From a virus (taxonomy: Duplodnaviria > Caudoviricetes), in the IMG/VR virus record IMGVR_UViG_3300033145_001556, positions 1 through 50,416 of that record: DNA of 50,416 bases, one strand, 5' to 3'. The notes under the pieces were generated by a model, which was not told where the DNA came from, did not search any database, and saw only the letters and a program-made list of their open reading frames with translations. Shown piece by piece: positions 1-50,416 of the stretch (within the stretch, counting starts at the first letter, position 1; each line of letters starts with the position of its first letter). Position numbers and translations under genes: made by a program.

Positions 1-1
1 G

Positions 2-1661
2 TCCGAGCTGGCCGAGAGCATGCAAAGCGCGGGGGTCATCGAGCCGCTCATCGTCCGGCTGGTGAAGAAGAAGCACGAGATCGTGTGCGGGCACCGGCGC
101 CAGGCCGCGGCCGTGGAGGCCGGGCTCGAGTCCGTGCCCGTCATCCTGCGCGAGCTCGACGACGACCAGGTGCTGGAAGTGCAGCTCATCGAGAACTGCC
201 AGCGAGCGGACATCCACCCGCTCGAGGAGGCGGCGACGTTCGAGCGGCTGGTGGAGCGCGGACACGATGCCGGCCGCATCGCCGAGAAGATCGGGCGGTC
301 GACGAGCTACGTGATGGGCCGGCTCAAGCTGACCACGCTGACCGACGAGTGCCGAAAGGCGCTGGACGCAGAGGACATCACCCTGGGCGTCGCACTGCTG
401 CTGGGAAGGATCCCCGACGCCAAGCTGCAGGACCAAGCGCTGGCCGAGGTGCGCGGCCGTGAGTGGGATGCGCCCATGAAGCTGAAGGACGCCCGCGAGC
501 GGATCGAGGAGGAGTTCATGCACCGGCTCGCGGATGCGGAGTTCAGCCTGACCGACGCCGAGCTCGTGCCCGGCGTCGGCGCGTGCTCCCAGTGTCCCAG
601 CCGCACCGGCAACCAGCGGGAGCTGTTCAGCGACGTGCAGAGCCCGGACGTGTGCACCAACCCCGTCTGTTTCCGGAGCAAGCTAGACGCCGCGTGGAAG
701 GTCCGCGTGCCGGCTGCCAAAGGGGCTTTCGTACGCGAGCGGCTACGAGGCGCTGGACGCCAGCAAGTACGGCAACTCCGGCCGCAAGACCACGCTCCGG
801 AAGCAGCTCGGCAAGGACCTGCCGCCCGTCACCCTCGCGCAGGACCCCCACACCGGGGCCCACGTCGATCTGGTCCGTCGCAAGGACGCCGAGAAGGCCC
901 TCAAGCAGAAGCAGGGCAGCTCGGGAACGTCTGCCAGGGGCACCGAGGACGGCGCGTACGCGGCCGACCGCCGGCGTCAGCAGGCCAAGGAGCGGCGGTT
1001 CAAGGAGAGCATCGAGCACGCGCTCGGGAAGATGCGCGAGGCATCCGTGAACGTCGATGTCGACGTGCTGGTCCAGATGCTCGTGCGCGGCCTCATCGAG
1101 GGGCAGTGGACGGACGCGCTCAAGCACATCGCCCAGGCTCGCGGGCTCGACGCGAGCAAGCAGCACGGCGACTGGCAGAAGGTCCTCCTGAACGAGCTGG
1201 AGTTCCTGACCGTCCACCAGATCACCGAGCTCGGTGTGGAGCTGGCGCTGCGCCGCGCAATACCGCACCCCTACGGCGGGCTGACGGACCACTGGAAGGC
1301 AGCGCTGAAGCTGTTCAAGGTCGACTTCAGCGCGATCGCGAAGCAGGTGGCCGCCGACGACCGCGCCCGCGAGGCGGAGAAGCGGAAGGGCAAGAAGAAG
1401 GCGGCCAAGAAGACCGGGAAGAAGACGCCCGCGAAGGCCAAGCGCTCACGGGCGAAGAAGGCGCCAGCGCCGCCGGTCGAGCCAGCGGGTGAGCCCGGCG
1501 TCTGCCGCGTGTGCGGCTGCACTGACTCCACCCCGTGTCCGGGCGGGTGCGGCTGGGTCGAGGACGACCTGTGCAGCGCCTGCGTGGACACGTCCCAGAC
1601 CAAGCGCGCCAAGCGGGCGCCAGCCAAGAAGAAGACCAGGGCCCGCCGGGCCAGGAAGTGA
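2..1661 (+). CDS. ParB/RepB/Spo0J-family protein, 5'-truncated, with an apparent +1 frameshift near 720; C-terminal Lys-rich linker and CxxC Zn-finger
   Basis: IEPLIVR, IVCGHRRQAAA and QLIENCQRADIHPLEEA ParB motifs. After about 725 the protein-like frame is that of ORF 1032..1661, which is open from 687; it ends with CRVCGCTDSTPCPGGCGWVEDDLCSAC. Confidence 0.8.
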
Positions 1662-1668
1662 GAGAGCC

Positions 1669-2961
1669 ATGCGTATCGTTGAACTCCGTGCCGAGAACTT
1701 CAAGCGGCTGAAGGCCGTCAACATCCGCCCCGATGGGTCGCTCGTCATCGTCGCCGGCGAAAACGACCAGGGCAAGAGCAGCGTCCTCGACTCCATCGAG
1801 GCGGCTCTCGGTGGCAGCAAGAGCGTGCCGAGCGACCCTATCCGTAAGGGCAAGCGCCGCGGGCGCAACGTGGTCGACCTCGGGGATCTCGTGGTCGAGC
1901 GGCAGTACTCCCCGACCGGCAGCAAGCTGGTCGTGAAGAACCGGGCGGGCGAGACTCAGAAGAGCCCTCAGTCCCTGCTCGACGACCTGTGCGACAAGCT
2001 GGCCTTCGACCCCCAGGAGTTCGCGCGGCTCGAACGCGAGAAGCGGACCAAGGTCGTGAAGGAGCTGGTCGGCCTGGACTTCACGAAGCTCGACGGTCAG
2101 CGCTCGGCCGCCTACAGCCAGCGCACCGACGTCAACAAGGACGTCAAGCGCCTCGAGGCCAAGCTCGACCTGCTCGAGGTGCACGACGGCGTGCCTGAGG
2201 GAGAGGTCAGCGTTGCCGAGTTGACTGCCGAGCTCGGGAAGCGCGAGGAGCAGCTGGCCGGGAACGGCACGACCCGCAAGGACCTCGAGGATGCGGAGAA
2301 GCAGCTGACCGGGACCGACGAGGCGATCGTCGAGGCGAAGGCGGAGGTTGCGACCCTGCGGCAGCAACTCGAGGAGGCTGAGGGTGCGCTCACGCTACGC
2401 GAGGAGGAGCGGGCCGCCGTGCTCACGGTGCGCGATGACGCTCAGGAGCTCGTCGACGAGCTCAAGGACCCCGACCTCGAGGACGTCAAGCGGCAGATGG
2501 CGGAGTCCGACGAGACCAATCGCAAGGTCCGCGAGAACCAGGAGCACGCCCGGGTGGCCAAGGAGCTCGAGGACAAGGAGGACGAGGCCCAGACGCTCAC
2601 CGACGAGATCGCGGAGGTCGACGACCAGAAGCAGCAGCAGATCGCCGACGCAGAGTTCCCCATCGAGGGCCTGGGCTTCGACGAGGACGGCGTGACATTG
2701 GACGGCGTGCCCTTCGACCAGGCATCGGAGAGCCAGCGCCTGATGGCCAGCGTGGCCGTCGGTGCCGCCCTCCACCCCAAGCTCCGCGTGCTGCTCATCC
2801 GCAACGGGAACGACCTCGGGGAGCAGAAGCTCCAGGCCCTGGCCGAGATGGCCGAGAAGCTCGATCTGCAGATCTGGCTCGAGCGCATCGCTGGTGGCCC
2901 GGGCGCCGTGGTCATCGAAGACGGGGTGGTGGCCGACGTCGAGACCCGGAAGGCGGGGTAG
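1669..2961 (+). CDS. SMC/RecN/SbcC-like AAA ATPase with central coiled coil
   Basis: Starts MRIVELRAENFKRLK; Walker A GENDQGKSS; long coiled coil; signature-like ASESQ; ATG at 1669 just after the upstream stop. Confidence 0.85.
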   Translation: MRIVELRAENFKRLKAVNIRPDGSLVIVAGENDQGKSSVLDSIEAALGGSKSVPSDPIRKGKRRGRNVVDLGDLVVERQYSPTGSKLVVKNRAGETQKSPQSLLDDLCDKLAFDPQEFARLEREKRTKVVKELVGLDFTKLDGQRSAAYSQRTDVNKDVKRLEAKLDLLEVHDGVPEGEVSVAELTAELGKREEQLAGNGTTRKDLEDAEKQLTGTDEAIVEAKAEVATLRQQLEEAEGALTLREEERAAVLTVRDDAQELVDELKDPDLEDVKRQMAESDETNRKVRENQEHARVAKELEDKEDEAQTLTDEIAEVDDQKQQQIADAEFPIEGLGFDEDGVTLDGVPFDQASESQRLMASVAVGAALHPKLRVLLIRNGNDLGEQKLQALAEMAEKLDLQIWLERIAGGPGAVVIEDGVVADVETRKAG

Positions 2962-2964
2962 GGG

Positions 2965-3276
2965 ATGAGTCACCGAACCGACTACGACACCTGGCCGTGG
3001 CGAGGGCATCGCGAGCAGGCACGCGAGGATGCTCGCTACGGGCACCGCAACCGCGACCTGAATGACCGTTACGGGTCCGACTCGCAGCGCGCCTACGCAG
3101 AGGAGTTCAGGCGCGAGGAACGTCGCCTCGAAGACGAGCAGTTCGAGCGGCAGCGGCGTGAGCAAGAGGCAGCGGAGCGGCGGCGCGCGGCAGAAGAAGA
3201 GGCTCAGCGCCGCCAATGGGAGGAAGCCGAGCAGGAGCGGTTGGCGGAGGAATTCGACGAACTGGAGGACGAGTAG
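2965..3276 (+). CDS. Hypothetical charged/coiled-coil protein
   Basis: Tightly packed ORF with an E/R-rich C-terminus. Confidence 0.6.
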   Translation: MSHRTDYDTWPWRGHREQAREDARYGHRNRDLNDRYGSDSQRAYAEEFRREERRLEDEQFERQRREQEAAERRRAAEEEAQRRQWEEAEQERLAEEFDELEDE

Positions 3277-3278
3277 CC

Positions 3279-3509
3279 ATGGCCCAGGCGAAAGGCCAGC
3301 GCCCCCTGATGCAGGGCACCTGCAAGAGCTGCGGGGCCTCGATCCTCTGGGTGCGGACCGCGAAGGGCAAGCAGATGCCCCTCGACACGAAGCCTCAGAA
3401 GCTCATCACCCTCGACGACATGCCCGAGGCCACCGGGTACATGACGGACTGCTACACGCCGCACTGGGCCACGTGCCCGCAGGCGGCGCAGCACCGGAGG
3501 AGGAGCTGA
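3279..3509 (+). CDS. Small Zn-binding phage hypothetical protein
   Basis: CKSCGASILW...MPLD...HWATC pattern; GGAGG upstream of ATG 3279. Confidence 0.7.
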   Translation: MAQAKGQRPLMQGTCKSCGASILWVRTAKGKQMPLDTKPQKLITLDDMPEATGYMTDCYTPHWATCPQAAQHRRRS

Positions 3510-3510
3510 C

Positions 3511-3996
3511 GTGCCGGGCGGGTTCATCATCACCGAGCACGCGGTGCACCGCTTCCAGCAGCGGGTCGTGCCGCAGTTGGCCTTCTCGGCCGCGGACGCC
3601 CTGCTGAAGCGCCGCGTCAAGAGCGCCAAGCCCGCCGGCGAGAAGACCCTGGCCGGCGAGACCTACTGGCGCATCACTGCGCCCGACGCCGTGCTCGTCA
3701 CCAAGTCCGAGAACAAGCAGGTCATCGTGGTCACGGTGGTCGAGCCCGAGAAGCTGGGCACCGAGGACGACCCGGACGCCGACCTGGTGGTCGAGTACTA
3801 CCGCCGCGAGCAGGCAATGAACCGCGCCACCTGCAAACTCGACGAGGCGCGCAAGAACTACGAGCGGCGCGTGAAGGCCGCCAAGAATGAGTACCAGCAG
3901 GCGGTGGCCAGCGTGCTCAAGGACTGCACGCCGGACGTGCGGGAGTGCCTCGAGCGGAGCGGCGTGGCCGCGGTGGTGAAGGAGGATCGGACATGA
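3511..3996 (+). CDS. Hypothetical protein
   Basis: AGGAG upstream of GTG; ITEHAVHRFQQR N-terminal motif; ATGA overlap with the next ORF. Confidence 0.65.
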   Translation: MPGGFIITEHAVHRFQQRVVPQLAFSAADALLKRRVKSAKPAGEKTLAGETYWRITAPDAVLVTKSENKQVIVVTVVEPEKLGTEDDPDADLVVEYYRREQAMNRATCKLDEARKNYERRVKAAKNEYQQAVASVLKDCTPDVRECLERSGVAAVVKEDRT

Positions 3997-4235
3997 CCGG
4001 CAAGGCGTGCGACCACTCGTTCGTCGACTCGACGGTGTGCCTGAAGTGCGGCAAGCCGTTCGTGGAGTTGCAGGCGGAACTGGACGCCGACGCCCAGGCC
4101 CTGCTCGCCGAAGCTCGCGGAGACACTTACGGGCCCCGGTCGGGGGGTGCGCCTACCCGCAAGGATGGCGGCTCAGCATCGGGCACCAACGTCGGTGACG
4201 CCGAGCCCCCCGACCAGCCCACCAGCGATCTCTGA
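3993..4235 (+). CDS. Small hypothetical protein with Cys/His cluster
   Basis: AAGGAGG RBS; CDH...CLKCG; last gene of the + arm. Confidence 0.55.
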   Translation: MTGKACDHSFVDSTVCLKCGKPFVELQAELDADAQALLAEARGDTYGPRSGGAPTRKDGGSASGTNVGDAEPPDQPTSDL

Positions 4236-4324
4236 TTGCCGTCCGTCCCTTCGGGCCTTCTCGGCGCTAGAAGGAGCGGGAGCTTCCTGGTCATGCTCGT
4301 GCGGGTGAACACGAGACTCGTCGG

Positions 4325-5248
4325 CTACGCCGTTGCGACCGCCCTTGGCATGTTCAACGGGCGCTCCTGCGTCGTGATGTACTGCTTCGGCAGGCGGCGT
4401 GACCACGCTTGGGGGATGAGCAGCCCTGGTTTCACGACCATCACCTCTCGTCCGGATCGACGCCCGGCAGCCCGGTAGTCGAGAGAGAAGGTGATCTGCC
4501 TGAATCCGCGGTAGAGCGACCGTATTTTCGGGACGTTGTCGTACGTGAGAACCCAAGGGAAAGGGGCTCGGTCCAGGCAGTCTCTGAGCATCCTGTGATC
4601 GTCGTGGTCAGCGTAGCTCAGGTACAGCCGCCCCCCGTTGACGCAGTATGGCGGGTCCAGGTAGGCGAATACGGAGGTGCGTGCAGCCAACGGCTCAACA
4701 ACGCTGCGCAGCAGCTTTCTCCCGTCCAGCCTGAACACGTCAATGCGAGTTTTGTAGAGGGTAATCCTCTCGATCTTACGTTCGAGGTCCACCTTGTTGA
4801 ATCGCGCGTCGAGCCCCCATTTGCCGGTTTGGCGCCTGCCGCCGATCGGGCCGCCGTTTATGATGATCCCGGAGCGACTGGTGCGATTGAGGTAGAAGGT
4901 CGCGAACCCCAGAGCAACTCGGGAACAGCGCCCGGGTCGCTCGTAGATCTCCCTCTGGCGATCCCGGTGCTTCATGTTGATCGGTGTGTCCCGGAGAAGG
5001 CGCAGAAACTCGTCGGTGCGATTCAGAATCGACCACCACATCGAGAAGACACCGCGATCTAGGTCGTTGATGATCACTCGGTCAACGTGCTCGCCGAAAA
5101 GGAGGCTGAGAGCTGCTCCAGCGCCACCGGCGTACGGTTCGACGTACGTGCCGTCCTGAGCCCCGTTCAACCGAACCAGGTGGGCGAGAACGTGCGTCAG
5201 GATCTGCTTACCGCCGGGGTAGCGGAGTGGGCTGAAGCAGACGCTCAC
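4325..5248 (-). CDS. Dam/D12-class N6-adenine DNA methyltransferase
   Basis: SPLRYPGGK, YVEPYAGGAG (motif I), FYLNRTS, YLDPPY (motif IV), WVLTYD. Confidence 0.93.
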   Translation of the reverse strand: MSVCFSPLRYPGGKQILTHVLAHLVRLNGAQDGTYVEPYAGGAGAALSLLFGEHVDRVIINDLDRGVFSMWWSILNRTDEFLRLLRDTPINMKHRDRQREIYERPGRCSRVALGFATFYLNRTSRSGIIINGGPIGGRRQTGKWGLDARFNKVDLERKIERITLYKTRIDVFRLDGRKLLRSVVEPLAARTSVFAYLDPPYCVNGGRLYLSYADHDDHRMLRDCLDRAPFPWVLTYDNVPKIRSLYRGFRQITFSLDYRAAGRRSGREVMVVKPGLLIPQAWSRRLPKQYITTQERPLNMPRAVATA

Positions 5249-6726
5249 TTTCTCGTCCTGGCCTTTTTGCCTGGCTTGGCCGGGGCCTCACCATCGAGTT
5301 CAGGATCAAGGGCCAGAGCGACGAGGGGCGCGACCGTGTCCCACAGGCTACGGAGTTCCCGGTCGACAGGTAGTGCGAATCGGTTGTGCGCGAACGCATC
5401 CAGGAGATCCACCGACACCAGCGAGTGCTTATCGCTGACGAGAGTGGTCAGCCGTCTCTTCGCCTGTCCCGGAAGGGGCAGGTGGCTGTCGTTCACAAGG
5501 TACCGCAGCATCTGGTTGAGCGTCGGGGACCAAGTTGATGGCCTGTCCCGGTTCCGCGCGTTGCCCTTCAGCAACTTCATCTTGCCGGTTCGGTCCATGT
5601 AGTCAGATACGGCTACGTCGAGCAGCAGTCTCAACATAACGCCGCACGCGTTGGGAAAGGCGTCAACGCGCAGCTTCCTGCTCTCGCCAAATATCTCGCG
5701 GATTCGCTGGTTGTCGATACGGCAGTGGACGTCGCTCGGAATGAGGGCGGCCGACGGGCGAGTGCTTCTCTTCGGCTTCTTCGTCTTCGGAGGCTGCTTC
5801 CCTGGGTCGGGGCTCGGGGGAGAGGTTGGCGCCAGGTCTTTGGTCGTGAAGCGCCCCTTGCTTCTCGGCGTGCCGTCCTTGAGCTTGTCTAGGTAGCTGT
5901 CGATTTGTGAGGCGCTGTTGAGCGATCGAGTGTCGATTCTCCGTCTTGCGATGTCCCGAACGATTTGGCTGAACGACCGCTTGAAGTCCTCGGGCGCGAC
6001 TCTGCCCTCCATTTTGCCGTCTGAGTCGAACTCGATCCCGAGCTTCTTTCGGGCGGCTGGCGAGCTGATGATACGTTCCAGGGTACTTATCTCGAACTGG
6101 CGTGGATTGCGGACGATGGCGGAGACGTCGGAGGGAAGGTCAATGGAGCAAGCCGCCTTGTATGCCTCGTCAAGACGGAGGTTCTTCCTGATCTCGGCAG
6201 CCTTCACACCATACTGCTTCGCCATGTCATCGATTGTGATCCCCTCCCGGTGCAAGCCGGCGTAGAAGCGGGCTTGCATGATCGGACTCCAACGTTCGAC
6301 CTGGGTTCGCGTGTGCCTCGCCATGATGAATGGCGCGGCGTCCTCCCGCGTCGGCGCGTAGAGGACCCTGACCTTTGAAACGGCCTCATTGGGGACCGTC
6401 TTGCCGAGTTTCTTGAAGCGCAACACGTGCGATGTGGGTGCCAGCTCCGGGTTAAGCAGCAGCTTCAACGCGGTCAAACGCCGGTTCCCCTCCAGAACAA
6501 TCGCCTTGCCGTCTTGCTTGAGACCTATCAACGACTCAAGCGGCCAGTACCCCTGCTCGACAATTCCCTTGGCCAGGTCGTAGACGGCGTCGTGCTCCAC
6601 AAGCTCAGCGATCAACTCACGCTGACTGAACTCGCGATCCCTTGACGGGATTCGGGGGTTCAGAGGGTCCAGCCTGAGGCTTGTCACCGATGAGTGCTTC
6701 TGCGGCCACGATGAGTAGTCTTTCAC
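5245..6726 (-). CDS. ParB/Srx-like N-terminal domain protein with possible HEPN-like C-terminus; putative defence effector
   Basis: LDPLNPRI and VLEGNRRLTALK; C-terminal MLRLLLD...TLNQML...LDAFAHN; AGGAGG RBS; GTGA overlap with the methylase; more A/T-rich than the flanks. Confidence 0.75.
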   Translation of the reverse strand: MKDYSSWPQKHSSVTSLRLDPLNPRIPSRDREFSQRELIAELVEHDAVYDLAKGIVEQGYWPLESLIGLKQDGKAIVLEGNRRLTALKLLLNPELAPTSHVLRFKKLGKTVPNEAVSKVRVLYAPTREDAAPFIMARHTRTQVERWSPIMQARFYAGLHREGITIDDMAKQYGVKAAEIRKNLRLDEAYKAACSIDLPSDVSAIVRNPRQFEISTLERIISSPAARKKLGIEFDSDGKMEGRVAPEDFKRSFSQIVRDIARRRIDTRSLNSASQIDSYLDKLKDGTPRSKGRFTTKDLAPTSPPSPDPGKQPPKTKKPKRSTRPSAALIPSDVHCRIDNQRIREIFGESRKLRVDAFPNACGVMLRLLLDVAVSDYMDRTGKMKLLKGNARNRDRPSTWSPTLNQMLRYLVNDSHLPLPGQAKRRLTTLVSDKHSLVSVDLLDAFAHNRFALPVDRELRSLWDTVAPLVALALDPELDGEAPAKPGKKARTRK

Positions 6727-7197
6727 GAGTTCCCCCTCCTAGGGACAAAGGCGGACTAGACCGCGCTCTGCTACCCTACCATGTCTCCCAAATCCATGTC
6801 TCGCACGGGGAGCCCAAGCGATCTGCACTGCCTCCCGCCATTCACGGCGGAAGACAGGATCCGGACCCTTGGGCCGAGGTCGGCATCTTTCAGTGCAACG
6901 ATCTCCGTTCGTCCTCGCCGCGCTCAGGCGCAGCCCGAGGCCGGCCTCGAGCAGAAGCTCGCGGCCGTCGTCGATGACGAGCCTACAGACGCACGGCCCG
7001 ATCTCGACGAGACACCCTGGACGAGACCGCGAAGCGCTGCCTGACCGGTTCCGGGCGGTGCTGAGGGACCGCGGCTGACCTCCCCGACACAGTCCGGCGC
7101 CCCCACCGGCCGAAGCCAATGGGGGCGATCTCCTGGCTTGACGGGGCCAGGTCCCGGCGGGTCTCTCTCCCGCGGTGAGTGGTACAGGGTAGCGCGG

Positions 7198-7566
7198 TCA
7201 CTCGCTTGACGGCGGGTCGGTCTCGCCGGCCCCGGGTAGCGTGTCCGCCCGCCGCCGGTACGGCCGGCGCCCGGTCAGCAGCGCCTGCACCGCGTCGCGC
7301 AGCTCGTCGAGGGTACGCTCCACCGACGCCGACCACTGCTTCCACTCGGCCTTGGTGATCGTGTCGCGCTGGGCGCGCTCCAGGCCCAGTACGACGCCGG
7401 CGACGCGCGTGAGCTCGAGCTCAGTCTCGTGGGCCTTGTCCTTCTGGCTCTGGAGCTGCTGCTCGAGCCGGTCGAGCTTCCGGTCGCGCTGCTTGACCGT
7501 GTAGCCGATGAGGGCCACGAAGAGCGCCAGGGCGATGTTCAGACCGAGCTGCAGCTCTGGGGTCAT
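7198..7566 (-). CDS. Single-TM coiled-coil lysis-associated protein (holin/antiholin/i-spanin-like)
   Basis: MTPELQLGLNIALALFVALIGYTVK N-terminal TM followed by coiled coil; overlaps the endolysin stop. Confidence 0.6.
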   Translation of the reverse strand: MTPELQLGLNIALALFVALIGYTVKQRDRKLDRLEQQLQSQKDKAHETELELTRVAGVVLGLERAQRDTITKAEWKQWSASVERTLDELRDAVQALLTGRRPYRRRADTLPGAGETDPPSSE

Positions 7567-8612
7567 CGGAGTCCTGCCTTCCCGCGGGTCTGCGGCCCGA
7601 CCTTGCCATCGATGGTGAGCCGCTCCGCATGCTGGAACGCCACCGTGGCCGCGTGCGTGAAGCCGTCGAACACCCCCGAGCGGCGCGTCTCCGGGAGCAC
7701 CTGCTGCCCGCGGTACCGCCACCCGTCGAGCAGCTCCTGCCACTTGAGCACGTCCGGACCCTCGCGGCCGAGCTTCAGTATGCGCGCCTGGCGCCGGACC
7801 GAGTCGGGGGGCGGCGCCGGGTCGGTGTCGTGCACGGGCCCTGCCGGCTCCTCGCCGCCCTGGAAGCCCTCGGGGACCCAGGCGGGCGGCAGCACACCGA
7901 GCTCGGTCGCGACGCGCCTGACGAGCTCCCAGCCGCTGCCACGGCCGTACACGCGCCGGCCGCGGATGTGCCACCCCTTCGGGCCGTCCGTGATGGGCAG
8001 GTTGTACCGACAGCGGCAGGAATGGTCCGCCCGAGACGCGCCCTCGGGCTGGTGGTGCTGCCCGTACTCGGCGGTGTCGCACGTGACGGGGACGCCGTCG
8101 CGGTAGGTGACGTCCAGGATCACCATCGTGTGGCCGCCGTGCTGGTTCAGGATCTGCACGACGTCGCCGGGCCCGATGTCCCACTCCGTGCGGGCGCCGT
8201 ACTGGCGCCAGCAGGCGCCCCGATAGTGCATGAGCGAGCGCAGGTTCCAGCCGGGGCGCCAGCTCCGCTCCGCTTCGAGGCGGTTGCACCAGCGCAGCAC
8301 GTGCTCCGCGGTGGCCGACGGTACCGGGGGCAGGCCGAGCAGGCGGAGCCAGACCGCAGCATGAAGGTCCTCGCAGGCGCTGTAGGAGCGCCAGCGGCCC
8401 TTGGCGTCCTTCCACCGCGACTGTCGCCCCTCGGTCACAAGCCGGAAGCAGCCGTCGGGGTCGTGCCCCTTGCCGGCCGCCTCACCGTAGTCCCACGAGA
8501 ACCCGTTCTTGCCGCCGGCGAGGAGCTCGGCGAGCTGGGAGGCCGCCACGCGTACCCGGGCCTCGCTGAGCTGGCCTCCCTCGGTCAGGTGTCGGCGGAC
8601 CAGGCCCGGCAT
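7563..8612 (-). CDS. Endolysin: putative Cys/His (CHAP/NlpC-like) catalytic domain plus C-terminal peptidoglycan-binding domain
   Basis: C-terminal LKLGREGPDVLKWQELL...GVFDGFTHAATVAFQ...DGKVGPQT (PG_binding_1 pattern); N-terminal YSACEDL...GDVVQI...GHTMVI. Confidence 0.8.
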   Translation of the reverse strand: MPGLVRRHLTEGGQLSEARVRVAASQLAELLAGGKNGFSWDYGEAAGKGHDPDGCFRLVTEGRQSRWKDAKGRWRSYSACEDLHAAVWLRLLGLPPVPSATAEHVLRWCNRLEAERSWRPGWNLRSLMHYRGACWRQYGARTEWDIGPGDVVQILNQHGGHTMVILDVTYRDGVPVTCDTAEYGQHHQPEGASRADHSCRCRYNLPITDGPKGWHIRGRRVYGRGSGWELVRRVATELGVLPPAWVPEGFQGGEEPAGPVHDTDPAPPPDSVRRQARILKLGREGPDVLKWQELLDGWRYRGQQVLPETRRSGVFDGFTHAATVAFQHAERLTIDGKVGPQTRGKAGLR

Positions 8613-8615
8613 GGT

Positions 8616-9470
8616 TCAGACTCGCGGTTCGATGACGTGGATGTCCCAGGCCTCGCGCAACACGCGCTCGTCGACCCAGCAGCAGCCCGGGGCCCAGCGC
8701 CCGTCGGGCAGGTGGATGCCCCCCCAGCCGGTGGCCCGCGCCGGCGGCGTAGCCAGGACCACGGCGCCGTCCGGCCCCCAGGAGCCCTGGATGCCGTAGA
8801 TGCGGCGGCCGTCCTGCCACACTCGAGCGAACACCCGCTGGCCGTGGCCGTCACGGTCTCCGCCCAGGTGGTCGGTGGTGAGGATGGCGTCAGGCTTCGA
8901 GGGGTCGCCCTGGTAGGCGTGGTAGGCGTCGCGCGTCCCCGTGCCGATCATCACCCCGAGGGTGGGGTTGATGAGGGCCGCGTCGACGGCGTCGAGCTCG
9001 CCCGCTGAGATGCGGTATCGACGCATGCCCACGCCGCGCTTGTCGTCCGCGAAGAGCTCGTCCTGGAGGTCGTCGCCAGCTGGGGGCGCCCCCAGGCCCG
9101 CCTCGACCAGGTCGCCGTCTTCGCCCAGGACGTAGGGATCCCAGCCGCGGTGGACCAGGCCGGAGATGACGTACTCGAAGCGGGTGCCGAGATCGATCTG
9201 CTCGATGCGCCCCTGGCGCCGGCGCGCCTCCCGCCAGATGCTGACGGCGCTGGCCCAGGGCAGGAAGAGTCGTGCGGCGTCGATGATCGCGGCCGGAGCC
9301 TGACCGGCGCACGAGGGGTTGACGCGCTGGTCACGGATCCAGGCGATGGACTGGACAATGGGGTCGCTGTCGGGCGCCTCGATCTGCACCGCGAACGGGT
9401 GGCTCTGGGCGTCCAGCGCCCGGCGCTCGGCGCGGTCGGGGAGCAGGCCCGTCTTGAAGAGGCAGGTCAC
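8616..9470 (-). CDS. Papain-like (C1-family) cysteine peptidase
   Basis: IRDQRVNPSCAGQA (oxyanion Q, catalytic C), GHG (catalytic H), IQGSWG; GTG start overlaps the upstream stop. Confidence 0.75.
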   Translation of the reverse strand: MTCLFKTGLLPDRAERRALDAQSHPFAVQIEAPDSDPIVQSIAWIRDQRVNPSCAGQAPAAIIDAARLFLPWASAVSIWREARRRQGRIEQIDLGTRFEYVISGLVHRGWDPYVLGEDGDLVEAGLGAPPAGDDLQDELFADDKRGVGMRRYRISAGELDAVDAALINPTLGVMIGTGTRDAYHAYQGDPSKPDAILTTDHLGGDRDGHGQRVFARVWQDGRRIYGIQGSWGPDGAVVLATPPARATGWGGIHLPDGRWAPGCCWVDERVLREAWDIHVIEPRV

Positions 9471-9799
9471 CGGCAGAGCTCCCCCCGGTAGGCGCGCTCG
9501 AGCTCGGAGCATGCCTCGATGGTGGCGATGCACTCGGGGTTCCAGTCGCGCCCGTCGAACTGCGCCCGCTCGCAGGCGATGGCGAAGTCGGTGCCCGCCG
9601 GCGTCTTCCACCAGGGCGAGCCGTCCGGCTTGCGGCAGTCGAGCCCCTCGAGGCGCTTGTGGGCGGCGAGGCACGAGCCTGGCGGCGCTGGTGAGGGGTC
9701 GGGTGGCGTCGGCTCCGGGATGGGCTGCACCGGGCCGCAGGCGGCCGCCAGGGCCACCAGTAGGCAGAGCTTCAGTGAACCGAGCACTCGCGCACCCAA
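9467..9799 (-). CDS. Cys/Pro-rich lipoprotein (o-spanin-like candidate)
   Basis: Hydrophobic signal ending LAAAC, Pro-rich linker, several Cys; lies in the lysis cassette. Confidence 0.65.
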   Translation of the reverse strand: MGARVLGSLKLCLLVALAAACGPVQPIPEPTPPDPSPAPPGSCLAAHKRLEGLDCRKPDGSPWWKTPAGTDFAIACERAQFDGRDWNPECIATIEACSELERAYRGELCR

Positions 9800-10494
9800 C
9801 TGGCGTCAGCGCTCTGCTCGACGGCGACAGCCACGGCCGCGAGGGCAGCCATCGCCAGCGCTCCGGAGGCGAGACCGATCTGCGCCTCCCGTTGGTCGTC
9901 GGGCACGGGGAGGGTGGAGATCCCGCTCACGCCGCTCAGCACGGCGGCGCCGGCGGCCACCGCCCCCCAGGTGCTGCGGCGCCCGTCGAGTTGAGAGCAG
10001 CGCGAGCTCGGCGCGTAGCCGACCTCCCGGAAGTCCTTGTCGTACTTGTCGGCGATGCCGGCGGAGTGCGCCTCGGTCAGGGTGCCGCTGCAGCCGAGCA
10101 GCAGCAGCGAGCCGCCAAAGACGAGCACGACCAGGCCGACCCGGCCGGCTCCCTTCAGTGCATTGAGCTCCCCGCCGTCGCCGCCCATGCCGAGCAGGCG
10201 CTTGCCGGTGTGGGCGCCGCCGATGGCCGCGGGACCGCCGACGGCCACGGCCCAGGCCGCGACCGCCACCGCGTGCACCGGCTCGAGCCCGGTCTGCCAC
10301 GCGGTGAGGAAGGCGGTCAGCCCGGTTAGCACCAGCGCCGGCAGCCACTGCAGGCGGTACGGGATCCGCTCCCAGAGCACCGGCTTCCAGACGCGCCAGA
10401 CGGCGATGAGCAGCGTGATCGCGTAGCCGAAGACGGCGTACCAGGCGTGGTCTCGAACAGCCTGGATCAAGGGGGCAATCGCTTCCTGTTCCAT
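9772..10494 (-). CDS. Multi-TM holin-like membrane protein with internal lipobox
   Basis: About three N-terminal hydrophobic helices, then LVFGGSLLLLGC, then two Ala/Gly-rich hydrophobic segments. Confidence 0.65.
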   Translation of the reverse strand: MEQEAIAPLIQAVRDHAWYAVFGYAITLLIAVWRVWKPVLWERIPYRLQWLPALVLTGLTAFLTAWQTGLEPVHAVAVAAWAVAVGGPAAIGGAHTGKRLLGMGGDGGELNALKGAGRVGLVVLVFGGSLLLLGCSGTLTEAHSAGIADKYDKDFREVGYAPSSRCSQLDGRRSTWGAVAAGAAVLSGVSGISTLPVPDDQREAQIGLASGALAMAALAAVAVAVEQSADASWVRECSVH

Positions 10495-10495
10495 A

Positions 10496-10511
10496 CTGAA
10501 CAGGCTAGCAG
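10496..10511 (-). promoter_or_regulatory. Extended -10-like element CTGCTAGCCTGTTCAG abutting ATG 10494 (leaderless promoter candidate)
   Basis: TGcTAGCCT with 7 nt to the ATG; 15/16 identical to 27049-27064. Confidence 0.55.
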
Positions 10512-10624
10512 TCCTGCGGCGCCCGAGGCACGGAATCCCCCTGGATGGGGCGCAACGCGGATCGGACACGGCGTCCGGGCGGGAGCAGCAGGTCCTGAGT
10601 CTGGCCCAACTTTGGGCACTCACG

Positions 10625-11863
10625 CTACAGCGCGAACGCCCGCGTCAACTCGCACTCGACGTCCTGCATCTCGCCCACGCTCAAGAACTCGGGCGTGAAG
10701 GCGGCCGCATTGAGGACGTGGTTGAGGAAGGCCGTGCCGCCGGGCCACCGCCCCAGTTGCAGGGTAGCGCTGGGCGCGCCGGTCGCCGGCGCTCCGGTCA
10801 TCGCCTTGGCCACGGCCTCTGCGCGATCGATTCGCAGCAGGAACTCGTCGGCCGCCCCCTTCTGGTACCGGCACGCGACGAGGTGCGGGTTGCCCGTGCT
10901 CATCTCACCGCCGGAGGTCGAGTGGGAGACGAGGTAGGAGCCCGTCCCGGTGGCGAGCAGGACGTCGAGATTCTGAGTCCCCGACTGGAAGAACATCACG
11001 CCTGTGTCGGTGGCCACAGCGCTGGTCATGGTGGTCAGGATGACGCCGGAGCCAGCGACCGGGGTGAGCACCAGGAACAGCGTTCCCTCCTGCTGCAGGT
11101 CCGCCCACGGCGCCGCGGCCAGGTTGGACGCGGCGTAGTCGTCGGTGCCATCCAGCGTGATGAGGCGGTGGCTGCCGGAGTAGGACACCTGGGGCCGCGC
11201 GGCGCCCGCGGCGCCGCCGAGCGTGCCGCCCTTGCTGCCCATGTTCCCGAGAGCGTCGTAGCGAAGCGGGGAACCGCTCTCGTCCAGCACGGTGCCGTAG
11301 GCAGAGGGCACCATGCCGCCGACGAGCAGCTGCGGGTTGTGGCCCAGTAGGAGCGGGAACGGCAGCTGCAGCTTCCTCAGCGCCGCCACGAGCTCGTTCT
11401 GCGCTTCGCTCCACGTGTCGGCGGAGTACTCGGTGCGCTCCGCCGCGAGGATCTTCCGGACGCCGAACGCCGACCGGAGGCAGAGGACCCGCGAGAAGGT
11501 GTAGTCCTCGTTGACGCGGCCGTCGGCGTCGATGCCGCCGTTGACCAGGCACCGGACCCCCCAGAGGTGGCCGTCGCCGGCGATGGTGGGGATGCCCGAG
11601 GTGACGTCCACCACCGCGCCGGGCGTGGCCGCATCGACGGACTGTCCCGTGGCCGCGCCGTTGTCGAGAGTGAGGGTAGGGGCGTCCTTGGTCGCGCGCG
11701 GGGAGTCTGGCTCGCTGACGTCGTGCACCTGGTAGGTCACCTGCCGGACGACCGCGTTGGGCGTCCCCTCGAGCTGCAGGGCTGGGGTGGCGCCGGGCTG
11801 CACGTCATAGCCGCGGTTGGCGCTGGGGTCAGCGTCGATGGTGAATCGGGCAAGGTTGGTCAT
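10625..11863 (-). CDS. Tail-fibre/receptor-binding protein with C-terminal LamG/ConA-like domain
   Basis: Follows the baseplate genes; ITLDGTDDY...TLFLVLTP...LQLGRW beta-sandwich pattern. Confidence 0.65.
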   Translation of the reverse strand: MTNLARFTIDADPSANRGYDVQPGATPALQLEGTPNAVVRQVTYQVHDVSEPDSPRATKDAPTLTLDNGAATGQSVDAATPGAVVDVTSGIPTIAGDGHLWGVRCLVNGGIDADGRVNEDYTFSRVLCLRSAFGVRKILAAERTEYSADTWSEAQNELVAALRKLQLPFPLLLGHNPQLLVGGMVPSAYGTVLDESGSPLRYDALGNMGSKGGTLGGAAGAARPQVSYSGSHRLITLDGTDDYAASNLAAAPWADLQQEGTLFLVLTPVAGSGVILTTMTSAVATDTGVMFFQSGTQNLDVLLATGTGSYLVSHSTSGGEMSTGNPHLVACRYQKGAADEFLLRIDRAEAVAKAMTGAPATGAPSATLQLGRWPGGTAFLNHVLNAAAFTPEFLSVGEMQDVECELTRAFAL

Positions 11864-12222
11864 AGTGGCCTCGGTTCATCGAGTCGTTCCCCCTCGACGT
11901 CCAAGTGTAGGCGCCCCCACCACCGGTTGTGGGCGGCCTCGCGTAGCGCGACCAGGTGAGGTCCGCCCTCCACCGGCGTGAAGACCAGGCTGCTCGGCGC
12001 GTGCCGGTAGAAGACGCGCTTCTGGTAGCTCTCAGCGCTCGGCCCCTGCACCTCGAAGATGAGCGGCAGCAGGACGCCTTGGGGCAGCGTGCGCGAGTAG
12101 GAGACGTTGACCAGCACGCTCGAGAAGGCGGCCACGGTGGTGACTGAGGCGTCGAGCTCGAGGTCGATGCGGTCCTCGCGCAGGGTGCGCGGCGAGAGCT
12201 CCTCCATCGAGGGGCCGGCCAT
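11860..12222 (-). CDS. Hypothetical tail-associated protein (Ig-like?)
   Basis: ATG overlaps the upstream stop; beta-rich, e.g. LVFTPVEGGPHLV. Confidence 0.6.
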   Translation of the reverse strand: MAGPSMEELSPRTLREDRIDLELDASVTTVAAFSSVLVNVSYSRTLPQGVLLPLIFEVQGPSAESYQKRVFYRHAPSSLVFTPVEGGPHLVALREAAHNRWWGRLHLDVEGERLDEPRPL

Positions 12223-12602
12223 TACGGCGCCTCCGCGTCGACGTGGACCAGGTAGGCGCCGCCGCTCGGCCGCCGGAACCCGAGGCAGTAGTGTCCAGCC
12301 ACGGTCGGCGTGAAACGCTGCTTGGCCGTCCACCCCGAGGGATTCGAGAAGGCGACGGGGTAGGGGTGCGGCGCCTCCACCGTCCAGGGCGCGAACAGGT
12401 CGCCACCGAGGCCGGCGTCGGCGACCGGCGCGGCGCCGATGTACAGGTCGACGGAGATCTCCGTTCCGACGGTGCCGACGTAGCGCTTCATGGGGTAGCC
12501 CGCCATGGGGTTCACGCGGCTCGGCTCGCTGCCGGCGCCGACCGGATCCTCCCACGCCTGGAGGGTGACCCCGGCCGTGACGCGCGCCTCGAAGTTCGGC
12601 AT
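12222..12602 (-). CDS. Hypothetical tail-associated protein
   Basis: GGAG RBS; FTPTVAGHY resembles the neighbour's motif. Confidence 0.6.
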   Translation of the reverse strand: MPNFEARVTAGVTLQAWEDPVGAGSEPSRVNPMAGYPMKRYVGTVGTEISVDLYIGAAPVADAGLGGDLFAPWTVEAPHPYPVAFSNPSGWTAKQRFTPTVAGHYCLGFRRPSGGAYLVHVDAEAP

Positions 12603-12613
12603 GACCGGGCTCC

Positions 12614-13801
12614 CTACGTCGACGCCGGCTGTAGCGTCTCGCGCCCCGCCCGCAGGCTGTAGAAGAGCTTGGCGTCGTAGGTGGTGGCGACCAGACGGCC
12701 GCTCGCCGGGATGACCGGGCCGAGGGTGTAGGACGCCGCGTCACCGACGTCAGCGCGCCACCAGGTCGCTCCCTCGTCGATCGAGTAGATGAGGGTCGAG
12801 GTGCCGCCGCTCATCGCCACCCACAGGCGGCCAACCACAGCGAGACACCACGGTGACTCGTTGCCGGCAAACGTGGCTCCGGTGTCGCTCCACGAGGTGC
12901 CGTCGTCGCTGGACGTGTAGCACCCCGTCTGGCTGATGAACATCCACAGGTCGAGCTTGGCCGAGTACGCGAGGGCCCGAAGGGAGACCGGCACGTCGGG
13001 CAAGGCGCTGAGGGAGCTCCAGGTCTGCCCGCCATCGGTGGACCGGATGATCTTCGAGTTGGTGAAGACGGCGAGGATGGTGCCAGCATCGTTGCTGGCC
13101 ATGCCTAGACAGGTCTCTCCAGTCACCCCGCCCGGCACCGTGGGCGCGGACCAGCTCGAGCCGGTCGAGCTGAGATAGAGGTGAGGTCCAGCTGCGCCCG
13201 CCACGGTGATGGCGACCACGTCCTTGTAGGGAGAGCCGGTGTAGACCACGTGGCTGGCGTTTTCGGCGAAGGTCGTGGTCGACGACAGAAAGCTGATACT
13301 CGCAGCTGCCGCCGGGTAGGCCCGGGCGGCTTTGGTCCCGCCGACTGCGATCAGCGTACCGTCCGTGCTCATGCCGGGACACCAGCAGAAGTCGGCCACG
13401 GTACTCAGCCCGGAGGCGGCGGTGTTCCAGTCGCCCTCGACCGTGGGCGTCCAGCCGATCAGGCCAGCGCTGTCACCGATGAAGTAGGCTTCCTTGTAGA
13501 TGCCGGTGTTCGGCTTGACCATGGTGGGCGAGTAGCCAAGCGCGGTGGTCGTCGCGAACGTGCCCGACTGGTCATCAGACCATGGCCAGTTCTGGGCCTG
13601 CAGGGCGCCGGGCGTGAAGTCGCCCAGCATGGCGAGGCCGGCGGCGCCCGTCATCACCACGTCGGCGGCCGGCGCGTGGCTGCTGCCGTCCGTGAGGTTC
13701 GGCGCCTTCACGAGCTGCTCGTCGATGTGGTTGATCTGTGCGGGCGTGATGGGGTCGACCCCCACCCAGCCGGTGGGATTGGCTCGCGTGAAGTTGCTCA
13801 T
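12614..13801 (-). CDS. Tail fibre/receptor-binding protein with BNR/Asp-box beta-propeller
   Basis: Asp-box repeats SSTGSSW, STDGGQTW, SSDDGTSW, SIDEGATW; directly follows the wedge gene. Confidence 0.75.
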   Translation of the reverse strand: MSNFTRANPTGWVGVDPITPAQINHIDEQLVKAPNLTDGSSHAPAADVVMTGAAGLAMLGDFTPGALQAQNWPWSDDQSGTFATTTALGYSPTMVKPNTGIYKEAYFIGDSAGLIGWTPTVEGDWNTAASGLSTVADFCWCPGMSTDGTLIAVGGTKAARAYPAAAASISFLSSTTTFAENASHVVYTGSPYKDVVAITVAGAAGPHLYLSSTGSSWSAPTVPGGVTGETCLGMASNDAGTILAVFTNSKIIRSTDGGQTWSSLSALPDVPVSLRALAYSAKLDLWMFISQTGCYTSSDDGTSWSDTGATFAGNESPWCLAVVGRLWVAMSGGTSTLIYSIDEGATWWRADVGDAASYTLGPVIPASGRLVATTYDAKLFYSLRAGRETLQPAST

Positions 13802-14511
13802 TCGGTCAGTCCGGTCAGGGTGAGTGGTGAGACGCTGCAGAGGAAGCCGATCGAGGTAACGATCGTGAAGTTCACCCAGCTCGGGAGCAGCTTGCGCAGC
13901 AGCGCCTTCGCCTCCTCGAACTTCCGGGCGTCGCTCGGTAGGAGGGCTCCCAGGTAGCCGACGTCGAAGAGGACCCGCTGGGTGAAGTCGGTCGAGTAGT
14001 TGGGAGCGATGCTGTAGCCGATGCCCCCGAACGGCGGGCTCTCGCCGCCAGGGTCGTGCGGCCCGAAGGCGCGACCGTGCAGCGTGGTGGCCTGGTAGTC
14101 GTGCGATACGGTGACGACCGAGAAGCGGGAGTCAATGGCCTGCAGGCGCGCCTCGAGTTCCGGCACCACGGCGCTCGCCTGGGTCACCCAGGCGGCCCAC
14201 ACCGCCGCGCGGCGCTGGACGTCGGTGGCATCTGGGGCGGGTGCCAGCCCCAGGGCGCGCTCGTAGGACGGGAGGAAGTCGGTCGCCAGGTGCGGGAAGG
14301 CGTTGTAGATGGCGCGCCGGTAGGCACTGGTGGCCGCGGCGAGCCCCTTGGCGCGGCTACTGCGCCAGAGCCCGTCGATCCCGTCATCGCGGCGGGCCGT
14401 GCCGCCCTTGCCCATGGCGCGGCTGATGATCCCGAACGCCTTCTCGGTCTCACTCGGACCCCCGCCGACGCGCGTCGGGATAGGGTTGCGGGGACCGATC
14501 TCCGCCATCAA
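13798..14511 (-). CDS. Baseplate wedge protein (Mu gp48/YmfQ-like)
   Basis: ATDFLPSYERALGL...QRRAAV and LLRKLLPSWVNF motifs; synteny. Confidence 0.75.
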   Translation of the reverse strand: MMAEIGPRNPIPTRVGGGPSETEKAFGIISRAMGKGGTARRDDGIDGLWRSSRAKGLAAATSAYRRAIYNAFPHLATDFLPSYERALGLAPAPDATDVQRRAAVWAAWVTQASAVVPELEARLQAIDSRFSVVTVSHDYQATTLHGRAFGPHDPGGESPPFGGIGYSIAPNYSTDFTQRVLFDVGYLGALLPSDARKFEEAKALLRKLLPSWVNFTIVTSIGFLCSVSPLTLTGLTE

Positions 14512-15011
14512 CCCACCTCGAGCCAGAAGGGCGCGTCCTCACCGGCCCCCGCAGCGTCATAGAGTCGGATCTGGATCTTCAGCGGGTCGCCGGAGTCGAT
14601 CCAGGCGTAGGCGTCGATGCGGTCAGCGAAGGCCGTCAGGACCTTCTGCGCAGTGACGCGGACGCCCTTGAGCTCCGTTGCGACGTCGGTGCCGTCCTCG
14701 TCCTTGTAGGTCGAGGCGAAGGTGTAGGTGTAGGACCCAGCCGCCGTACGCTCGAGGAGGGGGCGGGCCTGGTCGCGCTCGCTGTTCCACGCCTCCTCCT
14801 GGTGGCCGATCACGAACTGCGCCGAGCCGCTGTCCCACTCGGCGATGACGGAAGCGCGTCCGACGGTGGCGAGGTTCAGGCCGGCGATCTGGTGGAAGGC
14901 CGGGTTGTAGTGCTCGGCGCCGACTTCACTCTCAGGGTGCTCGACCGGGCGCGGGTTGACGCGCCTGGGTCCGAAGCTGCTGCGGATGACGCGGGTCGGG
15001 TAGCCTGGCAT
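14508..15011 (-). CDS. Hypothetical baseplate-region protein
   Basis: GAGG RBS; packed between baseplate genes. Confidence 0.65.
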   Translation of the reverse strand: MPGYPTRVIRSSFGPRRVNPRPVEHPESEVGAEHYNPAFHQIAGLNLATVGRASVIAEWDSGSAQFVIGHQEEAWNSERDQARPLLERTAAGSYTYTFASTYKDEDGTDVATELKGVRVTAQKVLTAFADRIDAYAWIDSGDPLKIQIRLYDAAGAGEDAPFWLEVG

Positions 15012-15021
15012 CGGTGTCCTC

Positions 15022-16611
15022 TCAGAGCGCGTAGACGCCAGCGGTCCCGAGCACGAGCATCTTGGGACCGTCGGTCAGCAGGGTTGGGTAGGTGGGTTGG
15101 GTCTTCGAGATCGTGGGGGCTTCGGCGTCCGCGCTCGAGCCGCCCAGGGCTTCGATGACGCGGACCGCCACCTCTGCGCCCGCGCGGTAGGGCCTGGTCT
15201 CCGAGGGGTTGGGAAAGCGGACGCAGCGGTCGCCGCGGGGGTCGGTGTCAATGTCGAACAGGTTGCCGGGGCCTCGCTCGTCGAAGTAGGCGGCCAGCGC
15301 CTGGCCGACGATGGCGCGGCGCGCGGTGTCGGGGCAGACGATCTGGCCCACGCTCACCCCGCCGGACGGAGCAGCCGACAGGATCACGCGGAACTGGTTG
15401 GTCCCCAGGTCTTCGACCGAGGTGATGATGAGGCTCACGAACTCGCTGGAGTTCTGTTTCCACAGCATCATCTGCGGGGCGTCGTCGCCAGTGAGGGTGG
15501 CCAGCGCTGCCTGCCCGGGGAGCGTGGCGTCGCCTGGGCAGGTGATCGTGAAGTCGATGTTGCTGGCTTTCGCCGTCACGGTTGGCGCGGTCGCGTGGTA
15601 GGCCGGGAACGCGGTCACGTCGGTCCAGCCCGCGGCGCTACCGCGGGGCAGGGCGAGCGTCAGCACGACGTTGCAGTCCTCGCCCGTCACGCCCGTGACC
15701 AACACGTGCGGCGGTCGCGGGTACACCGTCGAGGCCGGTGGGGTCATGTGAGCGATGGCTGCCGCTAGCGTGGGGGGCGAAGGGACGCGTGCTTTCGGGT
15801 CGGTCGCGCCTCCCCGCTTCTGGGTGATGGCGATCAGCGTGGTGCCGGCGTGGAATGCGCACGGAAACACGTAGGCGTCCTCGATGGCGTTGCTAGCCTG
15901 TCGAGTCCAGGCGCGGGTCTGCGCATCGTTGCCCGCGCCCTCCCGGTGGCGCTGGGTGCCCTGGACGCGGGACGCGAACTCGGCGTCCGTCTCCTGGTCG
16001 GTACCGCCCCGGAAGTCGCCGACCACCGTGGCCTGCGCCTTCATGTTCGGGTCCTTCTTGATCCAGGTGAGCTTGTCGCCAGTCTCGAGGTTGGTGTCCG
16101 AGCCGGTGTCGACCGCGGCTATCTCGACCTCGACCGAGGTGTCCCCCGCAAGCACCTTGGCGGTGATCCATACCTGGTAGACGTTGCCCGCTGCGTCGCG
16201 CGCCTGGTAGGCGGTCGGATCGCCCAGCGTGGTCGAGCCCACGATGTACGTGCCCTCGATGGCTTCGACGCTGGCCGGCCCGCTGCCACCCGTGGGCGGG
16301 AGCTTCGTCAGTCCCCAGAGCCGCCCGTGGAAGTCCTCGAGCCAGGAGGTCGAGGCGCGCTCGGCCCGGATCTGGTCCGCCATGAACAGCGCCCGGCGCT
16401 GCTCGCCCTGGGCGTAGTCGTCATCGCCCTGGGCCTGCAGGTACCAGCGCGATCCCGGCTGAGTCGCGCGCTGGATCTCGTCCTCGGTGAACAGCGCACC
16501 AGTCTCGGGGTTGACGAGGTTGCGGAGCCCCGAGCGGAAGTTCTGGAGGATGATGTCCCGCACCGCCCCGCGTCGCAGCACCTGGAACTCGCGATCGGCT
16601 GGAGTCGTCAC
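15022..16611 (-). CDS. Baseplate J-like protein (Mu gp47)
   Basis: WLEDFHGRLWGL and GGTDQETDAEFASR motifs; synteny. Confidence 0.85.
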   Translation of the reverse strand: MTTPADREFQVLRRGAVRDIILQNFRSGLRNLVNPETGALFTEDEIQRATQPGSRWYLQAQGDDDYAQGEQRRALFMADQIRAERASTSWLEDFHGRLWGLTKLPPTGGSGPASVEAIEGTYIVGSTTLGDPTAYQARDAAGNVYQVWITAKVLAGDTSVEVEIAAVDTGSDTNLETGDKLTWIKKDPNMKAQATVVGDFRGGTDQETDAEFASRVQGTQRHREGAGNDAQTRAWTRQASNAIEDAYVFPCAFHAGTTLIAITQKRGGATDPKARVPSPPTLAAAIAHMTPPASTVYPRPPHVLVTGVTGEDCNVVLTLALPRGSAAGWTDVTAFPAYHATAPTVTAKASNIDFTITCPGDATLPGQAALATLTGDDAPQMMLWKQNSSEFVSLIITSVEDLGTNQFRVILSAAPSGGVSVGQIVCPDTARRAIVGQALAAYFDERGPGNLFDIDTDPRGDRCVRFPNPSETRPYRAGAEVAVRVIEALGGSSADAEAPTISKTQPTYPTLLTDGPKMLVLGTAGVYAL

Positions 16612-17069
16612 GCGGCCTCCTGGAGGAACTGCCCGAGCGGCAGCACGGCCAGGCGCTTCTGCTGGCGAGCCAAGTTGACGTAGCGGACGTAGAGGTTGAC
16701 GGTGTCGTCCTCCGTCACCACCGTGACGCTCTCGAGTCGGATCTGCTTGGACGCGGTGAGGTGCCTGAGGGCTTGCGCCACCTCCTGCTGGAAGAAGCTC
16801 GAGAGCTGCGGGGTGATGTGCGTGGCGTCCCGGAAGCGCTGGCCAACGTTCTGGACAGCACTGCCAGACCCGCGCTCGATGCTCAGCGCGGTCAGGACCG
16901 CCCCGTCCGTCGGGTCGAAGCTGCGGGAGATCGAGAGGTACTCCCCCGTCTTGGGGTCGACCGGGTCGGCCAGCATCGCGGGGGGGCTACCCGGGCCGGT
17001 GTGCTCCTCCAGCAGGAAGGCGCCAACGGGCGACGTCCCTGCAGGCGGGACCACCGTGGGGCTGCTCAT
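16608..17069 (-). CDS. Sheath-initiator/baseplate protein (Mu gp46/gp25-like)
   Basis: ALSIERGSG...EVAQALRHL...VRYVNL; immediately upstream of baseplate J. Confidence 0.7.
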   Translation of the reverse strand: MSSPTVVPPAGTSPVGAFLLEEHTGPGSPPAMLADPVDPKTGEYLSISRSFDPTDGAVLTALSIERGSGSAVQNVGQRFRDATHITPQLSSFFQQEVAQALRHLTASKQIRLESVTVVTEDDTVNLYVRYVNLARQQKRLAVLPLGQFLQEAA

Positions 17070-17139
17070 GCGTTCAGCGTAGCGCAGTCCCGGGCGTTTG
17101 TGACCTTCCGGGACCCGCGGGAGGGGCTACCCTGGGGGC

Positions 17140-18135
17140 ATGCGGTGGGGATGCTTGCTGGTGGCTGGGGTGGCGATGGGGTGCTCGGGAGACGGACCGA
17201 CTGCGACTTCGTCCTCGACGGACGGCGCGAGCGGCAGCGTGAACGACGCGGGCCTCGACGTGAACGCCAGCGGCGGATCCGTGAGCGGAGCGGCGGGTCT
17301 CATGAACGTCGGCGGCGCGAGCGGCGTCGCAGGCGGCGCGGGAGGGCCTGATTCTGGTCCACTCGGGGGCAGCAGCGGGATCGCGGTCGGCGGCATCGGT
17401 GGGCTAGCTGGGTCCGCAACGGGGGGAGAGTCGCCCACGGGGGGTGTCGCTGGCACCTCGGGGAGCTCGGGGGCGAGCGGAGGGCTCGGAGGTACCGGGG
17501 GCGGGTCAGGGAGCAGCGGGGTAGGTGCGACGAGCGGCGTCGCAGGGGCTAGCGGCAGTGGCGGAACCAGCGGGGCCTCGGGCAGCAGTGGCGCTAGCGG
17601 GTCCGGCGGCGACGGTGGAGCCGCTGGAGCCGTTGGTTGTCTGCCTCTCAGCGCGTCCGGATTCGATTGCGCCTCCAACTGTGAGCTGCCCGTGACCTAC
17701 GTCTGGGGGGAGTTCGAGTGCAGCCGGGTATGTGCGGGCGTGCCTCCGAGCTTCGACGAGACCATCCAGAGCGCGGCCCGAGCCGACATCTCCTACGTCT
17801 TTCCGGAGGTGATGCCGTCTCTCGACTGCGCGACCTGCGGGTCGGTAGTCTGGTCGTTCAGCGTGCGGGTCACCACAGTAGGGAGCGACGGCGCGGACGT
17901 GTGCGCCCGCGCCACCACGTCCCCAGGGCGTCTGGTGTCCTCAAGCTACGCGAGCAGCGAAGCACTGTGCGGGGATGTGGCGGAAGCGGCGGACTGCGTG
18001 GTGGGCGACGCGAACGCCTACAATCCGGAGAACCAGCTGCGGTTCACCGCAATGGCAGAGGGTGACGGGCCCGAGGGATGGCTCAGGATTGAAACCGCGA
18101 TCTTCACCGGCTCGTGCCCGCTGACATGTCCATGA
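17140..18135 (+). CDS. Gly/Ser-rich-linker lipoprotein with Cys-rich C-terminal domain (moron)
   Basis: Signal peptide ending VAMGC; long G/S/A low-complexity linker; many Cys; opposite strand to the tail operon; TACCCT-N6-ATG. Confidence 0.8.
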   Translation: MRWGCLLVAGVAMGCSGDGPTATSSSTDGASGSVNDAGLDVNASGGSVSGAAGLMNVGGASGVAGGAGGPDSGPLGGSSGIAVGGIGGLAGSATGGESPTGGVAGTSGSSGASGGLGGTGGGSGSSGVGATSGVAGASGSGGTSGASGSSGASGSGGDGGAAGAVGCLPLSASGFDCASNCELPVTYVWGEFECSRVCAGVPPSFDETIQSAARADISYVFPEVMPSLDCATCGSVVWSFSVRVTTVGSDGADVCARATTSPGRLVSSSYASSEALCGDVAEAADCVVGDANAYNPENQLRFTAMAEGDGPEGWLRIETAIFTGSCPLTCP

Positions 18136-18344
18136 CCCCGCCCTCCAACGAAGAGTCACAGAAGTCGGTTCTCACGCGGTCGTTGCCGCTGCGCTACTTC
18201 CTCGCCATCGTCCTCACCGCCGCATGCCTCGCCGTCGCTGCCGGCTATGCCGTATGGCAGGACATGAACTCACAACGGGAGAGTGCGGACGAAATGAAGC
18301 GAGCGACGGACGAGGCCGAGCAGTTGCTCGAAGGTTCGCAGTAG
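18132..18344 (+). CDS. Small single-TM protein (moron partner)
   Basis: ATGA overlap with the lipoprotein; YFLAIVLTAACLAVAAGYAVW TM segment. Confidence 0.6.
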   Translation: MTPPSNEESQKSVLTRSLPLRYFLAIVLTAACLAVAAGYAVWQDMNSQRESADEMKRATDEAEQLLEGSQ

Positions 18345-18347
18345 CGC

Positions 18348-18674
18348 CTAGCCCACCGTCCCCTTGGTGCTCAGCGTCTTCAGCACGTTGGGCCCCTTGG
18401 TGGGCGTGTTCTCAGCCGTGCTGGCCGGCATGCGCTGCAGCTCCGTGTCGCTCGTGCTGACCTTCACGGTGACCTCGGCGTTTGTCTTGACGTGGTCGAC
18501 GATCTTCGCGAGCGAGTTGCACAGGTCGGCGATCTGCTGCTTGCTGGCCGCGCCCGTCGTCCCGACGGGGATGCCGAGCTTCGGCACGTAGTCGTCATAG
18601 AGCTCGCGCGCGCAGCCACTGCCGCTGGGGTCGCCGTTCTCGTCGATCGTTACTGAGCCAGTCGTCATGGCCAT
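18348..18674 (-). CDS. Hypothetical protein, spike/baseplate region
   Basis: GAGG RBS; IVDHVKTNAEVTV; follows the spike genes. Confidence 0.65.
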   Translation of the reverse strand: MAMTTGSVTIDENGDPSGSGCARELYDDYVPKLGIPVGTTGAASKQQIADLCNSLAKIVDHVKTNAEVTVKVSTSDTELQRMPASTAENTPTKGPNVLKTLSTKGTVG

Positions 18675-18683
18675 GGGAGCACC

Positions 18684-18992
18684 TCAGTCCAGGGGGCAGA
18701 ACAGCAGGAGCAGCAGCTCCGGTAGGGTGAGATCGGGCAACGCTGGGATCGGGATGCCGGGAAATGCCAGACTCAAGTCCGGGATGACGTAGCCCGGCAG
18801 CAAGATCCGCAAGACCGGCAGGATGAGCGAGGGCAGCGTGGGAAACGGGATCGCCGGGAAGCTGAGCCCGAGGTTCGGGATGACGTACCCCGGCAGGAGG
18901 ATGAGCAGCACCGGCAAGAGCAGCTCCGGCAGCGTCGGGATCGGGATGCTGGGCAGGCTCAGATCCAGGCTGGGGTAGGCGCAATTGCTCAT
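18684..18992 (-). CDS. Pro/Leu/Ile-rich repeat protein (102 aa)
   Basis: ATGA overlap with the spike gene; ILLPGYVIP occurs twice; Cys near each end. Confidence 0.6.
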   Translation of the reverse strand: MSNCAYPSLDLSLPSIPIPTLPELLLPVLLILLPGYVIPNLGLSFPAIPFPTLPSLILPVLRILLPGYVIPDLSLAFPGIPIPALPDLTLPELLLLLFCPLD

Positions 18993-19738
18993 GCCGGCGA
19001 GAAGTAGACGCTGGGCGTCGGCTGGCTGGCAGCGCCCGGGAGTAGGGGCACAGCGGTGGTGGTGTCTGCCCCGAGTGCCACGATCCCGCGCAGATTGATC
19101 GAGTCGGCGACGATGGTGCACTTGCCGGGCTGCAGGTTGGCGTACGTGGTGGCGTCGGCGCGCAGGGTGATCCCATTGTCGGGGTCCATCACCATGGCCA
19201 TGCCGTCCCCGTGCAGCAGCGCCACGGTGTTCTCGACGGGGTTCATGATGAGCGAGTGAGCCTTGGCGTGGACTCCGTTGCTGAACTCCCGCGGGCAGTA
19301 CAGGACGCAAACGGTCGCCTTCTGGTCGCCCGAGTTGCTCGAGTCCTCGAAGGCGAGGAAGCCTCCGCCGTACCCCACCAGGGCCACGCTCCCCGCCTTG
19401 GGGTTGGCGTAGATGCGGTTGAACCGCAGGTCCCGCCACGCCAACGGCACCAGCTTGTCACCGACGCGCGCCGCCATCGCCTCTGCTCCGAGGGTCTCGG
19501 TGCCGTCGGGGACGTCGACCTCTTCGGGAGGTCGCGGCCGGAACACGATGCCCGGGGCGCCGTAGGCTTCCGCGTCCTGCTCGACCTCCCCGTCCTCCTC
19601 CGGATCCTCGCTGAAGGACCCGACGGCGCCGGCGCCGCCGACGAGCACGGCGTTGTGGCGTCCCTCGACGGTCGAGCCGCGGACCTCCATGTAGGAGATG
19701 GCCCAGTCGCTGAACGTGCCGACTTCGCCGAGCGGCAT
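18989..19738 (-). CDS. Baseplate spike/assembly protein (Mu gp45-like)
   Basis: YGAPGIVFRP...AWRDLR...GSVALVGYGG motifs; follows the hub gene. Confidence 0.75.
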   Translation of the reverse strand: MPLGEVGTFSDWAISYMEVRGSTVEGRHNAVLVGGAGAVGSFSEDPEEDGEVEQDAEAYGAPGIVFRPRPPEEVDVPDGTETLGAEAMAARVGDKLVPLAWRDLRFNRIYANPKAGSVALVGYGGGFLAFEDSSNSGDQKATVCVLYCPREFSNGVHAKAHSLIMNPVENTVALLHGDGMAMVMDPDNGITLRADATTYANLQPGKCTIVADSINLRGIVALGADTTTAVPLLPGAASQPTPSVYFSPA

Positions 19739-20880
19739 CAGAGCCTCCAGATCCCCTTCGCGGTGGTGAGTAGCTCGGTAGTGTGACCGCGCTGGGCGCT
19801 GCCGCGCAGCGTGCAGCGGTAGACCAGATACGGCCCCATGACTCCGCCGGCCACCGCGATGTTCAGGTCGGTGACGGTGTCGATGCCGTAGTCGGTCCGC
19901 TCGTGCCCGTCCCAGTAGCTCAGGTCGTAGGTCTCGAGGCGCCAGGCGTCCTTCATCAGGCTGCGCAGGCTCATCTCCCGGCGAGATCGCGCCTCGGCCT
20001 GGGCCTGGGTCTTGATTCCCTCGTCGATGACCACGGCGCTTCGGTCGAGGCCGGGCGACACCGCCAGCAGGACTGGATCGACCGTGAGGAACTTCACCTT
20101 GGCCTTGGACTGGTCGCGCCCGCCGCCGACGCCGTACACCCAGAGGCTCAGAGGGACCTGCTCGTAGTCCTCGGTCTTCTCGGCGCTCAGCAGGTTGTTT
20201 CCGCGGGTGTCGGAGCCGGTGCGCACCAACTGCAGGCGGTAGCTCGGCGGCTGCCCGTCGTAGGGAGCGCCGACGACGATCTTGCCGTTCGGGGCGTCCC
20301 AATGGGTCAGGTGGAAGCGGTTGAGGTGTCGCTCCACGAACGCGTACACGGTTTCCGGCGGGTGGGGCTTGGCGGCGTCTTCCTTCAGAGCTTGCAGGTC
20401 CGGCGGGCGGCTGCGGTCCCCGCCGCGACCGGTGAGCAGGTCGCGGGCCAGGGCCCCGCCCCAGTAGAAGTCGCTCTCGGTGAGGCCCATCCGGGCGTAG
20501 GCCGCGAAGACCACGTCCTCGAGCGTGGCGTTGCGGACGCTGATCTTCGGGTCGCACGTCGTGAACATCGCGTCGGCCAGGCGCGTGCGGATGATGACCT
20601 GGACGGTGGCACCCGAGTCGGCGCTGACGGGGAGCGTCTTGGCGAGGAGGCGTCCGGTCACTCGAGGCCGATCGTTGACCACGATCTGGAAGCGGGTACC
20701 GGTGGCGAGGGCGTCCTTGAGGGCCGACCAGGTGCCGCTGTCGCCCAGCTCGAAGCGGGCCTCGGACGGCTGGGTCAGGTCCGTGGTGATCTCGTACTGG
20801 GTGGCCCGGTCCACCACGATGGAGAAGCCGCCTCCCTGGACGCTCTCGATACGGACGGTGTCGCGCGGTCGGGCAGGCAT
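19738..20880 (-). CDS. Baseplate hub protein (Mu gp44/GpP-like)
   Basis: PETVYAFVERHL...WDAPNGKIVV pattern; synteny. Confidence 0.8.
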   Translation of the reverse strand: MPARPRDTVRIESVQGGGFSIVVDRATQYEITTDLTQPSEARFELGDSGTWSALKDALATGTRFQIVVNDRPRVTGRLLAKTLPVSADSGATVQVIIRTRLADAMFTTCDPKISVRNATLEDVVFAAYARMGLTESDFYWGGALARDLLTGRGGDRSRPPDLQALKEDAAKPHPPETVYAFVERHLNRFHLTHWDAPNGKIVVGAPYDGQPPSYRLQLVRTGSDTRGNNLLSAEKTEDYEQVPLSLWVYGVGGGRDQSKAKVKFLTVDPVLLAVSPGLDRSAVVIDEGIKTQAQAEARSRREMSLRSLMKDAWRLETYDLSYWDGHERTDYGIDTVTDLNIAVAGGVMGPYLVYRCTLRGSAQRGHTTELLTTAKGIWRL

Positions 20881-20884
20881 GGCA

Positions 20885-21838
20885 CTACGCGAAGACCACC
20901 ACCGGGGTGCCGGCCTCAATGAAGCCGAGGTCCTCGATGTGGCCGTTCAGGCTCATCAGGTCGCGGGCGTTCTGGCCAAGCTCGGAGGCGATGCTGTGAA
21001 TGTCCCGATCGGTCGGGAAGGTGCGGGTGGAGGTGGGCGGCAGCGAGGCGACGGCCTCGGCCTCGGCCTGGGCGGCGAGGTCCTCGAGCAGGAAGAGGCG
21101 CCGATAGGCGGGCTCGCCGTTCGGGTCGTTCAGCTGGTCGCGACCGGTGACGCGGGAGGTCAGCGAGTTGCGGATACTGCGCGCGGCCCGTCCTACCCGG
21201 CGCGCCTTGTGGGCGATGTCCGCTGCGAACTCCGCCGGGGCGTTCAGGACGCCCTCGAGCCCGGCAGCGAACTCGGTGATGTCCTCCCAGGAGCCGTCCC
21301 AGCCGCCTTCGCTCTCGGCGTCGAACTGGGCCTCCTCGACCACCCGCTGGATGTTGGCGCGGACGGACACGTTTTCGGCTGCAGGTCGGTCGAGGTTGTC
21401 CTCGTTGTCCTCGACGAACTTCACGGTGAGGGTCTCGCCCTCGCGCTGGCCCTCGATGTCCGCGACCCGCGACCACGTGTCCGCCTTGCACCGGATGTTC
21501 CGCTTCCAGGGCAGGTGCAGGGTGCCGGTCTTGGCGGTGAGGAACTGCGCCTCGAGCGCGTTGAGGCGGTCGGGCCACATCTGGGGCGTGTCCCCCAGGT
21601 CGGGCTCGGTCACCGTGTTGAAGAAAGGGCACTCGAGGTTGTGCTCGCCGGCGTTCGGCCCGGTCTCGTCGAGTTTCTCGCCCGGGCGCCAGGGCACTTC
21701 GCGACGGTTGAGGCGAATGCTGCCGTCGCTCCGGAGCTGGCCCCACACCATGAACAGGATCTGCTCCTCACCGTCAGCCTGCCACGAGACCGGCAGGAGC
21801 GTGTTCCAGCCCTGGCTCTGCTCTTGCTCGTCAGCCAT
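20885..21838 (-). CDS. DNA-circularisation/tube-initiator protein (Mu gp43-like) with LysM-like C-terminus
   Basis: REVPWRPGEKLDETG, GTLHLPW and VKFVED motifs; C-terminal IHSIASELG...LMSLN...FIEAGT. Confidence 0.8.
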   Translation of the reverse strand: MADEQEQSQGWNTLLPVSWQADGEEQILFMVWGQLRSDGSIRLNRREVPWRPGEKLDETGPNAGEHNLECPFFNTVTEPDLGDTPQMWPDRLNALEAQFLTAKTGTLHLPWKRNIRCKADTWSRVADIEGQREGETLTVKFVEDNEDNLDRPAAENVSVRANIQRVVEEAQFDAESEGGWDGSWEDITEFAAGLEGVLNAPAEFAADIAHKARRVGRAARSIRNSLTSRVTGRDQLNDPNGEPAYRRLFLLEDLAAQAEAEAVASLPPTSTRTFPTDRDIHSIASELGQNARDLMSLNGHIEDLGFIEAGTPVVVFA

Positions 21839-21844
21839 GGCGCA

Positions 21845-23833
21845 TCACTTTGGAGTCCAGCCCGGCGTGTTGCCGGGGGAGGGGGGCAGGCCGTGCGAGC
21901 CCCCGGCGGTGCCTGCACCCGGCACGACGGGCATGTTCGTAACGCGCACGTTGACGGTGCGACTTGCGATTCCGTCGGCGGCAGCCCGCCCGACCTTAGC
22001 CTCGTCGACCTTGGGCGGGGGTGGCCCTCCGGCGCCTTCAGCGGGAGCGCTGGCGCCTCCGGTGGGGCGTGCGAGCTCGGCGCGCAAATACCGCGCGGCA
22101 GCCTTGGCCTTGGCGAGTTGGTCGTCGGCGCCGGCGTAGGAGTCAGAGACCGCGGACCAAGCCCCGGCGGTTGCCGTGTTGACCACGCCCGAGCGTCGCT
22201 CCTTCTTCTGGCGATCAACGGTGGCGACCTTCTCCTCGAGCGTGGCCAGGGTCTTCTGCTTGGTGGCCACGGACATGGTCGTGCTGGTGGTGGCAGCCTC
22301 GGCTGCGGCTCTGGCTCCGGCCAGCGAGCTCGCCTCCTCGGAGCGGTCCGCAGCGAGATAGTCAATGCCGAGCGTGCCCAGGTAGCCGACCAGCACGGCG
22401 ATGGCGGCGATCCCGAGCGCGGCGCCGGCGACCCTCCACGGCCCCATCGCCGCTGCCGAGGCGCGGATCTGGACGGCGGCGCTGGTGCCGATGGCAGTGC
22501 CGGCCTTCGCCAACGCGCCACCCGCAAACGAGAGCGCGACCTTCCCGGCCATGTACCCGCCGACGGCGAGCGCCGGGTTCTTGATCGTGAAGCTGACCAG
22601 CTTGCGCATCCCCTCCGCTACTTTCGGGATCTGCTGGGCGAAGTCCTTCAACGCCTCCGTCATCTCGGGGCCCGTGAACTCCTTCTGAAACGTCGTGAAT
22701 GCCTGGCGCAGAATCACCATCGGGTCGTTCGCCATCCGATCGGCGGCCTGGCGCTGGAGTTCCGAGAACTTCATGGTCGACTTGGTCATGTCGCCCATGG
22801 CCTTGTCGTAGGCGCGGTACCCTTCCTCGGTGGCCTCCTCGACGCTCTTGCTCTGCTTGCGGGCGGTGTCGTAGGCATCCTTGAAGGGCTTGACCAGCGT
22901 GTCGTACGCGACGCGAGCATCACCGGTAAACGTTATCTCGGCGGCGATGCGTCCCTTCTGCGTGCCGAGCAACTTGCGGATCTTGTCGAAGGCGCTGGAG
23001 TCCGGCTCAAACTTGATCTCGGACTTCTTCTCCATGGCATTCAGGTAAGTGGTGTTGTCCTTCAAGTACTGGAACATGGTCTTGAGACCAGGCGACGCCT
23101 TCTCCCCGATGGCGTTGTCCAGAGCTCGCATGATCCCGAGCAGGGTGCTGAAGCCCTCCTTGCCCCTCAGTCCCGCCGCGGACGCCTCGCCGGCCATCAT
23201 GCCGAACCGCGCGGTCAAATCGTCGAGCCCTGCGCCACCGCCGTCCGTCTTCTCGATCAGGCGTGCCATGGCGTCGGCGGCCTCCTTGGGGCCGATCCCG
23301 AACTTGCGGGCGGCGAGTTGCGCGCCCGCCGCAAGCGTCTCCATCTTCGCGCCGGTAGCGGTGGCGGCCACGCCCATCGCCTCGAGCGACGCCTTGGTGT
23401 ACTCGATATCGCCGGTGGCCGAGTAGACGAGCTTGAAGGCGCGCGCCATGTCCTGCGGGGCCTGGCCCGTCTTGATGGCGGCGGTCTCGATCATCTTCTG
23501 GATGTGTTGCCACCGGAGACCGGTATCCCCGACGCGGTTCACCTGCTGCGCGAGGTTGCGGTACTCGTGCTGCAGGTTGACGGCTCCCTTGATTGCGGAG
23601 CCCACGGCGAAGGCCCCACCGAGTCCGGCGGCCATGCGCAGGTGACCCTTGAGGGAGGCACCCATGCCGGCGAGGCTGGCCTTGGTGGCGGTCAGCCCGG
23701 CCGCCGCCGACGCGGACATGACGGACTGCATCTTGGCGGCGGTGGCGCGCGCCTTCGCGGTGACCTGGTCGAGGCCTCCGAGGAAGCCCCCAGGCGAGAG
23801 CATCAGGCGGATGCGTGCGACCTTGTCAGCCAT
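21845..23833 (-). CDS. Tail tape measure protein
   Basis: 662 aa, Ala/Gly/Lys-rich and helical with hydrophobic segments; lies between the chaperone and the gp43-like gene. Confidence 0.9.
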   Translation of the reverse strand: MADKVARIRLMLSPGGFLGGLDQVTAKARATAAKMQSVMSASAAAGLTATKASLAGMGASLKGHLRMAAGLGGAFAVGSAIKGAVNLQHEYRNLAQQVNRVGDTGLRWQHIQKMIETAAIKTGQAPQDMARAFKLVYSATGDIEYTKASLEAMGVAATATGAKMETLAAGAQLAARKFGIGPKEAADAMARLIEKTDGGGAGLDDLTARFGMMAGEASAAGLRGKEGFSTLLGIMRALDNAIGEKASPGLKTMFQYLKDNTTYLNAMEKKSEIKFEPDSSAFDKIRKLLGTQKGRIAAEITFTGDARVAYDTLVKPFKDAYDTARKQSKSVEEATEEGYRAYDKAMGDMTKSTMKFSELQRQAADRMANDPMVILRQAFTTFQKEFTGPEMTEALKDFAQQIPKVAEGMRKLVSFTIKNPALAVGGYMAGKVALSFAGGALAKAGTAIGTSAAVQIRASAAAMGPWRVAGAALGIAAIAVLVGYLGTLGIDYLAADRSEEASSLAGARAAAEAATTSTTMSVATKQKTLATLEEKVATVDRQKKERRSGVVNTATAGAWSAVSDSYAGADDQLAKAKAAARYLRAELARPTGGASAPAEGAGGPPPPKVDEAKVGRAAADGIASRTVNVRVTNMPVVPGAGTAGGSHGLPPSPGNTPGWTPK

Positions 23834-24050
23834 CGCGTTCAGCCCTCTTCAGAACCTGTCGGAGCTTCTCGTGCCACTCGCGTCCGTCCTTGCCGGTGAT
23901 GATTCGCCCGAGCTCCTCTAGCTGGAGGGTTCCGGCGTCGAGATCTCGGACGACAGCACATAGGGTTTGGCCGTCGGTGAGTTGCAGGCTTCCCTGGCCA
24001 TACGCACCATGAAGCTGGGCTGCGCGTGCCCAGCGATATCGGTCAAAGGG
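23826..24050 (-). other. -1 programmed frameshift site (CCCTTTG, 24044-24050) and 72-aa gpGT-like extension
   Basis: The -1 frame reads DRYRWARAAQLHGAYGQGSLQLTDGQ...AERDG* without stops and ends at 23826, overlapping the tape measure start. Confidence 0.8.
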
Positions 24051-24562
24051 AGCAGGTGGCCCGCCCGGGCCACCGCAACGACCTTCGTCCAGAAGTCGTT
24101 CTCGTCCTCGACCGTATCGCGGACGTCGGTCAGCTGCTTGTAGACGGTCATCCGTCCCAGCAGGTCCTGCAGGCTGCCCTCGTCATAGCGCGCGAGCTCC
24201 TCGTGGTCCTCGAGCTGCCCGTGCGGCTCCTCCGGGGTGCGGATGGCGCGAGCGAGGAGACAGACCTGCTCCATCTCGTCGAACAGGTCCTGGTCGTGCT
24301 CGACGCTCAGTCCCTCGTGCTCGCCGAACCAGACGCGGGTGGCGGCGCGCGCCAGCACCTGGTCCTCGGGAGTCGGCACGCACACGCGGCAGTTGCTGAC
24401 CTCGACCTTGCCGGACGGCGCTCGGCGTCGGATCTGGTCCTTGAACATCAGCTTGCCGGAGTCGTGGCGTTTCACCTCGAGCTCGGCCCAGCTGCGGCCC
24501 CCGAGCTCGGGGATCGGCTGGTCCTGCCAGGGTTGCGGTTGTTGCTCGGTCTCGTTTGACAT
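23918..24562 (-). CDS. Tail assembly chaperone (gpG-like), short product
   Basis: Between tube and tape measure; GAGGAGG RBS; contains in-frame C CCT TTG. Confidence 0.8.
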   Translation of the reverse strand: MSNETEQQPQPWQDQPIPELGGRSWAELEVKRHDSGKLMFKDQIRRRAPSGKVEVSNCRVCVPTPEDQVLARAATRVWFGEHEGLSVEHDQDLFDEMEQVCLLARAIRTPEEPHGQLEDHEELARYDEGSLQDLLGRMTVYKQLTDVRDTVEDENDFWTKVVAVARAGHLLPLTDIAGHAQPSFMVRMAREACNSPTAKPYVLSSEISTPEPSS

Positions 24563-24650
24563 TGCGTCCTCCTCAAAAACCAGAGCCCCAGCCGACTGGA
24601 GGGGGGGTACAGCCGATCCGGGGCTCTGGAAGCCTTCGTGTGGCGGCGGG

Positions 24651-25025
24651 TCACTCAGCGGTGGTCTTGCCGATGTGGCTGATCTGGAACTCGATCCAGT
24701 TGTCGACGTTGCTGGTGATCTGCGGCTTGGTCAGCGGTCCCACGGTCGTGAACGTCTTGCCCGGCACCTTGAGACGGGTCTGCACCTCTTCGCCCTTCTC
24801 CCACTTCTTCCACCAGTCGCGCTCGAAGCCCGCCGCGCTGATCCCCATCTTGAACGTGACGGTGTCGACCCGCGCACCCGGGGTCCAGCCCGCGGGATTG
24901 GCGCGCAGCGTGGAGACCAGCTTGCGTCCGTCCTCGCACCCCAGCGACACGTCGAACACGTCGATGAGGTCGCCGGCTCCCTGCGAGAGACGGGCCTTCG
25001 GGAATTTGGGCAGCTCGTTGGACAT
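24651..25025 (-). CDS. Tail tube protein
   Basis: 124 aa, beta-rich, directly after the sheath; GGAGG RBS. Confidence 0.8.
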   Translation of the reverse strand: MSNELPKFPKARLSQGAGDLIDVFDVSLGCEDGRKLVSTLRANPAGWTPGARVDTVTFKMGISAAGFERDWWKKWEKGEEVQTRLKVPGKTFTTVGPLTKPQITSNVDNWIEFQISHIGKTTAE

Positions 25026-25052
25026 CGTGATCCTCCGCTTTCGGCCCCTCGG

Positions 25053-26585
25053 CTATCCGGTCTTCGCCAGGTACACACCCAGCTTGGCGAAGACCTTGAG
25101 GGCCTTGGCCGGGATGAAGGCGTCCACCTGGTTCTCGTCCGAGGGGTTGACCCGGACGATGAACTCGCCAGCCTCGTCGGCTGCCTCGAAGGCGGGGCCA
25201 TCGATGACGCCCTTGGGGACCCAGTAGTCGCGGATGCGCTTGCTGATGGCGGCCTTGATGTCCCGCTCCTCGACCACGCCCTCGGGTGGCGCCTCCTCGT
25301 CCTCGGTGACGTTGCGCATCACCTTGACCTGGGAGCCGCTGGTGAAGAACGTCTGCGGCAGGTAGGTGCGCAGGTCCTTGCCGAGCTCGAAGATGGCGTC
25401 GACCTCGCTGGTGTCGAAGCAGCGCCGGTCGGGGTTCCCGCCGGCGTCCTGCGACCGCATGGTGACGCTGCGGAGCAGCACGAGGGTGCCGTTGGCGGTG
25501 TACCCGCCCAGGCTGACTCCGTTGGTCAGGGCGTCCTTGCCCTCGGCGTCAGTCGGGTTGTTGGTGACCTTGTCGGCCGCGCCGCGGATGTAGGCGAGTT
25601 CCTCGAAGCACCGGTTGGCGTTCTTCTCTTTGCGTCGGCGCTTCATCCGGTCGCCCAGGTCGGCGCCGGCGAGCTCGCAGGGCAGGCTCTCCGCGTTCTC
25701 GACGCAGAAGTGGGTCATGTACTCGCTGTTGCAGGCGATGGCCCCGGTCTTCGCCTGGGCGATGGTGCCGCTCGAGCCCACGTGCGCCTGCTGGAGCTTG
25801 GCGTTGCGGCCACTCTTCAGCGAGTCCATGTGATCCTCGGTCCGCGAGACGTTGCTCGTGGTGGCCGACTGCGCGTCCGCGTTGGAGCTGCAGATCAGGA
25901 TGAAGTCGTACTCCTGGCCTTCAACGGTGCTCAGGACCGTGGTGAAGTCCGGCTCGGTAGCGCCGCTCGTGAAGTTGGCGCCGCCGGCGGTGCAGGTGCC
26001 GCCCGCACCCTCGACGATCTCGGTCCGCAGCGTGATGTCATTGCCGGCCGGGCCCTTGGTGTTGGCGTCGAGGTCGGTGACTCCGCTGACCCCAGCCGAA
26101 GCCACGCAGAAGATCTCGTCGACCTTCTGGTTGACGGCCAGCACGGCCGCGTCGCGGGCGTCGCTGACCGCCTCGCCGACGAGCCAGGAAACCAGGATCG
26201 GGATGCCCGAGATCCAGACGCGGAAGGTCATGTTGGTGGTCGGCGCCCCCGCGAACGTCAGGGTGTTGGTCGCGACCGCGCCCGCGCTCTCCGCCGGGCA
26301 GACCAGGTCGACCAGCGGTCCCCCGTTATCGTTGGCGAACAGGGCCTTGTACGCGAAGTAGCCCAGGCACCGGCCTGCGGCCGTCTTCACGTCGTCCTCG
26401 GAGAAGACGGCGCGGATCTCCGTGTCGTCGGTGATGTCCCCGATGCCGGTGGCGCGGGGACTCACGATCAGGCCCTTCAGGCCGGCGGTGCCCGGGCTGG
26501 TCGAGCTGCGCAGCAGGTCGACGGTCAGCCAGAAACCGGGCGTCGGGTTGGTGGGGTCGGCGGCTAGCGGGACAGTCGTCGTCAT
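25053..26585 (-). CDS. Contractile tail sheath protein (Mu gpL-like)
   Basis: NTKGPAGNDI, FTSGATEPD, ALTNGVS, LRSVT, VRVNPSDENQVD. Confidence 0.92.
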   Translation of the reverse strand: MTTTVPLAADPTNPTPGFWLTVDLLRSSTSPGTAGLKGLIVSPRATGIGDITDDTEIRAVFSEDDVKTAAGRCLGYFAYKALFANDNGGPLVDLVCPAESAGAVATNTLTFAGAPTTNMTFRVWISGIPILVSWLVGEAVSDARDAAVLAVNQKVDEIFCVASAGVSGVTDLDANTKGPAGNDITLRTEIVEGAGGTCTAGGANFTSGATEPDFTTVLSTVEGQEYDFILICSSNADAQSATTSNVSRTEDHMDSLKSGRNAKLQQAHVGSSGTIAQAKTGAIACNSEYMTHFCVENAESLPCELAGADLGDRMKRRRKEKNANRCFEELAYIRGAADKVTNNPTDAEGKDALTNGVSLGGYTANGTLVLLRSVTMRSQDAGGNPDRRCFDTSEVDAIFELGKDLRTYLPQTFFTSGSQVKVMRNVTEDEEAPPEGVVEERDIKAAISKRIRDYWVPKGVIDGPAFEAADEAGEFIVRVNPSDENQVDAFIPAKALKVFAKLGVYLAKTG

Positions 26586-27046
26586 CGCGTCTCCTCAGTT
26601 GCGCCCGGGGCGCCGTTCCCCTCGGAGTCGTTCCGGTGGTCTGCCCCCTCGCCCGACGATGCGGGCTGCGTCTGCTTCGTGGCCGCCTTGGCGGCCTTCT
26701 CGGCTTCCGCCTCGCGGGCCTCGAGCTCGGCCTCGTGCTTCTCCTCGCGGGCCTTCTGGACCTGGAGCCACTTGAGGTAGTCGGCGTGGGTGGCCTTCTT
26801 GAGGTCGCCGTTGCGGATCGCCTTCAGGAACTCCTTGCGGTAGGTCCGGAACTCCTGTTCCGAGATGGGCGTGACCCGCTCGATGTCCCACTCGACCACC
26901 GGGGCGCCGGCCCGCCGGTCCTCCTCGGTCACCCCCGTGCGCTGCGCCCCCAGGTATCGGGTCGTGCCGAATCGGCTCACCAGCCGCCCATCGACCGAGC
27001 GGACGAACAGCGCGAACCGGGGGCCAGTGCTCTTCGAGGTCGCCAT
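26582..27046 (-). CDS. Hypothetical protein upstream of the sheath (Mu gp38 position)
   Basis: ATGA overlap with the sheath; promoter-like motif at its start. Confidence 0.65.
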   Translation of the reverse strand: MATSKSTGPRFALFVRSVDGRLVSRFGTTRYLGAQRTGVTEEDRRAGAPVVEWDIERVTPISEQEFRTYRKEFLKAIRNGDLKKATHADYLKWLQVQKAREEKHEAELEAREAEAEKAAKAATKQTQPASSGEGADHRNDSEGNGAPGATEETR

Positions 27047-27048
27047 CG

Positions 27049-27064
27049 CTGAACAGACTAGCAG
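27049..27064 (-). promoter_or_regulatory. Extended -10-like element CTGCTAGTCTGTTCAG next to ATG 27046
   Basis: 15/16 identical to 10496-10511; TGcTAGTCT with 8 nt to the ATG. Confidence 0.55.
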
Positions 27065-27091
27065 GGGGGTCCAGGATGACCCACCCAAAAC

Positions 27092-28018
27092 TCACATCTC
27101 GATGGTCGTGTCGACGATGTCCAGCTCGGGGTAGGGGGGCTGGTCCTCGGTCTGGATGACCATCCGAGTCGTCAGCCAATCGTTGAAGGTCCGCTCGTCT
27201 CGCTTGGTCAGGACGAACAGCGACGAGAAGCGGACCACGTCCACGTACGAGGAGCCGGTGACCGAACTCAGCCGGGCGTCGATGACCTGGATCCCGACGG
27301 CGCTGCTGAGGGTCAGGCCCCGGTACACGTCCCGGTCACTGAGCAGCTCGAGCATGTCGTCGCGCAGCTGGTCGCCCTCCCGGGTGCGCTGCTCGGCCGA
27401 GGCCTGCCGGCTGGTGATGAGCCACAGCTGCCACTCGTGCTGGTAGATCTTCCGGCCCGCGCCGACGCGCGCGGTATTGGGCCCCAAAGATGGCCCAGCG
27501 GCTCCGTCGCCAGGGCCGGAGCCTACCCAGCAGAGCACCCCCGCCGGGTAGTGCGCGACCTTCGCCCGGAAGAAGTCCTGCGCCTCGGGACGGCTGCCGA
27601 GGCTCTTGTACATGCGCACCTGCCGCAACGTCCCGCGCTCGGTGCGCTGTTGCCCGCCGGTGAGCCCGCCGGTAGCCACCTCGCTGGTCTCCTCGATGCC
27701 GGTCAGCTCAGGGTCCCACCGGCACTCGACGTCGGCGACCTGGTTCACGTGGTTGCCGCCCTGGACGCTCTGCACCGGGATCTCCGTACCGGAGTCGGTC
27801 ACCGGCCAGGAGCCGTCGTCGGTATCGGGGTTCGCCTGCATGAACACCAGGGCGTCCTCGTGTAGCTGGTCGTCGACGATGGGGATCGCGAACGCGTGCT
27901 TGGGCACGGTACCGGAGGCGCCGGTGGAGCGGACGAGCAGGTTGCCGCTCGAGTAGGTGCCCATCTGGGCCTGGAGCAGCGCCTGGATCGCGCGGGCGAA
28001 GTAGGTGGAGGCGCTCAC
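27092..28018 (-). CDS. Tail terminator/neck protein (Mu gp37 position) with extra N-terminal domain
   Basis: C-terminal YPAGVLCWVG...HEWQLWLIT...DMLELL pattern; synteny. Confidence 0.65.
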   Translation of the reverse strand: MSASTYFARAIQALLQAQMGTYSSGNLLVRSTGASGTVPKHAFAIPIVDDQLHEDALVFMQANPDTDDGSWPVTDSGTEIPVQSVQGGNHVNQVADVECRWDPELTGIEETSEVATGGLTGGQQRTERGTLRQVRMYKSLGSRPEAQDFFRAKVAHYPAGVLCWVGSGPGDGAAGPSLGPNTARVGAGRKIYQHEWQLWLITSRQASAEQRTREGDQLRDDMLELLSDRDVYRGLTLSSAVGIQVIDARLSSVTGSSYVDVVRFSSLFVLTKRDERTFNDWLTTRMVIQTEDQPPYPELDIVDTTIEM

Positions 28019-28182
28019 AGGGCACCGACCTCACTGAGGCGAGAGAGCGGGGGCGGCTCGAACGACTGCTGCACGGCCGGGTCGGATTGCCGGTACCGCC
28101 ACTCGACGTGCGCCCCCTGACGGCCGACCACCACCGTCTGGACGGCGGTCACGGTCAGGCAGGCGTTGGGACGCAGCTTCAA
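28015..28182 (-). CDS. Small hypothetical protein
   Basis: TTG start overlaps the upstream stop and its stop overlaps the downstream GTG, so it fills the gap exactly. Confidence 0.4.
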   Translation of the reverse strand: MKLRPNACLTVTAVQTVVVGRQGAHVEWRYRQSDPAVQQSFEPPPLSRLSEVGAL

Positions 28183-28595
28183 CGGACGACCTCCGCGGCG
28201 ACGACGTCGGCTGCGTCCTCGAGGAAGTCGGCCTCGAAGGGACCGAGCTCGAACGGGTTGCGCTTGGGCATGTGCTTCGTGCCCGTGGCGTGGAACTCGC
28301 CGTAGGCCACGCCCGAGCGCGCCTCGACCCAGTCGGCGCCGGTCGCCATCTCGAGGCTCTGCGCGAACATCCCCGTGTCCTGCAGGATCTTCTCGCTGGT
28401 GCCCCGGCGCTGGCGCACGGTCACCTCGGAGAGCGGTTCCCAGTCGGGGCCCTCCGCGTCGAACACGTCGTTGACCGCGGACACCAGGGCGTCGCCGAGC
28501 ACGGGGAGTACTCCCCGCACGTTCCGGCCGCGCGCCTTGAGCTGGTAGATGGCGCTGATGAGCTCCGACTCGTCGACACGGACGACGCCGGGCAT
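28179..28595 (-). CDS. Phage virion morphogenesis protein (Mu gpG/P2 gpS family)
   Basis: FDAEGPDWEPLS...ILQDTG...YGEFHATGTKHMPKR. Confidence 0.88.
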   Translation of the reverse strand: MPGVVRVDESELISAIYQLKARGRNVRGVLPVLGDALVSAVNDVFDAEGPDWEPLSEVTVRQRRGTSEKILQDTGMFAQSLEMATGADWVEARSGVAYGEFHATGTKHMPKRNPFELGPFEADFLEDAADVVAAEVVR

Positions 28596-29068
28596 CAGTA
28601 GCCCCCAGGCTTGGGGCGGCTCGCACTCGGCGCGAACACGAACTGCGGACTCTCGGGCGTGCTCACGCTGCCGCCGACGTTCGGGTTGGCGCCGGCGATG
28701 GCCTCGGCTGCCGGTCGGAGGCCCGCCGCGGCGATCCGCTCGAGCTGCTTCTCGGCCTTCTCCTTCAGGCCGTCGTAGATGCCCCGGCCGTCCGCGCCCC
28801 GCCACTCGGGCTTACGCTGGGCTCCGAGGGCCATGACGATCGAGCGAATGGCGCCGTTGACGGCGGGGTCGGCGGCCATCGCCGCGCGGGCGACAGGGTC
28901 GGGCCACGCCTTGGCGAGGATGGCGTCGGCGATCCCGCTGGCCTCGGCGACGGCGTCGTCGAACGCCGTCTGGTTCATCGCGGCGGAGCCGTCGTCCGTG
29001 AACGCTTCGCGCACCTGCCGCGGCGTGAACTTGGCCGCGACCTGGGCGAACGTCACGTAGGCGGCCAC
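28595..29068 (-). CDS. Head-tail adaptor (Mu gp36/DUF1320-like)
   Basis: AYVT...AVAEASGIADAIL...AEKQLERIAAAG. Confidence 0.8.
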   Translation of the reverse strand: MAAYVTFAQVAAKFTPRQVREAFTDDGSAAMNQTAFDDAVAEASGIADAILAKAWPDPVARAAMAADPAVNGAIRSIVMALGAQRKPEWRGADGRGIYDGLKEKAEKQLERIAAAGLRPAAEAIAGANPNVGGSVSTPESPQFVFAPSASRPKPGGY

Positions 29069-29071
29069 GGC

Positions 29072-29611
29072 CTACTCCTGCAGCAGGCCGAGCCTGGCGA
29101 GCTCCGCGACGGTCTCCTTGGTGACGGCGAAGACCCGGTAGGCCGTTCCCACCGACTTCTGAAGCTCGTCGGCTTGCTTCTGGGACCCCGCCGCCAGGAC
29201 GTCGCCGGCGTTGGCCTCGACGCGAACGCCCCCGAGACCGCTCGTGGTGACGCTCTCCTTGAGCTGGACGGCCGTCTTGGGCAGGTCCTTGATGGTAGAG
29301 CTCTGGGACTTCTGGAGCAGGTCTCGGAGTTGCCCGGCCTCGCGCTCCGCCTGGTCGGCCCGCGCGCTCTCCTTCTTGAGCTGCTTGGCCTGCTTGGTGA
29401 GGTCGCCCTCGAGGGCCTTGAGGCGGCGCTCGTTGTCGCCGGCGCGCGACGCGGCCTTCTCGAAGTCCTCCGCGATCTTGCGCTGCTTGCTCAGCTCGGT
29501 CTTCAGCTGCTCGTTCTGTGCCTGCAGCTCGAGTTCGCGCTGCTGCACTGGTTGGCGTGCCGGCTCCGCCTGGGCCACCTGGGCCGCTTCCGTGGTCGTC
29601 TCGTCTGCCAT
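29072..29611 (-). CDS. Coiled-coil hypothetical protein after the capsid gene
   Basis: GAGG RBS; long coiled coil. Confidence 0.7.
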   Translation of the reverse strand: MADETTTEAAQVAQAEPARQPVQQRELELQAQNEQLKTELSKQRKIAEDFEKAASRAGDNERRLKALEGDLTKQAKQLKKESARADQAEREAGQLRDLLQKSQSSTIKDLPKTAVQLKESVTTSGLGGVRVEANAGDVLAAGSQKQADELQKSVGTAYRVFAVTKETVAELARLGLLQE

Positions 29612-29680
29612 GTCGCTCGTCCTCGGGTGAGCGGGGCTGGTGCCCCTCTACTGCGTTCAGGCTGGGCGCCGGACAGAAAC

Positions 29681-30814
29681 TCAGACGGTGCTCAGCACGT
29701 CCTTGATGAGGCCGCCGACGATGTTGGAGGCCATGAATGCGGTCTCCTTGTAGCCGGCCTCGAACATCGTGCCGCCCTCGAGGCCCCGCCCCTGCGGCAG
29801 GTACTCGTTGGTGGTCCACCCGGTGCCGTTGCGGCCGCGGGTGCGGAAGGTGTGGCTGGAAGCGATCTTCCGGCCGTCTCGCGGCGGCGTGGCGGGCCCG
29901 CCCACCAGCACGACGTCGTCCGCCAGGATGTACTCGAGCGCGCCGGTCGACACGTTGAGCTTCTTGGCGGGGCAGATGTGCATCGGCGGATAGCCCACCA
30001 CGTTGATGGTGATGAGCCCCTGCGCGTCCGAGGCTCGCGCCACGTCGGGGCTCGGCGCGCCGTCGCCCATCATCTGCTTCATGTAGGCGCGGACCTCGCT
30101 GTCGGCCAGGTAGTAGTAGCCGACGTCGGGGTTCAGGAAGATGCCGCGCACACGGCCGGCGCTCGCCTTGATCCGGTTGTGCAGGTCGAGGCGGGGGTTC
30201 TTCGATCCGCCGGTGTCCCACTGGTAGCTGCCGGTCAGCGTGGTGCGGTTCGTGGCGGCCCAGCTGGCCAGCGTGGTCATCAGGGTGATGATTCGGACCT
30301 CGCGGGCCAGAGCCAGCTTGTCGGCAATCATCTCGCTGTGCGCCGCCCGCACGTTGTACAGGGTGGCCGCGTCGTTCTCCGCCGCCCAGGGGATGAAGGC
30401 CGCGAGCGCGTGCTCCTCGGTCTCGTAGCTGGTCATCGAGCTCAGGTGCTTGATCTCGTTGATCGAACCCGACCGGCCCGTCCGAGTCTCCACGGGCTCG
30501 TAGGCGTTCTCCTTGTCGAAGTCGCGCCGCTGGGCCTTCTCCTTGTCGACCAGCACCACCGGGCTCATCAGGTCGGCGCAGAAGCCCTCGTCGGCGGAGT
30601 AGCCCCCGAGGTAGGTGTCGAGCTCCTCCTGCTGGTTGGAGGTGTCGGCCGGGGTGATCGCCATCAGGATCTGATCGCCCGCCTTGCCGAGATGGGAGTC
30701 CTCGACCAGCGTGAACATGAGCTGCTTGGGTCCGCCGGGCGTGGCGATGAGGCCCTGGGGATGGGTGACGATTCCGCGTTGCGTCGGGAGGACTAGAGCT
30801 GCGCTGCCGTTCAT
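29681..30814 (-). CDS. Major capsid protein
   Basis: 377 aa, after the protease and cement genes; ADLMSPVVLV...YETEEHAL...LAREVRI pattern; AGGAG RBS. Confidence 0.85.
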   Translation of the reverse strand: MNGSAALVLPTQRGIVTHPQGLIATPGGPKQLMFTLVEDSHLGKAGDQILMAITPADTSNQQEELDTYLGGYSADEGFCADLMSPVVLVDKEKAQRRDFDKENAYEPVETRTGRSGSINEIKHLSSMTSYETEEHALAAFIPWAAENDAATLYNVRAAHSEMIADKLALAREVRIITLMTTLASWAATNRTTLTGSYQWDTGGSKNPRLDLHNRIKASAGRVRGIFLNPDVGYYYLADSEVRAYMKQMMGDGAPSPDVARASDAQGLITINVVGYPPMHICPAKKLNVSTGALEYILADDVVLVGGPATPPRDGRKIASSHTFRTRGRNGTGWTTNEYLPQGRGLEGGTMFEAGYKETAFMASNIVGGLIKDVLSTV

Positions 30815-30891
30815 CGTCTGTCTCCTGGTCGCCCCTCAGAATGCGGTTGGTTGGTCGTCTCGGTGGTGGGTGCTGGGTCAGATGGCCGGCG

Positions 30892-31908
30892 CTACGGGGT
30901 CGCCGGGGCCGCGGCCACGAACACCGGGAAGCAGGCGAAGCCCGAGCCCGCGGTGAACACGGAGGTGATGCGGTCGTTCTGGAACTCGCTGCCCTCCTCG
31001 AAGAGCAGCGCGTGCAGGCCCACCTGGTCGCCGAGCTCGTCGCCGATGGTGCCGACGTCGATCCCAGCCACCAGCGTGGCGGCCACGTCGCCCGAGGCGC
31101 CGCCGAGCAGGTCGCCCGCAACCTCGTAGCCGGTGATGTTCGAGCTGATGCCGATGGCCGAGCTCGAGCCGCCGGTGAAGCCCGCGGTCACCTCCCAGTA
31201 AGGCTGCCCACCCAGGCGAAGCGCGAAGCTCTCCGGGATGGTCTCGAGGGCCTCGCCGTCCGTGTTGGTGTAGGCGACGGGGACCTTCAAGACGAACGCC
31301 TTGTCGTCGCGAATCCAGCGGCCGCTGCCGGCGTCGGGCTCGAGGCACAGCTCCTGGGCGGTGTCCTCGCTCATCGTCGCGGTGGAGTTGAAGTGCCAGT
31401 TGCTCTGGTTGGCCCGGCAGTGGACGAGTTGCCCGTTGTAGCGGCTGGACGCGGCCAGGGCCTTCACGGCCGCGATGGTCGCCACGTGCATGATGGCCGC
31501 GTAGGTCCGTCCAAGCTGCTTGAGCTCGACCTCGATGAGCTCGTCGGCGCCGCTGGCGGCGGTGACCGCCCGGCCCACCACCACCTGCGGAGTGCCGAGG
31601 GCCTGCACTGCAGTCACCACACGGCCGGCGCTGTCGACCGACAGCTCGTCGCCGATGCTGATGGCCGCGCCCGAGTAGACCGGGACCTTGCCGTCGACCT
31701 GGATCGAGCGGGTCACGCCGTCTGCCACGAGCTTCTCGACGCAGACGCCGGCGATGGTGTCCGTCGTGGCGGTGGCCAGCGCGACCTCGTCGACGCCGGT
31801 TCCGACCTTCAGGACGTAGTGGGGATTGACGTCAGACCCACCGCTCGGGATGCGTCCCGGACGGAAGTAGTTGGGCTGGGTGATCTCACGGGGCTGGGTG
31901 ACGCTCAT
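30892..31908 (-). CDS. Capsid cement/decoration protein (DUF2190-like) with C-terminal extension
   Basis: GAAISIGDELSVDSAGRVV...VGRAVTAASGADELIEV, followed by about 200 extra aa. Confidence 0.75.
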   Translation of the reverse strand: MSVTQPREITQPNYFRPGRIPSGGSDVNPHYVLKVGTGVDEVALATATTDTIAGVCVEKLVADGVTRSIQVDGKVPVYSGAAISIGDELSVDSAGRVVTAVQALGTPQVVVGRAVTAASGADELIEVELKQLGRTYAAIMHVATIAAVKALAASSRYNGQLVHCRANQSNWHFNSTATMSEDTAQELCLEPDAGSGRWIRDDKAFVLKVPVAYTNTDGEALETIPESFALRLGGQPYWEVTAGFTGGSSSAIGISSNITGYEVAGDLLGGASGDVAATLVAGIDVGTIGDELGDQVGLHALLFEEGSEFQNDRITSVFTAGSGFACFPVFVAAAPATP

Positions 31909-31991
31909 CGGGGTCTCTCCTGCGTGGCTTAGCTCTCGTCCTGGTCGTCCTGGGCCCCCTGCTCAGTGGCGTTCGGTGGCGGGTGCTTCCC

Positions 31992-33641
31992 CTACTGCTG
32001 CGCGGCCGGCTGCTTCAGCCAGGCGCTGGCCTGTTGGATCTGATCGGCCCGGTCCTGGCCGTCGAAGCCCTTCCGGTTGGAGCACAGGTAGGACACGGCC
32101 TTCTCGATGCGGTTGCGCCCGGCGTAGCTCTGGCTGAGCATCTCGGAGCTGTTCGGGTCGGGCTCCGTGCCGGCGCGCTGCTGGCTCGCCGTGATGGGGC
32201 CGGTCGGCGGAGCTTGCGGGCCTTGCGGCGCTGCGGTTGCGGCCCCGCCGAGCTGGGTGCCGTTCGGGCCGGCGACGATGCGGCTCGAGAGGTACTGCCG
32301 CTCCTTCTCGGGCAGCGGGTAGTGCTCGCGGAACTTCGCGAGCTTCACCTCGTCGACCGTGCCGTCGCCCTGGAGGCAGGCGCGCCTGGAGCTCTGGATG
32401 CCGGGCAGCAGCCGGGAGCAGAGCTGCTTGTCGTTGCCCGACAGGTGAGCCGCCACCGCCTCGGCCTCCGCGTCGGCCTCGGTCTCGTTGACCGCGCCCA
32501 GCTTGCTGAGGGCGTCGTTGAGGGCCGTCACCATCGTGTCGGCCTTCTTGGCGTCCGCGATGGCCGTGGTCGCCTTGGCCAGGACGTCGGTGAAGTCCTT
32601 GCTCTCGAACAGCTGGAGCAGCTGGTTCAGGGCGTCCTGCGACTCGTTGCTCTGCTCGACGGCCTTCTCGGCCGCGGCCAGGATGGCGTCGTCCTTGTCT
32701 CGGCAACCCAGGATCGTGGCGAGCTTGGCGGTGAGTTGGGTGGCTTCCATTTCGGTCTCCGCAGTCGGTGGCTCGGGGGACTGGGTCGCGTCTGACCCAC
32801 CCCCTTGAGATACCAGACCACTGAGCATCCGAACAGCTTCGGCGAAGATCTCCTCCCGGGTGGCCAGGGTCCTGAGGCCCAAGAGCCCCCGGATGTTGGA
32901 GACGAGGTACTCCGGCTCGAGCCAGCTGGGAGCGGTGCCGTCGACCAGCATCCGCTGGAATTGCTCGAGCTCCACCAGCACTGCCGCGGCGTCGGCTTCG
33001 GCGCCCAGGCCGAAGATGTCCCGCAGGCCGACGACCGCCTCTTCCGGGGATTCCGCCTCGCCCCACACGCTCACGCTGGCCGCGATCCGCTCCAGGCCTT
33101 GGATGAAGGGGTGGTTGGTCAGAGCCACTGAGGTCAGCACTGGCCCGATTGCCTTGCCGCTCACGGGGTCTTTGCCGTTGGGCCAGACGCAGACGCTGGT
33201 GTTCTCGTAGGCCCCGGAGCGGACCTGCTCGAGGGCGGCCGGAAGGAACTCCGTCAGGGCCCAGAGTTGGGCCGTCCCGTCCGGAGCGTCCCGGACCTCG
33301 AGGTCCAGCACCCAGCCCGCCGCGGGCGCTCCTTGCTGCGGGACGCTGCCCCGGGTGGGGTCCATCTCGGACGCGTGCTCGTAGTCGTACGGCACGACGT
33401 GAGACATGCCGACACCGTTCGCCCCGGCCTCGTAGTCGGGGTGGGAGTGGAGGTTCGCGACCACCGCGTCGAACACCTCGCGCCGGAAGTCGACCACCGG
33501 GTGCATGGGGTGGCCGCGGTAGACACCCTCGAGGGCGACGTTCACCCAGACTGGGGAGGCGTCCTGGCTCTGGTCCACCGACAGGCGGACTCCACGACCG
33601 AATTGGGGGCGACCGAGGGGCTGAGCTTTGCGTGCGGCCAT
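31992..33641 (-). CDS. Prohead protease/scaffold (Mu gpI-like)
   Basis: PYDYEHAS, PAAGWV and LTSVALTNHPFI; helical scaffold-like C-terminus. Confidence 0.92.
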   Translation of the reverse strand: MAARKAQPLGRPQFGRGVRLSVDQSQDASPVWVNVALEGVYRGHPMHPVVDFRREVFDAVVANLHSHPDYEAGANGVGMSHVVPYDYEHASEMDPTRGSVPQQGAPAAGWVLDLEVRDAPDGTAQLWALTEFLPAALEQVRSGAYENTSVCVWPNGKDPVSGKAIGPVLTSVALTNHPFIQGLERIAASVSVWGEAESPEEAVVGLRDIFGLGAEADAAAVLVELEQFQRMLVDGTAPSWLEPEYLVSNIRGLLGLRTLATREEIFAEAVRMLSGLVSQGGGSDATQSPEPPTAETEMEATQLTAKLATILGCRDKDDAILAAAEKAVEQSNESQDALNQLLQLFESKDFTDVLAKATTAIADAKKADTMVTALNDALSKLGAVNETEADAEAEAVAAHLSGNDKQLCSRLLPGIQSSRRACLQGDGTVDEVKLAKFREHYPLPEKERQYLSSRIVAGPNGTQLGGAATAAPQGPQAPPTGPITASQQRAGTEPDPNSSEMLSQSYAGRNRIEKAVSYLCSNRKGFDGQDRADQIQQASAWLKQPAAQQ

Positions 33642-33749
33642 GCCCTCAGGATAGGGGGCGGCCGTCGGGAAGGCTACTCAGGCGTTCAGTTGCAACATCC
33701 TGAATCACTGGGCAGCTTCGCTGACCAGGAGAGGGAAGAGAGCAAGCGG

Positions 33750-34703
33750 ATGCACGTCAAGCAGGTGATAGACTGTGCGCACCGTTGTTCGTCCATATCC
33801 GAGCTGCTGGTGGGGTTGGCTCCGGAGGACAGCCGATGGGCGCCGCACGCTCGCGATTGGCTCTTTCGCGGGCACGGATCTCGGGAGTATCGCCTCGTGG
33901 CAACCGCCTTTCGCGCGAAGAGTTGGGTGCCTTTCGGAGTCGGAGGGAAGGTCTTCGACCCTACAAAGGCAACCAGCAGGAAGGAGCAGGAAAGCGCAGA
34001 GCGGGAAGTGCTCGCGCGCTTCTACGACGTCGCGAACGCGGCGGGGCTTCCACTACCCGGCGATCCTGCCACGCTGGTGATGCTGAGGAGCGCGTTCTTC
34101 CGCCCGGGGATGAACGGAGATGACGAGTGGCCGACACCGGAATGTGTACCGCTGCTGGCAGTCGCGCAGCACTACGGGGTTCCCACACGGCTGCTTGACT
34201 GGACGCGGTCTCCCCTAGCCGCGGCGTACTTCGCTGCAGACAGCGCTTCGCGGCGTGAGGTCGACGGTAAGGACTACCTTGACATCTGGGCCGTCCGTGA
34301 GTCGGTCCTGCGACGGTGCTTGAAGCGAAGTGGGATCGGTGGTGCGCGGTGGGATCTGGCTGAGGTGCCTGAATCCGCGAACGAGAACCTGCACGCACAA
34401 CGCGGGTTGTTCGCTGTGCTGCGCGGGGAGCCGCGACGCGCCAGGGATGGGCTGCAGCTCGACGACTACGTTGGGTTCCTGGGGTCGGTCCACCAGCAGG
34501 TGCCGAGCGCACCGCAGTTGACCCTTCCCGCCATGCGTCGCATCAGTCTTCCGGCGGCGATGGCGCCTGAACTCCTCATGGCGTTGGAGGCGAGAGGTAT
34601 TTCGGGTGCGAGCATCTTCCCGGGCTTCTCAGGGGTGGTGCGCGCAATGAAGGAGCGATCCTTCTACTTGCCCGACTACCCACCCGAGGTCTCCAGCGCC
34701 TAG
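33750..34703 (+). CDS. FRG-domain protein (moron)
   Basis: WLFRGH, AQHYGVPTRLLDWTRSPLAAAYFA, NLHAQRGLF, GISGASIFPG; opposite strand to the head operon. Confidence 0.9.
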   Translation: MHVKQVIDCAHRCSSISELLVGLAPEDSRWAPHARDWLFRGHGSREYRLVATAFRAKSWVPFGVGGKVFDPTKATSRKEQESAEREVLARFYDVANAAGLPLPGDPATLVMLRSAFFRPGMNGDDEWPTPECVPLLAVAQHYGVPTRLLDWTRSPLAAAYFAADSASRREVDGKDYLDIWAVRESVLRRCLKRSGIGGARWDLAEVPESANENLHAQRGLFAVLRGEPRRARDGLQLDDYVGFLGSVHQQVPSAPQLTLPAMRRISLPAAMAPELLMALEARGISGASIFPGFSGVVRAMKERSFYLPDYPPEVSSA

Positions 34704-34714
34704 AAGACCAGGGA

Positions 34715-34918
34715 CTAGTCTTCCCGCCCCTCGAACGCTTCCAGCACGTCCCGGTACTGCGCCATCGCCTCGCGCCACTCGCCGTACTCGTCGCCGGCGG
34801 CCTCGAATGCCTGCTTCTCGAGCTCGGTGAGCTTCGCCAGCGTGAGCTTGCCGGCGCTAAAGAGTTCGCTCGCCTCGCGCATGACGGGGTTCAGCTTGTC
34901 GAAGTCGGGCTTGGCCAT
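34715..34918 (-). CDS. Small acidic helical protein; putative immunity protein for the MuF toxin
   Basis: 67 aa; starts 2 nt after the MuF stop. Confidence 0.6.
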   Translation of the reverse strand: MAKPDFDKLNPVMREASELFSAGKLTLAKLTELEKQAFEAAGDEYGEWREAMAQYRDVLEAFEGRED

Positions 34919-34920
34919 GG

Positions 34921-37518
34921 CTACTGACCCAGTCTGCGGATTTCTCGGACGCGTTCAACCATGTCGAAGGCTCCCGCGTCCCGAGCGCGCAGGACGGCCT
35001 TGTCCGTGTGGTACAGCGAGAAGGACTCAGCAAAGTACTCCGCGGGGTCCTGCTCCGCGTACGCGCTGACGCGGTGGGCCGCGCTGCCCTCGCGGCGGAT
35101 GTAGGCGCGCTGGATTGCGTGGTCGACCTGCTGCCACTCCTCGGTGCTCCCCGCGTAGTCCACGCCGCCGGCGCCGAGCTTGCGCCCGCGCATGTGCACC
35201 TCGTGACCGATCTCGTGGAAGGTCGACCGCCGGATCGCCTCCAGCTCGGTCTCGGCCGCCTCGGCCACGTTGAACAGCGCCGGACTGTCGGCGGTGAGTG
35301 CGCCGCGCCCGAAGGGGACGTTGCCGGTGCGGATCTTCATCTGCGCGCGGAGAGTCTGGTTGCCGAGCTGGACCTCCGGGTACCAGCAGCCCGAGCAGCC
35401 GTGTGGCATCGAGTTGCTGACTCGGCGGGAGTTGTTGGCCACGCGCTTCGTGAAGAGCAGGCGCTCGAGGGGCGACTCTTCCAGGAAGCGCAGGGCTCCC
35501 GCCTCGTTGAACGTGCTCATCACCGCGTCGTGCTCGCGCTTGCGGCGGAGCTTGCCCTGGATCCTCGCGAAGTGGCGGCCCTGCTCCGGCATCCCGGGGC
35601 GCGGTCGCGGCGGCGTCGGTACCGGTGGCGGCCGCGGCGGTGCAGATCCACCTCCGCCAGGTGGTGCAGCGGGTGGTGGCTGCCCTCCGCCTGCCGGCGC
35701 CGGCGGCGTCGACGGGATGGCGACGTCGCCCCCTCCGATGAGCCCGGTGGTGCCGGAGTCGAAGCCCGGGTCCGGGAGTTCGGTCGGCGCCGGGCCGATG
35801 GTGGCGCCCGTCTTGTCGACCCAGCGCTTCGAGCGCGAGATGACGCGGCAGCGGCAGTTGCTCGAGACAACGCCGTTCGCTACGATCCACCCGAGTGGCG
35901 ATTCGACGTCATACACATGGCCGCGAAACTCGAACTTCCGGACGCTGACCACCTGGTCGAGCGCTACCTGCGAGGGGTATCGCTGAAGCAGCTCGCGAGC
36001 GAGCGCAGCGTCAGCCGGCCGACCCTCGGTCGCATCCTTGAGGAGCACGGCGTCAAACTGCGAGGCCGTCCCGAGGCGGAGCGTCTGAAGTGGCGCGGCA
36101 TCAAGGGAAACAAGGCCGCCGTCGAGCGGCAATGCTCGGCCGCCTGGGCCAAGTCTCGCGGGCGCGACGTCCCCGTCCTCGAGCGACGAAAGCGAGCCCG
36201 CACCCACGCCCGGCGGCAGACTCGGCTCGGACTCTTCGAGGACGAGTTGGCTGGTCACATCGGCCACCGCGGCCTGGTGGTGCTGCAGCAGGCGCCAGTA
36301 GGACCCTACAACGTGGACTTCGCCTTCAAAGCAGCGCGCCTCGCCGTGGAACTCTTCACCTCGATAGCCGGTGAAGCTGCCACTGCCCGCTTCCGCGAGC
36401 GTACGGAATACCTGCTCGACTCGGGTTGGTGCCTGCTGATCGTCAGTCTCCGCACCGGGCCCCAGCGCGCCGACCCGGGTCTCAGCGACGTGGCAGACCA
36501 GGTGTTCGCCCTGCACGAGCGACTGCGCAGTGGTGAAGCCCTGCACGGTCAGTACGGGGTGATTGGCCGTCACGGTCAGCCGACGACCTACTGCAGTCGT
36601 GAGCTCGACGGCCTCCCCCGCATACCAGGCCTTTGACGCCCCGCAGACTTGGCCCGTGATCTCGGTGCCGGGCAGGAAGCAGTTGTAGCCGAAGGGCGGG
36701 TAGGCATCGCGCCAGAAGGGGTGGTCCGCGGGCAGGATGATCCCGTTGGCCGCCCGGTGCGTCTCGCGCTGCCGGTCATCCCGGACGGTCTGGACCTGCC
36801 AGTAGGGTCGAGCCGCGAGCACCGCGGGCTGGGTCATCTCCGCGAAGCGCCCCGACGAGTAGGCACTCCCCACGTTGGTGCGGAAGATGGTCTCGACGTG
36901 GCTCCGGTTGGCAGGCGTCCACCCAGCGCTTTCGAGTCGGGTGCGGACGTGCTTCTTGAACTCGCGGAAGTTGGGGCCCTTGTAGACCCACTTGTCCGTC
37001 GTCGGGTCCTTGTAGGTGCGCTCGCCAGACTGCCGCACCTGGCGGGCGAGTTCGCCGTGCGCCGTCTGCAGTAGCTCCTGCCGTGCCAGGCCCGCCACCG
37101 TGAAGGCCCGGCGCTTCGCGCCTGCCCGCAGGGCGTCGAACTGCTCCTTGGGCAGGATGGTGCGCGACTCGAACAGGCGCACCGCCTCCGCGTAGGGCGT
37201 CGACGCGAACGGACCGCGATCCCGCTTGAAGAGCACCTTGCTCGCAGTGAATGCGGGGAGCGGGATCTCCTCCTCGTGCTCACGCTCCCAGAGGCTGTCG
37301 AGGGCGCCGAGCATGACGCCGTGGAGGAGCTGCTGCTCAGCGAGTTCGGCGAAGCGCTCGAGGGGGAGCTGGTCCTCGATGCGGTTGAGTGCAGCCTTGA
37401 TGGCGGCCTCGCTGTCCTTGCCGTCGACGGCCTTGACGACCTGGTCGACCCACCGCTCGAGCTCGCGCGCTCCCGCGTCGACGCCAGACTCGACCAGGGT
37501 CTCGGGCGAGCCGTTCAC
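34921..37518 (-). CDS. MuF (Mu gp30/SPP1 gp7) minor head protein with intein, Pro-rich linker and C-terminal HExxH metallopeptidase; true start uncertain (frame open upstream to the portal slippery site)
   Basis: AFTVAG, TIFRTN, DDRQRETH, DHPFW...PPFGYN|intein|CRC; C-terminal HEIGH...SAYAEQDPAEYFAESF. Confidence 0.9.
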   Translation of the reverse strand: MNGSPETLVESGVDAGARELERWVDQVVKAVDGKDSEAAIKAALNRIEDQLPLERFAELAEQQLLHGVMLGALDSLWEREHEEEIPLPAFTASKVLFKRDRGPFASTPYAEAVRLFESRTILPKEQFDALRAGAKRRAFTVAGLARQELLQTAHGELARQVRQSGERTYKDPTTDKWVYKGPNFREFKKHVRTRLESAGWTPANRSHVETIFRTNVGSAYSSGRFAEMTQPAVLAARPYWQVQTVRDDRQRETHRAANGIILPADHPFWRDAYPPFGYNCFLPGTEITGQVCGASKAWYAGEAVELTTAVGRRLTVTANHPVLTVQGFTTAQSLVQGEHLVCHVAETRVGALGPGAETDDQQAPTRVEQVFRTLAEAGSGSFTGYRGEEFHGEARCFEGEVHVVGSYWRLLQHHQAAVADVTSQLVLEESEPSLPPGVGAGSLSSLEDGDVAPARLGPGGRALPLDGGLVSLDAAPLQTLRLGTASQFDAVLLKDATEGRPADAALARELLQRYPSQVALDQVVSVRKFEFRGHVYDVESPLGWIVANGVVSSNCRCRVISRSKRWVDKTGATIGPAPTELPDPGFDSGTTGLIGGGDVAIPSTPPAPAGGGQPPPAAPPGGGGSAPPRPPPVPTPPRPRPGMPEQGRHFARIQGKLRRKREHDAVMSTFNEAGALRFLEESPLERLLFTKRVANNSRRVSNSMPHGCSGCWYPEVQLGNQTLRAQMKIRTGNVPFGRGALTADSPALFNVAEAAETELEAIRRSTFHEIGHEVHMRGRKLGAGGVDYAGSTEEWQQVDHAIQRAYIRREGSAAHRVSAYAEQDPAEYFAESFSLYHTDKAVLRARDAGAFDMVERVREIRRLGQ
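35858..35886 (+). promoter_or_regulatory. Candidate sigma70 promoter for the antisense endonuclease gene
   Basis: TTGCTC (35858-63), 17-nt spacer, TACGAT (35881-86); 30 nt upstream of ATG 35917. Confidence 0.45.
35917..36636 (+). CDS. HTH + DUF559/Vsr-like endonuclease encoded antisense within the intein (239 aa)
   Basis: HTH-like LVERYLRGVSLKQLASERSVSRPTLGRILEEHGV; nuclease-like QAPVGPYNVDFAF...RLAVEL...RTEYLLDSGWCLLIV. Confidence 0.75.
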   Translation: MAAKLELPDADHLVERYLRGVSLKQLASERSVSRPTLGRILEEHGVKLRGRPEAERLKWRGIKGNKAAVERQCSAAWAKSRGRDVPVLERRKRARTHARRQTRLGLFEDELAGHIGHRGLVVLQQAPVGPYNVDFAFKAARLAVELFTSIAGEAATARFRERTEYLLDSGWCLLIVSLRTGPQRADPGLSDVADQVFALHERLRSGEALHGQYGVIGRHGQPTTYCSRELDGLPRIPGL

Positions 37519-37580
37519 CGTGTCCGGCTGCGACGCGCAGCAGACGTGGTCGCCGAAGTACTCGTGCGCCCGCAGGGCGG

Positions 37581-39101
37581 TCAGGAATCGTCCGAGCTCG
37601 CCTGCAACAGCCGCAGCTGTCGTACGTTCCGGGACGCGGCTAAAGGGGCGGCATCCCCCTCGGCAGGCGGCGCAGCCGGGTCACCGGTGGGCGAGCCCCC
37701 GCCCTCGGTGTCGTTCGCGGGGTCGCCGGGCATGGTGCCGACCTTCGGTGCCGGCGCGGCTGCGGGCGCCCCGAACCCGCCCGGCGCTGCCTGCGGCGAC
37801 TGCTGCACGACGGCGTCGCCCGGCTCGGGCTTGGAGAAGCCGATGGCCTCGTAGACCTCGTCCTCCTTGAGAGGCACGCCGATGCTCATGGCCTTCTTGG
37901 TGCGCTCCGTCTCGGCGGTACGGTCCGGCGGCAGTTCAAACTCGACCTTGATGGTCGGGCAGTGCGAGAGAGCCTCGGCTCCGAAGTTCACCTCGACGAC
38001 GCTGGCCGCGATGCCCTCGGTGAGGATCGCGCCGATGTTCCAGCCGTCGGCCGCGAGGACCAGCATCTGCTCGTCCTGCATGACCACGGCTTGCTGCCCG
38101 CCCAGGCCGTCAGCCTTGGCGTCAGTGGTCCGGGTGTTCCCGAGCACGAGCTTGCTGTTCTGGTCGTCGCACTCCGCGGCGACGTCCTTGTGGATTTCGC
38201 CGGCGCCGCGCGCCGGCTGGTCCGTCTTGACGTCCACGCCCTTGGGGAGCTGCGCCGAGCTGTTGGCGCCGAGCTTGTCGACGGTGGCACGCGCCTGGTC
38301 GAGCACGTCCTTCTGAATCGTGGCGTCGGGGGCGACGAACACGATGCGCCACGGCTTGCCGAACACCTCGAGCAGAATCATCCGCTCGCGCCAGTCGAAC
38401 CGCTTGAAGTAGCTGAAGTAGAGACAGCGCGGCCCGAAGCCTTCGCGCTCGGGGTACTCGTTGAACAGCTGGGGCGTGAACTCGATGAACTTGTGGGGGT
38501 AGTCGCGCAGGGCGAGGCCGCGCTTCTCGAAGCCGTACCCGCTGAACAGGTCGTCGCGTACGCGGAGCTCGCGCTCGGGTCCGAACGATAGGCGCCGCGG
38601 GTGGATCCAGCCCAGGTCGTCGATGCGCCACTGCACCTTGCCGCCGCGGTTCTCGCGCCAGTGCTTCTCGAGCGCGGCGCGGCCGTGGCAGTGCCCCCAG
38701 TTGAGCTGCAGCATGCGCTGCGGCAGGTGGGGGATCCAGGCCAGCTGCTGGCGCACGACGTCGGCGAGTTGATTGGCGAACTTGGGGTCGATGCCGTCGC
38801 CCTCGGCCGGGACGACCTTCGGGTGCATGGCGGCGAGGGAGCGGAAGCGCTTGCCGACGATGCTGCCGAGGTGCGGGTCGATGTGGATGGTCTCGTAGGT
38901 GAGATCGGTCAGGTCGCGCATGTGACCGAACTCGGCCGCGCGCAGGACTGTCTCGATGGTGGCCGGGGTGAGCGCGCGCCCGAAGTAGCGCCGGCACTGC
39001 TCGGTCTCGGGGATCTCCCCGCCGAACATCACGTCCTCGAGGTCGCGCCTCGACACCCACGTGCTGCCATCGGCTGCCGTTTTCGTGCCTACCTGTGCCA
39101 T
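37581..39101 (-). CDS. Portal protein (Mu gp29/DUF935-like)
   Basis: DPHLGSIVGKR, LEVFGKPW, SKLVLGNT, VYEAIGFSKP; lies between the terminase region and MuF. Confidence 0.92.
   Translation of the reverse strand: MAQVGTKTAADGSTWVSRRDLEDVMFGGEIPETEQCRRYFGRALTPATIETVLRAAEFGHMRDLTDLTYETIHIDPHLGSIVGKRFRSLAAMHPKVVPAEGDGIDPKFANQLADVVRQQLAWIPHLPQRMLQLNWGHCHGRAALEKHWRENRGGKVQWRIDDLGWIHPRRLSFGPERELRVRDDLFSGYGFEKRGLALRDYPHKFIEFTPQLFNEYPEREGFGPRCLYFSYFKRFDWRERMILLEVFGKPWRIVFVAPDATIQKDVLDQARATVDKLGANSSAQLPKGVDVKTDQPARGAGEIHKDVAAECDDQNSKLVLGNTRTTDAKADGLGGQQAVVMQDEQMLVLAADGWNIGAILTEGIAASVVEVNFGAEALSHCPTIKVEFELPPDRTAETERTKKAMSIGVPLKEDEVYEAIGFSKPEPGDAVVQQSPQAAPGGFGAPAAAPAPKVGTMPGDPANDTEGGGSPTGDPAAPPAEGDAAPLAASRNVRQLRLLQASSDDS
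37641..37647 (-). other. Candidate -1 ribosomal slippery site C CCT TTA joining portal to MuF
   Basis: In-frame X XXY YYZ; the -1 frame is the MuF frame and is stop-free; TTA is an unexpected codon in such GC-rich DNA. Confidence 0.7.
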
Positions 39102-39460
39102 GGCAACCACCTCCGCAGCTTGCTCTGACCCTGGTCGAACGCGCTCAGCAGGGTCTCGGCCACCTTCTTGAGTTGCTTGGACTCGCCCTCGCGTCGGGCG
39201 TGCTCGGCCATGATCTGGTCGGCGAGTTGCTCGAAGCGCGTGGCCCAGCGCTCGACCTCGGCCTGCAGGAGCCTGGCGCGTACCGTCGCGACCGGTGAGA
39301 GTCCGGCTTGCTTGAGCTGCGCCTGGGCCTGGGCGCGCCAGTCGCGCGCTTGCTTGCGCAGGTTGTTGGCGCACTGCTCGAGGCCCTGACGGTAGCCGTC
39401 GGCGACGCCGGCGTTGACCATGGCCTGGCTCAGGGGCTGGATGGGGAGGGGTTGGTTCAC
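39089..39460 (-). CDS. Hypothetical helical protein
   Basis: Overlaps both neighbours; coiled-coil-like. Confidence 0.6.
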   Translation of the reverse strand: MNQPLPIQPLSQAMVNAGVADGYRQGLEQCANNLRKQARDWRAQAQAQLKQAGLSPVATVRARLLQAEVERWATRFEQLADQIMAEHARREGESKQLKKVAETLLSAFDQGQSKLRRWLPWHR

Positions 39461-39843
39461 GTCTTGGTTACCTTGGTGTCGGCGACCACGGGGGCGGGCT
39501 TCTCAATGACAACCTCAGCGGCCCAATCGGCCGGCAGCTTCTCGGCACTCTTCGCCGCGACCTTCAGCTCGGACTCATCCGCCGTGCTGAGCCGGTCGAG
39601 CTTCGGCGCGTCCTCGCCCTCCAGCTCCGCCTCGGGGATGACAGGTAGCGCAATGCGCTTGCCCTCGGCATCGCGCTCGATGGCTGACCAGTGTTCCATG
39701 CGACAGGGGACGCCAGGCGGGATCGGCTTGCCATCGGCGCGGACGCCGTCGCGTGGGTAGCCGCGGGCCTTGTCCTGCAGGGCCTGCACGCGTTCGAGCG
39801 CTGTGCGGTTCGCCTTGGTGTCGTCGAGGATGATGCGCTTCAT
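39457..39843 (-). CDS. Hypothetical protein, possibly associated with the head fibre
   Basis: Packed ORF directly after the fibre gene. Confidence 0.6.
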   Translation of the reverse strand: MKRIILDDTKANRTALERVQALQDKARGYPRDGVRADGKPIPPGVPCRMEHWSAIERDAEGKRIALPVIPEAELEGEDAPKLDRLSTADESELKVAAKSAEKLPADWAAEVVIEKPAPVVADTKVTKT

Positions 39844-39851
39844 GGCTCAGG

Positions 39852-41144
39852 TCAGGGGTTGGAGGCAGCAACCATCTGGGAAGCGGCGATCATCTGGGCA
39901 GCGGTGACGGGGCCGGTGCCGATGAGGATCTCGCGGATGGGTCCTTCGAACCAGTTATCGATCGTCGTCCGGCGGCGGGCACCTACCGTCACTTGATCCA
40001 CTGTCATGGTTGGGACGTCGAGTGGAGCTGCAACCATATCAGGCACGCCGTTCCTCCATGAGTCGTACTCAGTACCTTTGAATCGCGCCGCATAGATATG
40101 GCGGACCGTTGGCGTATTCACTGCGCTCGCCGCTTCAAGTGACGTGGTGTCGTTTGCGGTCCTTCTGGCCACGTAGCGCGTTGTTGAGCGAATCCCCACA
40201 ACTGGGGTAGCATCGGCTGAGTTGCCCATTGAGAATAGCCGCTGATGTGGACCAGGGTTTAGCCACTTCTGAGCAGAGAGCCAGAACCAAGGCTTGTCGC
40301 TCCCGCTGAACCGCGCCGCCATCGCGTCGACCTGCATCCAGTGGTTCGTGCCGTCGAACTGCCCCGCGCTCAGCGAGCCGCCCCAGATGGTCGGGTGCTG
40401 CCATGGCTGGTTGAGAGGTGTCGCCTGGTTCGCGTGGAACGGGTCGCTGTAGAGCTTGATGTTCCGCGCGGCCAGGACCGGGTCATTCGGGACGGTGACG
40501 AGGCCGGGGAGTTCGATCATCGCCAGGACATCGAACTCCACCCACTGCCCGGCACCGGTGAAGACGCCCGATGGGCGTAGCCCTGCGTGTGTGGCGGTGA
40601 ACTCTCCAGAGAAGTACTGCCAACTGGTTGACGCCGCGCCGATGGCGATGCTCAGACCGGCGCGGTCGCGCATCGTGGGGGTCGCCGTGCCATCGCTGCG
40701 GTACCTTCCAACGATGAGATATCGCGCCCCCATCACCATACAGGTCTGATAGCAGCCCAGGGTGCCCGCACCGGTTGACGTCAAGCGCAGGCACTGCGTT
40801 CCCTCGTAGGGCAGCGTCGAGTCCTTGGTGACGTTGACGCCAGCCAGCGGCGTGTAGTTGGCGATACCCCCCAATTCCATGTCACCGTCAATGATCTGCT
40901 CCCCAGCCCCGTCCTGGTAGTTCAGGACGCACGCCGGGTCGTAGTACTTGTAATGACCGAGGATCTGGGATCCGAAGATGTCCCACATCGTGGTGGGCGG
41001 ACGAGGTCGCACCCTGCCCATCCCGAGGCCGCGCCCCATGTGCCCGGGCATGCACATGACGTCGTCCGGCGCGTAGACCCGTCCACGGCGCCGCGGCCTT
41101 CGCGGCGTGACGAGTCTTCCGCCGTCGACGCGCTCGAGCTGCAC
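39852..41144 (-). CDS. Putative head-spike fibre with CBM-like and LamG/ConA-like domains (start uncertain)
   Basis: MGRGLGMG motif; IIDGDME...YEGTQCL...WQYFSGEF (CBM4/9-like); QFDGTNHW...VTVGAR...FEGPIREILI. Confidence 0.65.
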   Translation of the reverse strand: MQLERVDGGRLVTPRRPRRRGRVYAPDDVMCMPGHMGRGLGMGRVRPRPPTTMWDIFGSQILGHYKYYDPACVLNYQDGAGEQIIDGDMELGGIANYTPLAGVNVTKDSTLPYEGTQCLRLTSTGAGTLGCYQTCMVMGARYLIVGRYRSDGTATPTMRDRAGLSIAIGAASTSWQYFSGEFTATHAGLRPSGVFTGAGQWVEFDVLAMIELPGLVTVPNDPVLAARNIKLYSDPFHANQATPLNQPWQHPTIWGGSLSAGQFDGTNHWMQVDAMAARFSGSDKPWFWLSAQKWLNPGPHQRLFSMGNSADATPVVGIRSTTRYVARRTANDTTSLEAASAVNTPTVRHIYAARFKGTEYDSWRNGVPDMVAAPLDVPTMTVDQVTVGARRRTTIDNWFEGPIREILIGTGPVTAAQMIAASQMVAASNP

Positions 41145-41148
41145 GGCG

Positions 41149-41466
41149 CTACCTCAGGCCGACGAGCTTCTGCGCCGTGGTCGAGGCGCCGACGCCGACG
41201 ATGATGCCCTCGATGTACATGCCCTTGACGCAGTCCCACACGCGGAAGGCCGAGTCCTCGCGCAGCTTCACGTACACGAGCGGGCCACCCGTGGTGACGT
41301 CGCCGACGTAGATGCCCTTGAGGGGGTTGGTCGAGTAGTCGGCGCCCCCGGTGGGGGAGGCGGCCAGGTCGGCGCTGACGTCGACGGACTCGAGGGCGGT
41401 GGGGTAGGGCCGCGCCACGGGTTGGCCGTCGCGGAGCCAGGCTTTCACGGAATCCCAGGCGCTCAT
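41149..41466 (-). CDS. Head-spike base protein (RcGTA Rcc01079-like)
   Basis: 105 aa; KGIYVG...VKL...GMYIEG...V...TTAQKLVGL matches the pattern I recall for this family. Confidence 0.6.
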   Translation of the reverse strand: MSAWDSVKAWLRDGQPVARPYPTALESVDVSADLAASPTGGADYSTNPLKGIYVGDVTTGGPLVYVKLREDSAFRVWDCVKGMYIEGIIVGVGASTTAQKLVGLR

Positions 41467-41558
41467 GCCACACAGGGTGCCATGTGTTCAGTGGGTGGGT
41501 CCAGAAGTACCCGCCGGGCGTTCAGTGCTCCAGCGGCGCCGGCGAGTGTCCGAACCGC

Positions 41559-41600
41559 GCAGGGCTGTCGCCAGGGTGCAGGGCTGTCGCCAGGGTGCAG
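41559..41600. repeat. Perfect 19-bp tandem repeat x2 (GCAGGGCTGTCGCCAGGGT) plus 4 nt
   Basis: Copies at 41559-41577 and 41578-41596; intergenic. Confidence 0.9.
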
Positions 41601-41660
41601 AAGTGTCACCTCGGCCTGAAGTAGGCCCCACGCGCCACCGTTGCTCGACGCCTGGGCGAG

Positions 41661-41813
41661 TCAGTCTCCCCGCTTCCCCCGCCTTCTCCGCACCCGCCGC
41701 CACAATTTGTCAGCCTTCTGGGTATCAGCCCAGCCCCGGTACCAGTAGCCCAGCCCGAACCCCACGAAGAGCACGGCCACGGTCACGACGCGGATCCAGA
41801 CCGGCTCGATCAT
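41661..41813 (-). CDS. Small single-TM protein with basic tail
   Basis: MIEPVWIRVVTVAVLFVGFGLGYWYRG...RRRRGKRGD; ATGA overlap with the upstream ORF. Confidence 0.55.
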   Translation of the reverse strand: MIEPVWIRVVTVAVLFVGFGLGYWYRGWADTQKADKLWRRVRRRRGKRGD

Positions 41814-41977
41814 GTGTGCCCGCCAACGTACATCCACGCGACGCAGGCGGCCACCACGCCGATGCCGACCACCAGGAGAACGAGGTAGGCCAGCAGCAGC
41901 GGCTTCCCGAGTCGCCGAAGAGCCGACTGCTTGACCACGGCCCACACGGTGGCAGGTGCCGGTTGCTGCTCGGTCAC
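41810..41977 (-). CDS. Small single-TM protein (55 aa; absent from the ORF track)
   Basis: Hand translation MTEQQPAPATVWAVVKQSALRRLGKPLLLAYLVLLVVGIGVVAACVAWMYVGGHT. Confidence 0.5.
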   Translation of the reverse strand: MTEQQPAPATVWAVVKQSALRRLGKPLLLAYLVLLVVGIGVVAACVAWMYVGGHT

Positions 41978-42339
41978 GGGCTCACCAATGCCACGGGGGC
42001 GGGGTCACCCTCATCGCGAGCACCGCTCCAACGAGCAACTCCAGACGCGTCGGCACGGACGGAGGCTAGTGCCGGGCGCGGACGCTGTGAAGGTGCCAGT
42101 CGCCGGAAAGCAGGGGGCCGGGGGAGGCTTCTGCTTCGTCGACGACTGGCGATCCTTGGAACGGTGGATTCGCCAGAAGCTTGAGGGTGCGCCGGCCGGC
42201 AGCGAGGGAGGAACGCGAACTTGAGGGAATCGCGCCCTCGGGGGGAGTATGTATGGCTACCGGCCGGCGCGCGCGGACGCTACCACGCCGCTGCGCGGCG
42301 GGACTGCCGGATCGGTGCCGTGTGGGAACTTGCGCCCAC

Positions 42340-43911
42340 CTAGAACCCGCCCGTGTCCGCCATGGCCCGCCCCGTCGCGTCCGAGCTCCCGCCGCTCTCG
42401 CCCTCGAAGGCCCGCTCCCCGTGGTCCCAGAGGTGCACGGTCATGTCGACCTGGTCGTCGGCGGGATCGCCGACCCCGGTGAAGCGACAGACCTCGTCGA
42501 GGTAGCCGTCGAGCCAGGGGAGGTCGGCCTTGGCCAGGTTCACGCGAGCTCGGTCGCGGTCGAGCCAAGGCGCTTCGGGATGCGCGTTCACCTCCTGCTC
42601 GAGAGCCGCGAAGGCCGGGTCAGCGCTGGCGCCCTGCTCGGGCACGATGATGCGCCCGCGGTTCCAGGCGGCGGCGGGCATCTGCGAGCGCACGAACTTC
42701 GACGTGTCGGGGTGCGTCTCGATGATGGTCAGGTCGCGGTTCAGGCGGCGGAGCGTCTGCGGCACCGACTTGAAGGCCCCCACGGACTCGATGACGATCG
42801 GGGTCAGCGGGAAGCCCAGCCGCTCGAGCCGGAACTCCAGCGCCAGCAGGAAGTCGACCAGGTCGGGTACCTCGAGCTGCACCTGCCACACCCGGCGGAC
42901 GTACAGGCGCATCTCGTCGCTCCACCCCCAGTACGCGCCGATCCCGATGGCGGAGTGGTCGGCGGACGTCTTCTCGGTGGCGGCCGGGTCGACGGCGATC
43001 GCGAGGCGGGCGCCCTTCAGGTTCAGCGGTACCGGGTACCGCGCCGGGTCCCGGAACAGCAGCGAGCCCTGGGGCCGCGGGCGCTGCATGTATTGCGACC
43101 ACCAATTGTACTCCTCGATGTCCGCGCGGATGGTGCCAAGGGCGTCCAGCCCGAATCGCTGGGGCCAGAGCGGCTGCCCCTGGGTGTTGATGGCGGGGAG
43201 GGTGATGCGCCGCCAGCGCTTGTCGCCACGCTTGGCGGCCTGGGCGGCGATACGGGCAATGAGGTCGTCATCGTTCCAGCGCTGGTGTGTGATGATGGCC
43301 GACCCGCCCGGCTCAAGGCGGTTGCGTAGCGTGCCCGTGTACCAGTCCCACACCTCCCGCCGACGCGCCGCGCTCTCGGCCTCCGCGCGGTCCTTGAAGG
43401 GGTCATCGATGACCAAGACGTTGACGCCCTTGCCGGTGACGTTGCCCTTGCGGCCGACGGCCAGGAACCCACCGCCGCCGGCGACCTGCCAGAAGCGGGC
43501 GCTCGCCGACGGGTCGAAGGCGTCCTCGAGGGTCTGCTCCTGGCCGACGAAGATGCCGGCCCGGGCCGCGGTGGCTCGCGCGATCTTCGACTGGTCGCGT
43601 GCGAAGTCGCCGGAGTAGGTGGCGTAAGTGACGATGTGGGTGGGGTTCCAGCGCAGGTGGCGCGCGGCGCCGTGGAAGACGATCTCCGACTTGCCGTGGC
43701 GTGGCGGAGCCTCGACCAGGGCGAAGACCTCCTCCCCGCGCTCGATGTCATCCCAGAGGTCGAGCACCGGCTGCAGGTGCCGGGGTGCGACGTACCAGGG
43801 AGTGGTCCGCTCGATGAAGAGCCCGAGGTCGGTGCGGGCGCGTCGCTCGTCGAGGCGCCAGCGCACCATGGCGCGCGACCGGACGCTGCCGTCAAGCTCG
43901 ACTGGGGTCAC
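42340..43911 (-). CDS. terL: Terminase large subunit
   Basis: APPRHGKS (Walker A), LVIDDP (Walker B), HQRWNDDDL, YMQRP, AVDPA, DDQVD. Confidence 0.96.
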   Translation of the reverse strand: MTPVELDGSVRSRAMVRWRLDERRARTDLGLFIERTTPWYVAPRHLQPVLDLWDDIERGEEVFALVEAPPRHGKSEIVFHGAARHLRWNPTHIVTYATYSGDFARDQSKIARATAARAGIFVGQEQTLEDAFDPSASARFWQVAGGGGFLAVGRKGNVTGKGVNVLVIDDPFKDRAEAESAARRREVWDWYTGTLRNRLEPGGSAIITHQRWNDDDLIARIAAQAAKRGDKRWRRITLPAINTQGQPLWPQRFGLDALGTIRADIEEYNWWSQYMQRPRPQGSLLFRDPARYPVPLNLKGARLAIAVDPAATEKTSADHSAIGIGAYWGWSDEMRLYVRRVWQVQLEVPDLVDFLLALEFRLERLGFPLTPIVIESVGAFKSVPQTLRRLNRDLTIIETHPDTSKFVRSQMPAAAWNRGRIIVPEQGASADPAFAALEQEVNAHPEAPWLDRDRARVNLAKADLPWLDGYLDEVCRFTGVGDPADDQVDMTVHLWDHGERAFEGESGGSSDATGRAMADTGGF

Positions 43912-44398
43912 CGTTGCCCCGCTCCCGTAGGCGCTCGGGCGTCCTGCCAGAGTTGAGGTACTCCCTCATCTCCTCGTCCGTCCACTCCTCGAGTGGATCC
44001 CTGTGGACGTGCACCTCGTGCTTCTGCCGCTGCCAGAGTTCGCCCATGTGCTCGAGGATGGTGCGCAGCGCCTGCACGCGGTCGTTGCCGTCGGCCTCAC
44101 CGATCTGCCGGAGGCGGACTCGCACCAGGTTCACGAGCGCCTGGCGGTCCTCGGTGGTCAGCTCGAGCAGGCGGGATGCCTCCGCCGACATGTCGCGGAC
44201 CGACACCTCCGACAGCTCCCACTCCTCCGCGAGCTCGGCGGCGGTGGTGCCGCGCTCCCACTCGCCCGCGGCCATCAGCATGGCGATTCGGTAGACCCTC
44301 CGGGTCTTGGTGTTGCGGTCGGCACGCGTGCGCGCGCTGCGCGGGTTGCTGGTGGGTGGGGGTGCCTTGGCGCCCCTCTTCTTGGTGTCCGACCGCAT
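43892..44398 (-). CDS. Putative terminase small subunit
   Basis: HTH-like TAAELAEEWELSEVSVR; ...WTDEEM... C-terminus; overlaps the terL start. Confidence 0.7.
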   Translation of the reverse strand: MRSDTKKRGAKAPPPTSNPRSARTRADRNTKTRRVYRIAMLMAAGEWERGTTAAELAEEWELSEVSVRDMSAEASRLLELTTEDRQALVNLVRVRLRQIGEADGNDRVQALRTILEHMGELWQRQKHEVHVHRDPLEEWTDEEMREYLNSGRTPERLRERGNGDPSRA

Positions 44399-44543
44399 GG
44401 CCGGGTATGAGTGTAGCACTGAACGCCGGAGCAGTGGCGTCCGGTAGAGGGCTGGATGTTTGACGAGACCCTCGCGGACGCTCACGATCGGGCAGTCCAA
44501 CGAGTGGCGGCCCCCCTCTCGCGATGACCTGAAGGAGGTCCCC

Positions 44544-44717
44544 ATGAAGCGAATCCAGTCCTCGAGGCCGTCAACTCTGAACCAGCCACGCAACGTCTGC
44601 GTCGCACTGCCGGCCAAGCCTTGGTTGCCGATCGAGAAGTTCGGCGCAGTGTTGCTCGGTGCGGCGGTGCTGGCGTTCGCCGTTGGCGCGGCGCAACGCT
44701 TGGCAGCGCAGTCCTAG
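44544..44717 (+). CDS. Small antisense-oriented membrane peptide (57 aa)
   Basis: AAGGAGG 5 nt before the ATG; FGAVLLGAAVLAFAVGAA TM segment. Confidence 0.55.
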   Translation: MKRIQSSRPSTLNQPRNVCVALPAKPWLPIEKFGAVLLGAAVLAFAVGAAQRLAAQS

Positions 44718-44732
44718 CCCCTGGCCGGGCTA
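44715..44732. terminator. Short hairpin between converging genes
   Basis: TAGCCC-ctggcc-GGGCTA; no clear U-tract. Confidence 0.3.
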
Positions 44733-44764
44733 CTTCGGGACAGAGAGACTGGCTCCCCGCGCCA

Positions 44765-45760
44765 TCAGCCGTCCCTGAACTCCCTCAGCGCCCCCGGCTG
44801 CGCCTCCAGCTTCGCGAGCGCCTTCTGCTGGATCTGCCTCACCCGCTCCTTCGTGAGGTTGAGCATCACCGCGGTGGCCTCCATGGTCACCCCGCCGAGC
44901 TCGGCCACGTCGAGCAGACAGGTCTCGCCGAGCTCCCAAGGCTCGATGTCCGGGAAGAGGAGCTTGATACTGCCGCGGCCGCGCCCCGCCTCGAGGTACA
45001 GGTGGTACTTGCAGGAGACGAACGGGCAGGGGCGAGGGCCGTCCATGCAGTCCGCTCGGGTCCGCGGCTTCCAGCAGCAGTCGGTTTCCGGGTACTCAGC
45101 CCGGCCCCGCTTGAGCTGGCGCTTCAAGATGCGGGATCCCGTGATGGTCTTGGGCCGGGTCGGATGCCGGCGCTTGGAGGCGCCGCCCTGGATGTCCCGT
45201 GCTCGTGGCGTCTTCGGCGGCGGGAGGGGTTCGGGTGGGGGCGGGGCGGCGGCGGCCTCGAACGACCGGCGCGTCTTCCGCGGCTTCTCCGGGGCGCACG
45301 GGGCGTTTGGCTTGGGCTGGCATGGCGGCGCCTTCGAACGGTCCGTCTCGCTTGGCGTATCGGCGAGCCTTGTGCGGACGGGTGACGGACTTCGGTAGGT
45401 CGGGTCCTCGCGCCGGACCGCCTGCGTCAGCCACTCCCCGAACTCCCCCAGGGTTGGCGTGTCGAGCCACTTCTGCAGCACGCTCTGGAGGAACTGGACC
45501 TTCCAGTGATGGCGACCCGACCGCTTCGCCTTCGCTCGGCGACTCGATTCGCGACTGCTCTGCAGGCACGTCTCGCATCTCGTGTGCCCGGGGACGGGCG
45601 CCTTGCCGCACCGGCAACGCCCGCGGTCCCGATTCTTCCGGCGCTGGCTTCGGCGGTACTCGCGCCGCTTGGCCCGCGCGCACTCGCGACAGGTGTACAG
45701 CTGGCTGGGGAAGAAGTTCTCCGAGTCGTTCTCCCCACAACGGCAGACGTACTTGGGCAC
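44765..45760 (-). CDS. Zn-finger + sigma70 region-4 HTH protein; putative late-gene regulator
   Basis: N-terminal CxC/CxxC pairs; PRTRADCMDGPRPCPFVSCKYHLY; TMEATAVMLNLTKERVRQIQQKALAKL. Confidence 0.8.
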   Translation of the reverse strand: MPKYVCRCGENDSENFFPSQLYTCRECARAKRREYRRSQRRKNRDRGRCRCGKAPVPGHTRCETCLQSSRESSRRAKAKRSGRHHWKVQFLQSVLQKWLDTPTLGEFGEWLTQAVRREDPTYRSPSPVRTRLADTPSETDRSKAPPCQPKPNAPCAPEKPRKTRRSFEAAAAPPPPEPLPPPKTPRARDIQGGASKRRHPTRPKTITGSRILKRQLKRGRAEYPETDCCWKPRTRADCMDGPRPCPFVSCKYHLYLEAGRGRGSIKLLFPDIEPWELGETCLLDVAELGGVTMEATAVMLNLTKERVRQIQQKALAKLEAQPGALREFRDG

Positions 45761-45778
45761 GACCGCATCTCCGCCGCA

Positions 45779-46279
45779 TCAGCGCCGGCGGAGCTCCTGC
45801 TCGCACGCGAAGGCCAGGGCGACGGCGTCCGCGGCGTCCTTGCGGAGCCGCTTCCGACCGGTCAGCAGCTGCACGCGCTGCTTGATGGGCGCCTTGCCGG
45901 CGCGCCCTGCTCCCGGACCGAGCAGGGCGATCTTGGCGCGCGCGGGGCTGACCTCGAGGTAGGGGACGCCGTAGGCGAGGCAGCAGCCCTTGGCGAGGCC
46001 CACCACCTGGTTGACCTTCGAGGTGTCCGCCGTGAACCGGTCGCTCTTCGCTTGGGACACCTGAGCCTGCTCCTGGTGCTCGATGCACAGCGCCAGGGGG
46101 CGGTGAGCCCGGAGCACCCGGGAAAGCGCCGTCCAGATCTGCTCGAGCCGGAGCTTGAGCGGGTCGGCGGGCTTGGTGACGACGGCCTCGACCACCAGCA
46201 CCTCGACGTGCTGGCCCTCGCGCCCAATGACGCTGATGCCAGCCACGAGGCCAGGGTCGAAGCCGCCGTACACGTTCAC
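45779..46279 (-). CDS. ruvC: RuvC-like Holliday junction resolvase
   Basis: GFDPG, LCIE, SPARAKIALLG...AGK, DAADAVALA. Confidence 0.85.
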   Translation of the reverse strand: MNVYGGFDPGLVAGISVIGREGQHVEVLVVEAVVTKPADPLKLRLEQIWTALSRVLRAHRPLALCIEHQEQAQVSQAKSDRFTADTSKVNQVVGLAKGCCLAYGVPYLEVSPARAKIALLGPGAGRAGKAPIKQRVQLLTGRKRLRKDAADAVALAFACEQELRRR

Positions 46280-46563
46280 TGTCGCCGGGTCTCCCGGCAT
46301 CGAGCCCGGAACCGCTCCGCCGCCTCCTGGTCGTCCCAATCCCAACTCGTCAGCAGCCACCAGTCGAAGCCCGCCCAATGCTCGCCTGGGTTGCAGTTTG
46401 GACAACCCAGGGGCGCGGTTTGTCGCCGGGTCTCCGGGAGCCAGAACCGGCACTCGCAGTCCGGGCAGACCAACCACTCGGACGCCTCCGGCGGTGGTTC
46501 GGCGTTCTTGCGTGGTGGCATGTCGAGCGCGTAGCCGCCGCGGCTGTTGCGGATGGCGCGCAT
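46276..46563 (-). CDS. Small Zn-ribbon protein
   Basis: CPDC...CPNC; overlaps both neighbours. Confidence 0.6.
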   Translation of the reverse strand: MRAIRNSRGGYALDMPPRKNAEPPPEASEWLVCPDCECRFWLPETRRQTAPLGCPNCNPGEHWAGFDWWLLTSWDWDDQEAAERFRARCRETRRQ

Positions 46564-47078
46564 CAGTGAGCGGTGGGGGCTACCGGCTGGCGCTTGCCCT
46601 TCGGGGCCTTCTTGCCGGGTGGGTAGCGCTCCTGACCGGGGTCGCTCCCGGCTTCCGCCTCCGCCGCATCGTCCTCGTCCTCGTCCTCCTGGTCGTCGCC
46701 GGCGTCGTCCTGGTCATTGCTGGCACCTGCAGCCTTGAACAGGTCGCCCTGGCGCTCGTCCGCCGTCATCGGCCGTTCCTCGATGACCTGGTCGTCGCTG
46801 ACCTGAACGAGCTGGACCACGTCCCGGTCCTCGCAGGGCCGCTCGTAGACCTCGATGTCCTCGCCGTCCTTGCCGGTCTGGATGGCCGCGACCAGGTCGC
46901 GCATCGACTGCCGGATGCCCTTGAGGTCGGCGTTGTAGTCCGCCATGGCCTCGCTCTTCTCGGCCTTCTTCGAGAAGAGCGCCTGGTTGACCCCGACCAG
47001 CTTGTCCTTGCGCTGAGCGACCTCCTCGTCGCTGAGGTCGGTCTCCACTCGCTTCTTGAACGTCTTCGGCTTCGCCAT
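46563..47078 (-). CDS. Hypothetical phage protein with acidic tail
   Basis: AAAGGA RBS; coiled coil; RPMTADERQGDLF. Confidence 0.7.
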   Translation of the reverse strand: MAKPKTFKKRVETDLSDEEVAQRKDKLVGVNQALFSKKAEKSEAMADYNADLKGIRQSMRDLVAAIQTGKDGEDIEVYERPCEDRDVVQLVQVSDDQVIEERPMTADERQGDLFKAAGASNDQDDAGDDQEDEDEDDAAEAEAGSDPGQERYPPGKKAPKGKRQPVAPTAH

Positions 47079-47117
47079 CGGATCGGTCCTTTCCGCCGCC
47101 CCTCAGGCGGCCATGAG

Positions 47118-47357
47118 TCAGATTGCGCGCAGGTGCCGCTGCCGGTTGGCCGCGCACCGGTTGGAGTGCTGCTCGGCGATGCGGGCCCGGAGGTGCGCGA
47201 TCTTCCGCTCGAGGCGCCACTTCTGGTCGAGCAGTTCGAGCACCGCGTCGGTGCAGCCGGAGATCAGGCCGAGCTCGCGCTTCACGTGGACGAGCCCCAA
47301 GTGGAGCCCCTGCAGCTCCCTCTGCAGCGACCAGCCCAGCTCGCGCTGCGCCGGCAT
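47118..47357 (-). CDS. Small hypothetical protein
   Basis: GGAGG RBS; TGATG coupling with the upstream ORF. Confidence 0.5.
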   Translation of the reverse strand: MPAQRELGWSLQRELQGLHLGLVHVKRELGLISGCTDAVLELLDQKWRLERKIAHLRARIAEQHSNRCAANRQRHLRAI

Positions 47358-47611
47358 CAGTCCTTGTCCTCCACCAGGTCGTCGAGCTCGTCGGGCGGGG
47401 GGCGTGGGGGGCTGACGTTCGGGCAGACGTCCTCGACGTCGAGATCCCAGTCGCGGATCTCCCGCCAGCACAGCTGGCGCACCATGGCCGCGAATGCCTC
47501 CTTCTTGAAACGAGCCAACTTACGGAAGGCCGCCCGTTCCTCGCAGTTGACCATGACCTTCATGACGCAGTTGCGGTGGCGGCCTGGGCCGAGCGCGGGT
47601 TCGTTGTTCAT
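47357..47611 (-). CDS. Small ribbon-helix-helix-like DNA-binding protein
   Basis: KVMVNCEERAAFRKLA...FAAMVRQL; AGGAGG RBS. Confidence 0.5.
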   Translation of the reverse strand: MNNEPALGPGRHRNCVMKVMVNCEERAAFRKLARFKKEAFAAMVRQLCWREIRDWDLDVEDVCPNVSPPRPPPDELDDLVEDKD

Positions 47612-47781
47612 TCGGGCCTCCTGGGTCGGGCGGGCTTCACCCCGCGGCGAAGTAGCTCCTCGAATACGGCCCGGTGCTGCTGCTCGAGGCGCTTCTGCTC
47701 AGCGCGCAGTTGCGCCAGGTCGCGTCGGCGCGCGTGGTACAGGCCGATCAGGGTCTCGACGGTGCAGTCGATGAGGCTCAC
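47608..47781 (-). CDS. Small coiled-coil protein (57 aa; absent from the ORF track)
   Basis: MSLIDCTVETLIGLYHARRRDLAQLRAEQKRLEQQ...; overlaps both the dnaB stop and the next start. Confidence 0.55.
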   Translation of the reverse strand: MSLIDCTVETLIGLYHARRRDLAQLRAEQKRLEQQHRAVFEELLRRGVKPARPRRPE

Positions 47782-49163
47782 AGCGGCTCCTCCCCGTAGG
47801 GCAGCTCCGGCTCTTCCTCGGTGAAGGTCAGGTGCCGCCCGTCGAACTTGCAGCGGTGGACGTCCGGGCCGCAGTGCCGCCCCTTGGCGACCACGAGCTC
47901 GGCTTCGCCCGTCCGCTCCTCCGGCGGCAGATACGGGTCCTGGCGGTGAATGAACATCACCACGTCGGCGTCCTGCTCGAGCGCGCCGCTCTCGCGGAGG
48001 TCGTGCAGCTCCGGGCGCTTGGGGCGCTCACCCTTCTTGGGGCGTGACATCTGCGATAGCGCCAGCACGCACACCCCGAACTCTTTGGCCAGGCGCTTGA
48101 GCTGGCGGCTGATGTGGGTGAGCTCGGTGTTGCGGTTGTCGCCCGGGGCGTCCGCGTCCATCAGCTGGGTGTGGTCGATGATGACCAGCTTCACCTCGAC
48201 CTCCGGGAAGCGCTTGCGCAGCGCCGCGGTGTGGCGCCGGAGCTTGCTGCGGAGCTTGGTGGGGGTGAGCTGAGCGCCGTCGTCGACGATGATGGGTAGG
48301 CGCGCGAGCTCGGCGAGCTGCTCGGTCAGGGCCGACCAGTGAGCGGTGGTCAGTCTGCCGGAGCGCAGGAGCGAGTGCGGGATCCGGGCCCGGCGCGACA
48401 CGCTCCGGAGCATCAGGTCGAGCAGTGGCATCTCCAGGGTGAAGTCGACCACCCCCCAGCCGAGGCTGCCGGCGTGCTCCCCGGCCTGCCTCACCCAGGT
48501 GCTCTTGCCGGCGCCCGGGCGACCCCCCACGAACCACAGGTGACCGGCTTCCATGCCTCCCACGTGGTTGTCCAGGGCGGTGAAGCCCGTCGGCACGCCA
48601 GTGTAGCCCGGTCCGCGCGCGGCGGTCTCGACCCACCGCATCGCCAGGCGGGTCATCTCCTGGTAGTCGGCGACCGTGTCGCGGCCCGGCGCGTCCTCGG
48701 TGGTGATGCGGTAGACGTCGGCCTCGCACCGCTCGAGCCACTCACCGACGTCGCCGACGTCGCCGCGGGCCTCACCCGCCAGCCGCTGGAACACGGCTGC
48801 CGCGCGGCGCGCTCGCGCCAGGTCGAGTACGGTGCGGGCGTGCTGCTCCGGGTGGGCCAGAGTCGGCACGCTGTCGACCAGGTTCAGGATGTACGGGGTG
48901 CCGCCTACCCGTTCGAGCTTGCCCTCGGCCCGCAGGCGGCTGCTGACGGCCACGGTGTCGACCTGCTCGCCTTCGCCCACGAGGTCGACGATGGCTCCCC
49001 ACATCCAGCGGTTCGAGCGGAGGAGGAAGTCGTCCGGCCGTAGCATCGGGAGCAGTTCGTCCAGCGCTTCAGAGCTGAGCATGCAAGCGCTGAGAACCAC
49101 GGCCTCGGCCTCAGGGTCGTGACGGGGCGGAGGTTCCTGGAAGGGGCGGTTCATCCGCGCCAC
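47778..49163 (-). CDS. dnaB: Replicative DNA helicase DnaB
   Basis: EAEAVVLSA, GVPTGF, GGRPGAGKS, LEM, IIDHTQLM, LSQMSR, DLRESGALEQDADVV. Confidence 0.96.
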   Translation of the reverse strand: MARMNRPFQEPPPRHDPEAEAVVLSACMLSSEALDELLPMLRPDDFLLRSNRWMWGAIVDLVGEGEQVDTVAVSSRLRAEGKLERVGGTPYILNLVDSVPTLAHPEQHARTVLDLARARRAAAVFQRLAGEARGDVGDVGEWLERCEADVYRITTEDAPGRDTVADYQEMTRLAMRWVETAARGPGYTGVPTGFTALDNHVGGMEAGHLWFVGGRPGAGKSTWVRQAGEHAGSLGWGVVDFTLEMPLLDLMLRSVSRRARIPHSLLRSGRLTTAHWSALTEQLAELARLPIIVDDGAQLTPTKLRSKLRRHTAALRKRFPEVEVKLVIIDHTQLMDADAPGDNRNTELTHISRQLKRLAKEFGVCVLALSQMSRPKKGERPKRPELHDLRESGALEQDADVVMFIHRQDPYLPPEERTGEAELVVAKGRHCGPDVHRCKFDGRHLTFTEEEPELPYGEEPL

Positions 49164-50182
49164 TCCTTCGTAAGGGCCTCGAGCTGCTCACGCACCTCAG
49201 GGGGCATCGGCACGGCCTCTCCCTCGGGCTCGTCGGCCTCGCGGATCTCTGGGCCGCGGGCTCGGGCAGCCTGTTCCCGGCGCTCCCGGCGCTGGCGGCC
49301 CGCCTCGAGCAGGGTCTCGTAGCGCTCCCGGTTGCCGAAGACGAAGCTCACCGTCTGGCGGTGGCCGTCGCCCTGGTACCACTCATTGGCGCTCACCTCG
49401 AGCAGGACGTCCTCGAAGTCCTGGCGGGTCGCCCCCTGCTGGAAGAGCTCCCGGATCGTCAGGGTGCGCGGGTCATCGAGCCGGGCGTTGGGCTTGCGGA
49501 GGACGTCGCGGTATCGGGCGAAAACCGTGGAGACTTCCGCGTCGATTCCGTCCCTTTCCCTGAATTGTTCTCCAAAGAAGTCTCGTCTTCCCTCACTCAC
49601 TCCGCGGGCGCCTGGGCCTGCGCTGCCTATCAGGTCTTGAGAGTGTGTGTTCAGAACACCGGGAACGGGAACGGGAACGGGCTCCGGGGGGGAGGGGGTC
49701 CGGGGGAGGGGGGTGTCGTTTGCTTGGCGGGTTTGCTCCGCTTTGCTTGGCGGGTTTGCTCCGCTTTGCTTGGCGGGTTTGCTCCGCTTTGCTTCCGCAG
49801 ACCGCCGGCCCCCTCGTCGCCCGGCCTCCGCACGCTTGCGGCTGAGATTGGCATCCGGGGCGGTGGTGAACCGGGGGTCGGGGTCGTACGTCGGCGGGCC
49901 GTACTGGTCGGCGTCGTGAATGAGCCAGCCCCCGTCGGCAGGCTCGATGATGCCTACCTGGTGCAGGGGCTTGCCGGCGTCGCGGAGTTCCTCAAGCAGG
50001 CGAGTGGTCTTGCGCGCAGTGTGCCCCGACAGCTGGCGAACCATGTCGGCCGGGACGAAGCCCGCGGTGCCCTTGCCTGCTGCCCAGCACATGAGGCGGA
50101 AGGCGAACTTGAACGCCTCGCCGGACAGCGGGGCCCACTTCGCGTGCTGGGTCAGGCCGTCGTCGATGCGCAGCCAGCTCAC
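49151..50182 (-). CDS. Phage replication initiator (lambda-O-like organisation)
   Basis: SWLRIDD...HAK N-terminus, RAEAGRRGG, internal iterons, PVPVPVP linker; upstream of dnaB. Confidence 0.8.
   Translation of the reverse strand: MSWLRIDDGLTQHAKWAPLSGEAFKFAFRLMCWAAGKGTAGFVPADMVRQLSGHTARKTTRLLEELRDAGKPLHQVGIIEPADGGWLIHDADQYGPPTYDPDPRFTTAPDANLSRKRAEAGRRGGRRSAEAKRSKPAKQSGANPPSKAEQTRQANDTPLPRTPSPPEPVPVPVPGVLNTHSQDLIGSAGPGARGVSEGRRDFFGEQFRERDGIDAEVSTVFARYRDVLRKPNARLDDPRTLTIRELFQQGATRQDFEDVLLEVSANEWYQGDGHRQTVSFVFGNRERYETLLEAGRQRRERREQAARARGPEIREADEPEGEAVPMPPEVREQLEALTKEWRG
49719..49794. repeat. Iteron array, 3 perfect 23-bp copies (TTTGCTTGGCGGGTTTGCTCCGC) plus a partial copy; probable replication origin
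   Basis: Copies at 49719, 49742 and 49765, partial at 49788; inside the initiator gene. Confidence 0.85.
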
Positions 50183-50415
50183 GCGGATTCGCCTCCAGCC
50201 GTCAGGCCCAGCGCCTCGGCGGCCTCCTCCAGTAGCTCACGCATCTCCTCGGCCGCGGCTGCGTCACCCCGGCCCATCCGGTAGGCGACCTCTACGCCCC
50301 GCTCCAGGGCCTCCGCGGCCACGCTCTGGGCCTGATCCGCGCGATGGACCACGCGGTCCTTGTGAGGCGCGGAAGCCTTCGAGATCGTTGGCCCGCATTC
50401 GGCATTTTTAATCCG
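50179..50415 (-). CDS. Hypothetical protein, 5'-truncated by the window end
   Basis: Frame open to the edge; ends ...EEAAEALGLTAGGESA*, overlapping the initiator GTG. Confidence 0.5.
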   Translation of the reverse strand, partial: RIKNAECGPTISKASAPHKDRVVHRADQAQSVAAEALERGVEVAYRMGRGDAAAAEEMRELLEEAAEALGLTAGGESA

Positions 50416-50416
50416 T

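What the first reader, a model, noticed from the sequence alone, without database searches (positions are those of the whole stretch)
35857..36681. Intein whose homing-endonuclease-like gene is encoded on the opposite strand
Seen: the - strand has complete splicing blocks A, B, F and G, but the intein interior has no LAGLIDADG or HNH motif and reads like shadow sequence. The same DNA on + (35917-36636, codon-aligned) encodes an HTH followed by a DUF559/Vsr-like domain (QAPVGPYNVDF...LAVE...L..SGW.LL). Its ATG is the complement of the block-F His codon, and its C-terminus overlaps block B. Knowledge: intein endonucleases are normally in-frame parts of the intein polypeptide; I know of no description of an antisense-encoded one. 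Inference: a two-strand selfish element in which splicing and homing are separately expressed, possibly from inverted insertion of an endonuclease gene, tolerated because antisense frames stay open in GC-rich DNA. Caveat: the usual ExDG..H motif is degenerate (ELFTS), so the nuclease may be decayed.
Basis: partly seen in the sequence, partly recalled or inferred. Interest (0 to 1): 0.92.

Follow-up and report, generated by a model that had tools for sequence, protein, structure and literature searches.

The report
Intein with backwards-encoded homing nuclease gene
A self-splicing protein insert (intein) in this phage's head-assembly gene carries a real, conserved DNA-cutting enzyme gene on the opposite DNA strand, but a 2025 preprint already described this layout, so this is a clean new example and not a new kind of element.

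Summary
The minus-strand MuF-like gene (34921-37518) contains a 275-aa intein (35857-36681). The plus strand, in exact codon register, encodes a 239-aa protein (35917-36639) with an HTH followed by a Vsr/DUF559-like nuclease. This is not a shadow ORF. The AF2 model has pLDDT 95, and its best PDB fold match is the homing endonuclease I-Bth0305I. All 85 related loci examined keep both frames open, including loci at 42-43% GC. Within the intein interior, codon changes that are silent for the nuclease but change the intein outnumber the reverse by 105:24 and 1453:501. The ratio flips where the nuclease tail overlaps splicing blocks A/B. Related Pseudomonas phages either carry the intein or lack exactly the intein-sized stretch.

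Gosselin, Arsenault and Gogarten (bioRxiv 10.1101/2025.01.02.630785) describe anti-sense VSR-like endonucleases in full inteins of actinophages, with minor capsid proteins among the four hosts of non-canonical endonucleases. This scan has also flagged the same layout on other DNA (196 notes).

Details the main text of that preprint does not mention:
- The family occurs far beyond actinophages.
- A promoter-like pair, a Shine-Dalgarno and the start codon are overprinted on block F/G codons.

This window has the promoter-like pair and the ATG but no Shine-Dalgarno. Expression and cleavage remain untested.

The parts
34921..37518 (-). MuF-like minor head protein gene (865 aa) interrupted by the intein
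   Evidence: ORF. Pfam Phage_Mu_F E 1.4e-13, 52 bits against cut-off 29.6. phrog_220 'minor head protein and DNA pilot' E 8e-44. A Mu-type portal gene lies directly upstream on the same strand.
36682..37518 (-). N-extein (279 aa) ending ...YPPFGYN
   Evidence: The Phage_Mu_F match ends at residue 280 of the precursor. The junction N|C is seen.
35857..36681 (-). Intein, 275 aa: Cys1 ... Ser274-Asn275, followed by Cys+1 (CRC)
   Evidence: Intein_splicing E 2.3e-07. The 56-sequence profile hits solved inteins at E 7.5e-10. In the AF2 model, pLDDT is above 90 for roughly residues 1-60 and 221-275 (10-residue block means), while the interior blocks 61-220 average 43-87.
36547..36570 (-). Intein block B (TANHPVLT, residues 38-45), mirrored on the plus strand by nuclease residues 211-218 (GQYGVIGR)
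   Evidence: H41 is invariant and T38, P42 and T45 are nearly invariant in 56 inteins.
35857..35919 (-). Intein blocks F/G (HVYDVESPLGWIVANGVVSSN)
   Evidence: In 53 of 57 distinct related loci the distance from this His to the terminal Asn is 20 codons, and in 4 it is 21.
34924..35856 (-). C-extein (311 aa): Pro/Gly-rich linker and a metallopeptidase-like end (HEIGH)
   Evidence: Weak Pfam matches, both below cut-off: ATLF E 6.9e-05 and Peptidase_M90 E 3.4e-04. This is context only and not part of the mobile element.
35917..36639 (+). Antisense homing-endonuclease gene, 239 aa plus TGA stop, lying wholly inside the intein
   Evidence: AF2 with 66 relatives: pLDDT 95.1, pTM 0.80, 218 of 239 residues at 90 or above. 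85 of 85 related loci have it open.
35947..36084 (+). Helix-turn-helix DNA-binding domain (residues 11-56)
   Evidence: Pfam HTH_58 E 2.2e-05, above cut-off. 36 of 66 relatives match HTH_58. Helices 10-18, 23-30 and 34-43 in the model.
36229..36516 (+). Vsr/DUF559-like nuclease core (residues 105-200), with candidate active-site residues E108 (36238-36240), D134 (36316-36318) and E145 (36349-36351)
   Evidence: The profile hits PDB 3hrl (DUF559) at E 6.8e-06 over positions 104-199. Foldseek PDB: 3r3p I-Bth0305I ranks first (E 7e-3, prob 1.00, TM 0.62 normalised by target), then Vsr 1vsr/1cw0 and 3hrl. D134 is kept in 72/73, E145 in 71/73 and E108 in 71/73 distinct sequences.
36532..36633 (+). 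Nuclease C-terminal tail (residues 206-239) overprinted on intein blocks A/B
   Evidence: In this stretch the sense (intein) frame is the more constrained one. Sense aa identity is 0.51 against 0.33 for the nuclease frame. Single-base changes are 131 (nuclease-silent) against 247 (intein-silent).
35858..35886 (+). Promoter-like pair TTGCTC-N17-TACGAT inside the codons for IVANGVVSSN, ending 30 nt before the ATG
   Evidence: Sequence. It scores only 7 of 12 consensus matches and is not called by the promoter scan. At family level, TTG at -59 together with TAnnnT at -36 occurs in 22 of 53 loci, against 2.1 expected when the intein's codons are resampled synonymously.

Best explanation
This is a mobile intein in the conserved N|C(R/K)C site of a phage MuF head protein. 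Its homing endonuclease is a separate gene on the opposite strand, read codon against codon.

The minus strand is translated as part of MuF. The Hint domain (blocks A, B, F, G) then splices itself out. The roughly 160-residue sense interior is mostly a stop-free linker.

The plus strand of that interior encodes an HTH + Vsr-like (PD-(D/E)xK-type) nuclease. By analogy with I-Bth0305I, this nuclease would cut intein-less MuF alleles of co-infecting or resident phages, and recombinational repair would then copy the intein and nuclease gene together.

The nuclease gene lies entirely within the intein. In many relatives its promoter-like elements, Shine-Dalgarno and start codon are written into the block F/G codons, so the element carries its own expression signals.

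What is shown: both genes exist; the nuclease frame is under purifying selection in the interior; the intein frame is under purifying selection at the ends; relatives show precise presence/absence of the intein.

What is inferred: transcription and translation of the nuclease in this phage, DNA cleavage, the target site, and protein splicing.
For: Domains and fold:
- HTH_58, DUF559 and MTES_1575 match on the plus frame. Among 66 relatives, 42 match MTES_1575, 36 HTH_58 and 20 DUF559.
- The profile hits the DUF559 structure 3hrl at E 6.8e-06.
- AF2 pLDDT is 95.1.
- The top PDB fold hits are I-Bth0305I, Vsr and 3hrl. Nine phage proteins in BFVD match at E<=1e-3; the five with names are endonuclease-like, DNA mismatch endonuclease, DUF559 and Gp525.

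Sense interior:
- It has no domain match and low-to-moderate AF2 confidence.

Conservation of the layout:
- tblastn finds the nuclease in 42 phage records. In 4 of 4 records inspected it is antisense to the MuF CDS and is not annotated.
- 100 IMG/VR relatives were found and 80 kept.
- In 85 of 85 loci the codon-aligned opposite frame is open across the whole match.
- 64 distinct inteins had recognisable C...N|C ends.
- 10 of 10 N-exteins tested match Phage_Mu_F at E<=1e-3, 4 of them above cut-off.

Stop avoidance at low GC:
- P is 4e-4 to 1e-6 for Aaphi23 and 4e-5 to 8e-9 for L036. 12 of 73 loci have P<0.01.

Selection:
- Interior single-base codon differences that are silent in the nuclease but change the intein, against the reverse: 105:24 (7 close pairs) and 1453:501 (45 pairs). 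The neutral expectation is 106:106.
- The ratio reverses to 131:247 in the tail over blocks A/B.
- Window against its four nearest relatives: 40:18, 35:14, 25:10 and 22:14.
- R162 is kept in 72/73 through four codons, while the sense residue varies among T, S and A.
- In the window, sense GC3 falls from 0.88-0.91 in the exteins to 0.74 in the interior, where nuclease-frame GC3 is 0.79.

Expression signals:
- The start codon is the complement of the block-F His in 57 distinct loci.
- The Leu codon four codons after that His is CTC in 44 of 47 loci, against a background of 0.335. On the other strand this gives GGAG ending 9 nt before the ATG.
- GGAG is seen in 35 of 53 loci against 12.4 expected. 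TAnnnT is seen in 27 of 53 against 4.6 expected.

Containment:
- The nuclease stop lies 3-24 codons inside Cys1 in the 63 of 69 distinct loci where it could be placed.

Mobility:
- 14 Pseudomonas phage records carry an identical intein. 25 records with 95.0-97.6% identical exteins lack an intein-sized stretch: the 1826-nt query spans 1014-1019 nt of the record.
- The junction was checked in phi297, which reads GNSIN|CKCSQ.
Against: - No transcript or protein evidence exists. No sequencing run could be listed.
- The consensus promoter scan finds nothing in 35400-37000 or 33000-36000. The window's candidate matches only 7 of 12 consensus positions.
- The window has no Shine-Dalgarno before the ATG; the sense sequence is DVE rather than DLQ.
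- The His general base and following Asp of the Vsr/EDxHD active site (described in PMC3239194, passages) are not conserved in this family, so the chemistry is unproven.
- Foldseek E-values against PDB are weak (best 7e-3, none at or below 1e-3).
- No close relative of this window's own MuF was found, so presence/absence could not be shown in its own lineage.
- The pairwise counts use non-independent pairs, and the alignment was made in the nuclease frame.
- Part of the sense interior (residues 81-140) has moderate pLDDT (63-87), so a structural role for it is not excluded.
Confidence: 0.82

Rival explanations
1. The gene is real as a family, but in this particular phage it is a silent or decaying copy. 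The intein persists by vertical inheritance because it cannot be lost without breaking MuF, and the antisense ORF stays open only because GC-rich DNA rarely makes stops.
For: - The window lacks the GGAG that 35 of 53 relatives have.
- Its promoter-like pair is weak and is not called by the scan.
- An open frame here has a chance probability of 0.5-0.7.
- Consensus Ser52 is Pro in the window.
- No intein-less close relative was found.
- The preprint reports that some VSR-like HEN inteins show vertical-looking patterns (section 15).
Against: - The window keeps 20 of the 21 invariant or nearly invariant family positions, including E108, D134, E145 and R162.
- Comparisons of the window with its four nearest relatives still show an excess of nuclease-silent changes in the interior: 40:18, 35:14, 25:10 and 22:14.
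- The model folds with pLDDT 95.
Confidence: 0.1
2. The antisense protein is functional but is not, or is no longer, a homing nuclease. It could be, for example, an HTH DNA-binding regulator or a nickase with another role in phage replication or in competition between phages.
For: - The family lacks the His/Asp part of the Vsr/EDxHD motif and the DG..H of DUF559.
- The HTH region is the best-conserved part relative to its shadow frame: 0.41 against 0.26 aa identity.
Against: - Acidic residues typical of a PD-(D/E)xK-type site (E108, D134, E145) are kept in 71-72 of 73 sequences.
- In all 85 loci fetched the protein lies inside an open antisense frame. In every locus where the ends could be read (64 distinct inteins), that frame is an intein at the same MuF site.
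- Relatives show exact intein presence/absence, which is what homing predicts.
Confidence: 0.06
3. The plus-strand ORF is a shadow of the intein reading frame, and its domain hits are chance.
For: - High GC makes long antisense frames common; the plus frame is open for 542 codons, well beyond the intein.
- Single-sequence Pfam E-values are modest.
Against: - Three independent domain families match.
- The profile-to-PDB hit has E 6.8e-06.
- AF2 pLDDT is 95, against 43-87 block means for the sense interior.
- The frame is open at 42-43% GC.
- Synonymous-change asymmetry favours the plus frame.
- Arg162 is kept through four codons while the sense residue changes.
Confidence: 0.02

Closest known systems
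Anti-sense VSR-like homing endonucleases inside full inteins of actinobacteriophages (Gosselin, Arsenault, Gogarten, bioRxiv 10.1101/2025.01.02.630785; abstract, sections 3, 8, 15 and 28 and passages read)
   Different: The preprint surveys PhagesDB actinophages only and calls the architecture rare. Here the window is an uncultivated virus record. Relatives also occur in phages of Pseudomonas, Aggregatibacter/Haemophilus, Cronobacter, Vibrio, Idiomarinaceae and Klebsiella, and the profile finds 1574 cluster representatives at E<=1e-30. The preprint's main text has no occurrence of 'start codon', 'block F', 'promoter' or 'Pseudomonas'. Its supplements could not be opened and may hold more.
I-Bth0305I and the EDxHD family of Vsr-like homing endonucleases (PMC3239194, passages read); 'fractured genes' with split inteins and a free-standing Vsr-like HEG (PMC2677866, abstract and passages)
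   Same: An N-terminal HTH/NUMOD-type DNA-binding region followed by a C-terminal Vsr-like nuclease domain. Phage-borne and associated with self-splicing elements. 3r3p is the best PDB fold match.
   Different: I-Bth0305I sits in a group I intron, and the fractured-gene HEGs lie between two split-intein halves. Here the intein is contiguous and the HEG is antisense and dual-coding. The His and the last Asp of EDxHD are not conserved here. The sequence profile does not reach 3r3p at E<=1.
Antisense LAGLIDADG endonuclease ORFs in inteins (Synechocystis DnaX and Chloroflexus SpoVR-like, as cited by the preprint from Gorbalenya 1998 and Gogarten 2002; those papers were not seen by me)
   Same: An endonuclease gene on the strand opposite the intein.
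   Different: A different nuclease family (LAGLIDADG against Vsr-like) and different host genes.
DUF559 / Vsr very-short-patch repair endonucleases (Pfam PF04480; PDB 3hrl, 1vsr, 1cw0)
   Same: Same core fold: TM 0.74 to 3hrl and 0.57 to 1vsr, normalised by target. The Asp on strand 2 and the Glu on strand 3 align.
   Different: The DG..H that follows the Glu in DUF559 is missing. There is an extra N-terminal HTH and helical linker. The window's Pfam score is 20.4, just under the 20.6 cut-off.
Canonical bifunctional inteins with an in-frame LAGLIDADG or HNH domain (for example PI-MtuI and PI-PkoII among the PDB hits)
   Same: The Hint splicing domain and the predicted homing life cycle.
   Different: In those inteins the nuclease is part of the intein polypeptide. 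Here it is a separate protein made from the other strand.

Membership tests
Intein (class 1 Hint domain) | N-terminal Cys/Ser, block B TxxH, C-terminal Asn, and a +1 Cys/Ser/Thr nucleophile | tested here: met
   Cys1, T38-x-x-H41, Asn275 and Cys+1 are present. C1, H41 and N275 are invariant in 56 relatives.
Intein (class 1 Hint domain) | Sequence or fold match to the Hint/intein splicing domain | tested here: met
   The single sequence scores 31.2 bits on Pfam Intein_splicing, below the 35.8 cut-off. The 56-sequence profile hits solved inteins at E 7.5e-10 to 1e-5. AF2 gives pLDDT above 90 for both Hint halves.
Intein (class 1 Hint domain) | Penultimate His before the terminal Asn | tested here: not met
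   The window has Ser274-Asn275. Most relatives also end in SN and some in HN. From recall, inteins without this His are known to splice.
Intein (class 1 Hint domain) | Protein splicing activity | not testable with these tools
   This needs an expression and splicing assay.
Phage MuF / SPP1 gp7 minor head protein | Pfam Phage_Mu_F domain above the gathering score, with the gene next to the portal gene | tested here: met
   52 bits against 29.6. Portal_Mu at E 7.7e-49 in the adjacent upstream gene.
Anti-sense VSR-like HEN intein (class of the 2025 preprint) | A contiguous intein, a complete HEN ORF on the antisense strand inside it, and a Vsr-like fold for that ORF | tested here: met
   The ORF start lies 60 nt inside the C-terminal intein boundary, and the last base of its stop codon lies 42 nt inside the N-terminal boundary.
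EDxHD homing endonucleases (I-Bth0305I) | Vsr-like catalytic domain preceded by an HTH/NUMOD DNA-binding region | tested here: met
   HTH_58 at residues 11-56. 3r3p is the top Foldseek hit, with prob 1.00 and E 7e-3.
EDxHD homing endonucleases (I-Bth0305I) | Composite motif E, D, x, H, D, including the His general base (PMC3239194) | tested here: not met
   E108 and D134 are conserved, but no His or following Asp is conserved at 90% or above in 66 sequences. The window reads VELFTSIAG after E145. The residue-by-residue structural superposition was not available to me.
DUF559 (PF04480) | Score above the Pfam gathering cut-off, and the ExDGxxH motif | tested here: not met
   20.4 bits against 20.6. 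20 of 66 relatives match at E<=0.01. In the alignment to 3hrl, the family has 'VEvvgsn' where 3hrl has 'VEADGGQH'.
Homing endonuclease (functional class) | The element is present or absent at exactly the same site among close relatives | tested here: inconclusive
   Met for relatives in Pseudomonas phages: 14 records carry the intein and 25 lack an intein-sized stretch. The junction was confirmed in phi297. Not testable for the window's own lineage because no close MuF relative was found.
Homing endonuclease (functional class) | Site-specific cleavage of the empty allele | not testable with these tools
   This needs a biochemical assay.

The most novel reading that the evidence does not exclude
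The intein and its backwards nuclease gene form one self-contained, two-strand mobile unit. The nuclease's whole expression cassette is overprinted on the intein's own splice-motif codons. That cassette comprises a sigma-70-like -35/-10 pair, a GGAG ribosome-binding site made by the codon pair CTC-CAR for Leu-Gln, and a start codon made by the complement of a His codon.

On this reading, synonymous codon choice in blocks F/G is dictated by the other strand. The layout would have a single origin (the same register in 85 of 85 loci) and would have been maintained by selection on both strands. It would span phages of Actinobacteria and Proteobacteria and more than 1500 protein clusters at 50% identity, making it a common but almost never annotated gene, not a rarity.
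Probability: 0.55. Interest if true: 0.6.

Novelty: new member of a known kind. Interest (0 to 1): 0.35.

Why it matters
The gene is real and conserved, but gene callers do not annotate it. None of the four GenBank phage records I inspected lists it.

It is a clear natural case of long antisense dual coding, about 720 nt. The strand under stronger selection switches along the element: the nuclease frame in the interior and the intein frame at the ends.

It supports the idea that inteins can acquire free-standing homing endonuclease genes, as the 2025 preprint argues. The expression signals embedded in splice-motif codons, if confirmed, would explain how the nuclease is made independently of the late structural gene.

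Practically, the family offers compact HTH + Vsr-like nucleases with a defined candidate target: the MuF N|CRC site.

None of this is new in kind. The architecture is in the 2025 preprint, and this scan has met it many times before (196 notes).

Tried and rejected
- Shadow-ORF explanation: rejected.
- 'Tolerated because of GC-rich DNA': rejected as a general explanation, because both frames are also kept open at 42-43% GC.
- Consensus promoter/terminator scans of 35400-37000 and 33000-36000 found no promoter-like site. They found only two overlapping minus-strand terminator-like hairpins at 36115-36132, no more than shuffles give.
- I first read the family alignment as showing no promoter. Apart from two-fold-degenerate codons, only position -12 stood out among sense third positions.
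- RNA evidence: no RNA holder was listed and no run of any kind was listed.
- The search for related loci in genome contigs with the nuclease gave no confirmed relative among 327 candidate stretches. With alignment A1 it could not build patterns.
- Searching IMG/VR with the N-extein gave one weak partial match. Presence/absence in the window's own lineage therefore could not be tested.
- The word-index protein search found only 5 called proteins. The full HMM search found thousands. That they sit in inteins is inferred from the block-B-mirror tail motif, present in 108 of 151 by a strict pattern.
- Literature: 'intein + MuF + antisense' returned 13 unrelated papers. 'intein + homing endonuclease + opposite strand' returned 41 papers; the one I opened was irrelevant. 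'intein + Aaphi23' returned 1 irrelevant paper. 'inteins + anti-sense strand + endonuclease' returned only the preprint. 'intein + DUF559' returned 1 paper, which I did not open.
They may already list details given here.

Full report
WHAT IS THERE

The window is a whole uncultivated virus record of 50,416 bases, estimated 92% complete.

On the minus strand, a Mu-type portal gene (Portal_Mu, E 7.7e-49) is followed by an 865-aa ORF at 34921..37518. That ORF matches Phage_Mu_F at 52 bits against a cut-off of 29.6, and phrog_220 'minor head protein and DNA pilot' at E 8e-44.

At 35857-36681 this ORF contains a 275-aa intein:
- It begins CFLPGTEI after ...YPPFGYN.
- Block B is TANHPVLT.
- Blocks F/G are GHVYDVESPLGWIVANGVVSSN.
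- It is followed by CRC.

A profile of 56 such inteins hits solved inteins at E down to 7.5e-10. The matches fall only within profile positions about 7-80 and 211-273. The sense interior has no LAGLIDADG, HNH or other match.

On the plus strand, 35917-36636 reads as a 239-aa protein. It matches HTH_58 (E 2.2e-05, above cut-off), DUF559 (20.4 bits against 20.6) and MTES_1575.

The two frames are codon-aligned, so nuclease residue h lies opposite intein residue 256-h. Three consequences follow directly from the sequence:
- The ATG is the complement of the His codon of GHVYD.
- Nuclease residues 211-218 mirror block B.
- The TGA stop lies opposite Ser15 of the intein.

IS THE ANTISENSE GENE REAL?

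In this window alone the open frame proves nothing. At 68% GC, and with the codon usage of the rest of the gene, the chance that it stays open is 0.5-0.7. The plus frame in fact runs open for 542 codons. The case rests on five other lines of evidence.

1. Structure.
- With 66 relatives as the alignment, AlphaFold2 gives the antisense protein a mean pLDDT of 95.1 and pTM of 0.80. 218 of 239 residues score 90 or above.
- The sense intein, modelled with 56 relatives, is confident only in its two Hint halves. Block means are above 90 for roughly residues 1-60 and 221-275, and 43-87 for residues 61-220.
- The best PDB fold matches of the antisense model are the catalytic domain of the homing endonuclease I-Bth0305I (3r3p; prob 1.00, E 7e-3), Vsr (1vsr, 1cw0) and the DUF559 protein 3hrl. 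No PDB match reaches E 1e-3.
- A sequence profile of the family reaches 3hrl at E 6.8e-06.
- Nine phage proteins in BFVD match at E<=1e-3. The five that carry names are endonuclease-like, DNA mismatch endonuclease, DUF559 and Gp525.

2. Conservation of the layout.
- tblastn of the antisense protein finds 42 phage records. The hosts are Pseudomonas 15, Gordonia 14, and Vibrio, Haemophilus, Aggregatibacter, Idiomarinaceae and Rhodococcus 2 each, plus Mycobacterium, Cronobacter and Klebsiella 1 each.
- In the four records I opened (Aaphi23, vB_Pae_BR313c, ES2, Fosterous) the match is antisense to the annotated MuF/minor head CDS. No antisense gene is annotated in any of them.
- IMG/VR gave 100 further relatives, of which 80 were kept.
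- In 85 of 85 loci the codon-aligned opposite frame is open across the whole match, always in the same register.
- 64 distinct loci had recognisable intein ends, C...N followed by C(R/K/H)C in nearly all.
- 10 of 10 N-exteins tested match Phage_Mu_F at E<=1e-3, 4 of them above cut-off. Two are portal-MuF fusions.

3. Stop avoidance where it is costly.
- In Aaphi23 (42% GC in this stretch) the chance that the antisense frame stays open is 4e-4 by stop density in the rest of the gene, and 1e-6 by Leu/Ser codon usage.
- In L036 (43% GC) the figures are 4e-5 and 8e-9.
- 12 of 73 distinct loci have P<0.01.

4. Which frame is selected?
- I took aligned codons that differ by a single base and sorted them by whether the change is silent in each frame.
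- In nuclease residues 1-180, changes silent in the nuclease but not in the intein outnumber the reverse by 105:24 in 7 close pairs and 1453:501 in 45 pairs of 45-60% identity. Uniform single-base change would give 106:106.
- In the tail (residues 206-239, over blocks A/B) the ratio reverses to 131:247.
- The window against its four nearest relatives gives 40:18, 35:14, 25:10 and 22:14 in the interior.
- Amino-acid identity tells the same story. In the 30-50% identity band, nuclease against sense identity is 0.41/0.26 in the HTH, 0.32/0.18 in the linker, 0.35/0.28 in the core and 0.33/0.51 in the tail.
- Arg162 is kept in 72 of 73 sequences through four different codons, while the opposite sense residue varies among Thr, Ser and Ala. 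D134 (72/73), E145 (71/73) and E108 (71/73) are kept while the sense residue alternates Val/Ile or Phe/Leu.
- Caveats: the pairs are not independent, and the alignment was made in the nuclease frame. The reversal in the tail acts as an internal control.

5. The window's own composition.
- Sense-frame GC3 is 0.88-0.91 in the exteins but 0.74 in the interior. There the nuclease-frame GC3 is 0.79.

EXPRESSION SIGNALS

In 57 distinct loci the nuclease start (ATG, sometimes GTG) is the complement of the His that precedes VYD. Another 21 loci, not de-duplicated, did not fit my pattern.

The Leu codon four codons after that His is CTC in 44 of 47 loci, against a background share of 0.335 in the same ORFs. 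Read on the other strand with the following Gln codon, this gives GGAG ending 9 nt before the ATG.

I then resampled the 21 codons upstream of the start (the block F/G codons plus Cys+1) synonymously, using each locus's own codon usage. Results for 53 loci:

| Feature | Observed | Expected |
|---|---|---|
| GGAG | 35 | 12.4 |
| TAnnnT at -36..-31 | 27 | 4.6 |
| TTG at -59..-57 | 35 | 23.7 |
| TTG and TAnnnT together (17-nt spacing) | 22 | 2.1 |

The window has TTGCTC-N17-TACGAT at 35858-35886. It matches only 7 of 12 consensus positions and the promoter scan does not call it. The window has no GGAG, because its sense sequence is DVE rather than DLQ.

The nuclease start lies 60-63 nt inside the C-terminal intein boundary. 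Its stop lies 3-24 codons inside Cys1 in the 63 of 69 distinct loci where I could place it. The whole gene therefore travels with the intein.

No sequencing run could be listed for this stretch, so expression is untested.

MOBILITY

The window's own MuF has no close relative in IMG/VR. In Pseudomonas phages the pattern is clear:
- Of 40 records matching the vB_Pae_BR313c MuF region, 14 carry an identical intein.
- One further record is cut by its end.
- 25 have exteins 95.0-97.6% identical but span 1014-1019 nt where the query spans 1826 nt. The gap equals the 807-nt intein.

I checked the junction only in phi297. Its protein is 98% identical and reads GNSIN|CKCSQ, with the 269 intein residues missing and nothing else changed. 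This is what homing, or precise loss, predicts.

ACTIVE SITE

The family keeps E108, Q125, N132, D134, E145 and R162 in 90% or more of 66 sequences. The window keeps 20 of the 21 invariant or nearly invariant positions; only consensus Ser52 differs, being Pro.

The family lacks two things:
- the DG..H that follows the Glu in DUF559 (alignment to 3hrl);
- the conserved His general base and the following Asp of the Vsr/EDxHD motif described for I-Bth0305I (PMC3239194, passages).

I therefore file it as Vsr-like in fold and domain order, but not as a proven EDxHD member. The missing motif is a family trait, not decay in this copy.

WHAT IS KNOWN

A full-text search led to Gosselin, Arsenault and Gogarten (bioRxiv 10.1101/2025.01.02.630785, version dated 2025-10-20). 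I read the abstract, sections 3, 8, 15 and 28, and passages. The preprint reports:
- It describes 'anti-sense VSR-like HEN' ORFs within full inteins of actinobacteriophages (its Figure 3C).
- It lists minor capsid among the four host protein types with non-canonical HENs.
- It states that minor capsid inteins carry only non-canonical HENs.
- It cites antisense LAGLIDADG HENs in inteins from 1998 and 2002.

The Vsr-like HEN family itself was defined from fractured genes (PMC2677866) and from I-Bth0305I (PMC3239194).

The preprint's main text does not contain 'start codon', 'block F', 'promoter' or 'Pseudomonas'.

Other searches found nothing further in print.

This scan has noted the same layout on other DNA. 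196 notes in at least 160 genomes hold the search words. They include notes on the overprinted ribosome-binding site and promoter.

A profile search of 1.84 billion cluster representatives finds 20,470 proteins at E<=1e-3, 4,530 at E<=1e-10 and 1,574 at E<=1e-30. Of the 151 proteins I held (the best 150 hits plus P0005), 108 carry the tail motif that mirrors block B.

VERDICT

It is wrong on novelty and on the GC-richness argument.

This is a new member of a known kind. The added value here is threefold:
- breadth beyond actinophages;
- a quantitative demonstration that selection switches strands along the element;
- family-level evidence for expression signals written into splice-motif codons.

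This last point was also reached in earlier notes of this scan.

Whether this particular copy is expressed and active remains open, because it has no Shine-Dalgarno and only a weak promoter-like pair.

Noticed in passing
window 34924-35856 (-) and 34715-34918 (-): The C-extein of MuF carries a Pro/Gly-rich linker and a metallopeptidase-like end (HEIGH). Its Pfam matches are weak and below cut-off: ATLF E 6.9e-05 and Peptidase_M90 E 3.4e-04. It is followed by a 67-aa acidic ORF with no Pfam match.
   Followed up: partly
window 33267-34703 (+): An FRG-domain protein gene (Pfam FRG E 9.3e-17) converges on the 3' end of the MuF operon. No terminator-like site lies between it and the antisense nuclease gene. 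Read-through transcription into the nuclease gene is conceivable but untested.
   Followed up: partly
L039 3787-6204 (-) and L018 870-3476 (-): In two IMG/VR relatives the intein-bearing MuF domain is fused to a portal domain in one ORF. Phage_portal scores E 9.6e-38 and 7.8e-28, and Phage_Mu_F matches in the same protein.
   Followed up: no
window intein residues 81-140 (about 36262-36441, -): Part of the sense 'linker' is predicted with moderate confidence (pLDDT 63-87, helices and strands). It shows a conserved sense motif (..IE.VF.AL...DFHGD..G.I.VV) that is the mirror of the nuclease's YNxD/AVE core. This could be covariation leaking from the other frame into the model, or it could be a real structural element of the intein. 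I could not tell which.
   Followed up: no
L004 2336-3178 (+), L001 2324-3220 (+), and proteins P0007-P0152: Many relatives carry one to three extra N-terminal HTH repeats: lengths of 285-420 aa and 2-4 matched stretches, and two HTH units in Fosterous and Aaphi23. The DNA-binding part of the nuclease therefore expands by repeat duplication while remaining inside the intein.
   Followed up: no
phage records (H18, H21, H35, H36): Gordonia phages Affeca, Angelicage, Sedona and Keitabear give antisense Vsr-like matches under their MuF genes. The preprint's text names the same four phages (spelling the second 'Angelicase') as a cluster of endonuclease VII-like HEN inteins (section 15). Whether these are two inteins or elements in one gene, or a difference in classification, was not checked.
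   Followed up: no

Follow-up and report, generated by a model that had tools for sequence, protein, structure and literature searches.

A conserved candidate -1 frameshift site joining the portal and MuF genes of a tailed phage

How does a phage produce its MuF head protein when the MuF reading frame contains no start codon ahead of its conserved N-terminal region? The portal-MuF locus of the window raises this question (the window is the whole 50,416-nucleotide stretch of DNA analysed, IMG/VR virus record IMGVR_UViG_3300033145_001556, Duplodnaviria; Caudoviricetes). The portal gene is directly followed by the MuF gene (Table 1). The portal protein matches Pfam PF06074 (Portal_Mu) with 167.3 bits (cut-off 23.9, E 7.7e-49) and belongs to PHROG 113 (portal). 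Its ATG has the strong SD GGAGGUGG upstream (anti-SD duplex -13.8 kcal/mol), and in blastp against portal-MuF fusions the portals of the relatives start at window residue 92, which is this ATG. MuF was assigned to Pfam PF04233 (52 bits, cut-off 29.6, E 1.4e-13), including by its position after the portal, and to PHROG 220 'minor head protein and DNA pilot' (E 8e-44). The two domains lie in different frames with the portal stop between them, so that the locus is not a natural single-frame fusion and would act as one only where ribosomes pass through the frame change. A preliminary description of this DNA proposed such a reading, by -1 recoding at GCC CCT TTA near the portal end.

Table 1. Features of the portal-MuF region and of the tail-chaperone site in the window
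Feature	Coordinates	Strand	Description
Portal gene, 0 frame	37581..39101	-	Portal_Mu; 506 aa, ATG 39101 to TGA 37583-81
SD-like GAGGGGGA, candidate upstream stimulator	37654..37661	-	6 nt upstream of the heptamer
Slippery heptamer C CCT TTA	37641..37647	-	Portal Pro577 CCT and Leu578 TTA (numbering of the long ORF P0001)
Dual-coding overlap	37581..37640	-	0 frame, portal C-terminal tail (19 codons and stop); -1 frame, start of the MuF N-terminal region
Hairpin ACAGC tgcg GCTGT	37607..37620	-	In the MFE fold; begins 20 nt after the heptamer
Nominal intergenic stretch	37519..37580	-	Codes in the MuF frame; conserved N-terminal motif (...YFGDHVCCASQP..), without a start codon
MuF gene as annotated	34921..37518	-	865 aa from GTG 37518; MuF domain, intein and C-terminal HExxH domain
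Intein, 275 aa	35857..36681	-	Cys280 first, Asn554 last, +1 Cys; splits the MuF motif ..PPFGYN/CRCR..
HEIGHEVH (HExxH) motif, C-terminal zinc-peptidase-like domain	35194..35217	-	Sequence motif
Second heptamer C CCT TTG, in frame	24044..24050	-	In the candidate tail assembly chaperone ORF 24562..23918

Relative to the portal gene, MuF is encoded in the -1 frame, which is open from 37680 (after a TGA at 37683-81) to 34921. Between 37680 and GTG 37518 we found no ATG, GTG or TTG in this frame, in agreement with the earlier claim that it runs open into the annotated start, and the 41-residue peptide quoted for it corresponds exactly to residues 14-54 of P0003. The first canonical start is GTG 37518, which the public gene call P0096 uses. 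No Shine-Dalgarno sequence was detected upstream of it, as had been described: within 20 nt upstream the most stable anti-SD duplex has -3.2 kcal/mol, versus -6.3 to -13.8 kcal/mol for five other structural-gene starts. Alignment with free and fused relatives places this GTG at an internal conserved Val of the MuF family. The alignments reach as far as about 36 residues upstream of it, and the motif ..A-L-x-A-R-x-x-x-G-D-H-V-C-C-A-x-Q-P.. precedes the Val in fused as well as free MuF relatives (free: P0004, P0005, P0010, P0016 and P0097-P0110). GC3 across the nominal intergenic stretch reaches 20/20 when read in the MuF frame, compared with 15/21 and 10/20 for the other frames. Both in-frame fusions and free MuF proteins align with the -1 frame, beginning at residue 18 of P0003. 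The -1 frame encodes a real protein without an initiation signal of its own, and its homology indicates that the annotated GTG is not the true MuF N-terminus.

At the candidate site the portal frame reads GCC CCT TTA, as first described (CCT at 37646-44, TTA at 37643-41). C CCT TTA conforms to the heptamer pattern X XXY YYZ in the 0 frame of the upstream gene, here the portal, and a -1 slip would give CCC TTT. It is located 21 codons before the portal stop, with 19 codons between TTA and the TGA. Passages of PMC4066793 list C_CC.U_UU.A and C_CC.U_UU.G among 18 heptamers that frameshift at more than 0.1% in the absence of stimulators, describe these 18 heptamers as under-represented in E. coli genes, and give for the U_UUA tetramer by itself only 1.8-3.6-fold over background in E. 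coli. TTA accounts for 1/115 Leu codons in the portal and MuF genes of the window and for 2/97, 5/111, 1/95 and 1/76 in four related loci, while the CCT share of Pro codons in the five loci is 11/114, 9/101, 19/87, 25/136 and 7/64. CCCTTTA was found once in the 50 kb window, with 0.72 occurrences expected by chance. As a single copy is expected by chance and an open -1 frame is ordinary at high G+C, the case rests on comparative data.

For this comparison 126 loci were fetched, 46 of them fusions; the non-redundant set comprised 27 split junctions and 35 fusions. The survey of portal-MuF junctions suggested by the preliminary description returned both in-frame fusions and, in the relatives without a MuF start, a conserved heptamer. 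Dozens of in-frame Portal_Mu+MuF proteins exist among the relatives. In blastp against 26 fusions, the portal alignment ends at residues 559-590 (in four of them at P577, the CCT codon), and the -1-frame alignment begins at residue 18, five residues past the TTT codon, in 12/26. In the fusion P0112 the portal and -1-frame alignments are colinear without an indel (subject 480 and 486). Four of the 27 non-redundant split junctions (L001, L003, L017 and L061) lack, like the window, a canonical start before the MuF motif, and all four share with the window an unchanged C CCT TTA G (CCCTTTAG), in the same reading frame and at the same portal Pro-Leu, while their flanks differ. CCCTTTA is absent from the 23 non-redundant split junctions with a MuF start (0/23) and from the 35 non-redundant fusions (0/35). 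The starts in those 23 junctions are ATG, GTG or TTG, often overlapping the portal stop as ATGA or GTGA. L004 and L011, where MuF has its own ATG, encode the same Asp-Pro-Leu as GAC CCG CTC and GAC CCC CTG. The heptamer is therefore retained by diverged homologues with this layout and missing from those that have no need of it. In L003 a -1-frame TGA stands directly 5' of CCC TTT, so the shift cannot lie further upstream, and the first canonical MuF-frame starts of L003 and L061 come 109 and 60 codons past the heptamer. The earlier proposal that -1 recoding fuses portal to MuF is supported by the start-less MuF frame, the colinear fusions and the retention of the heptamer in 4/4 such relatives.

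Protein identity between the heptamer lineages and the window is about 45-54%. When the junction columns were left out of the MuF tree, the start-less lineages came out about 1 substitution per site apart and basal in one clade (SH-aLRT 89), adjoining a clade of mostly fusions. The five lineages, the only ones of this type recovered, may share one origin and the tree needs two to three state changes, so the heptamers should not be counted as five independent inventions. Identical junctions were recovered from different contigs in two cases, L001/L044 and L003/L025, which are independent assemblies. A pattern scan of viral contigs with CCCTTTAG and the GDHVCC motif detected only the five contigs already known. 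None of 18 loci with a looser pattern had portal or MuF homology (0/18), and these were set aside as chance matches. The single-protein scan of viral contigs gave no match and the alignment-based scan of viral contigs found the relatives; DNA and protein searches of a named phage collection gave no match, and no start-less junction occurred among the four loci from a scan of genome contigs. One further locus, L014, runs against this pattern: its homology to the MuF N-terminus begins ahead of its first start (TTG), yet it has no CCCTTTA. It carries an in-frame C CCA AAG 55 codons before the portal stop, after which the -1 frame is Arg-rich and becomes MuF-like only much later.

The sequence between the heptamer and the portal stop is read in two frames if the shift occurs. 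Its portal-frame pattern, Pro-Leu followed by an Arg/Leu-rich helix, is kept in the relatives. The portal stop is regarded as real because this tail after the site is conserved, also in L004 and L011, where MuF does not overlap the portal gene. Summed over the five loci, GC3 in the overlap is 0.82 for the portal frame and 0.57 for the -1 frame. It follows the portal frame, so codon usage gives no independent sign of -1 reading in the overlap, and that reading rests on homology. The strongest MuF conservation begins just after the portal stop.

We also looked for stimulatory elements around the heptamer. The hairpin ACAGC-tgcg-GCTGT named in the preliminary description is present, but it lies 20 nt after the heptamer in a region that is not unusually stable: downstream of the window heptamer z is -0.14 versus shuffles, and 26-37% of same-size windows in the portal and MuF genes fold as well. 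No standout downstream RNA structure was detected in any of the five loci (z -0.14 to -0.30 versus shuffles); 12-64% of background windows fold as well in four of them, and 5-7% in L061, which is mildly unusual. The downstream hairpin as a frameshift stimulator is unsupported, being no more stable than shuffles or other windows. Upstream, the SD-like GAGGGGGA pairs with the anti-SD at -10.2 kcal/mol, which places it among the top 5% of comparable spans of the portal and MuF genes. Corresponding elements rank in the top 4-5% in L003 and L061, at 15% in L017 and at 29% in L001. They are strong in only 3/5 loci and their spacing of 6 to 19 nt is not conserved, so that a stimulatory role of the upstream element is only suggestive.

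We consider it very likely that a conserved -1 programmed ribosomal frameshift yields a portal-MuF fusion in this uncultured phage. The basis of this proposal is the anatomy of the site, the family homology of both frames, the colinearity with natural fusions and the selective retention of the heptamer. On the portal mRNA, translating ribosomes would reach C CCU UUA, where UUA is presumably decoded slowly. A fraction of them would slip back by one base, re-reading CCU UUA as CCC UUU, and would stay in the -1 frame through the whole MuF-intein-HExxH frame. The predicted product has 1393 residues counted from ATG 39101, and 1118 residues after splicing of the 275-residue intein, in line with the lengths of about 1390 and about 1120 given earlier. 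The unslipped ribosomes would produce the 506-residue portal with its own conserved C-terminal tail, terminating 21 codons later. Because no start codon precedes the conserved N-terminal motif in the MuF frame, full-length MuF probably comes from the fusion alone. The occurrence and efficiency of the shift, the sub-stoichiometric entry of fused subunits into the portal ring and the fate of the fusion (cleavage, ejection) are inferences. As the preliminary description proposed, the fusion may be a minority product of fixed stoichiometry and may tether the toxin at the exit vertex.

Other explanations of the locus were weighed against this frameshift. Free MuF could arise by non-canonical initiation or termination-reinitiation that uses a near-cognate codon at the portal stop or close to it, for instance CTG 37584-82. 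Four-nucleotide ATGA/GTGA coupling is seen in L002, L004, L011/L013, L020, L030, L035, L076, L079 and L104, the window has CTGA (a CTG overlapping the portal TGA) at the same kind of place, and the most conserved part of MuF starts right there, which would all fit reinitiation. CTG reinitiation at the CTGA overlap was rejected, however, because three relatives (L001, L003 and L014) have CTA as the stop-overlapping -1 codon, and CTA is no start codon. The five loci share no conserved near-cognate codon, the -1 frame before the portal stop still aligns to free and fused MuF N-termini, and the exact retention of CCT TTA in all start-less loci and in no others would be left unexplained. We regard this route as unlikely.

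Even less probable is that the annotation is right, with a shortened free MuF made from GTG 37518 and the open -1 frame upstream being a remnant of a longer gene. This GTG is the first canonical start and is chosen by P0096, long open off-frames are common in such G+C-rich DNA, and minor internal initiation may take place beside the frameshift. The GTG lacks an SD, however, and corresponds to a conserved internal Val, so that the conserved motif upstream would be lost; the GC3 of 20/20 upstream of it belongs to the MuF frame. Applied to L003 and L061, initiation at the first available start would delete still more conserved sequence, and a decaying remnant would not retain a rare-codon heptamer across lineages. 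The least probable explanation, to which we give very little weight, is an artefact or a dead gene, i.e., a true in-frame fusion broken by a one-base error or by a recent frameshift mutation in the C4T3 run. The frame change does fall within short homopolymer runs and close relatives are in-frame fusions, but the same frame structure and the same 8 nt are found in four other diverged lineages, two of them assembled twice independently, and the 0-frame tail is a conserved portal feature, present also in L004 and L011, with the overlap GC3 of 0.82 in the portal frame.

Recoding in phage structural genes is known from the tail assembly chaperones, for which Xu, Hendrix and Duda reportedly described in 2004 the G/GT -1 frameshift of lambda and most long-tailed phages. 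G and GT are two products made in a fixed ratio. The candidate site is similar to G/GT in having a conserved X XXY YYZ heptamer near the end of a structural gene, a shared N-terminal part and an extension without its own start, and at the candidate G/GT site of the window phage a heptamer of the same C CCU UUR type is apparently used. It differs in the proteins involved, portal and MuF, and in the extension, which here is a complete head protein of about 900 residues with an intein and an enzyme-like domain, whereas the G/GT extension is a short T domain. Outside phage structural genes, heptamer-based tandem -1 slippage in bacteria is represented by the IS3/IS911-type OrfAB and by E. coli dnaX tau/gamma. 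In the IS3 type the downstream ORF is not initiated independently and is produced only within a trans-frame fusion, and in dnaX an upstream SD-like element stimulates the shift. The IS3 frameshift signal serves as a test bed in the experiments described in passages of PMC4066793. The window resembles dnaX in its candidate upstream SD-like element; IS3 and dnaX have a defined hairpin or pseudoknot and an SD at fixed spacing, while here no structure is exceptional and the spacing of the SD-like element varies.

MuF proteins themselves were reportedly described as polymorphic toxins of temperate phages by Jamet et al. in 2017, and gp7 of SPP1 is a MuF protein that binds the portal. The window protein shares with these the N-terminal MuF domain, the variable C-terminal enzyme/toxin-like domain and the association with the portal. 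The difference is that MuF is free there and binds the portal non-covalently, while here the link would be covalent via recoding. Passages of PMC7302621 describe single-ORF portal-MuF fusions in Microbacterium phages of subclusters EA3, EA5 and EA8 and cluster EB, and passages of PMC5512222 describe portal-MuF-effector architectures among polyvalent proteins. These single-ORF fusions have the same two domains in the same order, and the frames of the window are colinear with such relatives, but they are plain in-frame ORFs, so that every portal subunit carries MuF. The window join needs a frame change, and plain portal would therefore be made too, with a distinct conserved C-terminal tail that the fusions lack. 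The word 'frameshift' does not occur in PMC5512222, and in PMC7302621 it is used only for tail chaperones. Literature searches found no paper describing a portal-to-MuF frameshift, which agrees with the statement in the preliminary description that it was not aware of one.

If the frameshift takes place, it would add to the tail chaperones a second conserved case of recoding in phage structural genes, and would show the controlled-number placement of a portal-bound, possibly injected, enzyme-carrying protein at a unique vertex. We put forward tentatively, and with more doubt than belief, that portal-to-MuF recoding is a general copy-number device, by which a small set number of portal subunits would carry the bulky MuF-intein-enzyme cargo at the DNA exit vertex and most would keep the distinct C-terminal tail. 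Within one clade this pair of head proteins occurs in three arrangements: fused in one frame, fused by way of the proposed frameshift, or encoded by coupled separate genes. The frameshift form is basal to the split-gene clade and lies beside the mostly-fusion clade, so it could be an evolutionary bridge between the fused and split states, and with the fused, recoded and split versions side by side the fusing and splitting of genes becomes testable. A practical consequence would be that gene callers truncate MuF in these phages (P0096, and P0102, which begins inside the conserved motif) and miss a product of about 1400 residues. The very rare UUA in G+C-rich phages, together with no obvious RNA structure, would make the site a useful case of slippage at a slow A-site codon.

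The cargo of the predicted fusion includes an intein, which was placed by alignment with uninterrupted MuF relatives; its boundary residues and the motif it interrupts fit this placement, and its score for Pfam Intein_splicing is 27.3 bits, below the cut-off of 35.8. The relative P0008 has a Hint domain at the same MuF site. The C-terminal domain with the HExxH motif scores 21 bits for ATLF PF07737 (cut-off 27.4) and 18.8 bits for Peptidase_M90 PF06167 (cut-off 26.2). Judged from these scores it appears weakly peptidase-like, and we have not filed it as a zinc metallopeptidase member. The C-terminal ends of MuF relatives are ADP-ribosyltransferase (PF03496, PF01129), GNAT or peptidase-like.

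The CCCTTT core is shared with a candidate tail-chaperone site of the same phage, as had been claimed, where it occurs as C CCT TTG. The candidate tail assembly chaperone ORF has no PHROG family match and is located between the tail tube/sheath (PHROG 165) and the tape measure (PHROG 794). Its -1 frame runs for 74 codons and stops just past the tape-measure ATG at 23833.

The comparative data give good support to a conserved programmed -1 frameshift in the portal gene, which would yield, besides the plain portal, a 1393-residue fusion of portal, MuF, intein and HExxH domain. This is the core reading of the preliminary description, whose statements on the sequence, including the quoted 41-residue -1 peptide, were all correct when checked against the window.

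According to the alignment, the portals of relatives start at residue 92 of the long portal ORF, ATG 39101, which has a strong SD, GGAGGUGG, upstream of it, so the portal is taken to have 506 aa; calling the longest ORF, from GTG 39374, would make it too long. MuF lies in the -1 frame relative to the portal. That frame stays open from 37680 on, and no ATG, GTG or TTG occurs in it up to the annotated start at 37518. The probable intein, with Cys1, a terminal Asn and a +1 Cys, splits the conserved GYN/CRCR motif of MuF, and a relative (P0008) has a Hint domain inserted at this very point. The matches of the C-terminal cargo domain to ATLF and Peptidase_M90 stay below threshold, and other MuF cargo in relatives includes ADP-ribosyltransferase (PF03496/PF01129) and GNAT (by source name). 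The window portal covers only positions 47-437 of 1272 in the PHROG 113 profile and the window MuF only positions 843-1058 of 1338 in PHROG 220; these partial matches to very long profiles suggest that fused portal-MuF proteins were the main material for building both families.

Features of the portal-MuF region and of the tail-gene heptamer
Feature	Coordinates	Strand	Remarks
Long ORF with Portal_Mu portal	39374..37581	-	PF06074, E 7.7e-49
Probable portal	ATG 39101 to TGA 37583-81	-	
Open frame upstream of likely portal start	39102-39374	-	91 codons
SD-like element GAGGGGGA	37661..37654	-	6 nt upstream of heptamer
Heptamer C CCT TTA	37647..37641	-	perfect in-frame X XXY YYZ; portal context GCC CCT TTA; 21 codons to portal stop
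MuF ORF as called, 865 aa	37518 (GTG) to 34921	-	MuF domain PF04233
Probable intein in MuF, 275 aa	36681..35857	-	interrupts family's ..PPFGYN/CRCR.. motif
C-terminal HExxH domain of MuF ORF (HEIGHEVH)	34921-35500	-	weak peptidase matches below cut-offs
Heptamer C CCT TTG	24050..24044	-	in frame in ORF 24562..23918, between tail tube and tape measure

Dozens of longer relatives have Portal_Mu and MuF in one ORF. The window portal and the -1-frame translation were aligned separately to 26 such fusion proteins. The portal alignments end at residues 559-590, in 4 of the 26 exactly at P577 (the CCT codon), and the -1-frame alignments begin in 12 of the 26 at residue 18, five residues past the Phe of TTT. 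In P0112, one of these fusions, both alignments abut colinearly (subject positions 480 and 486) and exactly the five intervening -1-frame residues fit. From these alignments, the window appears to be a portal-MuF fusion broken by a one-base frame change at the heptamer. In two of the in-frame fusions the domain junction holds a heptamer in phase (CCCTTTT at L012:2494, CCCAAAC at L049:2656) with a -1 stop 2-3 codons past it; a shift there would yield a portal lacking MuF, which mirrors the layout of the window.

Alignment-based scans provided 126 loci (54 viral, 4 genome and 68 metagenome), all classified: 46 in-frame fusions, 25 split with MuF in the -1 frame, 12 split with MuF in the +1 frame, and 43 with no usable portal/MuF pair. 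After removal of identical junctions, 27 split junctions were left, and in 23 of them a canonical MuF start lies on or close to the portal stop, in many cases overlapping it as ATGA or GTGA. The other four, L001 (same junction in L044 and L059), L003 (same junction in L025 and L060), L017 (same junction in L066) and L061, lack, as the window does, any canonical start upstream of the MuF motif. The preliminary description had called for a survey of portal-MuF junctions for slippery heptamers, and in all four start-less relatives exactly CCCTTTAG occurs, in phase and on the same Pro-Leu of the portal, 21-33 codons upstream of the portal stop and in differing flanking DNA. CCCTTTA is found in 0 of the 23 split junctions with a MuF start and 0 of the 35 non-redundant fusion junctions; L004 and L011, which have their own MuF ATG, encode the same Asp-Pro-Leu by the non-slippery GAC CCG CTC and GAC CCC CTG. 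Both heptamer codons are rare in all five start-less loci (TTA among Leu and CCT among Pro codons: window 1/115 and 11/114, L001 2/97 and 9/101, L003 5/111 and 19/87, L017 1/95 and 25/136, L061 1/76 and 7/64). The slip site is pinned in L003 by a -1-frame TGA immediately 5' of CCC TTT. In the split relative L014 (L014:2246-2540), MuF N-terminal homology lies upstream of the first start (TTG 2531) and overlaps the portal tail; there is no CCCTTTA in this locus; C CCA AAG occurs in phase 55 codons ahead of the portal stop, and the -1 stretch beyond it is Arg-rich and unconvincing.

The start annotated for MuF does not mark its real N-terminus. When used as a protein query, the -1-frame translation beginning at 37680 matched 92 MuF relatives of similar length and 200 longer ones. 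Free MuF proteins, such as P0004, P0005 and P0097-P0110, have their N-termini about 36-40 residues upstream of where the window's GTG falls. An N-terminal helix pattern is common to them and the start-less -1 frame of the window, as is the motif ..G-D-H-V-C-C-A-x-Q-P-x-x-V-N-G-S-P, where the annotated GTG is the Val within V-N-G-S-P. Initiation at this GTG fails on such an internal conserved position, on GC3 in the 62 nt from portal stop to GTG (MuF frame 20/20, remaining frames 15/21 and 10/20), and on the lack of an SD, which had been pointed out previously and is confirmed (-3.2 kcal/mol vs -6.3 to -13.8 at five other structural-gene starts). Reinitiation at CTG 37584, which forms a CTGA overlap with the portal stop, also fails as an explanation, the equivalent codon being CTA in L001, L003 and L014. 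From the heptamer to the first canonical -1-frame start there are 43 codons in the window, 34 in L001, 109 in L003, 45 in L017 and 60 in L061; independent initiation would mean that conserved sequence is lost in all five loci. Sequencing error as the source of the frame change fails too: the same junction recurs in diverged contigs, and two start-less lineages were independently assembled twice with identical junctions, which, with the conserved 0-frame portal tail, argues against assembly error.

The window alone shows no more than chance: CCCTTTA occurs once across its 50 kb vs 0.72 expected, open off-frames are commonplace in its G+C-rich DNA, and the 100 nt downstream of the heptamer are not more stably folded than shuffled sequence (z = -0.14). 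No exceptional downstream RNA structure was found after the heptamer; the ACAGC-tgcg-GCTGT hairpin proposed earlier is present, but starts 20 nt after the heptamer and is unremarkable (26-37% of stretches of equal size in these genes are as stable). The SD-like element has an anti-SD duplex energy in the top 5% of comparable spans, similar elements precede the heptamer in L003 and L061 (4-5%) and weaker ones in L017 (15%) and L001 (29%), at a spacing of 6-19 nt in the five loci, which is suggestive of a candidate stimulator. According to PMC4066793, C_CC.U_UU.A and C_CC.U_UU.G are among 18 heptamers with >0.1% frameshifting without stimulators, this set is under-represented in E. coli genes, and the U_UUA tetramer by itself is weak.

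After the heptamer, the 0-frame portal tail continues with Pro-Leu and an Arg/Leu-rich stretch, kept across split relatives, also those without MuF overlap. Read in the -1 frame, this DNA aligns to the N-termini of MuF proteins, free as well as fused, where no such overlap exists. GC3 in the overlap, summed over the five loci, tracks the portal frame (0.82 vs 0.57 in the -1 frame), so that codon usage lends the -1 frame no support of its own there; the case for reading it comes from homology. On a quick IQ-TREE phylogeny of MuF (58 rows, junction columns excluded), the five frameshift-type rows fall within one 12-row clade (SH-aLRT 89), basal to its seven split-with-start rows, and the sister clade is mostly fusions. 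Junction state needs 2-3 changes on this tree, so the heptamers may share one origin; the data show that the heptamer was kept across about 1 substitution per site and do not show that it arose repeatedly.

Full-text literature searches found no portal-to-MuF frameshift, in agreement with the earlier view that the event is undescribed; they found in-frame portal-MuF and MuF-toxin fusions, and the words "portal" and "MuF" are absent from 300,000 characters of the large recoding review PMC5009743. In-frame portal-MuF fusions are described for Microbacterium phages (PMC7302621) and polyvalent proteins (PMC5512222). Heptamer-type -1 frameshifting and portal-MuF fusion are each known; the candidate event combines them in a new form.

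The CCCTTT core was said to be shared with the tail-chaperone site, and the second heptamer fits this. The ORF that carries it has no PHROG family match, and its -1 extension is 74 codons long and stops next to ATG 23833 of the tape measure; it is a candidate for a tail assembly chaperone frameshift.
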